A stretch of DNA of 64,000 nt from the NCBI GenBank assembly GCA_010909165.1, contig VJWM01000007.1, positions 372,001-436,000 on the forward strand, in the 5' to 3' direction. Made by a program: the position numbers and the translations under genes. Of the stretch, positions 1 to 64,000 are shown piece after piece (within the stretch, counting starts at the first letter, position 1; each line of letters begins with the position of its first letter). Under the pieces are notes generated by a model. That model worked only from the letters and a program-made list of their open reading frames with translations. It searched no databases and had not been told where the DNA came from. The stretch is from Anthoceros angustus. Its lineage: Eukaryota; Plantae; Anthocerotophyta.

Positions 1-3000
1 TTGAAGATGACTTCCACTGCATCAGATGGCAATGGCAGCACGGGAACCAGCTGAAGAGGACTGGGTGGAACTACCACCTTGCTCTCCAGTTCATCCACGC
101 CATCACAGATCATATTCTCTTTGTCTGCATCGAAATCCTCTACAATATTACAAGAAAGCATGAGTTCTTCCAACTGTGTGTGGAGGCCCTTTCACAATGC
201 TAGCACTTTGAGGACAAAGGTGTTTGACAAGGTTCAAAGAACTAACCACACAGCTTTGAGACATCACAGCTCCTTATGAGCATTGAAACTGTTGAGTGGA
301 GGCATGAAAGATCCACTTTCAAAGCAGAATAGCTGACTTTACTCGCAAATCCCGCCTGCAAAATACAGGAGCACATCCTGAGACGCCTTAATCAAAGCTA
401 CTAGACCAAAAAACCCATCCCCAGCAACTATCTCTAGTTATAATGAAACCTCACCAGGTGGCTGACAACGCATTTTTGAAGTAGATGTTGCCGCTGCGAA
501 GTTCCAATCTTTGCATATTCCAGAACTACTCCAAAGTACTGTGACAACAAAGGTAACACAAATTGATACAAAGCCCTCAGCCTCGGGTGAACCATACGTC
601 CAAAATCCAGGTCACAACCGGTATCTGGCAATGGATTACATGGAGTTGACCCCGTAGGTGTCAGACTGACCTGTGCTAGGTAGCTTTTTGGGGCTGTTGC
701 ATCCCTCAGAAGCGACAGCAACACCTCTATAAGTGCATCTACAAAGAGAGCATCTGCTTGCCGACCATTCCCATCTCTCAAGTAAGAACTTCCTCGTAAG
801 AACGAGACTGCACACTGCATGGCCCGCACAAGCATTGCTGCAAACGACTGCACACAACCACATGCACTCTATTGTGTCAGTACATAAACAACTGTAATCC
901 CGACCCGCCATTTCAGATACTGCTCTAGAAAGTACCTGCCGAATCTCATCTACAGGACACTTCAGGAGATACTGATGTAACCAGTATGGTCTGTCCACGA
1001 GTGCCAAAACAAAGTATCTACAAGCATGTACGTTGGCCTCAAGAAGCCTCCACATAGTACCCTGCACACATAACATCAGACATCAGTCACTAACTGTGAA
1101 GTAAACAGACCTTCAACAACACATTTTCATTCCTTAACCACCTTCCACTGCAGTAAGTCTTCACGCAGGCTCGCGTGAGTTCTTAGGTACACTCGCAGCA
1201 AAAACTCAGTGGCAAGCTGTGTTGTTAATCTGGCATATTCGTTAATCTGTACATCAGGTACCACACCGTCTATCCGTCTCCCAGCAGTTTCCCCAATTCC
1301 TCGTGCACCCTTCAACTCACCCTCTACCGCAGCTTGTGATTTTCGAAATAGCCTGCACTAGAAGCCCCACAATTCAGTCTTCTGCACCAACAGTCTGTGA
1401 TTTATGGCTACCGCAGTGACGTAGAGTACAGATAGCAGAGCCACAAAAACCCAGTTTCTGACTCATCAGAATGTCACCAGAACATTACGTGGAACCCATA
1501 TCATTTTCCATCATCTCAACATCTCCCAGACAGCATAATCACCTTTCATCAAGTATGCCACCATTGACCTCCACCAGTGCATGCAGAAACCGAAAGTAGT
1601 CCTTGTCTAGTAGATGATTTTCATGCACAAACCTGGTAATCAAGCTGCAAGTGAGTAACTCTCCAGAATCAGAAGGCAAAGCTGACAGCACTGGGCAATG
1701 ACAAAGAAAAAATCCAGACTTCAGACAGTCACACAAGCGTAGACACAGGACAAACCTTAGATTCTCTTCCCAAACACTTCTGTGAATGGAAGCTGGCATC
1801 TGAACAGATGTCAACCTGCACAAGGAAATACGTGAGAAATTTCTCCCCTCTGGAAGATAGAAGAAAAAGCTTTGGCCCACACACGTTCCACAAGACCTAC
1901 ATGAACGGTGGCCGTTCCGACGCTCTTGTCTCCTTCATTGACTCATCTCCGTCATCCTCTTCTGATAAGGACCACAGATATCAAGTGGCTGGAAAGAACC
2001 ATGTTACTACACTTAAGCTGGAAGAACTTCGACAATGCGCTAACCTTTACACTTTGAAGTCGCTGTCCCTGCTGGCGAGTCTATGGAATTTCCCGGCTAC
2101 AATAAAGAAACAACCATCACCATGTTGATGAGCAGTACAGCACAAGAAAGCTTCTCAAAGAAAAATACAGAAACACAGGAATGTGCAAGAAAATACCCCA
2201 GAATGACACCTTTCATACAGCAACATGTACGCACTGTTAGGACGATCGAACTCCTACAGACAATGAGGAAACATTATTGATAACAAATCTCGTCAAACCC
2301 TAGCCCAACAGGAGAAGGGAGATCGACTAATAACCCCACAATTCCCAGCTTACCTGAGGCGCAGTTGTCTTCAAGAAGTTGTCATAAACATCAACCATAT
2401 ACTTCCCTCCAAAACAATCCTTCTCTAGATCGTTGATATTGTAAGGCTCCACACGCTTATCATCAAACGCTATCCACCTGTAATAACATTCAGCTGCGTT
2501 TAGCATCCTTGAACTGGGTTGCTCTGCAAAATCACATCCACTTGACTCAAAAAGCTCATTCTCCATTCACAAAAGGGCTTGACTCCATAGCAACCCTGAC
2601 TTGACAAAAAAGTGTTAAAACACAGCACAACACCAGTAGAAAGTCAAGCAGTCGAATAGAAAAGATCCCAACAATTGGACGACCCATCTTAGAGGAAGAA
2701 TCGTACCGGCCACTTTGATCACCAGCAGCATTAAGGGGACAATCTCCAGGTCTTTCCTTGATATAAGAATAATAATGCCCGGCAAAAGCCGTTCCTGAAT
2801 GTACTACTACACCAACCAACTCGTAGTTGTAATAGGAATCTGGTTTGGGACTGGTAGAGTTCATACTACCCTGCTTTACACTACCCTCTTGTGTGCTGCT
2901 GCCTTCTGCACAGCCATTACCGTTTTCATTGCATGGGCTTGTTACAACATGGTCCTGAATATCACGTGAAGCCAGCCCCTCCACAGTAAAAGGCTTCATG

Positions 3001-6000
3001 TCCAGATGGACAGGAAACTCAAAACGGTCCTTCAATTTGAGCCTTTGCATGCTCTCATAGTCAAAATCAAATCGCTTCAAGTGTACAACCAGTGTGTGAG
3101 GGAGCAACTTTACACACACCCTTTTCAACGCATCTACCTTCACCCCACATTCCTCACAATAATAGGCATTGTCTGCTTCAAGCAGATCCCCACGTACAAA
3201 AGATTCCAGTGACTCAAGAAGGTCCCTTTTGTTCTTGACATCAACACTTATTGCTGCAAACGGCTCCTGTCGCTCACTTTTGTGTGGACACCCACGACAG
3301 ATAACCTGCAGAATATAACTAGCAGCCATCAGCCCAATTTCTAGCAACCAGAGAGCTCAATCCAGAATGAGGACAAGGTGCAAACCTGCTGTACAAACAC
3401 TCCGCCGAAAATTTTTGTCAGAGTGGTCTCTTGTTGTGTAGCCTTCAGAGTCTCATCCACAGTATCATACAAGCGATTGAAAAACTCAAATGCATCCTGA
3501 TGCTCTCTCAGGTTTATTGGCAAGCCATCGTAGTCCCTATAGGCACACCAGAACCCTTGAGGAGTATAGTGATCCAGGTTACTCCCTTGAAGAGCCCCAA
3601 ACATAGCTTGCAACTGAAAAAACACTGAATCCGGCTTTTCACTGTCATCGCACTCACTACAAGCAAGAACAGTCCGTCGCACTTCCGGCTGCATATAAAG
3701 CTGCTGGAACACCGAGTTCATATAACAGGTTGCTCCGGCGTTTTTCAGGCCAACATAGCCCCCAACTGCCTTTCGCCCATAAGAAGGAATATGTTCCCAC
3801 TCTGGAATCTCTGAGGAAAAGTGTATTTTTACCAGAAGATCTACAATTTCTCGAAGATTGTCCAGAGAATGTGTTGCCAAGCAAACCAATAAGTGGAAAG
3901 CTTTTTCTCTGCTCCGTCTGGTACTGCACTTGGACTGGAACATTGAATCATCTTGTGGACTGCCACCAATAACACCAAAGTGCATTGCCCCACGGCCAGC
4001 CTCAAGGTCTTCACTGTTTCCCCACAAGAGAGCAGATTCACGGAAAAGAAAATACCGAATAATCTAGGACATGCAAAACAATGGTCAGTACCAAATACTC
4101 TTGGACATGCAAAACGGTGGATAGACCCCAATTATTTATCACGGACACATCACATCCTCACAAGTGGGAGAACTCACCTGGTGCACAAGACCTCCTTGCA
4201 AAGCTCTTGTGGAGCTAACACGTTGATTGTCCAAGACTTCCACAAGTGTCTTGATTAATGTCAAGTGCCCCTCAAGCAACTGCAAAGCAATATCAACATT
4301 TATCAGTCCCAAATGCCTAGCACAAAAGTCAGCAAAACCGTTAAAGAGGAACACATCAATGCACATGAGAGATGTATATGCAAACCCTGTCATCCTCATC
4401 AATCGCTACTGGAGCAGACTTCAACCATGTGAGCTCTTCAACCAGCTGTTTCTCAGCCATTTCAGTCTCCTCAGCTCCTTTCAGACTAGACAGCAGTTGC
4501 CCGAGCAGCTCCCAATACTGCAACCAAAACAACCTGAGGATCAATAGAAGTAATGGAATGAAACCAGAATCCCAAGCCTCCCCAGAAAACAATACGAATC
4601 AAACAGATTACAGCATGATCATTACATGCAGACAACGCCTAGGCTGCTTGTTGGCTTCTCCTTTCGCTCCTATAAGAGCTGCCAATATGTATTGGTGAGC
4701 AACAGGCTGCTTATCCGAGGAATCTGTTGGTATTTTACTGGAAATTCACCAACCAGCCATGTAAGCATCTGGCAGAAATGACAAAACCTTCATAGAAAGT
4801 GGCAGCATGACAGGTGATCTTAATCAATACACCACTACAATACCCCACTACAACCCACCTTAATTCCAAAAAAGTTACTGCTGAACGGAGACGGACACGC
4901 TCATTTGGGGGGTACAAAACCATGTCCTGCACACACACAGATTGTGATACTGCATGAACCCACGGCCACCTACAGTGACACATCTTCAGGCTAGACATTC
5001 CATTGCATGGACGACACATTTGATCAGAACTCCTCCCGTAGCTCACTGACTCTATATTCCACAAACTGCTGCCACCTCCCCGGTGGGAGCCCATGTTATA
5101 ACTTGGAAAACCTTCAAGGACCAATCTTATGCAAAACAAAAAACAACCAAAACTAAAACAGCTCGACACTGTCAGCTAGGCTGTCAAAACGTTACCACAA
5201 TAAATCGTCCAGTCTCAGATGAGGAAAAAAAAGGAGCCAGCAACTCCCTGTGCAACAATAAGCACGAAACCTGATACACAAAGATAAGCCTTAGAAAGCA
5301 AGCATCCACTTCACGAGCTACACAGGAAAAGAAGAGAGTTAATGTGACCTTTCTGTTGTGCGGACCTACCAGCAGGCTCAGTGCCTCAGTGCAGAGATAT
5401 TCATCTTCTGAATCCAGTTCAGTCCCCTCAGCCTCAGCTGGTGTTTTCTTCTGCAACCACCGTAAGAGTTTGAGGGCTTCAATGCCACAACTCCTATCAT
5501 CCAGCTTTGCCACAAACATATATGGACAGTATGTGTACCCAGTCTGCTCTCCTCTCCAATTTCCTTAAACTTGCGGAGAACGACAAAGAGCTGCCCATAG
5601 CCGAAATATCGCCAAGGCCTGCTGACCATGTCAATCGTTTCAGGGCTTGAACCACTGCACTCATGTCTACAATCTCGAGCACGCCATCCAGATTCTGACA
5701 CAAGCCTTGAAGTCAGGGCCAAGATATATGAACACAACAAATAAGATCTATAGACTTCAAAGCTTGAAAATTTAGCAATACCTTAGATCCATTTGCTTTG
5801 CCGTCTTCGGCCTGCTTACTGCTAATGCCTATCATACAGCCAGCTTCTTCTTCTGAAACCTCTCCATCATCTGTGACAACACTCCCATCCGCCCTAAATC
5901 ACCCAAACAAAATTGAACAGTATGCAAGCACTTAGAAAATTGTTTTTGTCCAATGATGCTTAAGGTCCATCATTTTAATAATGTAACACTCCCATATACC

Positions 6001-9000
6001 TGATGACATCTGCCGGAGACACATCACCATACATCTCTTCACCCTGTTTATTCAGCAGCTGCAGCCAAAAGCTGCCATAGTTAGGAATGTTGAGCCCATA
6101 GGTGATGCTAAGGTGATTTGCAGTGATGCAGAAGCAGCCGCACACCCCTCAGCAAAAGGTAATCAGGGAATATCCTTTTTTACTGGTAGCAAACCAAATT
6201 GTAAGCTTCAAAACATACAGGAGATAATTACTCAAACCTTCTTCACTAAAAAACTGCTTCACAAAGGGAGTGCACTATAAGGATACAGCCAACCCAGGCC
6301 CTTTGTTCACAAAACTGGATATCGAGAGAGAGAGAGAGCTTACCAAGTATTTCAGAATCCTCAACCCACTTGCATAACAACCGCGGCGTGTCCGCTCGTC
6401 AATTCCTTCTGGCAGAGCCCCTGATTCAAAAACAGCCAGCAAATGCCTGTGCACATGAACACAAGACAGTCATGGCTTTGCAGGGAATCCGCCTCAAAGA
6501 CATGGAGACAAACTTGGAGGTAGTGAAGAGCTTACTGAAAACCACCAAACCGAAGAAAATCCAAACGGAACCGACTTGTATGCATCTCTCCAATCCTGTT
6601 CACAGGCATGAGAATGCCATCGAGGACCTACAAATCCGAAAAAGCTTAAAATAATGTTCAAAGCAGTGCCCTAGGATCCTAATACAACTGGTGATAGTCA
6701 GGTATGAACATGTCACAGTTTTTACCTGCAAGGTATAGAGAAGTCGAGATTGCACCCCGAAATGAGCAGACAACTGCTTTCTAGCAATTTCTGGACTCTT
6801 TTTATGCAAATTCTGCTCGACAAAAAAACCAACAAGATTTAGGGAAAAAGAATTGAATGCTCTTGTGCAATTCTTGTGACAGGAGAGGAGTACTACCTCG
6901 AAATCTGCCAACAATGCTGGATGAGTTGGAAGCAAAGACAGCAACAAATTCGCGCCCTTTAAACATAGAAACAGTGCCAAGAAAAAAGGATCACAGAGAC
7001 GATTAACAATTCAGATGTCTAGGTCCTTCCTCCAAAGACATGTGCACAAAGAAAAGCTGTGAAAGCATGAAAGGCATGGCCAAACAAGCCACTTGTTACT
7101 ACTACCAAAACCTGCAGAAAACAAACGATTCTAAAACTCTAACAAGGTATAGGGGCAATAATCTCAAGCTCCCCATGCACTGAAGAAATACCTCTCGGAC
7201 ACTGCTGTTGCTGGCATCAGCTAGCTGGAACAATATGTCATAGATCTGCAGAGAGTGCATCAGATAGTCATGAAACGATTGGTGGTACCAGAATCGGGAT
7301 AATGCTACAAAATTTCGGTTTGCATGAGGCACTGTCGGTTGACTAGGTTGGATGGCAAAACATATAACCTTCAACAAGTTCACTAACCTCTATCTTTTTT
7401 GATATAAGCACCCCAGGCAACTCTTGTTCATCCATGGCTTCAACTGTTCGTTCAACAATATTTACCTGTCAGAGACAGAAATATCGCTTCCATTACACTA
7501 AGATGGTGCATGACCAAGTGCTCTCAGAACTTGATCTACCATCATATGCATCGAGATGTTAAATTGTCCGGCCAAGCATATGAGGACATACAGCTGCTGA
7601 AATTGGGTACCCATCGACTAGCCCACACTGTTGCAGGACCTTCACAGTGTCAATACAAAATCAAGTTCAGCATCGAAGATAATGATAACAGCATCCACCT
7701 TAAAAGCCAAATCGCTTTAGGAAAAAATGTAGATAACAACACCCACACACCTGCGCGTCCTCAATAAGTTCCTTGTTAAGGCAAGTAAGACGGACACGCT
7801 GAGAAGGACACTCCAATCTCTTTGCCACCTGTGAGGATTCAGCTGATGGTGTTACAAGGAGCTGTATGGAACGTTCCAAGCAAAAAGTACACCTCCTATA
7901 CCCCCCCAGGACTTCTATTGAAGCAGTTCAACTAATTCCCAGTCTCCTGCCAGGCTCAGAGGTGTCCAAGACCCCTAAATAGTTCTCTAGCTGTACCTTT
8001 GCACGAAGAGAACCTAAATACTCGTTTGCATGAACCCACACATCAAACCGGGTGGGGGTGCCCTGCTTATTGGCAGAAGTCACCTGGGAATATAAAGAAC
8101 AACCATTCAGAAGCATGGTTAAAGAAAGTGAACAGGTGGGCGTCATAACTGACCAACCCACTTGATCAAGTCTGTCAAATCTGCTGCCTCCCAAAGCAAC
8201 TGAACTTATTCAGAGCTTCTATCACCTCAAAGATTTAAATAAAAAGAGGGAAAAGCATTGAGGCATACTCCCAGCAAAAGAGGCCTCCCCTGGAATGAAG
8301 CACCATGAGCTGGCATCTTTCGGGGGCACCTTCCTTCACACCTAAGGATAAAAAGCTGCCATGCAACTGTATCAGCTCACCAATACAGAAGGAAAGAGCA
8401 CAATAAGCTACAAATCATGGCACCTAGCCCCTCAGTGACCATGAACTGAAGTCAAGGGCTGCATGTGACCAAGAAGAAAGCAGCAACAAAAACCTAGCTC
8501 CCATTATGTACAAGAACCCGCTTACTCTCAGCAACCGAAGGCAGCACTCCACTTGATGGACCTCTCCAACTGCGACATCCGAACTTGCTAATAGACGGTC
8601 ATTACTAGCTCCCTTGTTGGGTTCTACAAATGGCCTCCCTTCACCATTGTCCGCCTTCTCCCTGCCATTTACACTCCCCTCTGCCATGCTGCAACTTGCC
8701 AAACTACTGCTCTCTGCTGACTCCACCTGATTCTTAGCCCCGTCACTTTGAAGTGCTGAGATGAGGTGCCGCATGCACTCATCAATAAAACTCTGACGAA
8801 TTGCCACCACTTCTTGTTGCAGAGACTCAGACAGCCAGGTATGTACGTCTCGCAACATAATGATGCTATGATCCACAATTACGTCAACAGAAGAACAAAG
8901 GGCTACATCCCACAGATAAGGGAGGCCAACAAGATCAAGATCCTCTGTAATGTAGGTATCATCACCACGTAGCTGCTTCAGTTTCTTCTCATTCAAGTTC

Positions 9001-12000
9001 ACCCAAAGAAATAACCCAGTGAAGCACCTGCAATAGCACAAGTGCCTTTCACATTACTCAAATGCCTGGTTGAAAAACATGTCATAGGGTTCTGCAATCC
9101 TGTCCTACACAGCTCTGCAACCAAAACAGCAATATATTCACCGATATGCCGTAGGAGTCAAGGAAGCTGGGTGGATTGACGTGATTTTCTTTGTCAGAAC
9201 ACTTGCTTGGGCTTCAGGTGAAATCACTTCAAGCGCATCGGAAAGCCACTTCATGAACATCTCTTTGTCTAGCTTCCCAGCTGGAGATTCCACCATGCAG
9301 TTCCACACTCTCTCTGTCAGCTCCCATGGAAGACTTGCTCCAGCAGACTGGTTCGGAAACATTTGCAATTGATGTCAGAAATAGCAGGCATGCAAGTTGG
9401 AACTGCAGTGCCAAAGACATTTTCTCAGCGTAATTAGCACCCTGCAGACCACAACGAGTTTAAAAGGCTGAGGGAACTATGCATCACCTGCAACGAGAAA
9501 AGAAGAAAATCAAGGCGCTCTTGAACGTGCTCCTTGTGGCTGTATTGCCTGTCCCTTTCAGACGATTTTGAACCATTCACAGTGCCTGAGGGGGCTGAGC
9601 AAGCACGGGCCATGTACACCTCAAGGCTGCTTACAACCTGGGTAGACCATTTTGACACGATCACATATGACATCACAGTTGGCATGGAGTTGGCATCACA
9701 GCGGAAAATCCTCAACAACAATGTAAGAACAGAAGTTTGTTGCACACCGTTTGAGTGAGGGCCTGATTCTTTATGAGTTCTTGTAGCCGCATTTGTCGAG
9801 AAACTTCACCCTGCATGTTCCAACATCCAAAATTCTGTCATTCTGCTCTCATACGCTACATAGTTCCTCACCAAGATCATACATCCAATCCATCCACATA
9901 TCTGCCTTGCAACTCTAACTGGAATTCACTTCACACTCAATCAGGTTGTTGGCCTTCAGGTCCTCCAAATAGGTGCATGATCCATATAAATCTTTACAGG
10001 GGCAAACGGACACCTATTTGATGCGGGAGGGCAGGTCATGAGTGCACAGCATCTGCAATTCAAAGTGTAGCACAAACAAACCTGTAACAGAAAACCCCAA
10101 ATGTAGTTCCAACAGATGGAGACTATATATGTGACAGACCACAGTCAGAAAGGCGTCATTCTTAGGCACATACAGTACCGCTTACCGTATAGAAAGGCTT
10201 TTCATTGTCCAACAATATTATCTCTCTAAGTAGTCGCAAGGATGGTATAACAGATTCACCGTTCTCTATGTTCTTCAGACACCGAGAAATGTAAACCTGC
10301 CCCAACGTATTTGAAGGACAATGAGCACAATTGTGCAGCAGTTGTCAAAGGGCAGCAAACTGTCACCCAAGAAACTGTAAAACAACAGAAACATGGATCT
10401 AGCCTGGAGCCTCCTAAAACTCAAGCATGAAACACAGCCAACCCCGCAACAGCTCTACTTGGAAGCCCATACATCTTTGCTTGCACAACTGACTGAGTCA
10501 TAGTGACCGAGAATTTCAGTCAAGGCTCCTGATTCCAAAATCTCTGCGGGCGCTTCGCCTGAGTGCATCATGTTCCATAGAAGTTCAAGCAATCTGACAC
10601 ACCAAATAGAACACTGCTGTAAGACTGGCCAAACCACTGTCGACTAGCAAATGCACAGAAACCCACTGCAATCACATACTTTTCGTTTCAAGTACTCACA
10701 AGGTATCTAAGAGGGCATGACAATTCAAATTTATTAAATGATAATACCTTGAAGCCATGACACCTTTGGTGTCACTTCGCGCTAATTTCTTTACAAGCGA
10801 TAGAATCTTGACAATATCGGCAGCTGGACGGCCCTGACAACACCAAAGAAAGGCTCTGAACGTATTGTTCTAGAAACAGAGTTCAGCAAAGCTCAGTTCC
10901 AGAAACGGCCCCTTTTAGGTTGCTCACAGCAAACTACAGTACCTGACTCCGTTCAAATCTCCCAAAGAGGCTGTCAAGTTGTTCATCAGAAAAGGACCAG
11001 GCAAGATCAGCAAGCAGATCAAAAATATTGGCCTTAACCTGCAACATCCAGAATGTAGACCATAGGATTAGCTTCGCTTCCTAACAAAATTAGAAAATGC
11101 TAGAGCTGGTTTCTGGGCTGGCAGTGAGCACCGTCTCGAATTGATCTGGTTTCTCTGTGGCTGCCCAAATTGCATCTAAGTGCTCCTCTGACAGTCGGCG
11201 CTCTTGAAGCAGATACCGCATTATCTTCTCCACCTGCTCCAAGTGAAACATACAACGTCATCAGGAAAGTTGCGAGTCAGCCACAGTAACCTTCCCCAGC
11301 CTCAAATAATGGGGACATGTGTGCAACAAACCCTGCAGACTCAGACACAAGCCTCCAGAGTGTATGACCTCCATAAATTTAGTTTGGGCAGTCAGAGAGG
11401 GATGACTACGTGCCTGATCGACATATTGCTTATGATGTAAGTGAGAGCGGAGTATGTGCCGTAGGATGTCATTCTCCTCGAGCCACTGTATTGTTGTGAA
11501 GACAGAACGTGAATTGTCCCTGCAAATGCACGAAGTACACTATCATATGTTACCATAATCAAGCAGAAGACTGGCAATGCAAAGCCAAGGCATAGTGTCA
11601 ATCCGAGGCCAACACTTGTCCACGCCTCAAGAGGGAAGTTGGCAGAGAGCACGTCTGTGTCAAGATTGTGGCTCACGAACAGTAGAAGCTCATAGCCGTG
11701 GAAGCGAATAAGCAGAAAGTGCGTAATACCTTGACGCTATAAACCGGGCGTTCTCCAACAGCTTGTTGATCTCCCGGACTGCGCTCAATTGCTTATTAAA
11801 GGACGGAAAACCAAGCATGCGCTCCACCATCCTTCGTTGCACTACACTGACCATACTCTCAGCCTTCTCAGCGGAAAGGCTCCTGCCGATGATGGCCTGC
11901 AAATGTTTGAGAATTGAAGAAAGTGCCCCAAACGAGCCATCCCTGGTGTTGTCGCTAAGGGCATCGACGTCCTTCTCCAAGAGTTCCGAAACGAATTGCA

Positions 12001-13051
12001 AGAGTCGACTGCAGGGATCAACAAAAGCTTGAGCGACGTCATCGGTGAGAAACTCAACAGCCTTGGCGATGGGTAGCAGGAGGACTTCAATAACTGCGGG
12101 CATCAGCTTCTGCGGCTGATTGAGCACCCGGAGGAGAGACTGGTAACCGCTCCCATAATTTGTGAAGCCGAAGAAATTGACTAGATATGCAAGCCAGCAG
12201 TAGACATCCGGAGGTTGACACCTTGAGCACGGACAGCCATCAGCTTCGCGAACGGACGCCTTGCGAGCGGAGCAATACCAATCCCCATTCTTCTGCTTGA
12301 CAGGAGTACCCGGCACCGGCTTGGCAAACTTGTGCGGATAGGACAAAGCGAAGGGCGGCAGTGCACTCTGCTCCCTGTGCTTGACGTGGAACTGACTGTG
12401 CTTGTCGAAGCCGATTGCCAAGGCCCTGAGCAACGGAACAAGGTCCTCATCCACAGCAGAGTTGAGCTCTTCCTGGATGAGCTGAGGAAGCTTAGCTACC
12501 ACCAAGTCCATCAGGCGACACACGGCATCCAAGATGTTAGCATGGATTTCATCTGCCCACTTCCAAATTGCCTTGTCGTCCAAACATTTCTCGAACGCGC
12601 TGGGAACAGCTTCGCGGTAGAGCGTCTGCAGACGGCGCAGCTCCACGCTGGTCTCCTCTACCCCAACGTGCACAATTTTGGCAGCAGAGCCTAAGCACTG
12701 GCTGAGTTGAGTGGGATACACAGTCCAAGGCCACTTGTTGAGTCCCTCCAGCACCTGGGAGAGATGATCACGGGGAAATTCATAGGGCAGCTCCTCCTCG
12801 AGATCGGCGTCTGTGGCGTGCATGGTTAGGTCGGTGCCGTCGAACTCTCCCATGGATGACTCCTCGTCGCTGCTGTTGCTCTCCCAGGTGTCGGGGTCGT
12901 CGGGGCGAGACGATGGCCGCTCCCAGCCACAATGATCCATAGGCTCTACGGGAGGAGGAAGATTGGGAGGACAAGCCTCCGGCTGCGGGGGGAGCTGCAG
13001 GGGCGGAGCGGGGACTGCGGAGAGCAAGGCGGGAGGGGGAGGGGCGGACAT
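1..13051 (-). CDS. Large multi-exon ubiquitin-specific protease of the USP9X/USP24/USP34 (FAF/puffyeye-like) group; 3' end lies beyond the window's left edge
   Basis: ATG at 13051. Cys box GYVGLKNAGATCYMNSVFQQLY (~3700-3765), QDAFEFF, zinc-ribbon CRGC...YYCEECG, LVVHLKRFDF, and His box LVGVVVHSGTAFAGHYYSYIK (~2760-2820) followed by WIAFDD. N-terminal segments resemble USP9/24 (FNKQLSAVREINKLLE; HLHHKQYVDQVEKIMRY; LLELLWNMMHS), and there is a ubiquitin-like segment (FDVWVHANEYLGSLRAKV) near 8000. Confidence 0.9.
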
Positions 13052-13729
13052 TCAAGCGGGAGCAAGCCAAGGGGGCCTGGCCTGGGGAATGGGGCAGGGC
13101 AGAGGCAGTGCTAACGTCAGAGCCACCGCTAAGCGGATACACCGGAACTGCCTGCAAGGTGAGGAGGAGACGCAGGTGGAGGCGGATGGCGAGCGAGCTA
13201 GCAGCCTGGCCATCCCTGCCTCGCGTCTTGCCTGCTTCAGACTTGTACCCGGCTTGGACCCTGGACCGGATTGCCTTCTGCTCTCGTCGTGCCTGTGAGT
13301 TGCTCGCCCTGCCTCCTAAGCCTGGCTGCCTGGCTGCCTGGCGTTCCGAGTCGATCCAGCTACCTTGCTTACGCCACGAAGGGAAAGGAAGGGAAGGGCT
13401 GCACTCTATGCAAGCAACGATAGGTACAGCGCGGGAGAAACTTCACATATTCTTATCAAATTCTTCATGTGCTAGATACATATATCAAACGCAACGAAGA
13501 AGGTGGAGACTTTATAAATACGTAGGAAGTCCCAATTTACGGCAATTCACGGCCTCCCAATTTACGGCGAGAACGACAGCCCCGGGCGAAGTGGTGATTA
13601 GGGATTAGCTTCCCAATTGTCCACCCCGAAGTTATATATCACTCCAAAAATGCCATAGTCTCGGATAAGGGAGGGCCTACTTAACATTGGAGCTCAAGAT
13701 GCTCCGTCCCCTTCTTCCAACACATCTTG

Positions 13730-14260
13730 AAAATTGCTTTTGAATATTCATTGCAGGAAGAAAGCTATCGAATAGGAATAGAAATGAGGGATATCTACCC
13801 TGTTCTTGCGAATGTGGTATGCTTCAGCATAAGCCTTCGTAAACTTGAAGAAGTCCTTGATCATGGCCTTGTGAGTCTCAATAGTGATGGGAATGAAAGC
13901 ATGGCCTTCTTGCATGGGGGTGTACTTATGAACATTAGCAGAAATGCATCCCTCCGCCGCCCAACCCAAAGGATTGATGATGACATGCTCGCACACGGTG
14001 ACCCAAGTATGCTATGTTACTACCACATCTGCAACAAAGACATAATAGGTAAGCCCTAAGAAAAACAGTATTAAGCAAAGTATATGGGCGCTCCTGAAGG
14101 AAAGAATCTGCTCTCCCTGGCAATGGAGAACATGAAATCTTGGACTACGTTGTTTGTAGCAACGTGTTGCCCACCAATTCGATAGCGAGTTAAATGACTC
14201 CCAAAGTCGTCGTAGGGGGGCACAACTGTAGGTTGTGAGAGAACACGCAACAAGCCAGAG
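13730..14260 (-). mobile_element. Degenerate 3' part of a CRE/R2-superclade non-LTR retrotransposon (CCHC knuckle plus restriction-like endonuclease remnant)
   Basis: Broken minus-strand frames read SHLTRYRIGGQHVATNNVVQDFMFSIARESRF (decayed HLLxC..GG...RH knuckle) and VFVADVVVT...KYTPMQEGHAFIPITIETH (DV...KY...FxPxxxET motif of RLE domains). Stops and frameshifts are present. Confidence 0.6.
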
Positions 14261-14419
14261 GTTGGACCATATCAAACATATTTGTAAAGTGTAGATACGA
14301 CATCAACAAGCTCCCTACATAAGAATATAGGTACCTATATTATGTACTTCAATTTTTTTTACAGTAAATGATCATACATTTATATTTCAGTTGATTTTTT
14401 ATATTTCACTTAATTTTGA

Positions 14420-15065
14420 GGACTTCGAAAGGTTTTACAACAGCAGAGATAACTTACTAAGAGACCCCGGATAACCTTACAATAGTGGCCCATTAACTGA
14501 CCAAGAGGCCTCGGAGAACCTTATAACAGCGGCGCATTGCGGGCAGAGATCACATATTAGGCAGCCCTCTAAGGGCCTTACAACTACAACTTTGCCCGCA
14601 TATTTTATGTATATACGAGTTCCCTGAGGGCCTTACAACATCAGCCCTGAATTAGGACGAAGGGCTTTGACAACATAGATCTTATTTCAATCAGCGTTGC
14701 AAGGCCACATGCGGAGATCTTGTATCGGCAGCCTTAAAAGACTTAGACAACAGAGATCTTGTGTGAGGCGGCCTCAAAGGACTTTGACAACGAAGGTCCT
14801 GTATCAAGCGGCCCCAAAGGACGAAGCGCTTCGACAATAGAGATCTTAAGTCACGCAACCTTGAAAAACGAAGAGCTTCTATAACAAAGATCTTATATTA
14901 GACGGGGCTTCGACAACAAAGATCTTATATGAGGTGGCCTTAAGAGGTGAAGGGCTTTGACTATAGAGATCTTATATCAGGTGGCCTTAAAGGATGAAGG
15001 TAGAGTAGACACCTTATGGAGATCTTATAACGGAGATTTTTCATACTCATGTGGAGATCTTATCT
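14420..15065. repeat. Degenerate tandem array, about 40-47 bp unit, roughly 10 copies
   Basis: Recurring core (g/a)ctt(t/c)gacaa(c/t)a(g/a)agatctt(a/g)t followed by ggcc(t/c)(t/c)aaagg, e.g. near 14662, 14740, 14827, 14904 and 14952. Confidence 0.7.
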
Positions 15066-15949
15066 TGAGCAGTTTGTGTGAGTGGGGGTGCAGTACGTGA
15101 GCTGAGATAAGAACTCCACAATTAAGCAGCCTGTAAGCATATCACTATCGGGATGGATGCCATCATTTACGTTCTAAATGGGCAAACGTGTATTCTTGGG
15201 TATCGTCCCACTTTGTGGGCGAGATGTGTGTTCTCAGATACCGTCCTGCACCGGTATCCTCTATGTGAGTTGTTCCATGCGAGATCACCCGTTGAAATAC
15301 AAATACAAGAGAGATTTTACATCGGGCAATAAAGTGGCTATTTAGCTAGTTGCCAAGTTTAGTTGTTGTCCAAGTTACTCACCACATGGTTCATAGATAG
15401 CCCTTTCGGAAAGTTATCCAAGGTCCTTGAAGTTATCCGAAAGCAATTTACCACAAGATTTAGTGATTAGAAGGGACCCCTAACTACCTATAAGCTCCTC
15501 TAACAAGCAGGCTTTATTAAAAGAGAAGTGATAAGTTCATTAACAGATACAAAAAGGAAAGCACACCATAAACTTCAAAAAGATATGGAATAAGTTTGGA
15601 TAATATAACCTTATCAACACATATTAAAGGATGAAATAACTTCATCAACAAATATTGAATGAAATATACAAAAAATTTCAGAAAACTATAGAACCAAGTT
15701 CTGAAAATTTTAACATCATTATTATTCTTAAAAAAATTAAATTAAGGAAATAGAGTAGAAATTATTAATAGATGAGATGGGAAATCCCATCTACCCCTGA
15801 AGTCCGAGGAACACCCTAAAAAGGGCTAATGGTAAAAGGGAAAGTCCTAGTCCTCTCGAATGCCTTTCCCGTGACTACCTACTGCACCAATGATATCGTG
15901 ATCATGGATGATGAAGGGCCTACCTAGCAGTCTTTGAAGAAGCCGCTAG

Positions 15950-16050
15950 TCCACGTAATGCGTGGCGTCTTATAAGCAGTAGCGGTCAGAGCTATCAAAA
16001 CCCGCTGGCGAAAGAAAGCCACCATAGAGGAAAGGGGGAGGCCAAATGAA
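15950..16050 (-). mobile_element. Possible second fragment of a CRE-like element C-terminus
   Basis: Minus strand reads MVAFFRQRVLIAL, resembling the F(L/F)RQRVSIALQR terminal motif of RLE-type LINE ORFs. The match is short. Confidence 0.3.
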
Positions 16051-16362
16051 GTGAATGATAAGTTTACAAACTAACAAATTAAATGAAACAATGTACTCAT
16101 CTAATATAAGTAATATATCTAATAGTATAACGCTTGAATTATACAAAACAAAAATTTTTTAAAGCCTCTCTGGGTGATTTTGCATAATAGTGTATACCAA
16201 ACACCGATCTAAGCTCAACATCCTAAGCTTAGATCGGTACTTAGATGGGGTGCCTAAAGGGAGTGGATGCCCTTGGTGCAAGTAGCTTAGGCACACCATG
16301 GTACAAGTTGTTAAGTACCAAGTCCCATGACGGAAATCCGTCCTTATTGGACTTAAATAAAA

Positions 16363-16387
16363 TTCTTCTTCTTCTTCTTCTTCTTCT
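16363..16387. repeat. (TTC)n microsatellite
   Basis: About 8 consecutive ttc units. Confidence 0.9.
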
Positions 16388-17686
16388 AGGTGATACTATA
16401 TGGAACATGAGGGAACCCCATCCCAACAGTTATCCCCCTTGGGCTGCATAACTAGTTCCGATAAAATCTTGTATAGTACGTCCAGGCTCTCTTGGGTGCA
16501 CTAAGGAGGTGACAATAGATGCTTGCTCCCTTAGAGCAAATGTGGAGCTATTAGCATTTACAGTGTTGTGGAAAGTGACTATTGATGTGATTTTTACCCG
16601 TTTCACCAAAAGTGTAATCAAGTCGGCTGCCGTGAATGTTGCTTCACATGGTAGTCTCTAACATCTGTTTCTCAAATGATGATCTACTCCAAATAAAACC
16701 TGACTTTTCTCTTACCAGGGCCTGCACTTTGTGAGTTGTCTAGTCTCTGTTTGAAGATGTTTGAGTGTTGCCCCTTGGATTTTTCCTTCTTGGACACTTT
16801 GTGTACGTGCTGCATATTGGCAGTCCATGCAAGTCATCGTGGCTAAGTGATCATGTGACAAAGAGGTTACTGGTGAACAACATTACCTACTTAAGTACTT
16901 GTACCATACAAGGAGAGGAAGTGTTTTTCAGAACTTGCTTTGTGTTTTCAATTGTGGGCTTTGTCTTGGTGAAATACAGCTGAACATCTTGCTCGTAAGG
17001 TTTAACCTTAACACCGTGGTTGATACGGCCCTTGACTTGCATAGTGCTGACCCTTCGGCATGCAGCCATTCCTACAATATGCTTTGGCGTGTAGAATGCA
17101 CTCAGGTTTAGTGAGTCTCTCGCAATCTTCACGGATAGCTTTTGGCAGATAGCCTAATCAGTGTATTCGAGCTCTCTGTATTCATACATGTCTTTGTATT
17201 CATACATGAATTACATGTACGGGTAGTCTGCATGAAGATACCAGATACGTCCCGTGACGGCAAGAATCCTACCGGGTGGGCTGTTTCCTTGAAAAAAAAA
17301 AATCTTATATTTTTCTTAGATGAGGTGTTTTCAATTCCGTGGATACGCCCTAACATAAAATCCCTTGAGATAGATGATTTAGAGCATGAAAGCTCAGACA
17401 AGGGATAGATGATTTAGAGTACGAAAGCTCGGAGTGTGAGAGGATGAGATTTGAAACGCTGGGATAGAGAGCATAAGAGCTCCCCACTTGATGAGATTTT
17501 CATAGGAAACCTATGTGATAAATTGTTGTCTTTGAATTAGATTAATTTTGAATCAAGTGCCATCCTTATTTGCTTAAGGCTGCAAAGCCTGTACATCAAT
17601 CCCTGATGGATAGATGATCTCTGCTGAATAGATGACATACAACTGCATTCAAGTGATCAAAGTGGTTTGAGTGAATATAGAGGATA

Positions 17687-18010
17687 GGCATTCCTCACGC
17701 GCAAGAGAATGTCGCATGAGCAAGAGAGCGCAAGAGAATGTCGCATGAGCAAGAGAGCGCAAGAGAATGTCGCATGAGCAAGAGAGCGCAAGAGAATGTC
17801 GCATGAGCAAGAGAGCGCAAGAGAATGTCGCATGAGCAAGAGAGCGCAAGAGAATGTCGCATGAGCAAGAGAGCGCAAGAAAATGTCGCATGAGCAAGAG
17901 GAAGCCATTCCTCACGTGCAAGAGAATGGAATTCATATGCGCAAGAGAATGTCGCATGAGCAAGAGGATGCCATTCCTCAAGTGCAAGAGAATGGAATTC
18001 ATATGCAAGA
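17687..18010. repeat. 29-bp minisatellite with a longer derived unit
   Basis: gcaagagaatgtcgcatgagcaagagagc occurs as six perfect copies from 17701. Two ~66-bp units follow (partial 29-mer plus ccattcctcaNgtgcaagagaatggaattcatatgc). Confidence 0.95.
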
Positions 18011-18104
18011 GGATACGATGGGAATGAATAAGGGGGATGATGAATTGGATAACATAACCAATGATTGATAATGAGCATGAGACGCATAGCTTTCTATGAT
18101 AGCA

Positions 18105-21100
18105 TCATCCTATGAGCTCACTAATGGGTGGACGATCCATGACTACTGCAGCCAACCTCGCGGTCTTGGCCAACTGTGGGCTGATATTTGGGAGTTGAGG
18201 AATCTGCATCACCACGACAGCATCCGGTGTCGGTCAAGAAGTGGCGTAGCAAATGCAACAAGGTTTCAAGCTCATGCGACTACTAAAGAACAACTGAAGG
18301 CTGACGAGTTTCGGACATGGAATGGGACTCATGGTGCTCGAAACACATGCAGGCACCACCATTGCAGACCTGAGATAGAAGATCGATTGATCTGCGTAGC
18401 AATCTAGCAATGTCGCCTTCATCCATCCCGCAATCTGCTATCAGCTCCTTCCATGTGACCCCTACTGCCCAGGCCTCCACCATGCCTGCGAACTGTGTGT
18501 TTAGTTCACACCTTATCTGAGAAATTCAAGCCGACCAATTAGGAAGAAGTAGCAAATAACCGAACTCTTGTGCTGGGAAATGACGAAACCCCAAATGCAG
18601 GTGACTGCAGAGCTTTGCGGCATGCTACCTGCACGTTCTGTTTTTCTTGGAGTCGTTCAAGCCAGCCGCGAGTCATTTCCATTTCCTCTACGCACTGTGC
18701 AACATTCGTAGAGACTTGGTATATGACACTGCGTTGTAAAGAACTCCACAGCACCAGGTCAGACCATTGTCCGAGACAGGTGTCCCGCTCCGACCAAGAC
18801 GAGTTTCTAAGTAGAATGATAGAGTCAGACAAACAGATACCTTGGTCCGTTTTCTGGGCGAGACTTGATTCCATCTGACACCAGACTTCCACAAACTGCA
18901 GCAAGTTCTTCAGGCCTCAGGCCACTCAAAGCACTGTTCCTGAAAACGAGGGCCAGCCACAGCTCGTTCTCCCCGTGGATTGATGCAGCGATTTCTCCAA
19001 GCTCAAGCAATTCATAGCTTTCAGGCTTCAGCGCTTCGGCAGCCTCAAGCACATTCACAACCTGACAGAAAGGTTTTAGATTTCAGCTTCTACGCAGACA
19101 ACTCACCTCCACCTCAAAGACCATTTGCGGTACCTGTAGAAACTCCTTCCACCCAGTTGGCTGCATCTTTTCAATACGAGTGGCAATACGTGACGCCTTG
19201 GCCTGCAATCGTGCAAGCTTCTCACTCCTAGACTTTTCAAATCGTAGAAGATGTTTCTCCTCTTTATAACCTAGGCAGTTCTTCATGATCTTCTTCAGTC
19301 TAGTGACTTCCTTTCTCTGAGTTGAGAGCGACTTTTCCAGCTGAACAAGATCATCTGGGGTCTGTAGGCAGTAGAAAGACTTAGAAGGGTCCCTCCTCGG
19401 ATGGGAAAAAACTTAAGAGGAGTACTTAAATGTCTTCACCTAAATACCAGCTCCAGTCAAATTCGATGCATGCACTAGCCAGCATTAAGGGTGCAAGCAA
19501 CCAATCGCATCAAATAGCACAACCACAAAACGGTGCTTACCGGATGTGTATCTGTGAGCTCACTAAGACGGGGGACATGTACACTCCATGCCCATGTATC
19601 CATCGAGCTTTCAGCACACCATACACTACTAAGTTTACTCCAACCTGATCTCCCAAGATTCTGCCAAGACAAAGACCTGCTTCTGAGCTTGTCCTTGAAG
19701 ATGCTTTTCAGTGGCAAGTGGGTTGAGTCACTAGGCACAAAACAAGATTTGCTGATGGTTAAAACTGATCTCCCCGTGAACATGTACCAGGAGTTGTCTG
19801 ACGCCAAAGCCACATAATAGCACTCTTGAGGACCACTACTAGATGCTTCAAGGTCATCTGCGCCATTCCTCTCAGGAGCTGATGTCTCCGTGTCACTGTT
19901 ATTGTCACCTTCCAAATCAGTTTCATGTTCTTCAGAGTCACCCAGCCCCAAATCAGCAGAAGAAACCTGAAAAGATTGACAAAGTCCCTAGATACTGTCA
20001 GAAACGCCACTTATCACCCCATTCCACATGAAGGCAAGCAGTGGATCCCTAGCCACATAATAGCAGCCAATCCCATCCAAGCAAGACCTACAGGGTTGTC
20101 CAATGTCGACAGAGGCTGAGGAACACTGCAGACATACAGTGCTGGAATCACTTGCTCATGTCCTGTCTCGGCATCTGTATACGTGATGGAAATATATGGT
20201 AAAGCATCTGATCCCACTGCATCCAGGATCGGCTGAACCATGGAAACTCTCCTGGCTTCAACTCTGGCCCGCAAATCCCTCGTGTCTCGTTTTGCTTCCT
20301 GCGCAAATTATGTGCAGTGCTTGTCAATTTGTCCTTTGAAGAATTTGAAGTACACATTGATGAAATCCCACAGGGAACATGAGAATGGAAACACATTAAC
20401 AGCAAATAATTGCTAACCTGAACACTTGCTTTGGCTTCCACATACTCTTGCCACTCATCCGCTCTTAATTTATCCTGTACAAATTGAGAAGTGTCCTGTA
20501 TTCCCTCTTCCTGTAATTTGGCAATCTCTACCTCCAGCCTACCCAATTGCTGTTTTGCTGACACCATGACTTCACTACCAATATAATTCCCAAAACTCTT
20601 TTCAACCAAAGCTCGAGCCTCCTCCAAACTTCTCCCATGCTTCACTGGCTTTGCATCGGGCACATCTTTCGGCCTTGCTCTCTACACAAAGCAACACTCT
20701 TCATCACTAGATGTAGCCAGAGGAACCTAAAATGGGCATAAAGAAAGCTTAAAGATGAGAAAGGTTTCAAACTGCCTTCAGGACCAACGCACCCCCAACA
20801 GATTAAGAGCCATGCCATAGGTTGCAGTGAACTGCGACACTAACGGGTCTGGCCCGGCAAAAAGAAGCTTGCAGCACTCCTCGGCTCCCTCAAATGGAGT
20901 CTGGATCACCACCACATGCCCCTGATTGTCAATGCCCCTTCGACCTGCACGACCCGCCATCTGAAGCATGGCGTTGGAGCTCAAGAGCATCTGACCATCA
21001 TCTCCGCGCTTGCTCAAAGACGACAAGACTGTTGTCCTGGCAGGCATATTGATGCCTGCTGCTAGTGTCTCCGTAGCAAAAATCAATTTTATCAAACCAT

Positions 21101-23431
21101 CCTGAAACAAGTCTTCAATAAATGCCTTCCAAGCCGGCAAACAACCGGCGTGATGAGCAGCAACACCGCATAGAAGGCTTTTCACAGCTGATTCTCTGAC
21201 AGCTTCTGGGTGTTGCTCCCGAAATCTTGACAAAGCCAGTTCTACCTTGCCAACCTGTTCATCTGACAGTAGATGGGCATCTTGTATGTATTTCGTGGCA
21301 GCGTCACATCCCCGTCGGCTGAATATGAACCAGATAGCAGGTAGCATATCTCTGTCCTTTAATTGAAAAACAGTGTCGATTATCCGAGGAACCTGACAAA
21401 ACCATAGAATTTAGCATGGGAGAGGTGGGAGACTCTTGAAGCAGCACATGGAAAAGAAAAGAGAAAGAGTTCACCTACAGACCTGTCGCCGGCGAAGAAA
21501 TTGAAGCTCCTCTTCAGAAACCATTTCCTCTGCGACTGACCATTCTTCTCCTTTCCGGAGGCCGAGACGCTTCTGACTACCTCTGCTCCTATCGGAAGAA
21601 CCGCGCTTTCTTCTTGATCTCTCATCCACCCACTCTTCGAAGTCTGTATCCTTCTGCTGAGTCATAAGCAATCGCCTGCAGATGCATTTAGAGTGGTGAA
21701 AAAAGAAACCTCTTTCCACCATGATGCAATAACTGTCAACGAGCAACGAAAATGAGACCACACCTGTTCATGGCAGTAGCCTGCTCATTCAGAAGAGGAA
21801 GAAATGCGCCACGGGCTGAAAAGTGCCACATCAGTGGGACAGGCCTTCTCGAAGATGTAACCAATTCTGTGGGGCCATGAACCTGCACTACAATCCTTAT
21901 CCGATTGCAGCAATCCAGAAGGGAAGAAGACATTGACAAGAGATCACGCTTGCAAGCCATGATCTCTTGTCAAGTCCATGGTGTAGCATTGGAAGGCCCA
22001 CCAAACTGAGGGTGTACCTGAGCAATCCATCCAGCTAGCTCCTCAGGGTTGGCAACAGTTGCCGACAAGCAGATGAGACTGATATCTTTAGGGCAGTAGA
22101 TGACCTGCAGCATCAAGTTTGCTGGAAAATCAGTTCTCGAAGGCCAGCTGATCAGTTCTCCCCTCTTTCAGGGAACCAAGGCTCGGTGAAAGGGCAGACA
22201 CTGAAGTCAGGGCACGCAGGCCAGAAGGGTCAGACAAGAGGAGCAGCCATTGTCGGGCAGCAGAACTGTAATGTGGTTAGTGATAGACTTGGGGGGATTG
22301 ATCTAAGGGCAGCTAGTAGCAAGCATAAACGAGTCAACATGGTGAGCAGGTGGTCCAGTGAAGGATCGACGACATGGACAACAACAGGCTGGATACCGTA
22401 CCGTCTCCTCCCACACAGTGCCCCTGGAGATGTCACTGAGATAGTGGACCTCGTCCAGCACAATCGCATCAACCTGAGCCAGCAGGCTCCCTTCCTCCAG
22501 GAACCGCTCCCTGAAGGGAGGAAGTGTTGCATCAAATCAGTGGATGCAGCTACAAACTGGACGTCAGCTGGGGTAGAGGCAGGAGATGCCAAGGCAGGAG
22601 AAGAGACGTGACCTCTGGTACAACATGTTTCTCAGAATTTCGGTGGTCATAACCAGGATCGGAGCGTGTCTATTGACAGCAGCGTCTCCGGTCAGAAGCC
22701 CCACATTCGACTCTCCGAACAACTCTCTGAGCAAATGGTGAGCAGCGGCGGTGAGCAGTGCAAACAGACATGAGAAAAGAGGGAGCAGCGGCAGCCTCGA
22801 GAGCCGACCTGAATTCCCGCAGCTTCTGATTCGACAGCGCCTTGAGAGGCGTGGTGTAGAAGAGCTTCCTGCCCCTGAGCAGCGTCGCCGCTGCTGCAGC
22901 TTCCGCCACCAGCGTCTTGCCGCTGCTGGTGGGGGCGCACACCACCAGCGACAGTCCTCTGAGAAACGCATCGATAGCCAGCCTCTGCACAAGAGCAACA
23001 ACGTGAGCAGCGTTGAATGTGCAACCAACACCAGAATGTGCGACAGGGCGATGGACGAGGACCTGGAATTTGTCGATGGGGAATTCGTAGAGCTGGACCA
23101 CGTCCGCGGTGCTCAGGTCCTGGGATTCCCGGGCCTCGAGCTTGGCGCGCAGGGCGTGGAATCTGGCTTCCTTCCCCGCCGGCTCCTGGGGGTCTGGGGG
23201 GCTGGCGGCTCCATCCCGGGGGGAAGCGCGCCCGGCTGGGCTCTCCTGGTGCGTGGGCAGCGCAAGCAGAGGAGAGTGCGCGGCTGCGGACCCCGGGCCC
23301 GGGCCCGGGCCCGAGCCGGTGCAGGCACACCACAGGAAGGTGCGCGTGAGGGCCAAGGGAGGGGCTTGCCAAATGCTGGTGCCAGGAGACGGACGGGCCG
23401 CGCTTGCTCCCGCCACGGCCAGCAACGCCAT
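18105..23431 (-). CDS. ISE2: Chloroplast Ski2-like DExH-box RNA helicase, ISE2/DExH15 orthologue (multi-exon)
   Basis: Transit-peptide-like N-terminus from ATG 23431 (23437 is GTG). Motifs APTSSGKT, YTTPLKALSNQK, IVLDEVHY (~22450), ICLSATVANP, PAIWFIFSRRGCD, FATETLAAGINMPART and QMAGRAGRRG. DSHCT-like end MDEGDIARLLRRSIDLLSQ|IPQLP...MDRPPISELIG* with TGA at 18105-18107. Confidence 0.93.
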
Positions 23432-23704
23432 CGCCACCCACTACCCACCTCCCTTCCTTGCCTGGAAGTTTGAATCAACCTGAATTCTGTGCTGCGCAAT
23501 ATGGAGCAAGGCAGCACAGCTTGCAATCTTCGTGAATATCTGAGACACAACATTGGTTCTTAATCACAGAAGATGAACTTTACATCAGCGGAATCCCCGC
23601 GTTGTTTGCCAACCATCTAATGGACTAGAGAATCCGCTACCCTGCCTGCCTGCCTGCACCCACAAAGGCTAGCTACTTCACGCTCGTCCTCTGCACCTAG
23701 GTGT

Positions 23705-24920
23705 CTAGCCTCTCAACCACGTATTACGGAAGGACGACATGTCTTTGAGAGATGCATCGTGAGGCTTATACTCCATGAGATAGCTGAGAGGAAGGTGCAA
23801 GTGGCGTTTGATGGAGTCCCTCAATAGCATCACTGCCTGCACGCATCCATGCACACAGATGGGTGGGTCACTGCTTGCACCTTACACAAGCCCGGCTCGC
23901 GGACTGTCTGCTGCAGCAGCTGCCCTTACCTGATTGTCTGCAGAATTTCGATTCCAGATGCTCAGGATGTCTTCGCCAAATCGGATGCTCAGCACAGCAC
24001 CGCAGACTGTGTCACTTGGCTCTAGTTGATCACCCACCATTGCCAGGACCTGGATGTCCGGACAGATACCACATAAGATCACTACTCCACCCTGGTGACA
24101 CGGTGACAGAAAGTGACACCACACAGAAACGGAGACTTCATTACCAAGTCTTCCCAGTATCTCCCCGACACCACCTTCTTAAACCTGATGATCCACTTGC
24201 CCCCATTACGGTTAGCTGCATCCTGTCAACACACACATCGTAGAATCCATCACTGGATTCAACAGGCTCCATGGCTCAAAGCAAAGCATAGCAAAGCACA
24301 TCAGGTACCTCCCACAGAGGGCGGATTCCCTCCTTGAACACATGCAGATCTGTGGGAACCGGCAAGTTCACAGCCCTGGTAAGATGGCAATAGCAACCCC
24401 AGTACCCTTCAACCTGACAACCACACCACCACATGGACTCAGTGCAACATGTCAGCATCTTCCATCCCAGGTGGGAGCCAACAACAGGCTTGCTGCAGAC
24501 AGCGAGGGCCACCAACCGTACTGAATTCCGCAATCTTCTTCATGCTGTCCTCGTACGTGGTAATGTTTCGCACACCGGGCGTTCGTCGGGTGTACCAGCA
24601 CACAAAGCGGTGCTGCTCCAGACATGAACAGAAATGCAAGTCCAGGTTCAGTTCAGGTTCCGACAATCAGCAACCTTGTCCCAGCGAAAACAGTGGCGAG
24701 CTACCTGCAGAGGGTGCAACCCAGCTCGGAATTCCCTGCTCTGCCGCTCCCGCTCGTCCACCGGCTTGTGCCCATCATTGCCTCCCTGCTCCCCGGTAAG
24801 CGAGAGGAGCGGAGCGGGGTCAGGAGGGCGGGGACCGCCTGACTTTTGATCAACTACATCGGCAGCTGTATTCTGCTGCTGGGCTTCCCGCTCCCGATCC
24901 TGCTCACGCTCGGCTTCCAT
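23705..24920 (-). CDS. nCBP: Novel cap-binding protein (class II eIF4E)
   Basis: Spliced reading HPLQHRFVCWYTRRTPGVR...STVEGYWGCYCHL...DLHVFKEGIRPLWE...NGGKWIIRFKK...GAVLSIRFGEDILSIWNRNS...MEYKPHDASLKDMSSFRNTWLRG*, with stop at 23705-23707. Confidence 0.95.
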
Positions 24921-25028
24921 GTGTAGCTAGCGAACTCAACAGCAAGCCGGGGCGCTGTTATATAGGTTTGCTCCGTCTCGTGTGGGGCTGGAGTCTCTGT
25001 ATGCGAGCTCCACCCGTACCAGGCCACC

Positions 25029-28000
25029 ATGCGCTGGGTTCGTGCTGTTAGCGGCGACTTCAAGGGGACTCCTCCCTCGCCGCGGAGGTCAGCTCTCGTT
25101 GCTTTGTCGCTCACGGCCCAGGCCTAGCCAGGCTGGGCTTGGAATTGTTTTCGTTGTTTGCTTGCTTGTCTTGGCGTTTTGGGTTGCATGAGGAAGGCTA
25201 CATACACTCCAAATTGCGCAGTGGGCACTCGACCGTGCGAGTGGGAGGATCATTCGTTGTCGTCTTTGGTGGCCTTGTGGACAAAACCTTCTTGCAGGAC
25301 GTTACCGTTTTAGACACTGGTATTAATCGATTCCTTTCGTGATCGTGTTGATGCACAACCCAGACACACGCTCAGGCACGTCATGGCTCTTTTGCAGACA
25401 ATGACATCTGGTTCACACCACCCAGTACGCTCGGTGATTCCGACGTCCCTGCTCCAAGTCCGAGGGCGTTCCATGTTGCTGTGGCCATGGATACCAACAT
25501 GTTTGTTTTCGGTGGACGTCGAAATGGGCGGAAGAGGTAGGAATGTTGCCTAGCACCAGGCAGTAGTCTTTGCCCGGCCTCGTCTGTCCTTCTCTGCAAA
25601 CGTCCTTCTGATTTGGGTTCGTTATAACGTGGCAGGCTGGGAGACTTTTGGATGCTTGACACAGGTGATTGTGAAGGAAGCCTCCCAGAGTTTGAAGCAG
25701 TTGTATTTTCAAATGCTGGGTTGACTATTGGAGGTGGCAGGGTCTTGATAATGTAGCCTGGAGCACTCATTTGGGTGGTTGGTGCTTGGTTGGGCTTCAG
25801 TGACATGGCAATGGGCAGAATTGGTTGGCTTTGGTGATATTCCACCAGCACGGGATTTTGCAGCCGGGGCCTCAGTTGGTAATGGGAAGATTGTGATGTG
25901 AGATTCAAGCTACCCTGTCGCTTTCTTGCTGGCCTTTGATCTGGCGGTACTATTTTAGCTCACAAGTTTGTTGGATCAACACAGATACGGCGGGTGGGAT
26001 GGCGACAAATGGCTTTCAGACGTGTTTGTCCTGGACACAAGTATGCACGTCTTAAGGACCTGATTTTCAGAATCAGTGGGAGGAAGCTTCTTCTGTTTCG
26101 TTACAATGACTGTGCACTGTCCGCCTGTAGTGTCATTGGAGTGGCAACGGTTGCCAGTCGTGGGACCAACACCCCCACCACGCTGTGGTCATTCTCTGAT
26201 AATGCTCGAGAAGCGCATGCTTATATTTGGAGGCAGAGGTGCAATGTTGATTGGGATATAGCATTTTACTTTGAGGTCATTTTAAGTTGACTAGCAGCGT
26301 CTTCAACATGACTAGGGATTTCATGACCTGGTTGCTCTATTTCAGGTGGCTGTAGCTCTTACCAGTGGTTGTCACTGGGCAGTCTTAGTTTTTAGCTAAT
26401 GCTGTTCTCTAATTTCTCAGGAGGTGGTGGCCCTATTATGGGAGACCTGTGGGCACTGAAGGGGCTGTTTGATGGAGGTATGCATCGTGGAAATTCTCTT
26501 TGCAAGCAAGTGGAGGTGCAATATGATTTATATCAGATATTTAAGGTTGATGATAATGGACGAACAATAGAGATCAACTTACTTTGTTGGCTGGTTTGCC
26601 AGAGACGGAACATGCTCAATGGACTCAGCTTAAGCTTCCTGGCTCGTCGCCCTCAGCACGGTGTGGACATTCCATCACCTCTGGTGGTTCTCAGGTAACG
26701 TTTAGCCTCTTTCATGCCACTTTGCAGGGATGGGGGTCAATTGCCTGTTCTCTGAGGGATTCTTTATGGAGGCTGATTTGCAGCTATTTATATTTGGCGG
26801 ACATGGGACTGCGGGTTGGTTGACTCGTTACGACATATATTTCAATGATGTGGTCGTTCTCGATCGTGGTATGTAAGACCTGGTGCAAGGACTGGTGTGA
26901 TTAGAAAGTGCTTTGTGGATGAAGGTGCCCCATTTACATGAGACTTTGATACAGACATGAACCTCTCACAGACTTAATGGCAGCTGTGTGGGTGTTGAGA
27001 TGTTTAGCTGGCAGATATTAGGCGTGTTCCAAGGGCTGTTCTTGTTCATCGCTGTTTGACTTCCCCTTCATCCAATGTCTGTTGTGCATGTTTCCAGCAT
27101 CTGTTCAATGGAAGCAGCTGACCGTGCTTGGCGATTTACCACCGCCAGTGGCTTATCATTCTATGACTCGAGTCCGAGGTCGACTCCTTTTGTTTGGAGG
27201 ATATGATGGGAAGGCTACCTATGGGGACATTTGGTGGTTGGTACCCGAAGGTTGATCTCCAGGTCCCAATTCCCACCTTTCGTTTATTTGCACATCTTGG
27301 TGTCATCAGCTTCCTCTGTTTTCTATACTTGCAGTAGGGAGAAGTGAACAGTGAATCTTAGTCATGGTCTCAATTACACTTGAGTTTCCAATGTCCACAG
27401 ATGATCCGATAGGTAGTCGAGCTTTGCAGCATTCAGAATCAGCAGTGGCTGCAACGGGCTCTGCACAGAGATCGAGTCAAGGTGGCAAGGTTTGTGGCAT
27501 GACTTCTATATCAACAGAAGCAGTAGTTTCAATAGGTGTTAAACTCATGTCGACCGAGCCACTCTAACCTTGTGCCATGCACACAGATCTGGAACTCCAC
27601 AGGACTGCCTACAACCGACAAACTTCGAAAGCGCTTGGGCTTGCCGGCCCTTGCAGATCCTCCTCTGCCAGCAACTCAAACTGACAAACAGGACATGAGG
27701 ACCTTACCAGTTGTTGAAGGTTCTGAAGACGAACTAAAGGTTGCTTTGCATAACGTGACTGTGCCTAACATTCCTTTACATCACTGTGCTCCATCGGCGC
27801 CGATCTCTTGTATGTGCTTAGATCATTGGATGTGCGAAATTTCAGGTTATTCGAGACAGATGGTCGACAGTTCATTCTGCGGATTTACGTCTAAGCGAGT
27901 TGGAACTTCTCTTGAGTCATTATCAGGACCTCGTTGCTGATTCGCACAGGTGAGATGCCGACATAGTTGCATTTGTCCTTTTGATTGCCATGTCGCCGGG

Positions 28001-28318
28001 AGGCCCTGAATGCCTGGGTAGAAGCCAAACCTGATTCTCTATTCGGTTGTATTTGTTTGCTGGCAGGCAAGACGTAAATGGTGAATACAGATTCTTCCAC
28101 CTCAGAAGTGCAAACGAGGTTAGCAAACCTTTCTTGACCTATGGTTACGCTACACATGTGGCTATTTAAATCAGGTTGCCAAACCCATTTGTGTCTCTCT
28201 CTAGGTGCGAATGGATGATGTCGATATTCTGCTATCCGAATATCGCAAGTTGGCTGACTCCAAGGAACTGAATCGTGAATCCTACTCTCTACTCTTGGAT
28301 TACCGTGCAGAGGAATGA
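25029..28318 (+). CDS. Kelch-repeat (galactose oxidase/kelch superfamily) protein, At2g36360-like
   Basis: [19 protein letters not shown]|[18 protein letters not shown]. Repeated P-P-R-x-H...(F/Y)GG kelch motifs ([29 protein letters not shown]). Last exon [16 protein letters not shown]...* with TGA at 28316-28318. Confidence 0.88.
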
Positions 28319-28412
28319 CATTTTCTGGATAACATACGCGATTTCTTAAATAAATCGCACTACTTGTATATCCCGAAGCTAGGGGAAGGGTTGAATTATA
28401 ACTAAACATGGC

Positions 28413-29288
28413 TCAGCCAGACTGTTGCCTGTTCATCGCCTCAAGGTACACGTTCAGCTCATCCAGCTTCTGCATCCTCAGTCTTTCGCTTAATGTGACA
28501 ATCTGGCACAACCATTGTTTAGTGAGTACATAGCTTTCCGGCCAAGCATCGATAGGCAGGAAGGAGATTGCAAGCTGTGGTCCTTTACCTCCATCAACCT
28601 GCACACAAGCTCTGTTTTGATTTTGCTCTTCTCATTGTAGGCTTCCACAGCGTCTTTCAACTCCTTTTCCTGCGCATACAAAGCGGAAGCAGCTTAGATC
28701 ATCAACCAACCGAACAAGAGGCTTCCAAGAATTCCAAGTAAAAGGTGAAACTCAAACCTTCTTTTCACAAAGCTGCTTCAAAGGTCTCAGATCCCTGTCC
28801 ACCGTCTCGATCTTCTTTCTGATATCAGCAACTTCTTTCTTGGTAGGATCCTCAAGACCTTCCAACTCCTGTCACCAGACGAGCTCGCGTCACATCCTGC
28901 CGACGCAAATGCAAAGGAGAACAGTGTGCCAAACTCCCACTTGCAGCCTTACGTACTCACTCTACGCAGTTCATCCAGGCGGCGTGCTTCCTGCTCAACC
29001 CGGCTGAGCTGAGCCTCAACCTTCTCCCTCACTTGCAGCTTCCGACGCTGGATCTCCTCCTCTTTGGCGTGCAACGAGTGCACAGCATTGTCCGCCTGCT
29101 CCTCCTTGTTTCTGAACCCGTTGCTGAGATGCGCCGGCACGGAGCGCAGCGACCGCTGCTGCTCCCAAGCCACTTTCTCCTGCTCGGCAGCTCGCGCACG
29201 CCGATCGCTATCCTGCGCCTCCTGTTGCAGTGTGGTTCGCAAGCTCCGCTCCAGGCCTGCCGCCAGGAAGCCTAGATCCGACGTCATG
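28413..29288 (-). CDS. DUF662 / RAB6-interacting golgin (GORAB)-like coiled-coil protein; start uncertain
   Basis: Spliced KEEEIQRRKLQVREKVEAQLSRVEQEARRLDELRR|ELEGLEDPTKKEVADIRKKIETVDRDLRPLKQLCEKK|EKELKDAVEAYNEKSKIKTELVCRLME|...SERLRMQKLDELN. Stop at 28413. Confidence 0.85.
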
Positions 29289-29759
29289 GCCTCAGCTTGC
29301 GTTGTTGTCGGAGCCTCTGCTTGCCTGTGCAAAACAAAAGACTCACAAAAGCCTCTATGAACGACTAATAATAATATTCCTGTCTAGACACAAACTGGCA
29401 TACACTACTCTCAGGTACATATGTCATGCATCCATGCATCCATGTGGATACATACATCTATGTATGAAGACCTGCTGAAGTTCTAAATTCCAATGCGTCC
29501 CGCCAACGTGCTTCTAGGCGCGCAAGAGGAGAACTGCGCACGCCCGTCTTCAATTTTGCCTGCTTTTGTGTTCCTCTGATGCGGACAAGACATTCGTGCA
29601 ATTTAGTGCAGAAGGTAGAGAGGGTAGAGCAGCGGCGGGCTGTGATCATGCGGGCTCCTGGAACGCAGCTTCCGCGAAGGCTCTTGGCATTGGGACGAGC
29701 AGGAGCCAGGCACAGAGACGCAATTGCAGCAGAAGTGTAGCACCGCTGCAAAGCCGACG

Positions 29760-32700
29760 ATGCACATGATGGATGTGAACCGCAGCGGCTCTTGTGCAGC
29801 TGAGCAGGAAATCAGAAAGAGCTTGGCATTACAGGCGAGGCTGGGAGCCCATCTGCAGGAGGAAGCGGCATTGCATGAGCGGGAGAATGTGGGTTCGGGA
29901 CCGCGCACCAGGCGCGCAGCTTCCAGGTCACCTGCCATTGACAAGAGCACCGTGAGCATACCTTCTCTGCAGGAGAAGTTGGGTTGGGGCAGGCGAAGTG
30001 GGAACGCAATGCTGCAACGGGCTGCGAGCGCAAACGCCCGGGCTCGCAGGGGCTCTCTAGAATGCCAGCAGGATTGCAGGGAGTCTATCTCTCTCGGCCG
30101 CCGCTTTGTGTCAGCTTCTTCTTCTTCGTCGTCTGTTTCCACGGATGGGAGAGTGTCCCTCTCTTGCAGTTCGGACGAGGCTCATCTTTCCAGTATTTCC
30201 ATGCACAAGAGGCTGTCCATGTTGGAGGAAAGAGTGAGTGGCATTGCAACTGAGCTTAGAGGTACCAAGGACGTGCTGGATTCGTTCAATCCCGCTTGGT
30301 CTAAGGGGCTGTTGGCGGAAATTCAGTCCAAGATTTCCATTTTGGAAACAGCTATGATTCTGCATATGGGAGCAGTGTCAGCCCCTGTAGCTCAACACGG
30401 TAGTTGTGTTACTGGGAATCTTCCAGCAGAGGTTAAACAGGCAAGGGAAACTTCTGTTCAGGATTTATGCGGGATCCACGGCCAGGAGAAGGAAAGCATT
30501 GTCGACTTTACCAAGTGCAAGGTACCGTACGACACAGTCGAAGCTCGTGATGGAAGCTGCCTGCCGGCAGTTGCACGCATGCGGGTTGTGACTCAATGCA
30601 ATGATGATGGTGGTAAGAATGTGCATAGAAATCTCGAGCAAGGGCAGTCAATTGAAGATGAGTTTGTCCGGCAGACATTGCAGCAGGTTTCAAATGTGCA
30701 GGATGTGGATCATTCACTATCTCCTGTAGGGCAAGGGTCCTGCAACTATGAATTGGAGACTGGTACCAGCGGTAACAGTACGTTATCAGATATTTCACAT
30801 GCTGTCAAGCAGTCAAATCACAAGGGTCGCTGCCTGGAGGACAGTTGCAGGGTTCAATCTGTAGTGAGCACTGCTGAGCGCCTTGTTACCCTGTCTGCAT
30901 CGAGAAGTTCTAAGGGTCCTAGGACCCTGGAACTCTCAAGGCCTTCATATGGCTCTGAAGGTGGGAAGGTAAGCTCCTCTGGGCTTCCTGTCTCGATTGA
31001 TAGGCAGCTGGACACCCAGGTGGAGTGGTGTAGTGGACACCGCATGAACTTTTCTCAATCAGGTGACAGCATTGCATTCTCCTTTGCCTTGGCTGGCCTT
31101 CGAACTGGGTAATTATCAACTTGGAAATAACCCGTTAAGCTGTGTTGTCCGCAGAGCCGTGCCAAATCCCTCCGTCAAATGCTGTGACGCTGATGGGGGG
31201 CGTGTCTGACTCCCATGTGGATCCACAGGAAGTAACTTATGCACCTTCACTGAGAGACCCTACTGGCAACAAGTCCGATTCTCTTCCCAATGATGCCGAC
31301 GGAGCAATGGAAGAAAGCTGGGAGGATCTCCTGCTCTCGTCTGATCAGTCTGCATCACAGCATTGTGGGAGCACACTGCCTCTTTGGCCAAACAAGCCGG
31401 TTATGTCAGAAGATAGACCGTATGGTAAACTGCACAAGATGGGGCACAAAACAGCGACTGCTGGGTGGTTTGTCTGTGAAGGTGAAGGTGTGGTGCTGGC
31501 ACATGAGGATGGTTCTTGCTCATTCTACGATGTTGCAAACATGGAGGTAGCGGTTTCTCTTCACCTGTAACAGCTGAAAAGGCTGCCGTTGCACCTATAA
31601 TTAGAGTATGTTCCCACTGACGGACCAAACACCTCTGGTTCATGTTTCCAGAGGATGGTTGAAGGTGCCCGTTCTTATCAAGGAGGATTGCTAACTGCCG
31701 GTGACTGTGGTGAATTTCACTGCAACAGTTGGCTGTGATGTTTCACGAATGAAAGGATTTGGTCCTCATAGGTCCAGAATGACTGGCTTTTGCTGTTGCT
31801 CTTTTCTGTCATAAGCGTCTGTAGGCTGATCTTGTGCAGACACATGAGCCATAGGGTTTTTCTATCATGTCACGGAGAACCGTTCATCTTTGTGGAAGCT
31901 TGATACATAGTCCTTTGTCCTTTGTTGGTAGGAAAGGCTGGTACTAAATTTTCTCATTGTCAATTACAGGAGAAGGTAGAATTTGTAAGTCCACTAGGAT
32001 TGGGACCTGGTGCTTGGCAAGACTGCTGGCTCATCAGAGCAGCTGGTGCCGATGGGCGCTCCAGCAAGTATGTAGTGGCAGCATCTGCTGCCGGAGCTAC
32101 TGATGCAGGTTTCTGTGTATGGGACTTCCAGGAGAGAAATGTTGCCGCTTACCATTGTGAGACATCCTCTGTGCAGCCCACTGCAGGCACAATAGCAAAT
32201 GTATCCCGCCAATGCCTATCCGACCGTCAGTATCCAGCCCAGAGACCTGAAAGTAGTCCCACGCTGAAGTCTATCCAGGCATATCCAATGAACAGCCTCA
32301 AGAGTGCAGCTTTTCATAGTCCACTCTGGTGGTACAGACCCTGTGGTCCCCTTCTTGCGTCAGCGGGAAGTGGTCTGAACACCTTGGCTCTCTATGACGT
32401 ACGGGATGGGGACATCGTGACTCGATGGCAGGGTCACAAGAGGGTTGCTGTTTTGAAATTCTGTAGTCCACTGCAATGGAGAGACAAAGGGAAAATCGTG
32501 GTTGCCTGCGAGGAATCTGTTGGAGTGTGGGATGTGAATTCAATGGCAGCTCGGAGTATTCATAGTGTTAATTTTTCAGGAAGTGCATTTTCTGCTATGC
32601 ACATTCCAAACGCAGATGCTGAATGCAGTGGAGGTGTCTGGCAAAGGTAAGTTCAACCTGCCGGCATTTTTCAGTGATGGGTTACTCTTACTGGTTGATG

Positions 32701-33291
32701 CAGCGTAGGTAGCTTCTTCCTCGGAGTCTTTTTCGAGCTTGCTGCTGACTGCACGTTTCCTGTCGCAGGAGACCTGCTTCAGAAAATGGCAAATGTGATG
32801 GGTTGCTTTGCAGCGAACGAGCTATCAACATACTTGATTTTCGTCTCCCAACCGCTGTGGCCTTGAGGATACCTCTGTCCTGTGAAGAGATTCAGTGCAT
32901 TTATGCCAATGGAGATTCAATATTTACCGGTGTCAGAGCCCAAGACCATCGGAGTCTGGCTCTCTCCCCAGGTTCCGTAAGTGACCAGCATAGCGTATTG
33001 CAATGGTCAATTCGGCAAGGCAAGCCTATGTGTGCTTACAACATACTTGGACGTGGTGAAGGTAACTCAGTCTGCCAAGTGTGGGGTTCCTCAGAGTCAG
33101 TCATGGCAGTGGACAACGATGGGCTATGTATCTTTGATGCAGCAACTGGGTTTGACGGCCCACAGGCAGGCATACGCGCACGGATTCCGGATGGGACCAA
33201 TGACCTCGTCGATCCAACCTTTGACTACTCTTGCTCCCGAATACTGCTGATATCAAGAGATAGGCCTGCCAACTGGTGTCATTGGCCTTAG
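29760..33291 (+). CDS. At4g14310-like (KIN14B/KAC kinesin-interacting) protein with C-terminal WD40-like region; start approximate
   Basis: Family-typical blocks RLSMLEERVSGIATELRGTKDVLD, GHKTATAGWFVCEGEGVVLAHEDGSCSFYDVANMEEK, WQDCWLIRAAGADG...YVVAASA, WWYRPCGPLLAS, SPLQWRDKGK, and C-terminal FDYSCSRILLISRDRPANW. Confidence 0.85.
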
Positions 33292-34074
33292 CGGTCTGCC
33301 TGTCTACGATAGAACGGTCAATCCAGCCGTTTTTGATTGGGCACCGTGTTTGATACTGCTCGGATCACTTCAAAGTTTTGTATTTTTGGTTAGGTACCTA
33401 TGCCCTCCAAGATGGCGTAACATAGCCTCGCACCAAGACCGAAGGCCAGAAGATAGCTTTACTCCTCGCCTGATTTCGTTGTGGTCCAAGACCTCCAATG
33501 ATCTTTCGATTGCAGGCAGGCTTGCAGGTGTACTTACTAGGAGTGGCGGCTACCCAGAGTGTCCGAAGCACTCCCCAGCTCGGGTGAGCACACCTGTGTG
33601 TAAGCGGCAGTGCAGTTGATGTTGTAGAAACTGTTGGCTGCTGGCTGGGATTGATGGATCGATTCAACAGTCTCTCAAAGGCTGGAAATTTCTGTTGTTG
33701 CCCAGTACCTACTGGTTTCGAGGAAGTCCTTCCCAATCACCCATTTTGCCCGAATTCATCGATGATCTCAGGATCCAGGAAAAATCTAAAACCGTAATAC
33801 CAATATTTCCTGAAACACAAGGGCTGTCATTCTGGGGTTCAAATTCAAGGACTCCTGAAATCGGGTCCTTCTCATTAATTCGAACGACGCAGGCTTTCAA
33901 CCAGAAGAGCACAGTTTAGCCAATTTACTTCCTAACTGAAAGTTAGAATTATGTCTTCTTCCTGATCACCTACAGAAACCCTGCAGTTCTAGTCTGTGGG
34001 ACTTGTTACTGGAGCTATCAGCCATCTTGGCACAAAAAAGGATCTGCACAGGACCACAGCATGGGAGGAGCTTC

Positions 34075-37000
34075 CTACGTACCAACCGATGCAGGAGAAG
34101 GTCCGTCCACCATGTGCCAGTCCGGCTGTGGCAGTTGCATACGCTCACAATACGCGCCCTCCTGAAGCGGAAGTGAGCAAGCACTGTTTCTTGGTGACAC
34201 AACGTCATGATCCACTTCAGTCTGCGAGACAGAAGGCAGAGTTCCGGATTCATTGAACATATGGGGGCCACCGGACCTACTAAGTCCAAAGGCAGACTCT
34301 AGCCTTGCTAAACCCATCGAACTTGAGAAAGACGTTGTTGCCCAATTCTGTTGGTATAGCGTATCTGAGGACCCAAAACCTGCATTGCTATCCCTGGCTG
34401 AGGGCATCTCGCCAGGAATTGGACAGTGTGCCATGGCGGCCGCTGCAGGCAAAATAGAGGACCCATGAGGGAAAAACGACATCCCAGGTGCTGAACCTTC
34501 GCCATGATAATGCTCTCCAACATGGTCCGCAAAGCCAAAAAGCGCAGGGGCGTCGTCACCAAGGGCTCCACTTCCCGTCCCAAGTGCTGGAGAGGAGACC
34601 ACCACTTCTTCATGACTCTCTGACCCGCATCCCATCGTAACTGGAGAATTCGATACCCATAGATCCGTTGCCACAAACCCTGACCGCAATGCAGCAGAAT
34701 CAAACGATAAGGGTACACTGGACAGAACAGGCTTCCTATCAACAGCTTCATTCACCGCGTCTCGGTCACTCGATGCCGGCTCGTCACTCTCTGTGGACAT
34801 GTCTATTACAGGATATAGCAGCGAAGGGCTACTAGAAGTGACTCCTGTTGATGAGATTCTCGCCATGGAAGTATATGGAGCCGCATCTACTTTGTCCGGC
34901 GGCGCCGGCTCCCATGATCCATCCGGAAATACCATAACATCCACAACATTTTCCGTGGTATTCTTAAGCACCTACAATCAGCATACAGGCTTTGATCAAT
35001 GAACCACACAAGACAGGGAAAATGGGTGACTGCAGTGATGGAAAGCCAGTCGTTGCCCTCTACCTTTGCCATCTGTACGTCAAGCCGGAGATCTGGAAAG
35101 CTAACAGGTGTGGTGCAGTATGGACAGCGCCAGGCAGGCCTCCTCTTGTTGATTTCAACAAAACTCTCGTAGTCAAAACACTGCCAACTGCAAGTCAGCT
35201 ATATGAAGACAGAGACTCCTGCAATAACAGCGACTGAAACAATGAACAGTTCCATACCTGATGATGTTTGCATGAAGCTCCTTTAACAGGAGTGCTTATA
35301 CGCTTATGACTGTCAAATCGAAGGACAGCGTTAACATTTTTGACACGAGCATCATGGAACAGGGGCTATGCAGTCACTTGCAATTCCGCTGACAGCAGAA
35401 GAGAGTTTGCCACTAACTACATATGCAGGCAGCAAACGAAGTTCACCTGATTGGACAGCGTAAAGACACTCTCGAAGCGCCCTCAATGACATCTTCATCG
35501 TCAATTGCAACAGTGCTGCTTGCTGCCACACATGCACACAGTTTCCGAAGGTTGAGAAGAGTTCAGGAATCCTTGGCTGCTCGGACAGCATAAATGAACC
35601 ATGCGTTGTAACGAACCATTACCTGTCACGGCTTCGGGCAATGGCATGGCGTATTCTGGAAGCTTAAACGTTCTTCCCGATTTAAGCGTTGTCGTGATGG
35701 CAATAGCAATTGTATAAGAATCTGGATCACACATGATAGTTCATAGCTGTATGAGTTTCATATCTTGTCTTGGCACTATCTTATGGAGAGGGCAAAATAA
35801 AAAAACCCACATACCTGGGAAATCACCTATGACTTGCAGCACATTGAGTCCGTGACGAAGGAACTGCGTAACATCAGTGGGCACCTGAGGCCCAGAATCC
35901 TGGAAAAGGACCCGAAAAGAACAGGTTAGAAGGTCAATATGCATTCTTTTCCCCCGTAGAATTCCAGTTTGCAAATTTGGCTAGCAGGGACAGCGATGTA
36001 GATTGCACTGACCGTAGAAATGATCGTCCTCTTTTCCAGACCTCTTCCATTCACCAGAATACTGGACAAAATGTAGTGACAAAGACGAGAACTTAATAGA
36101 CTAACACAATCTTCAAAAGGAAAGACTTTGCATGTTCGAAGTTGCCTCAAAAGAGCCATGACACACCAGGTCCAGCAGAACTACTGACTACCTTCTTCTA
36201 GGGAAACAACAAGGGAAACAAGTTTCCATACTTGACTTGAGGCGGTGAGATGAGGCAAGACGACGTTTCAATGTTCTTGGGAAAGACAAACAGCCTCTGC
36301 CAACAAAGGACGGATTGAATTTAATGGAGAACTTGGACGCCAGAATGCACGACCAATTCATTTTTCATGTTGTAGAGAAACTTGTTATCAAGAGCTCCAA
36401 GCGCCACGAATCAGAGGTACCCATGGCGTACCAGGCGCTCCTGGTTGCTACCAAGCGGCGGCACGTTGAAATCGCAGAGCAAAACCTCGTAACCAAGCTG
36501 ACAGACCAACATAGTGTGCTGTCAGTGTCAAGTTCCCATAATCTGTCTTCATGTGAGTCTACAAAAATTCCAGAAGACAATGGGGAAAGCGAGTGAGCAG
36601 AAACCTTGGCATCTACCGATAAGATGACTGAGCTTACTTTCAACCAAGGAAGGTATCTGCATCAAGCTGATAACTGAGTGACTTCGTGCCTCCTCTCTTG
36701 AGGAGACAGACAAGATGCTGTGCTGACCATCACACATCGTCGACAACATACATAGACCCAAATATCTGGGACGACGCAGCTCTTGCTCTGGCAAAGGCCT
36801 GGGCTGCTTTCCCAGGGCCAAGACACATCTACACCCGGTAAACTGGCGGCCAACGTTTGTCAAAGCCTGCTAAGGACTGTATGCGTACCTGTCACTTATC
36901 CTATTGATGACCTGTGCAGTGTCCTGTGCTTCAGCATTATTGGGTAATTCCGGAGAAGACGGAGAGTGTTTGTCTTCGACAAAGTATGCTGTAAACTGCA

Positions 37001-37671
37001 GAGACAGTGGCACACAAGACTGTCTGTTGCGACTGCAGTGTCCAGTAATGAGCAAGAGCAAACGCAATAGAAGGATGGGACAGGTGCCTCACAGTGTGGT
37101 AGCTAGCCAGTAGCTCCTCCGCATCTGCAGCTTGGAACCACCCAGCAAGGCAGGCACTCTACGCAGCAGTGTGTGAAAGCGCGGTTAATGCGATGCAAAG
37201 CCGTCCTGCACAACGACGAAATGCACAGGCCTAGCATACCTTGAGAGAGAGGAGTAGCGCCATGATCGCTGGTCGTAGACTGACATCTTCCTTGACCTCG
37301 CAGACCTGCAACAAGAAATGTGTGCGCGTGTGAGTTCTGGTAATGTGCGGATGACGGGGAAGCAACCCGGGTAACGATTTCCGGAACCCACCAGCCTGAA
37401 GAGCTGCACAATGTCCGAAGTCACCGATGGCACCAGGCCGCTGGTCACGGCACGATCAACCAGTCTGTGCAGAGGAGAATTGGAGTTAACGTGATGGTGG
37501 GGCACAGTGCAAAGCTGCGGAGGGCGGACGTTAGAAGAGGTACCGAGAGAGGTGGACGAAGTCGCGCTTGAGCTCTGGTTTTTGTGCAACAGGGCCTGGA
37601 ACGAGCTTGGTTAAGAGGGAGGCGACGAGATCCGAGAGTCGGTCGTTAAGCTGCTGCTGTGGTGCTCCCAT
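34075..37671 (-). CDS. PIAL: PIAL1/2-like SP-RING (zf-MIZ) SUMO ligase; 3' end uncertain
   Basis: ILVNGRGLEKRT...DSGPQVPTDVTQFLRHGLNVLQVIG (PINIT-like). SP-RING reads EDVIEGASRVSLRCPI|SHKRISTPVKGASCKHHQ|CFDYESFVEINKRRPAWRCPYC, then VMVFPDGSW and a SIM-like VIDMSTESDE. ATG at 37671. Confidence 0.87.
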
Positions 37672-37787
37672 GGTGGGTGCTATTGCCGAGCGGGCTTCAC
37701 GAAGTGCCGTAGTAACAGATAGGTCTTGAGGCGGGTGGGTGGGCAAGGCAACGACGAAGTGGAGGCTGTCCAGCCCGTCGGTGCAGG

Positions 37788-38895
37788 ATGCCTCCGTATA
37801 AGATGGAGATGGAGTGCACGGCCTACTGCAGGTAGGGATTTCATGGCACGGCAGGGCAGGGCAGGGCCGTTGCTGGGGGAATTTGTGACGTATGTGCTTG
37901 GCCTGGGGTGATGGCAGCTGTGGCTATTGCTGCAAGTGGGAGTGGGGGATCAAGCTGCCAGGAAGTTGGTATCTTGGTGTCTGCCCGTGGTGGATTCCGC
38001 TGAGAATACGGCGGCGTAAGAAGGGTGTGTACACGGACAAACGGGTGCCTTTGGTGGCCAAGTAGGTGCTTTTCTTGCGAAGAATTCGCAGGTGCCTGCA
38101 TGGTGGCATGCTGTTTGATGACCAGATTGTTGTTGCACCCAGGTACTGGACAGCCACAGGACTGACAGGAAGTCCATACTATGGCTTCACATCCAACGGA
38201 AGGTACCCTGGCCAGGTGAGCACACAAGAAAGGGCTTGCAAGAGATGGGATTGGCTTTCCCCTGGCCCAGCTAGCCTGGCTCGGTTTCTGATGACGACAC
38301 TGGCCTGGATGCATTGCAGGCCCGTCCAGCAATACTGTCTGGGCTGAGCTTGTCACAGTACCAGAAGATTCCAGGCCGTTTGTTGCTCTTTCCTTGGCGT
38401 TTACTTCCCAGACACGGTTCTATTGCTGCAGACACCGACTATTATCCTTTCGGCACACGAATGTTCATCCCAGGCTACGGTTGGGGAGAGGTAGGCCTGG
38501 TATCATCTGATGAGGCCGGGAGAGAGGATCTGGCAGGTTGAACAGCCTCTGCTGCCATGTTGTGCAGGTTGAGGACCGAGGGGCTGCCATCAAGGGCCCA
38601 AGAAGGATCGATCTATACCACCACTCGCATCAAACAGCACTGAAATGGGGGCGTCGCAAATTGGAGGCATGTCACTGCCCCTTGTTGTGCTAGACTAGTC
38701 TTAGCCATGTCCTGTCTGGTGGAGGAAGTGTTAATGCTGGTGTGAGCTCATACATGTTGTTCATGAAGTGTTACGGCTTGATTGCAGGTTCTGATTGTGC
38801 TTCCAGGGCAAAGCACTCTAGACTGTCTCCGGATTCCAAGACCACTGAAGGCAGTACTCAAAGGGCTCAACTGGCTGAGATGCTTGCTTCTCTAA
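37788..38895 (+). CDS. 3D-domain (three-Asp, MltA/Sps-like lytic transglycosylase fold) protein, 6 exons, about 214 aa
   Basis: Exons 37788-37831, 37918-38061, 38143-38215, 38320-38490, 38568-38666 and 38788-38895 join in frame. Product: MPPYKMEMECTAYCSCGYCCKW...YYGFTSNG...GSIAADTDYYPFGTRMFIPGYGWGEVEDRGAAIKGPRRIDLYHHSHQTALKWGRRKLEVLIV...*. The last intron needs a GC donor. Confidence 0.88.
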
Positions 38896-38996
38896 GCTAG
38901 GGCTAGGCTAGGCTAGGGGACAAGATGCATAACAGTAATAGTGCTAGGGACATGAAGTAGGTAGGACGTGCTCAGTAGAGAATTGTAGAGCTCAAT

Positions 38997-39718
38997 TCAT
39001 GTGGATATGAGGGATTTGGCTGGCGGTAAAGGAGGTAGTCGATTGATGAGAGAAGCTTGTCTAGCCAGTTCCTTGCTTTCCGCAATAACGCTGGATGTGA
39101 GCGGGTGCGTGGCGGAGGGCGCGAACTGTGAGTGCGGGAGGGAGCTGGCCAGCGCCAGGCGCGCAGGCACGATGTTCTGCCACCACAACTCGCTCAGCAG
39201 CCTGAAGATGAGGAGCCAGTATCGGCGGTCTCGTTCAATGGAGAAGAGCGCGGAGCCGTACTCGGGCGTGTACACCCACAGGTGCAGCCAGGGGCGATCC
39301 AGGATCTCTAGCAGACCCTGCGCCTGCGGCATGTAGTAGAAGGGCACGTTGAACCAGGGCGGCTTCTGGTACGGGCACTTCACCTCCAGAATGCCGCTGT
39401 CCTGGAGCAGGCCGTCCGGGGACGCTCCCAGCCAGTCGAGCAGGGGGTCGCCGGCCTTGTACACGCAGAAGCCTAAGCTGCGGTTCACCTGCTGGCCGGT
39501 GGCAGCCTCATAGTGCGCCACCCGCCCGGCTCGTGGAGGCTGCCCCACGCCATGGCCGCGTTGGCTTCACCTGGAACCGAGGCCCCGAGCACCTTCTCCC
39601 GCCACAGGGTCGCGCGCCCGTCCCTCCACATGCCCAGCGCCGACCCGAAGGCGCTGGCCGTGATCCGATCCCGCCGCACAGCGTGCCATTCCGCGCTGCC
39701 CTGTTCCATGTTCATCAT
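38997..39718 (-). CDS. YqaJ-like (lambda-exonuclease/PD-(D/E)XK) nuclease, intronless, interrupted by a 1-nt frameshift at 39522-39526 (pseudogene or sequence error)
   Basis: One frame gives MEQGSAEWHAVRRDRITASAFGSALG...LWREK...AMAWGSLHEP. The other continues VAHYEAATG...WLGASPDGLL...GILEVKCPY...PFYYMPQAQGLLEILDRPWLHLWVYTP. Only 5 nt separate the CCG(P) and GTG(V) codons. Confidence 0.85.
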
Positions 39719-40606
39719 GTCTAGGCAGACGGAATTGGTTGGAGTCAGTCAAGTATGGAATCACCAAGCAACTGGCATCACATGGAGGAGTGGACGAAAA
39801 GCACCTTTGCCTGTGCAGAGCGGTCGAACCAGCCGCCACCGCGGGCATGCTGCAAGCACCATGGCATTGGATTGCCAAGCTGCGAGCGAGCCTGCACTTC
39901 CTTCTATCCGCTGTCCCCACTCAGACAAGCTTTGTTTCCAACGATGCCTGCAAAAAGGGATGGCACAGTCGAACAGCCTCGCTCAACGCAGTTCGATCGC
40001 TTCGTCGAGCCCTAGTGTGAAGCGCACAACTGTCACAAATCCAGACCTAATCACGAATCTTAATTATGTAGCACCATGCAAAACGGTAGAGTTTACTTGA
40101 AAGCAGGGAGAGGGCTGGAAAGATGAGATAAAGAGGGGTATTGTAATACCCATTGGATTTGGCAACAAAGGATCTGCCTTCAACAAAACAGGGTGTTCGG
40201 AGGTGTCCTAAGTCTGTCAATGTTGTTCGGTTTAAGAACCTATGTTATTGCAGCACCTGAAGTATAGCGAACTCTCGGAAACTCAAATCGGACAGGAAGC
40301 CCGTCACCAACCGGACGGGATTTGCTAAGCCCTACAATTCTCTGAGACAAAGTACTTCCCTTTGGCAAAACAAAATATCTTCGGCATGACCTGGCTTTGG
40401 AGATCGCAATGAAAAATTGTCTAGACAATACCCTCCATACCCTCCACAGCATATAGCGAGAACAAAGTACAATCACCAGACGATGGGCACTCCACCCCAA
40501 GGCGCTTATTCGCATGTAATACCACAATTACCCACGCGATCAATGGCCTGGGGAGGTGTGTAATATAGACAGGCAATAGCCTGTGAAGCGTGGGTAGATC
40601 AAGCAG

Positions 40607-43600
40607 CTACCTCATACCGCCAAATTGCTGGTTTGGGTAGCCCCCCGTGCCATAACCCATCCAGGGAGTGGAACCCATGCTTGGACCCAAACCGCCTGCA
40701 GGACCTGCCCCAACAAATCCCGTCCCCATATGCATACCAACACCCATTGCAGAGGGCATTCCCACTCCATATCCAGGGCCCATCCCAACGCCCATGCCCA
40801 TCCCCATGTTGTATCCAGGGCCCATTCCCATTCCCATTCCCCCTCCACCTACAGCCCCGATGCCCCCCAGCGATGGACCTGGAGGAGCCGACAAATTGCT
40901 TGCTGCAGCAAGGCCTAACCCAGTTCCTGAACCCATGGCCTTGCCCATAGAGGTAGGCACAGACTTCTCAACCTTCTTTTTGACAGAATAAACAGAACTT
41001 GATTTGAGATCGATTCCCAATTCTGCCAATGGATTGCTTTTAGCTGTCATCGCAAGTAACAAAAATGATGTCAGGGAGCTGAGTAGAAATCAGACGAAGG
41101 AAGGACCCCAAATCCATTAAGGCCACACACCATCAAAGAAAGGCCAAAAAACGGCAGAACTCAGATCACTTACGTCCTTCTATATCAAGATTGACAAGAC
41201 CTGTGCTCAGAGTATCAGCCCACAACCTAGATTTTTGCTCAAACGGCTTCTTCTGCTTCTCGGAAATGGGTGGAGCTGGCCCTGCAGATACTGGTGGGAC
41301 TTGCTGGGTAGAAACTGACATGCTGGGATTGCTTCCACCAAAGCTACCCTCAAACGCACTGAATCCAGAGCCTCCAAACAAATTCTCCCCGCCATAACTG
41401 ACTGGAGCAGTCCCATTGGACGGCAGAGGAAACCCTGAACCTCCAGCAGAAGCTGAAGCAAAATGGTTTTGCGCTGGTGCACCACCAGCATCACTGGCTG
41501 GCACAGTGCCACTAGATGCCACGGGAGGCCCAAGCACAGAACCAGCAGGAATAAAGCCTCCACCAGAAGGTGGAGCAAACAGGTTCTGGGCTGTAGTCCC
41601 AAACATATCTGCAGAACCTGCAGATGCAGAACTTCCAGAACTCCCTGCAAACGGGTCTCCAGCTGTGTACTGCGTGCGAGTTCCAAAAAACCAAGGTTTA
41701 CTGACCCGAAAGAATGTACCACCCAGAAACTGTTGTAAACAGAAGAATGAAGACTAACATGCAAGTGCTGGCAGAGTTGCACCCATCAATAAAAACCAAG
41801 CTGTTATCCAAACATTCGTATCTAGATCAAAACACAGGGGTTGAAAGCTCCATTCATACTTTCACACACACCCAGAGTCTCAACCCTCGCAGCTGAAATT
41901 CTAATTTCTAGAAATGCACCGTCCATGATGCAAATAGCCAGATGTATGATAATTTGAACCACTGTTAAGTCTCCACCCATCACAACCTGTTGCATTTACT
42001 ACCTACTCATTTTTGATAACCTCATACAGTTATTCCTCCATCAGCCTTAAGTGACAGGAGAGTTTGTCTGCAACAAAACTCTTGTTAATGATGATCACAA
42101 ACAGATTCACAGTGAGAGACCATTTGAGACCATTTCACTTCGAGACCATTTGCTTGTTATTTAATCAAAAAAACATCGGTGAAGGACTATACATTCAGCT
42201 AGAACAGCAGGCAGCATGCCAGGTTATGACAGACAACACTCAGAAGGTCTACTGATGACTTCCCACCAACAATCCTGATGGTGTCCGCTAGTCAGCCACA
42301 GTAAGGACTGCATTCCCAAAATCGAAGCCATCGTGTAGCTCTTTAGTGATCAATCACAACACACCATAAATGACACCATACAATCAACCAGAAACCAACC
42401 CCACCAAGATCCCAATACACATCAAACAGATGCTCCGGAATGTTGAGCTACCTGGAGTTAGCCTGGCAGCGAGTAAAGGTAATGCATTTCTAGTATCTAA
42501 TGCAATGCTCACCTGACTTGAAGATAACGCTCCAGATGGTGGAGGAGCTGCCAGTTGTGGGGTAGGTGCAGGACCAGCTACAAATGCAGTTTGAAAGGGG
42601 GCATCTGAGAAAAGGTCTTCGACCCCACCAACAGTTTTAGGCACACTAGCAGCCTGAGGATTCTGACCAAACACATTATCTTCTGCTCGAGGTGCTCCCG
42701 TCGCTACAAACAGGTTGATGATGGGAAGGTTCAAACACAACAAAATTACAAATTAGCCCATCATCAATCAGTTCCATGGTACTCCTCACTGGACCTCTTG
42801 ACAAATCTGGTATCCTGCCTCATCAGCCAAAGACCAACCTTGCTAACAGTACCTACAAAGAAAAATGTCAATATCTGCAGCAAGAGGTATCTACCAGGTC
42901 CGCTGACACTCTGACGGGGGTTGAAATCATCAAAATCTTCATCCAGCTTGCTGGAGAAGAAAGAACCTCCAGTGGCAGGTTTGCTGCCCGCTGCAGTAGG
43001 GAGGTTCTGTGGCAGGCTTCCAGATGCTCGAGAACTTGAACTTGCTCTGGCTACTGCTGCAGCCAGGCCGCCCTCCCTGCAGGTGGAAGTGGTAAGTCTT
43101 AGTTCTGGGAGAGACCGACTTTTCCGAAATGAAACAGCAACAAAGTAACATTTAACATAACAATTGCAAAGAACTGCAATGAAGATCCTAACGACCTTCG
43201 TTCTTCAAATTGTCCCTGACTGGTATCATTTCCCAGATCTTCATAGTTCGGAGGAGTGTTGACTCTTCCCTTAGAGTAGCGCTGATCACTTCTCCTGAAC
43301 ATGAAAGGAGAGAACCAGTTCAATGGAATAGAAACTAAGACTGCTACACAGCTCAGAAAAGTATTGACATAGTTCCATAACCTAGTCCCAGCCCATACCG
43401 GTCATCTGGGGAGTAGTCCTCCGCTCTGCCTCCGGTCGCACCTCTGGTCAGACAAGGCAATGGTTAAGAAAATGCCTGAAGTTTTTCTCCAACCTCCTTC
43501 TCCATATGTGCAATTAGCACAGTGAAATTCTAACCTGTAAGAAGCACGGTCGTCATCTTCAAAGGAGCGATCCTTATCAACGGCATCGTACTTTTCTCCA

Positions 43601-45879
43601 CCATACTTTTCATTTTGGCGGTCACTGCCTTTCGCTCGAAAGCGGTCATCCTCGTACCTGTCCCGATCACTTACGTATCCTTCATCTTTACCAGAGCGGT
43701 CCCCATCCCGCCCATACCGATCATCCTCCCTCTGCCTGTCACCGTCTCTTTCTCTGCCAGTGCTGTATCGGTCATCATCCCTTCCCCCGTATCGACTAGT
43801 GGTACCATACCGTTCCTCATCTCGATCTCCACTGTAACCTCCACCAGTGCTAGAGTAAGAACTTGGCTTGAATATGGACCCTGTTGATGATACCCCACGA
43901 TACCTGTATTATCCGATCGAATATCAGCTGAAATTAACGAGTGACAACACCACACAGCAAAATCCTGCGTCTTGCTACTTACTTATCTCTATTGGCTGCA
44001 GCTTTCTGCCTTGCTTCTCGGATCTTCTCCTTGTCATTCAGAAGGGCAACAAGTGCTTGGGCCTTCTTCCTTACATTTATACCTTGATCTTTCCCACTCG
44101 GTTCCAGGTATTGAAAATCAACAAGAGTCTGAATCACCACCACAGAGTGCATTGGGTACAGTCTCCACTTCAGCAAAGAACAGTCTGACAGGTAGGCATG
44201 CTCAAGAGATATTACACCACAATATGACCATGTCATCCCTCACTAGTTCCAGCTACTATTGCCAAAGGCCAGTAGGCTTCTTTCCAAAGAAACAGTGCTG
44301 ACAAATGTAAGAGTGAAAAAAATATCATTGACCTGACGCATCCACCAAAAGTACCAGACACATCCATGTCAGCCACAGAATTCCATGAAGCCTGTCGTGG
44401 CATATTAAGCCCGACAAGAGATGGATGCTAAAAGTGCTGCGGTATGGAAAAATGTGTATGGTTCCATGTGCTCAGGGCACAAAGTCAGTATAGTGTGCAG
44501 AAGAAGCATTCCCCGGATCTCACCAACTTGCTAGCTAGTTTCCAGACCTAGTAAAAATACCTCACATCCAATATGCTTCGGTCTGTCATACAGGTACGTA
44601 GACCAAGCCAAGACAGCACCCAAAGCTAGACAGGGGACACTTATTTATGGGAATCCACGTATAACCACCATTTTTTGTTTGTTCAGTCAAGGCATTACCT
44701 GCACTTGGTAGGCATGCTCCGTGAATTCATCAATAATCCTCTCTGCTCCATTCGAAATGAGGAATTCCAGGAGTGTGAGTGCCTGACATGCCAGGAACAA
44801 TTAATAAGGTCATAACCAGCGAGCAAACCTGACAGAACAAAATGAAAAAAAACACACCTTGTAGACATGCCGCCAATTCTTTCCACTATCATTCAGGCGT
44901 TTCCACAAGATTCCCATGATCATTTGGTACTCGTTGCTGAAACAGACAAGGCAGATGTCACGCATGGTATCCATTTATTCAACTAGTTATGAAATACACA
45001 CAGCCCTGTTTATCCTCTGTCTTCACACAAGCCCACTGACAGAGAAAACAGAACTTTCCAGGCCTGATAATCCACATATTCCAATGCACGCCAGTAAGTA
45101 GGCCTGGAGCACCAGTGAGTACAGTGCATTGAGATCCCACAGCTTACAAGTTTCTTGTGGCTTGAGCGATATCTGCCATGAGAGTGCCATGGGGACCCCA
45201 CGGCTCATTGCTGGTTGCCTCAAGGACCTGCCAGGAAAAGGCCCGTCTTAAGATGCTTGCAAGCCAGGCTCCCACATAGCAATGCATGACAGAAGAACTT
45301 TTCAACAGAAAAGCCCAAGTCAAAAGTGTGTTCCGCCATCAACCACAATGAAACCTTTCCTTTCGCAGGGCAGGCCGAATGCAAGCCACAATGCTCATAA
45401 AAGTTAGCCACAAAGACATTTGTACAAGCTGCAAACTAACGTACTTTTTGCTCGATTTCAGGCACTTTCAAGACCTTCTTGTTCACCTCCCTCTTCCTGC
45501 ACAGTAAAGAAACCTAGCTCAGACCGCACCTTGCAGCACCGATGATCTAGCCCGGACCAGTCACCACTTGCACGAGATTCTTCCACAGGCAAGGAGTTGG
45601 CAAGTTGACGAGGACAAAGAAGCAGAACACTACAGAGAGAAATGCGCAACGCAGCAGCTGAACTGTGCTCTCAAAAATTTCAGATGCACCAACGGGCAAC
45701 GGAGCAACACCGCAGCTGACAAAGACCATCCTAAACCCAGCTTCCGACAGGGCGTGCCGCAGAGGCAGCGTCACAGGGACCCAAACATCACACATAGTAC
45801 GAATAAACGACAAGCAAGGTGAGCGCTGATATCCTCACAGTTCTCTCACAGTCTGATCGAGCACTTTCTTCAAATCCAT
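40607..45879 (-). CDS. EPSIN2: Clathrin interactor EPSIN2/3-like ENTH-domain protein
   Basis: [14 protein letters not shown]|[17 protein letters not shown]|[26 protein letters not shown]...[21 protein letters not shown]...[45 protein letters not shown]. Later [23 protein letters not shown] and a Met/Gly-rich tail ending QQFGGMR*. The paralogue number is uncertain. Confidence 0.92.
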
Positions 45880-46869
45880 TGCTCCGCCACAGCCCTCCTG
45901 AACATCCAACAAACCAGTCAGCGCAGCCGACCGGCACTCCCGCTCAATCTGAGATCCCCTCAATTCCGTCACAACACCAGATCCGGCAAGAACCCTCCAC
46001 AATCCACAATCCCCAAATTTGAAATACCAGCCAGACGCCTCCAAAGAACGAGATCCGGCCCGCACTAACCTCACGGCAGGCGCTCCAGGCGCACCCTACA
46101 GGAAGTCAGCAAACGACGGGCAGGTTCATGGAAGAAGCCCGCCAGCATCCCCCACCCAGTTGGCGAACCGGCCAGCCCGAGCACCGGCCCCCGGCCCTGC
46201 GCTGCGTTGCGAGGATGCAAACTGGGGAGCCGAGATCTGGAGAGCTGCCCTGCAGGCTGCGCCCAGTTTCACCGCGAGGAAGAGAAGTAAGCCAGGACGT
46301 CCATTACATGCGCAGTTAGGTGGGCTGAGGCTGAGCTCTCCAATGCACTTGTGGTGGATGATCCAGGACGGACGGGCCTGGTTGTCGTCACGACCAGCCA
46401 GCTGGCCTCCTCAAGCCGCTGGGATGTCTGTTTTACATACAAACACGAGCCTGACAGAAATGCCAAGTAGTACCTTCTGCAACGTTGCCCGTCCAGTAGT
46501 TGGGCCCGCAGTTTGGAAATTAAGAACGTTATAGTACGCGTATTAGGAATTTGGTAGAGAGTAGCGTGGGAAATTAGTATGTACCTATTTTGTACATTCA
46601 GTTCTCCACTGTAGACGTACAGTACAGCACTGGAGTGTGAAGAGGCGGACATTTGAAACGAGTCCGACATAGCGTTCCCTCGCCTGGCTGGGAGGCTGGA
46701 AGACGTCTCCACTTTCATCAGTGCAGTGGCCTGCGCCTTGGCGCGCGCGATCCCCAAATGGTCGGGCTTGCAAGTCGCGGCCTCCTCGCAATGCAATGCA
46801 GCAGGGTTCGGTAGCTTGAGAGGACCGACCCCGCCTGCTGCCGAGACGCGTCTCCTGGCCGCATTGGCG

Positions 46870-49800
46870 ATGGAGGAGGCCATCGAGCAACTGGGTGCCA
46901 AGGACACCAAGGAGCGCATGGCCGGCGTGGAGCGGCTCCAGACGCTGCTGGAGCAGAGCCGGAAGGGCCTGTCCGCGCAGGAGGTGGCCACTCTCGTCGA
47001 CACCTCCTTAGGTCTTCTGCGGGACAACAATTTCCGCGTCTGCCAGGGCACTCTTCAGGCGCTGGCATCAGCTGCAGCGCTCGCGGGAGAGCACCTCAAG
47101 CTGCATTTCAATGCGCTGCTTCCGGCCATAGTGGAGCGGCTCGGGGATGGGAAGCAGCCTGTGCGGGACGCTGCGCGTCGGCTTTTGTTGGCGCTCATGG
47201 AGGTACTGCGCGCTGTCGGCATTAATGTTGCCCGTTCTGTATTTTTGTCAGCCGATCGAGGGGGCGCACATTGGTGCTTGTGTTGGACGGAAGGGATGGG
47301 ATTGGATGGCATGGGATGGGATGGGATGGGATGGTCGCCCTCTTTCTGCTTGTGCATCTGGACTTGGCGTCGCTGGCTGTACTACCGAATTCGTCTCATT
47401 CGCATTGTCGGAGGGGTAGCGCACTGCTCCGCATGTCGTAGGATTTTATCGTCTCATTACTTACTCTGAGGGCGGGCATTGCTGTATGTGTGAGGTTTTC
47501 CGGAGAATTCCCACCCTGTGTTGTCGTGGACTTCATTTGACCTAGACATCCTTTGTAGCTGTACCCGGTCTCCTTCGACATCCTGACCTGAATCAGCGTT
47601 CTTGCTGCTGCAATAGATTGCATCCCGTCTGGGTGGCTGTATAGAGTGTTTTATGAGCGGTCGCTGAAGCTGATGGGGCCTGAGCACTGGTACATTGCGT
47701 CCTATCCCTTACTCGAACCTTTCATAAGCGACGCTGGTGCCAGCCTGCCCAAGTGGAAAAATGCCTCTTTCATTCATGTGCCATTGCTGGATACTTACGC
47801 AGAGCGCTTGTCTCCATGTGCCATTGTTACCCGCTCATCTTGATCAAAATTCACAGTATCTGATGCCATTGCTCTTGTTTCAGATTTCATCACCCTCTAT
47901 AGTGGTAGACAGAGCCGGAAGCTACGCATGGTCCCACAAAAATTGGAGGGTCCGTGAAGAATTCGCACGCACAGTGGCGTCCGCCATCAACCTCTTTGCC
48001 GCCACAGAGCTCCCTTTTCAGCGGCTGCTACTGCCTTCCGTAATTCGTACTTCCCTTCAGATTTTCTTGGTTCACTTAGACTTTGATGGTTGAGCACGAT
48101 ATTCGTGGTCTGTTCATGTGGAATCCGGAGTGGACCTGCATCTCGAATCTGATGGGACCACCTGTTTTGGCAGGTCTTACAACTTTTGGAGGATTCAAAC
48201 AGTAGTGCAAGAGAGGCAGCTATATTGTGCTTGGAGGTACTTCTTTTCCTATCTATCTGACCTATACATGATGGAGACCGGAGCAAAACTCTTTTCCCGA
48301 AATGTATTTCCCGTTTGGAGCACTTCTGTGAGCAGATGTTTGCAGTTTTACAAGTACGCTTGTCAACCGCTTAGAGTTCCTTGTTAGCCCATCAGGAAAT
48401 GTATCGGCAAGGTGGGTCCCAGTTCAGGGAGGAGCTCCAACAACATCACCTACGACCAGCACAAGTAAGAGGGAACCTTCATGACACACCTAGTTGGAAT
48501 CGTTTGGTCGAGCAATGTCAGTCCATCGTCAGCACCCTGTACTTTTGCAAGTGGCAAACACTGGATCCATCGAAGATTCTTCATATCTGTGGCTTGTTAT
48601 TCCGGAAGGGTATCAGATGGAGACTTACATTGACGTTTCCCATGATACTAGTCACAAAGATGAAGAATCCTTGTTGGAACTAGTATTGTCTCTATGCTGC
48701 GTGGTTTCTTCTACCCTGGAACTGGTCCTGTGGACCTAAGAGACAAGGTTACTGTCTGTCATTGTAATGGTGTTTCTGCCTTTGTACAGTTGAGAGACAT
48801 AAGCTCAAGATTTGAAAAAATTGAGCCCAGGATGCGGTCATTGGATGTGGTACCGTTGCAGTATGCTGCGACAACAGAAGTAAAAACTGGTAATTTGAAC
48901 TCTGCTGGGAGTAACAGACGTTCAAGTCCAAAACAAAAATCTGCTGTTGATGTATCATTGGCTGGAGGTAGGTTTCTTTGTCTTGTATCTCTGGGTTGAC
49001 GTGCTCTTTGTTGGTGTCTCTTGGAGAGTGTTTAGAACGTTATAGCTCCTTGGTACAAGGTCTTTCATCTGTGAGAAATTAGAAAGTACGCTTCTTGCTC
49101 TGAAAGCCATGTGTCATTGGAAAAGGTGATCTGGACGGAGTGGACAAGCCTGTGGAGCCTGTTAGAATTTACTCAGAGAAGGAGCTTGCAAAGGAGATTG
49201 AGAAAGTAGCTGGCATTCTTACACCTGAGCGTGACTGGTCAGCAAGAATAGCAGCAATGCAGAGAATTGAAGGTCTTGTTTATGGAGGTGAGCAGGCAAT
49301 GAAAGAAGACTCTATTTGATATCAACACATAAACTATACTACGGGTAGTCTATATCGTGGTATGAAGTCTTATTAGTTGAGGTTCCTGACTTCCTGTGGT
49401 TCACAGGTGCCACTGAGTATCCCAGCTTTCCTGGTCTACTGAAGCAGCTTGTCGGGCCCCTCTCAGTGCAACTTTCTGACAGGCGCTCTAGTATTGTGAA
49501 GCAGGTACTATTATGATGTATGTGGTTGGGCTCTGAATTATTCAGAGCCATATTTCACTATTTGCCTGTTGTGCTTCAGGTATCTTCTGCTGTGGAATTG
49601 ACAGGTCAACAGGAGCAACAGACTGTCTTTTTGAGTTCATACTCATGCATGTTTGCTGGTCATATTTTTTTAGGTGTGCCATCTCCTTAGCCTGCTATCA
49701 AAGGAGTTGTTATCTGATTTCGAGCAATATGCCGAGTCCTTCATTCCGGTTTGCCCTTTTTCCTGTAACAGTTTGTGTTAACCTTGTTCTTCTTTCTCCT

Positions 49801-52800
49801 TTCCTTGCATCTGCCTTTATCCAAACTTAAGACATAGTGGACTGTCTTTTTAGGTTCTGTTTAAGCTGGTTGTGATCACAGTGCTTGTCATTGCGGAATC
49901 AGCTGACTCCTGCATAAAAACGGTGAGTATTTCCAGTGCAGGAGCCATAGTCTATCAGTGCTTATTTCTTCCCTTTTCCAGAATTGGTAGCTGCATTCTC
50001 ACAAGTCATCCTTGCTAGATCATGCATGCAGATGCTACGGAACTGTCGGGTCCAACGGGTTCTTCCACGAATTGTCGAGAGCGCAAAACATGATCGGAAT
50101 GCAGTTCTACGAGCTAGGTAGTCTGTTTGTCTCCATTCTGTTTGGAGTTGAAGGCATGGTGACCGTCTTTGCTGAGGACAGACTCTGTTCGTTCTGCAGA
50201 TGTTGCGAATATGCCTTGCTTGTTCTAGAAGAATGGCCAGATGCCCCAGAGATACAACGCTCCGCTGATCTGTATGAAGATCTCGTGAAGTGCTGCACTG
50301 CAGATGCAATGAGTGAGGTGTGCACCTAGTTTCTTTCATGTTTCCATTCATGTTGTTTCTAGGCCAACTTAGAGAGTGATATGGTCTTACTGAAGCAAGA
50401 CATTGACAGAACAAGTTTACATTGGTTTTTATGTATTCACATAATAATATAATTTTCGTGTGGATTCTTTCTAGGTTCGAGCCACAGCAAGACAGGTGTA
50501 CCGATTGTTTACAAGAAGTTGGCCAGAACGATCCCGTCGCCTTTTTCAACTGTTTGACCCAACTGTTCAACGAGTAAGGATACCTTACTAAGCACATGAA
50601 CCTTTTGATGCCTCTCATTGATACAACATATATGACTGGTTCTGCTGAGGCAGAAGGGTAGGGTATCATGATGTCCTCATAATGTCCTTTCCCAGCTCGT
50701 TGCCCTCTTTCTAATGCCATTACACATCTCCCTTACTTAGACTGGGGTCATTTCTATTGGACAGGTCATCACTGAAGAAGAGGGAAATTTGCAGAAGCGA
50801 TATGCCTCACCTGCACGTCGGGATAGAGCGTTGCTTCCAGTACGGCAATCTGTTCTGTCCGGGATACCTTCAGGTGGTTCTTCTGATCAAGGTGTGGCCG
50901 CGTCAGCTCAGATCAGTGGATCAGGTTCCAGAAGTTTAGAGAGTGTTCTACATGCCAGCCAACAGCAAGTAAATGCTATTGAGACTTTGCTCAGAGGTGT
51001 GGATATTTCAGAGAAAGGTTTCTCCTCTGCGCCAAGGCGTGTCGACGAGAGAGAACTAGGTGAATGCGCTAACATTGGGATTTTCTGTTTGCTGCAATGG
51101 AATTTGTTCATGCAGCTCTATCTTTCAGTGTCAGAGGCTGATCTGTGTGCTGACTTATTGTGTGATTGTAGTGGGTGGGAGTTATCGGAAAATCCATGCT
51201 GCAGCCAGTGCCATGCGTGTTGGTGTTGATCCACCTTCTGCTCGAGACCCACCCCATCCAGCATCCGCACCAGCTCTACTCCAGGGCACTCTGCGAGCAT
51301 CATCTTTTACAACTGGACCTGTTGCAGTTGCTTCAAGTAGTAACCTGGGTCATTTGCAGATTAGTAGCTCCATTGACTCCAGCAAGGGTGCAGGTTCTGT
51401 TACCAGCTTTAGTCGGGAAGGAGTGAGTGCAGCCAAACGTGTTCCAATGACCAGTGATCGATCAAGTCAAGGGGGGTTCAATCCTGAGGGATTGGAAGGG
51501 AGGGGCCCTAAACGCCTCCCCAAAGCAGAAACGCAATTTGAGAAGACAGGAGCTGATCATGCATTTAGCTCCTTGCCAGGTTTTCAACGGCCTCTCTTGA
51601 GGTCAACTGTCTCAGGAAGGTCACTGGGCAGCAGTAGGAACAGTGTAGACGATAACCAGCTGGTTGGTGGCATCAATACGTTTGGGGAGATGTTTAATTA
51701 TATGGATGGGCTAATGTCTTTGACTGATGCCTTGACTGAAGGACTGAGCGCCGGCGCAGATTGGTCAGCTCGAGTTGCTGCGTTCTCATATCTGAAAAAG
51801 CTTCTCCAGCAAGGAGCCAAAGGTGTCCAGGAGGTTGTCCAATGTTTTGATAGGGTTATGAGCTTATTCTCAGAACACCTAGATGATCCCCATCACAAGG
51901 TTGCCCAAGCAGCCCTTTCAACCCTTGTGGAGCTTGTGCCTGTTTGCAGAAAGCCATTCGAAGCTTACCTGGAGAGAATCATTCCTCATGTTTTTGCAAG
52001 ACTGGTTGACTCGAAGGAGGTCATTCGACAGCTTGGCACTTCAGCTCTAGAAATTGTTGGCAACACCTACAGTATTGACTCCCTTCTGCCTGCTCTGCTG
52101 CGTTCTCTCGATGAGCAACGCTCTCCTAAGGCAAAGATAGCTGTGATTGAATTTGCTATAGCATCGTTTGCTAAATTGGCACTCAATGGTGAGGCCGCAG
52201 GAGGTAGCGGGCTCTTGAAGCTTTGGCTGGCAAAGCTGGCTCCTCTAGCAAATGAAAAGAATCCCAAATTGAAGGAAACTGCTGTGACAGGAATTATATC
52301 TGTGTACTCCCATTTTGACTCCACCACAGTACTGAACTTTATTCTTGGTCTGTCTATCGAAGAGCAGAGTGTACTAAGGCGATCACTGAAGCAGTACACT
52401 CCAAGGATTGAAGTTGATCTTATGACATATCTACAGAACAGGAGTCAGCGGATCAGACCGAAGTCTAATAGTGACCAGCCTGATCTATCATTACCAACTT
52501 CAGATGAAGGTTTTGGACGGGGATATGGAGGGCAAATGAAGATGCAAGTGCCCTCATCTGGTTCGTCCAGTGTCAACAATGTCAGGAAATGGAGCTCGGT
52601 GCAGTCCGATCCTGCATATGCTGGGAATCTCACAAGCCACTCGCCTGCATTTGATGCAAGCAATATTCACCATGGGTATCGTGAAGTTGCAGGTGAATTG
52701 GATGAACAGTTTGTCCTGAGAAAGGAGAAAAATGACATGAATGGAATCAGTGGCACTTCTGGGCGGCCGAGACACTGGTCTGACCAGGGGCAAAACATCC

Positions 52801-54745
52801 AAGAGGCCAGTTTTGACGTTAGGCGAATTAATCATGACAAGTCTGGTCTTTCATCTTTGGGTGCCCATGAGTCTGGACGGGCACTGCCAGACCTCGATGG
52901 ACAGATGTCCTATCTGGATGCACGGGACTCAAAAGTAAGAGACAAGCCTAACCAAGTGTTGGACTCTGAAAATGATTCAAGTGTGCTCAAACTGCTACGA
53001 CAGGTAGGGCAACTGTCTGTAATACGCTTTCTTTTTCACCTTTGAATCAGGCTTTTGCTTCTGCAGCTGGTCAGAGTCCGATGTTTTCCTTGATGTCCAT
53101 TTCCTTGCAGATGTCAAACTGGGGTGATCACAAGCCAACAGCTGAAAAGTGTGAGGCTTTACAAGAAGTGTTGCAGCTGTTGCATGTGAATGATACAACT
53201 GTTTGGTCTCAGGTTCGTGGTGCTTTGCTGATTATTCCTGTCCTTTCAATGTGAACTATGATCCTGTATCAGATCCTTCTGGGAAAGGTTTCTGAGAAGG
53301 ACTCTGGCTTTCTTCTCCCTGTGATCAGTATTTCAACCAGATCTTCACGGCAGTTCTGGAAGCGCTTGATGATCCAGATCCTTCCATCAGGGAACTTGAT
53401 CTTTCAGTGATTCTTGAGATGTTGTCTCATCAGGTGACTTGACAAAGTTATTCAACAGGCTTTGATAACTGTTAGTTGTTAGCCCTCTATCACGGCTTAG
53501 CATCTGACTTTCGTGTCCCATCCAGAGGGAGAGGCTGGAAGAATGTACTGAAACCTTGTTGGAGAAATTGTTGCACGCGACAAGGGATTCAGTCCCAAGG
53601 GTAAGCTCTTTTGTCAAGTCTCTTTTTTAGGATATTTCTAAACTCTCCATGCAGTTCCTCAGGCTACACTGGAGCAAGGAAATCCCGTTCCCACTTTGTA
53701 TACACTAGACCCACACCGTTATCATGGAACTTACAGATCTTCCTGCATGTACACTCCGAGTTTCACTTTGCTTTTAGCTTGAAAGTCGTCCAGTCTTTGT
53801 TTAGGGTCCCTGCATTTTCACCACGGTACTATTCTGCTCTAAGGTTTGGAATTTTCCCAGCAGAGAGCAAGCTCATTGTCAACCGGCTGTAACTCGCTTG
53901 ATATGGATACAGGTTTGCAGTGCAGCGGAACGTTGTCTGCATGCTGTGTTAACTCAGTATGATCCTTACCGTTGCCTTGCTGTAAGTCTTCTTACTCCGG
54001 CTTTCTCATGATCTCCATGTTTTCGGATGGGATCGCTTGTGGTTGTAAAAGACGCTTGTGCTCATTGGGCATTAATGGCTTCCAGGTTGTGGTACCTCTT
54101 CTTGTGAGTGAGGAAGAGAAGACCTTGGTAACTTGCATCGGCTGTTTAACAAAGGTCTCTGATCATGACCCATCACGGCTTTGGGATTTGGTTTTGGGCT
54201 CTTGTGCTCATGTGTACAATGTCTCTTAGGGTGCTATTGGTGAACTCTTAACAGGAGATTAGCCTTGGCCTGTGTCTGACACGTTATATTGCAGCTTGTG
54301 AGCCGGCTTCCGTCAGAGGAGCTTATGGCTCAACTACCTTCGTTTTTACCGGCATTGTTTGATGCTTTTGGAAATCAGAATGCAGACGTCCGCAAGGTAA
54401 ATCACGGTTATCCAGCTCCCATTTTGTTTTGGAGTAGGATTTACCTGGAGAAAACTATGATGGACTGACTCCGTTTCCGTGCAGACTGTCGTGTTTTGTC
54501 TTGTGGACATCTACATTGTTCTCGGAAAAGCGTTTGTTCCTTACCTTGGAAGCCTTAGTAGCACCCAGTTGCGACTTGTCACCATTTATGCGAATCGGAT
54601 ATCTCAGGTAGGTAGTGTACTTGGTGATATTTCTACATAGGACACTAGGCTGATGTTGGTCAATGGGGACGCGGTTTACATTTCACACTTGGTTTTCGGA
54701 TTGGATCAGGCAAGAACGGGCAATTCCATAGATGCTCCTTTGTAG
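46870..54745 (+). CDS. CLASP: CLIP-associated protein (TOG/HEAT microtubule regulator)
   Basis: MEEAIEQLGAKDTKERMAGVERL...DNNFRVCQG...VERLGDGKQPVRDAARR; AWSHKNWRVREEFARTV; DWSARIAAMQRIEGL; HLDDPHHKVAQAALSTL; LLRSLDEQRSPKAK. C-terminus NQNADVRKTVVFCLVDIYIVLGKAFVPYLGSLSSTQLRLVTIYANRISQARTG...* with TAG at 54743-54745. Confidence 0.96.
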
Positions 54746-55479
54746 TGACTCCAACATACTACGAAACATCCGAGCAGCGATTCTTTCCAGTTTTGGACAG
54801 TAGGAGATAGCTTTGTTGCGAGAGCCTGCCGTGAGCCGTGTCTTCTGCTACGACGAGTTCCTTGGACTGTTTCTCCGTTGACAATTCTCATCACCTGTTA
54901 TATTCCAGGGTGTGGTAGCTAATCATATTTTGTGTGGAATAAGTCGGTCTTGTCTAACATCCTTTGTCGACTGCTTATTTATTTCATTCCTCTTGCTTAC
55001 TTAGCGTAATGATTTGTCTAATGCTGCATCACTTCTTTCGTGGGTTTGGTACCTGTGACCTGTCGCGCATATCTTTCACCAATCAAACGCAATTATAATG
55101 GGTATATAGTGAATAGGTTCTTTTTTATTGTAACGAATTTTTCAGTGCCTGTTCTCGATATCCCCGAGTCCCCGAGAACAGAAATACTGCTGGGTCAGGG
55201 CTTGCGGCCCAGGCCATCAAAGCCAGCAAGGCTGCCACCACGGTCACCAGGCAACTGTTTCTGAAGGGCATTCAGGCTAGCAGCAAGATTGACATAGGTG
55301 GACATAACCTCATTCTTGATAGCATGTCAGGTTACACTGCTCACAAAGGAAAATTCATGAATCATCAGCCCATGGTTAGAACAGTGCAGGACAAGCAGTA
55401 TAGCACGGATTCATCAAAGTCAGTCCATGGGCTGCAGGTTTAGGGCATTTCGAACAAGACTGTAGCTTTGCACAAGCAC

Positions 55480-55900
55480 ATAGCCAGAAAACAACTCCTG
55501 GGCAGGGCCCCCGCACAGCCATTCTATGTGCGTTTGGCTTAGCAACCAATAGATACTCTGGATACCAGCACTGGACGAGTCATCTTAGGTTGTGATGGTC
55601 AAAGACACTGGTGTGGTAGAGCTTGTCAGAGCTGGCGGTAGAAGATGGCAGGATCATTTGAAAATTTTGGCTCCTTGCCACTTTCCAGACTTGGATCCAG
55701 AGCCGCAACCCAGCACATGAATGCCATTAAAGGACTTGGCCTGTTAGGTTTGTAAACGCACGGACGAGGAGGAAGCAATGGTTCTGTGTGATCGATGCAA
55801 TCGAGGCTTTCATCTTTTCTGTTTGCAACCAGCTTTGGATGAAGTGCTGCAAAAGGACTGGTTCTATTCAGCATGTCAACAATTGCCAACATCCCAATGG
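55480..55900 (+). mobile_element. Degenerate Ty3/Gypsy integrase C-terminus with fused PHD finger
   Basis: Reads ...DTLDTSTGRVIL/VKDTGVVELV...QDHLKILAPCHFPDLDPE, then LAC*VCKRTDEEEAMVLCDRCNRGFHLFCLQPALDEVLQKDWFYSAC. This is a C4HC3 PHD with an in-frame TAG and one Cys replaced by Tyr. Confidence 0.65.
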
Positions 55901-56089
55901 ACAAAACATGGGAGCGACAGCTGGTCAGTGCGTGGCCGTGTGCTATTAATTAATAAGTAGTAATTAATCAAGCAAAAAATAGTAATTTGATCTTTTCTCA
56001 AGAACTTCTAACAGATCATTCAATTGAAAATAGCCATAGCGACGGGAGATGCGCGACATCCTTTCTCGAATCTGAGGAAGGAGTGATGA

Positions 56090-56200
56090 AGGCTCAGCAG
56101 CACCTCAAGGTCTGCAAATCGAGGACTCATCGGTGGTGCGTGGTTTGTGAGATCGCCTACCACGATGGTCCATGTTTTGTAAGCTTACATGATGGCCATG
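56090..56200 (+). mobile_element. Possible piggyBac-type transposase C-terminal Cys-rich domain remnant
   Basis: LKVCKSRTHRWCVVCEIAYHDGPCFVSLH resembles the CxxC..RT...CxxC......PCF..(F/Y)H pattern. No DDD core or TIRs were identified. Confidence 0.35.
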
Positions 56201-57524
56201 CTTGGTAATAGAAGGTAAGCAATTCCGATTTTTTTTTGTGCGTTGCATGTTAGTAGTTCTCCCTGCCGGTAGCAAGAGACATGTGCTTTCACAGGTGGAT
56301 CAATAGAGATAGCACCATGTGGCCATGGATGATTGGATGTGAATCCAAATGAACATGTGCTCATGGCAACCCGTAAGGCCTATAGGCTGTGAGGAAAAGA
56401 AGAAAGCAGCCACCCTACCGAACAAGACTTGGGAACTGTCATCCCTTCAAGGTGTAACATCTAGGCCTGAGTTCATTGAAACTCCACAATTAAGCCTCCT
56501 CTCGATAGGTCAGTACGCGGATGAGATGTTGTTGCCCATCCCCAACTATAAACATCATGCCTCGTCTCCGTCGTGTGCGTCGTGTGCGAGGGTGCCAGTT
56601 GCTAGTATCCAAGGGGGTTGCTAGTATCCAAGGGGTTACTCCATATCAAATTCCAGCCCGGGACTTCGATGTATACTTTGGAGTATCTATAAAATCTCCA
56701 AATTCACTATAAAAAAACATCAGAAGCCAGGCACCCATCTTTGCTTGCATGGACGTGGAGGGAACCACGGCTAAGATACAAGTAAGAGGCAACCTAGGAT
56801 TGACCATGTCGAGAGCTAATGTGGTCGACACCTTTCCTTTTTTTTCTAGTGTAGACTCCAGCGCAAATTAATCAAGGAAAAGAAAGGTACATCAATCCTA
56901 ACCTAGTCTTACGCGCTTGTTTCACTTGGGCTCTATTTTTATAGACCAATTGTGCAATCTATGTAGTTCCAAATATTTTGAGAGAAAAGACAAAAGGGGT
57001 GCACTATTTTTTGTGAAAACGAACGCCCTAAAATGCTGGAATTGTTTCTTCAATTGTTGGAATTTCCTGTACTTGTGGTCAAAGGGTTTAAGACCCCCTA
57101 AGGTAGACGTTACAGGATTAAGCAAAGCTTTCCACCCGATGGCCCTTCACGTAGCATGTGCTGTATTCCATGTTGTGACTAACCTTTGTATTTTTTGGGT
57201 ATTCAAAATATCAATATGTATTTCTTTCAAGTGGTTTATAAATTCTTAGCATCATGGAATGGAATTCGCCGCAACACCCTCCCATTCTCCATAGTAAAAT
57301 CTCCGGATCCAAACGGGATCGCAATTCCATTTACCTCCTCATGAAGGTAATGAATTTTGCCACCAGAGTTAATTCCCGGCCATTCAGCTTTACCGGCTCT
57401 CCAGTTGGCACCACATGATACCGTAACATGGAGGGAGAGAGGAGAGGTCGCGTCTGCGCATGCTGAAACGCTCTACAGACCAGTAGCAGTCCTGCACTGA
57501 GGACTGACAGCGGAGATTACCAAG

Positions 57525-60500
57525 ATGTCAAAGGCACCCAAGGAAGTGCTTCGGATCGAGCGCGAGGCTGTCATCTCTACTTTGAAAGCCAAGCTCGTGG
57601 ACACTTTAGCAGATCTCATAGGTGACTCCCGTCAGCAATGCAGGGTCCTCAAATTTGCCTCCTGTTTCCTTGCACGCTTTATTTTCATCCCACTGACTAC
57701 TCAGCGGTTCCTGCTGCCCACAGTGGCCGACTCTGATCGCGATGAATTCTTAAGCTTGTGCAAGCGCGTGGAGGGAACTATCCGGGCCTGGTATCTTGTG
57801 CAGTTTGAGGAGCTCATGGTGATAGACTTCTCCCTTCTACCCGTTTCTGTATTATATGTCCTCAGGTAGGATTGGGTGGACCGTCCACTTACCAGTCCTT
57901 GCTTGTGCAGCAACTGTTCTCGTTGTTTGAACCAGTCTATGGCGCGCATAAGCTTATGCAGCAGGAATTATCAGCATCTAAAGTGGACGTCCTGGAGCAG
58001 CGCTTTTTGGGAATTGTGTTTCGGGTAAGATCGTTCTGACTCCGGATCATGGGAGCACGAATGCAGTCGGATATGTAGGTGGTGTGTCAGATTCTAGGGA
58101 CTTCACTGCTTATTGCAAGTGGCTGTTGTGGCTCATCTCCAGGACTTTGCTTGAGAAAGAAGTAACATCATTTGTAGTTCGGAATTGTGCATCATCACTG
58201 CAGGCTCTTGAGACAAGCCACATCATTTAGATCATGCTGCGTGAATCAACCCCTTCCCTCCATTCTGCTTTGTGATGAATGGAGAAAAACAAACTAGGTT
58301 CATGGGAAAGCTTGGTTCTGGGTTGGCCCTGACTTCTAACCGAATGAAGCTCAGTAAAGGGCTCATTTCCAGTTCATGAAGTACAAGCTTCTCTGAAGCA
58401 ATAAGGATGACTATTTCATTTAACGAAGCATTGATGTTTCGGAGCTGAGCTTGATATGCAAAACTTACATTTCCTGCTATAGGAAGACAGTATGGCATGT
58501 CACTTCTGTGGTGTCGCCAAGTTCCATGCACAGTGAAGCTATCATAACTGAATCTCTATAGCTTCCACTGCCAATCCAAGCTTGGGTTCCCTTCAACCTC
58601 AGTAGCAGTTGCTCTGTGTGGGTTTGGATGTTACAGTTGATGGAAAAAAGCAACTTCAAGACTATTACCAAGGATGAAATTGAAGTAGCTTCATCTGGCC
58701 AATATCTCCTCAATCTGCCAATCGCTGTGGATTCCTCCAAGGTTCGTGACACTCTCTTACAGCTCGTCTCTGTCTGAAGCTTACCAAATCCGTCCTGCTC
58801 ACTGTTTGGTCTTGCAGCTGGACAAGAAGCTTCTATCGAAGTACTTCTCGGAACATCCCAAAGAAGGACTCCCTGACTTCAGCACACAGGTTGGCACTCT
58901 TTGATTTAAGTCTGGAATGCTACATGAATCTAGCAAGCAGTCGACACTCTCTAGAAGTCCTGAATGTTAGCTTGGAGAGTGACTTTCCCATGGGCTTTAT
59001 TGCCATCATTGAACTAAGAATCTCTACGATGGGTTCAGTATATTCTTTTTAGGCGTGGTGTGGGCATTGACCAAACGACAGACTACTTTGTTTTGTCCAA
59101 GTTGGATGTGATCCTCTCACGCTGCTGGAATTGGGTGCTCCATAAGCTCAGGTGCTTCTTTTCCTTCATGCATGCCATTCCCAGAATTTGCATGGTTGCT
59201 AGAAAGAGACGATAAAGGCAGTTGCGAAACTCTGGAACTATTCACTGCCAGGGTCAGAAAGAAAGCTGAAACTAGCAAGAAGAATGAAGAAGCAGAAGAC
59301 TTACCACCAGCAAATGCTGACCTTTATGTGGAGCGCAGAAGGATAGAAAACATGGAAATCAGGTTAGATTATTGCCCGTTGCAAGCCTCAAAGTCTCATG
59401 GAGTAAGAGAGCTAGTCATGTACTACCAACTATTTAGCATTTTCTCTTTGAATTTTCTGTGGTTTCTTGTGGCTCAACACCTCATTGTGCCCTGTGACGT
59501 CATTGTTGCCACAGCTTCGGAAATCTCTTCAAAAAAAACACAGTCCAAGAACCTACATTTGAGAGGGTGATCGTCTTGTACAGGTGCAACTGTTCACGTA
59601 ACTCAGCTTTCTGTCATATTTATTTAATGCACCTCTGCTTAGCTGTATGCCTCCGTTTGTTTTCTTTGATGTTGACCTGGAAGTCTCATTCACAGCATGC
59701 AAGGCAGTGTTTGACAGTTTATTTGCTTCAGTGTGGCTTCCATTGACACTGTAGCCATGCGCTTGCATCAAGTTTGCTTGGTGCTAAGCAAGGTCTAGCT
59801 GGACAGAGGGATGTGCTTCATCAGTGTTCTGTTTGGTTGTGGTTTGGTGTAATTTACATTATGGGATTCCTGGGTGCAATATCAGAGCAGACCTGTACTG
59901 ACGAGATTGTGTCTGCTGCAGAGACTTAAGCATCCACGCTGATGTTGTGTATTTGTGTGGCAACCAGAAAGGCCACTCCTCGTGGCTTTACAGCAGATCT
60001 CGGGGATCGCGCAATCCATATCAAGCATTTTAGGAACATACCGATGGCAGATATGGAGTTGGTGCTAGTGAGTGATTTCCACTGAGTGGTTCTTGCTACA
60101 GCACACTAGTGTACGGGGCCAGTGACTTTTCTTTACTGACTGGGGGTTTCTGTTCGGCCATTCTGCTGCTCTCATCGTTTTTGCTAAGCGTTCTTTCCCT
60201 GTCAGCCGGAGAAGAAGAATCCAAGTCTTACACCAATGGACTGGTTAAAATTTTTCATATCTGCAGTTTTGGGTCTGGTGAGCCTTATTTGCTTGTTCAA
60301 GGGCATGCCGGAGGAACTTCCTTTCAGTTCTGAAGTATGGTTGCGAAACCTGATTTAGTGTTCTGGCAGGTGGCATTTGTTGGTTCGATGGAAACGCACT
60401 CCGTAGACATCTGGGTGGCTCTTGCTATTCTGGGTGGTTTTGTCGGTTACTGTGGAAAGATTTATGTCACGTAGGATCTCAAGGCCTCTCTTACTTTGCA

Positions 60501-61428
60501 GCCGCAATTTTAATTCTTTTCCAAGCTTGATTCGCCTGGCTGTCGTGAGAATTGTTTGCTTTCTGTGTTCTGACTCTAGTGCACACGATCAAGCTTTGTT
60601 CTGTCCTCCCATGACCATTTCATAGTTAGTACATCCTTGATGATACGGCTGAGACCGTAAAGCTTGTCCAGACATGGGTAGTCTTTGAGCTATTTTGTAA
60701 TCTGTGGCTGCCCTGCAGTTTCCAGAGCAATCTTCGGGAATATCAGAATCTTATCACCAAATCAATGTATGATAAGCAGCTGGACAGTGGGAAGGGGACT
60801 CTTCTTCATTTATGTGATGATGTTATCCAGCAAGAGGTTAGGAGTTACACCTTTTTGCTTTCACATTTTGTGTAGTGCCGCATATGATGGTGAACTGAGG
60901 CAGGGCGTCGAAATTAATTGTGAGGATTTCATGCTGCTGTTGCAGGTGAAGGAGGTTATCATAGCATACTTCGTCATGATGACACAAGGGAAGGCGACTA
61001 AAAATGTATCAGACCATACATCCCTACATGGATTGAATAGTGCATGGAACATTCTGGTGGCGTTGGCGCTCCTACTGAACATTAGAGTTGGTGGGAAAAA
61101 TACTGACTTATGCATTGTGCCAGGATCTTGACGCACGGTGTGAGCTGCTCATGTTGGAAGAGTTTGCTGAGAAATGTGACTTCGAGGTGGATGATGCAGT
61201 CCAGAAGATGGAAAAATTGGGGATCCTTACGAAGGTAGGAGCCAATCACCTTCTAATACTCACGAACATACGTTATGGGTGTCTGAAAGTAGCTGGGCTG
61301 TTTTATTTACTAAAACACCGGATCTTGCACAGGATGCCTCGGAGAGATACTCTCATGTGTCTTTGAAACGCGCTAACCAGATACTGGGGGCGGCCAAGGA
61401 ATCATTATGGGAAAAGGACCTCGTATAG
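57525..61428 (+). CDS. DUF3754 family protein (At3g19340/At5g13940-like)
   Basis: [27 protein letters not shown]|[30 protein letters not shown]; [19 protein letters not shown]; [13 protein letters not shown]; [16 protein letters not shown]; LTPMDWLKF; [32 protein letters not shown]; [18 protein letters not shown] at 61426-61428. Confidence 0.92.
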
Positions 61429-61917
61429 TGAACAGGTGGTTCCTTTATGGTTGATTTTGGCGTCAATTCGAGGAGTTCGAGTCAAGAGTTTCGGAACTGG
61501 CATAGGGCCAAAAGTAACGTGACATTCGTTTCGGTATTGAGACGTACTGTCTGTCGTCTGAAGTTTTTTCATAAATGTCTGTTATATTGCTCAGGATAAT
61601 GCAAGCACAATCTCACTTAACTAAGTTTGATGTTTAAGGCGCTCTAGCTTAGCTCGCCGTATGCTGCATTTTTTGTTATACACGTTTCTTTTATCGTGCA
61701 GTGGGCTTAGGCTACCTACATTGTCCCATTTATTTAATTTTTTTATTACATTTACGTATAGGATGACCTAGCGGCTTTGGAAACCAGAGCCCCTATGTGC
61801 ACCATACAAGCACCGGTGACCGTATTGGGGGACCCCCGTGTTGTGTGCTTCATTATATCATGTTAAGTGTCTAGGGTCGGTGATTGCATCCGAGTTAAAA
61901 TTATGCAACACACAAAT

Positions 61918-62090
61918 CTTCCAAACCAAGGTCTGAATTTGTGTGCGCAGACCGTGCACCAACATCGGCGCCTCCAAAAGAATGGAAGACTTGTAATGTT
62001 TGCTTCCAAACCAAGGTCTGAATTTGTGTGTGCAGACCGTGCACCAACATCGGTGCCTCCAAAAGAATGGAAGACTTGTAATGTTTGCTT
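61918..62090. repeat. 85-bp tandem duplication (2 copies)
   Basis: cttccaaaccaaggtctgaatttgtgtg...aagaatggaagacttgtaatgtttg starts at 61918 and again at 62003, with about 2 mismatches. Confidence 0.9.
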
Positions 62091-62714
62091 TGCTCGCAAA
62101 ATTGGGATTCAGGCTTCCACCAACCATGGCACGTCTCCAAATGAGTAATGTTGAGGATGACCACCTTATATATACTTTGGCTGACTTGCATCTAGAGATG
62201 GAGATGTTCACTCTTACAAAATTGGAAATTCTATTGAACCTTAAATTGATGTTGATCTAGAGCTTGAAATTCTTCGATTTTTCCAATCCAGATTTTTCCA
62301 ATTGGATTGTCCATCACTGCAACTTCCTGACGTGCATGACTCGATAGCTAGTTCACGATTCCGCGTTTGTTGCTCATGATGTGGGATGCAATAGAATTGT
62401 GAAGCAGTTATCATTGGCAGCTTGGGAAATTTTGTTCATCAGCTCCATATTGGAAAACAACTTCTGTGGAGCTTAATTGCTCATTGCGGGATGACAAGCA
62501 TATGAAGACCCTACCTACACTGGGAAAACGATAACAAGCCCAAACAAGACAGAGACAACGAGTAAGGTATTCTAGTCATGGGCACTCCAACCTACAATTC
62601 AATTTGGAAAATGGCATTGTCCACGTTTCATATGCAGCATAATAATGAAGCTCACAATCGTCCCACATGTCATGAGCATAATTTCCCTCCACCAGCAAAA
62701 GCAGAGTCCTTAGG

Positions 62715-63052
62715 TTCCTCACACGGGGGAAGTCGGTGTGCCTAACTTTAGACCTCACACAGGGGAGGTCGGTGCGCCTAACTTTGGACCTCACATGAGG
62801 GAGGTTGGCGCGCCTAACTTTAAACATCACACGAGAGAGGTCGGCACCCTCACACGAGGAAGGTCGGCGCACTTAAATTTAGGCCTCACACGTGAGAGGT
62901 CGGCGCCAAAAAACTAGGACGATTTACAAAATATTTTCAAACTTTTTCCAAATAACCAAGACCAAAATTTAGACCTCACACGCGAGAGGTCGATGCGCCA
63001 AAAAACTGGGATGATTTACAAAACGTTTTCAAACTTTTTCCAAACAACCAAG
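62715..63052. repeat. Degenerate ~36-bp tandem array plus a ~90-bp duplication, probably transposon subterminal repeats
   Basis: cctcacacNNgNgaggtcggNgcNcctaacttt recurs about 7 times. The stretch 62884-62960 is repeated at 62974-63052. Confidence 0.75.
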
Positions 63053-63481
63053 AGGATAACACCCCATTCCGGTACTGATTTGCCCACAAGTTGCTTAACT
63101 ATGGAGTTCTTCTGATGGTGTATATGCACCCTATACATCTTAATGACAAGTCTTGACAAACATGTTCATTATGCACTAAATTTACTTGCTCTTTTCACTA
63201 GGAAGCGGTCAACAATTACCCAAAAGAGAGAGAATTCTGATTTTTGGGATGTATATTTCTTGATAACCGTCTTTGTTAGGTTTGCAGCTTCACACTATTT
63301 GTACAGTTTGCGTTTTTGGATAGGTAAGAACCCTTTTTGAGCCCCCTTCCAAGTAGTTTGGTCCAAAGCCCTCTCATGGTTGAAAAGCCCCCTAACCCAA
63401 CAGACATTGTTTATGTCTAATGTACTGCCTAGTTTGGAAAACAACAATGCAGCGCTTGTGGATGTAGCAAAATATATTGAG

Positions 63482-63583
63482 GAGCAACTACAAGTGGGAC
63501 ATGTCGAGCAACTGCAAGTGGGACATGTAGAGCAACTGCAAGTGGGACATGTAGAGCAACTGCAAGTGGGACATCTAGAGCAA
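63482..63583. repeat. 24-bp minisatellite (about 4 copies)
   Basis: gagcaactgcaagtgggacatgta repeated; it translates as EQLQVGHV x4 in the short ORF 63380-63658. Confidence 0.9.
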
Positions 63584-64000
63584 CAAACATTTGAGAGAGA
63601 AAATTTGCGATCTTTTCCAAAACTGAGGATAAAGGAATGCAACATTGAAGTGACATAGGCCGAGATTAGTGACATCTATAACAAAGTCGCATCATATAGA
63701 CATCCCAATAAAACACATGGTGAGCCGCATCATACAGAAATTCCAATGAAGCACATAGTGAAAATGTGACAATCTCACAGCTCTTAATCAAGTATAAGAG
63801 AACTTGTATGATCGAAAGTATTATCATTACAATGGTATATGTCATTATGTGCATTGGATCCACACTTCTTTAACATAATAAATAATAATCGAGTAAATTA
63901 AATAAAAAATAAAAATGAACCTAAAATGAATAAAAGATCTTCCAAGCCCCAGGATCAAAGCCTTCATTAAGAACCAGTAAAAACAGTGATTGCAGAGTGA

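What the first reader, a model, noticed from the sequence alone, without database searches (positions are those of the whole stretch)
37788..38895. Intron-containing plant gene encoding a bacterial 3D-domain (MltA-like) peptidoglycan lytic transglycosylase
Seen in sequence: six exons, fragmented in the ORF track, splice in phase into a ~214-aa protein with the full 3D signature. It has the N-terminal TAY strand, GxTxxG, and all three Asp motifs: IAAD, VEDRGAAIKG and RIDLY...ALKWGRR. Established: 3D domains (Pfam 3D; MltA, YocH/Sps proteins) cleave bacterial peptidoglycan, and the D of the DxGxAIKG motif is catalytic. Mosses retain a plastid peptidoglycan wall needed for chloroplast division, and lycophytes retain the Mur genes. 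Inference: this is a domesticated bacterial-derived gene rather than contamination, since it has five spliceosomal introns and ordinary plant genes on both sides. It could be an uncharacterised plastid-peptidoglycan remodelling enzyme, an antibacterial muralytic enzyme, or a DPBB-fold glycan-modifying protein.
Basis: partly seen in the sequence, partly recalled or inferred. Interest (0 to 1): 0.9.

Follow-up and report, generated by a model that had tools for sequence, protein, structure and literature searches.

The report
Plant gene for bacterial wall cutter
This plant, probably a hornwort, has a real, spliced and expressed gene for an enzyme built like those bacteria use to cut their cell wall; green plants have inherited it since before green algae and land plants split, so it is an untested candidate for trimming the bacterial-type wall layer that still surrounds chloroplasts in mosses, ferns and conifers.

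Summary
Six + strand exons between 37788 and 38895 join in frame to 639 nt, giving 212 aa rather than ~214. Four introns are GT-AG and one is GC-AG. All five are skipped exactly in spliced contigs from two public runs of two organisms and two studies. Exon 5 alone passes Pfam's 3D threshold and exon 4 matches the start of the same profile.

Orthologues of about 210 aa occur across green plants, from Prasinoderma, prasinophytes and streptophyte algae to gymnosperms. Among angiosperms only Tasmannia and a degenerate Colocasia copy were found. All five intron positions and phases are shared with Marchantia and Chara, and three with a chlorophyte. The gene is therefore ancient and vertically inherited, not contamination.

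The nearest bacteria are Desulfobacterota lipoproteins at 46-52% identity, not cyanobacteria. The fold matches YuiC and MltA, and the three Asp and the Thr of the first strand are conserved.

One detail is wrong. By the YuiC/MltA structures the catalytic Asp is the RIDLY one, not the EDRG one.

The distribution resembles that of the complete plastid peptidoglycan pathway. However, the protein has no transit or signal peptide and no hydrophobic segment, so its site of action is unresolved and its function is untested. No paper on the plant family was found.

The parts
37678..37787 (+). 5' untranslated region (minimum extent), holding an in-frame stop at 37713
   Evidence: The X8 contig starts at 37678 and the X1 contig is continuous from 37544. 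There is an in-frame stop 75 nt upstream of the ATG and no upstream in-frame ATG.
37788..37831 (+). Exon 1: start codon, 14 codons plus 2 nt. Holds the TAY strand; Thr11 is codon 37818-37820.
   Evidence: The joint 37831|37918 is seen in X1 and X8. Thr is nearly invariant in 47 sequences.
37918..38061 (+). Exon 2: Cys cluster (C-x-C-x2-C-C) and the eukaryote-specific aromatic and polybasic insert
   Evidence: The insert is absent from the bacterial rows of alignment A1. The joint is seen.
38143..38215 (+). Exon 3: G-x-T-x-x-G motif (G-F-T-S-N-G)
   Evidence: The G, T and G are invariant or nearly so in A1. The joints are seen.
38320..38490 (+). Exon 4: helical middle part and the first Asp (IAAD; Asp125 is codon 38431-38433)
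   Evidence: This exon is 86% identical to residues 88-144 of the 212-aa Sphagnum orthologue.
38568..38666 (+). Exon 5: second Asp (VEDRG; Asp147, 38574-38576; sugar-binding by homology) and third Asp (RIDLY; Asp159, 38610-38612; catalytic by homology)
   Evidence: Pfam 3D scores 33.6 bits. Residue roles come from YuiC D151 and D162.
38667..38787 (+). Intron 5, 121 nt, with a GC-AG boundary
   Evidence: A 121-nt skip is seen in X1 and X8, with 3 ambiguous letters that allow the GC..AG cut.
38788..38895 (+). Exon 6: last strand of the domain plus the eukaryote-specific cationic C-terminal helix, then the stop codon
   Evidence: A helix is predicted at 194-210 in the model of P0084. Net charge is +3 and the hydrophobic moment is 0.40.
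38896..38989 (+). 3' untranslated region (minimum extent). It overlaps the end of the convergent minus-strand YqaJ-like gene.
   Evidence: The X8 contig runs to 38989, and the X1 contig continues into the minus-strand gene.

Best explanation
The locus is an expressed six-exon nuclear gene for a 212-aa single-domain protein of the MltA/YuiC ('3D', double-psi beta-barrel) family of peptidoglycan lytic transglycosylases. It belongs to one orthologous group that an ancestor of green plants took from bacteria. Today's nearest bacterial relatives are lipoproteins of Desulfobacterota, and the group has been inherited vertically ever since.

Shown here: the gene model, its splicing, purifying selection, family membership, fold, conservation of the active-site residues, old introns and the taxonomic spread.

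Inferred: the protein is still an enzyme that cuts beta-1,4 MurNAc-GlcNAc (or GlcNAc-GlcNAc) bonds. [quoted passage not shown] Its most likely substrate is the peptidoglycan layer between the chloroplast envelope membranes, because the gene is kept in the lineages that keep the full peptidoglycan pathway and is lost where that pathway is lost.

The bacterial lipid anchor has been replaced in streptophytes by an aromatic and polybasic loop plus a cationic C-terminal helix. In prasinophytes and Prasinoderma it has been replaced by two glycine-zipper hydrophobic segments. I read all of these as alternative membrane tethers. How a protein without a transit peptide would reach the intermembrane space is not explained.
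For: Gene and expression:
- The model is in frame.
- Five exact joints are seen in two runs, organisms and studies.
- Of 13 listed exonic differences between the window and the X8 transcript, 12 are synonymous.

Family and fold:
- Exons 4 and 5 match Pfam 3D.
- Orthologue P0084 scores 56.5 bits.
- YuiC is the best solved relative by sequence, at E 1.4e-11.
- By fold, YuiC gives Z 12.0 (rmsd 2.2 A over 85 residues) and MltA proteins give Z 8.7-11.3.
- The model has pLDDT 87.5.

Active site:
- D124, D146 and D158 are invariant and T11 is nearly invariant in 47 sequences.
- Their roles are taken from PMC4499186.

Age:
- Orthologues were found from Prasinoderma to gymnosperms.
- All five intron positions and phases are shared with Marchantia and Chara, and three with Myrmecia.
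- In the tree, bacteria lie on one side of a 99% branch, and seed plants, ferns, mosses and liverworts form starred clades.

Distribution:
- The complete pathway is reported in Prasinoderma, streptophyte algae, bryophytes including hornworts, ferns and gymnosperms.
- It is reported lost in core chlorophytes and most seed plants (PMC7455551; PMC8964177; PMC12681378).
- A Pyramimonas relative carries a LysM domain.
Against: - There is no N-terminal transit or signal peptide. The ATG lies 9 codons before the domain, an in-frame stop lies 75 nt upstream, and the same short N-terminus occurs in about 25 green-plant orthologues.
- There is no hydrophobic segment.
- The profile match is qualitative. 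Many genes unrelated to peptidoglycan are also lost in angiosperms.
- Asparagus and Citrus, reported to keep most Mur genes, gave no hit.
- Cyanophora gave no hit.
- The amphipathy of the C-terminal helix is not above shuffled controls (11% of shuffles reach it).
- No activity, localisation or phenotype data exist in the papers I could search.
Confidence: 0.55

Rival explanations
1. The protein keeps the 3D fold but has been repurposed for a job outside the plastid wall. It might bind or cut another GlcNAc-containing glycan in the cytosol, at a membrane surface or in the nucleus, or act as a non-enzymatic binding protein.
For: - It has no targeting peptide of any kind and no hydrophobic segment.
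- A conserved polybasic stretch (R/K x5-6), new in eukaryotes, could be a nuclear or membrane-surface signal.
- YuiC also cuts GlcNAc oligomers and MltA binds them, so the fold is not strictly specific for muramic acid.
- Expansins, loosenins and kiwellins share the barrel at Z 7-8 without acting on peptidoglycan.
Against: - The full catalytic set is invariant over more than a billion years of green-plant evolution, which a mere binding role would not require.
- The loss pattern follows the peptidoglycan pathway.
- A related algal form carries LysM.
Confidence: 0.3
2. It is an antibacterial muralytic defence enzyme directed at foreign bacteria.
For: The fold and active site are those of a wall-cutting enzyme. 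Land plants and algae live with bacteria, and hornworts host cyanobacteria.
Against: - There is no secretion signal, so it would not reach extracellular bacteria by the classical route.
- It is single-copy, slowly evolving and under purifying selection (12 of 13 differences synonymous), unlike typical fast-evolving defence genes.
- It was lost in nearly all angiosperms, which still face bacteria.
Confidence: 0.08
3. It is bacterial contamination, a recent transfer or a pseudogene mistaken for a gene.
For: The domain is overwhelmingly bacterial, and the nearest non-plant relatives are bacterial.
Against: - It has five spliceosomal introns confirmed by spliced contigs.
- Plant genes lie on both sides of the same contig: an At4g14310-type propeller, a TOG/HEAT protein, and neighbours with CT..AC introns.
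- Intron positions are shared with Marchantia, Chara and a chlorophyte.
- The frame is intact and selection is purifying.
- Identity to the nearest bacteria is only 46-52%.
Confidence: 0.01

Closest known systems
YuiC (SpsC group stationary-phase survival protein) of Bacillus subtilis, PDB 4WJT/4WLK/4WLI
   Same: It is a minimal single-domain 3D/double-psi beta-barrel enzyme and the best sequence and fold match here (E 1.4e-11; Z 12.0). It shares the three Asp and the Thr of the first strand, and the G-x-T-x-x-G and D-x-G-x-A-I-K-G motifs. YuiC yields a 1,6-anhydro product (PMC4499186).
   Different: YuiC is secreted with a signal peptide and forms a domain-swapped dimer. It lacks the roughly 100-residue middle part with the Cys cluster, the polybasic loop and the C-terminal cationic helix. 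Only about 85 of 211 residues superpose.
MltA (membrane-bound lytic murein transglycosylase A; E. coli, Neisseria and others)
   Same: It has the same barrel and active-site geometry (Z 8.7-11.3). Its catalytic D308 corresponds to RIDLY, D297 to EDRG and D261 to IAAD. It is lipid-anchored, like the Desulfobacterota relatives.
   Different: MltA is about 340-400 aa, with a different inserted second domain and a periplasmic location. The plant protein has no lipobox or signal peptide.
Desulfobacterota '3D domain-containing' lipoproteins (for example Desulforhopalus, Desulfopila, Desulfosalsimonas)
   Same: These are the nearest non-plant relatives, at 46-52% identity over nearly the whole domain. 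They share the Cys cluster and middle part.
   Different: They have a lipoprotein signal peptide, no polybasic insert and no C-terminal helix. They are uncharacterised, and their neighbours (mutL, trmFO-like) say nothing about function.
Known plastid peptidoglycan hydrolases of green plants and glaucophytes (DipM; moss MltB and VanY homologues)
   Same: They are nuclear genes of bacterial type proposed or shown to remodel the plastid wall during division (PMC4015805). The moss MltB/VanY work is cited from memory and from reference lists seen; the paper itself was not readable.
   Different: They belong to different folds and families (LysM-M23, SLT-type, VanY). No paper found here names a 3D/MltA-type member.
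Aphid rlpA genes (bacterial double-psi beta-barrel wall genes acquired by an animal)
   Same: A bacterial barrel-type wall-acting gene was domesticated in a eukaryotic nucleus and linked to control of a bacterial-derived partner (PMC9116674, listed).
   Different: It is a different barrel family (RlpA), a much younger transfer, and the target is a living symbiont rather than an organelle.

Membership tests
Pfam 3D (PF06725) / MltA-YuiC type lytic transglycosylases | Profile match above the curated threshold | tested here: met
   Exon 5 alone scores 33.6 bits against a cut-off of 23.8. Exon 4 adds 14.5 bits on the collinear start of the profile. Orthologue P0084 scores 56.5 bits.
Pfam 3D (PF06725) / MltA-YuiC type lytic transglycosylases | Three conserved Asp, including the catalytic third one (MltA D308 / YuiC D162) | tested here: met
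   The window has IAAD, VEDRG and RIDLY. These Asp are invariant in 47 sequences, and they align residue by residue to YuiC with roles.
Pfam 3D (PF06725) / MltA-YuiC type lytic transglycosylases | Thr of the first strand that orients the catalytic Asp (MltA T99 / YuiC T91) | tested here: inconclusive
   Thr11 of TAY is nearly invariant. The structural alignment starts at model residue 1 against YuiC residue 81, which would put Thr11 opposite T91. No residue-level superposition was available.
Pfam 3D (PF06725) / MltA-YuiC type lytic transglycosylases | Double-psi beta-barrel fold | tested here: met
   The model of P0084 has pLDDT 87.5. It matches YuiC at Z 12.0 and MltA proteins at Z 8.7-11.3, above expansins at Z 8 or less.
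Pfam 3D (PF06725) / MltA-YuiC type lytic transglycosylases | Export to the wall compartment (signal peptide or lipoprotein signal) | tested here: not met
   Bacterial relatives have lipoboxes. The plant proteins start 9 residues before the domain and have no 19-residue window with hydropathy above 1.0.
Pfam 3D (PF06725) / MltA-YuiC type lytic transglycosylases | Formation of 1,6-anhydro-muropeptides | not testable with these tools
   This needs an enzyme assay.
Plastid peptidoglycan machinery of green plants | Co-occurrence with the complete Mur/PBP gene set | tested here: inconclusive
   The gene is present in Prasinoderma, streptophyte algae, bryophytes, lycophytes, ferns and gymnosperms. 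Among angiosperms only Tasmannia and a degenerate Colocasia copy were found, and no named core-chlorophyte models other than Myrmecia. Pathway distribution comes from PMC7455551, PMC12681378 and PMC8964177. The comparison is qualitative and not corrected for phylogeny. Asparagus, Citrus and Cyanophora gave no hit.
Plastid peptidoglycan machinery of green plants | Plastid targeting sequence | tested here: not met
   There is no N-terminal extension in the window or in about 25 orthologues. Only the degenerate Colocasia copy has a Ser/Pro-rich leader.
Plastid peptidoglycan machinery of green plants | Chloroplast-division phenotype on loss | not testable with these tools
   This needs knock-outs.
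Plant expansin / barwin / kiwellin type barrel proteins | Secretory signal, family-specific Cys pattern, closest fold match | tested here: not met
   There is no signal peptide. No Pfam hit to these families appears at E up to 10 on the exons. Fold scores (Z 5.6-8.2) are below those for YuiC and MltA.

The most novel reading that the evidence does not exclude
Green plants have a missing 'space-maker' for the plastid wall. It would be a transit-peptide-less MltA-type lytic transglycosylase that reaches the chloroplast intermembrane space, or acts from the envelope surface, by a non-canonical route. Its tether would be a polybasic loop and C-terminal helix instead of the bacterial lipid anchor, and it would be needed for chloroplast division wherever the peptidoglycan layer persists. 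It would also be a peptidoglycan-pathway gene acquired from a non-cyanobacterial donor.
Probability: 0.3. Interest if true: 0.75.

Novelty: new variant of a known kind. Interest (0 to 1): 0.55.

Why it matters
Work on the chloroplast peptidoglycan layer has identified the synthesis genes and a few hydrolases. I found no paper that names an MltA/3D-type glycan cutter in plants.

This family is single-domain and slowly evolving. It is present from the earliest-branching green algae to conifers and lost in almost all flowering plants, which is the pattern expected of a core wall-remodelling enzyme.

It gives moss and liverwort laboratories a concrete gene to knock out, for example the Marchantia orthologue MPTK1_1g05360. 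It also names a specific residue to mutate: the Asp of RIDLY, not of EDRG.

The protein also poses a targeting puzzle, because it looks like an envelope or intermembrane enzyme but has no leader sequence. If it turns out not to act on the plastid wall, it would instead be a clear case of a bacterial wall enzyme kept for a new job over a very long time.

Tried and rejected
- **Joined protein.** Exons were searched by reference, and P0084 (93% identical on exon 4, 91% on exon 5) stood in for whole-protein work.
- **NCBIfam on exons.** This gave only weak partial matches to SpsC and Ent wall-binding proteins, far below the cut-offs.
- **Bacterial gene neighbourhood in 78 Desulfobacterota loci.** The conserved neighbours are mutL upstream and a GIDA/TrmFO-like or MFS gene downstream, which say nothing about function.
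- **C-terminal helix as an amphipathic membrane anchor.** The hydrophobic moment is 0.40, but 11% of shuffles reach it, so this is not significant.
- **Cyanobacterial or glaucophyte origin.** No cyanobacterial or Cyanophora member appeared in the top 80 genome loci or in three protein searches. This is not an exhaustive test.
- **Direction of transfer and donor.** The tree has no outgroup and used the quick method, so neither was established.
- **Literature.** Ten searches found no paper on plant 3D/MltA proteins. The moss MurJ/MltB/VanY paper is not held.
- **Organism identity.** I did not test it. 'Probable hornwort' comes from earlier notes of this scan.
- **Run X21.** No contig could be laid, which is no evidence of absence.

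Full report
**Observation**

I read 37400-39300 and located the splice junctions exactly.
- The six + strand exons are 37788-37831, 37918-38061, 38143-38215, 38320-38490, 38568-38666 and 38788-38895. They add up to 639 nt, which is 212 codons and a stop.
- Introns are 86, 81, 104, 77 and 121 nt. The first four are GT-AG and the fifth is GC-AG.
Each exon was searched by reference, and the closest full-length orthologue (P0084, 211 aa) served as a proxy for whole-protein work. The joined step is therefore left out of this report.

**Is it more than chance?**
- Exon 5 alone scores 33.6 bits on Pfam 3D (PF06725; cut-off 23.8; E 4.6e-08) over profile positions 34-64. Exon 4 matches positions 2-20, so the two are collinear.
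- A library-wide search with exon 4 alone found a 212-aa protein (Sphagnum). It matches at 86% identity over residues 88-144, exactly where exon 4 sits in my model.

**Transcription and splicing**
- Public runs were found and four were laid on 36500-40500.
- All five introns are skipped, with the predicted lengths, in a contig of run X1 and in a contig of run X8. X1 is identical to the window (organism A, study P1). X8 is 92-99% alike (organism D, study P4). The fifth joint has 3 ambiguous letters that allow the GC..AG cut.
- Run X2 (organism B) holds an unspliced contig, which could be DNA or precursor RNA. Contigs cannot give expression level.
- Of the 13 exonic differences listed between X8 and the window, 12 are synonymous. 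The one replacement is Tyr to His at 38180, a position that also varies among orthologues. The frame is therefore under purifying selection.

**Context**
- Neighbours on both sides are minus-strand genes with CT..AC introns.
- One is a YqaJ-like domain gene at 38997-39957.
- An At4g14310-type propeller gene lies at about 31.9-33.3 kb.
- A TOG/HEAT (CLASP-like) gene lies at about 46.7 kb.
- This is plant nuclear DNA, not a bacterial contaminant. Earlier notes of this scan call the genome a probable hornwort. I did not test that.

**Relatives**

Full-length orthologues of about 200-215 aa at 60-76% identity to the Sphagnum protein were found in these groups:
- mosses, liverworts and lycophytes;
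- ferns (Ceratopteris, Adiantum, Pteridium);
- gymnosperms (Picea, Araucaria, Cryptomeria, and a Ginkgo fragment);
- streptophyte algae (Mesostigma, Klebsormidium, Chara, Closterium, Spirogloea, Mesotaenium);
- the trebouxiophyte Myrmecia bisecta.

A more divergent group occurs in Pyramimonas, Pycnococcus/Pseudoscourfieldia and Prasinoderma. Among angiosperms only Tasmannia and Colocasia were found. The Colocasia copy is degenerate and lacks the central part.

Databases label these proteins only as '3D domain-containing' or 'uncharacterized'. Ten literature searches found no paper on them.

**Age and origin**
- I mapped the annotated proteins of Marchantia, Chara, Klebsormidium and Myrmecia onto their own genomic loci.
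- Marchantia and Chara share all five intron positions and phases with the window. Klebsormidium shares the last three; its model is N-terminally short. The chlorophyte Myrmecia shares three of five.
- The introns, and hence the nuclear gene, therefore predate the split of chlorophytes and streptophytes.
- A quick maximum-likelihood tree was built from 75 rows. It left out fragmentary or mis-predicted proteins and 60 of the 80 bacterial loci.
- The tree puts all 31 bacterial rows on one side of a 99% branch. It recovers seed plants, ferns, mosses and liverworts as well-supported clades. It has no outgroup, and several algal rows sit on long branches.
- The 80 best bacterial genome loci are nearly all labelled Desulfobacterota or 'delta proteobacteria', at 46-52% identity. 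The exceptions are three with vaguer labels (uncultured bacterium, Pseudomonadota, Proteobacteria) and one labelled as an archaeal MAG. None is cyanobacterial.
- A non-cyanobacterial source does not argue against a plastid role. Most moss peptidoglycan genes are reported to be of mixed, non-cyanobacterial origin (PMC9434261).

**Structure and active site**
- The AlphaFold model of P0084, built with a 47-row alignment, has mean pLDDT 87.5.
- Its best structural matches are YuiC (Z 12.0, rmsd 2.2 A, 85 residues, 34% identity) and MltA proteins (Z 8.7-11.3). Expansin-type barrels score about Z 8 or less. YuiC is also the only solved relative by sequence.
- In the alignment the three Asp are invariant and the Thr of TAY is nearly so.
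- According to the YuiC paper (PMC4499186), the catalytic carboxylate is the third Asp (YuiC D162 = MltA D308). [quoted passage not shown]

**What differs from bacteria**
- The bacterial relatives carry lipoprotein signal peptides.
- The streptophyte proteins have no N-terminal extension at all. In the window an in-frame stop lies 75 nt upstream of the ATG, with no ATG between. They also have no hydrophobic segment.
- Streptophyte proteins gained an aromatic and polybasic insert of about 30 residues after the Cys cluster, and a cationic C-terminal helix of about 30 residues.
- The prasinophyte/Prasinoderma group has two glycine-zipper hydrophobic segments at the same insert site. One Pyramimonas transcript adds a LysM domain (22.6 bits, cut-off 20.9).
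- I read these features as three alternative membrane tethers. This is inference only, and the helix's amphipathy is not significant.

**Function**
- Conservation of the whole catalytic set argues that this is still an enzyme of the lytic transglycosylase type.
- The lineages that keep the gene are those reported to keep all ten core peptidoglycan genes: Prasinoderma, streptophyte algae, bryophytes including hornworts, ferns and gymnosperms. It is missing where the pathway was lost, namely core chlorophytes such as the usual models and nearly all angiosperms (PMC7455551; PMC8964177; PMC10784329; PMC12681378).
- This supports a role on the plastid wall, but the comparison is qualitative. Many unrelated genes share an 'angiosperm-lost' pattern. 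Asparagus, Citrus and Cyanophora gave no hits.
- The lack of any leader is a real difficulty for a protein that should act between the envelope membranes.
- I put the plastid-wall reading at roughly 0.4-0.55, a repurposed non-plastid role at about 0.3, a defence enzyme below 0.1, and contamination or pseudogene at about 0.01.

**Verdict**
The gene, family and domestication are right. One catalytic detail is wrong. The plastid role is plausible but unproven and is challenged by the missing targeting signal.
- The kind is known: a 3D/MltA-like enzyme, with orthologues auto-annotated in databases.
- The green-plant subfamily has its own architecture and appears undescribed in the literature, so I rate it a new variant of a known kind, of moderate interest.

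Noticed in passing
window 36889-39957: One 2174-nt contig of run X1 runs through three genes: a minus-strand gene with CT..AC introns (36656-37544), the 3D gene, and the minus-strand YqaJ-like gene. The 5' ends of the first pair and the 3' ends of the second pair must therefore overlap as transcripts, which makes this a very compact locus with a head-to-head promoter region of about 240 nt.
   Followed up: partly
window 38997-39957 (-): The convergent neighbour encodes a YqaJ-like viral recombinase/exonuclease domain (Pfam PF09588, 28.5 bits). It has at least one intron (39721-39804) and is transcribed. This is another phage/bacterial-type domain in a plant gene, right next to the 3D gene.
   Followed up: partly
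window 38667-38787; L081 (Marchantia) intron 4: The window's intron 5 uses a GC donor, confirmed by spliced contigs. The Marchantia orthologue instead uses a GC donor at intron 4, so rare GC-AG introns arose independently in this small gene.
   Followed up: yes
P0041, P0307/P0020, P0063, P0240, P0032 (algal relatives): Prasinophytes and Prasinoderma carry a divergent form with two glycine-zipper hydrophobic segments inserted where streptophytes have the polybasic loop. Prasinoderma has two such genes, and one Pyramimonas transcript adds a C-terminal LysM domain.
   Followed up: partly
P0060 (Colocasia), P0109, P0098 (Tasmannia): The few angiosperm copies look eroded. Colocasia and a related unnamed protein lack about 35 central residues and the C-terminal helix but have a Ser/Pro-rich N-terminal leader. 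Tasmannia isoform X2 ends differently. These may be relics on the way to loss, or a re-targeted form.
   Followed up: no
L040: A copy typical of Desulfobacterota sits in a genome bin labelled Candidatus Methanocomedens, an archaeon that lives in consortia with sulfate reducers. This is probably a binning error rather than an archaeal gene.
   Followed up: no
window 37854-37870 (intron 1): Intron 1 holds a short GGCAGG-type repeat. The related organism in run X2 has a 20-nt insertion there and a 9-nt deletion in intron 3, while the exons stay in frame.
   Followed up: no
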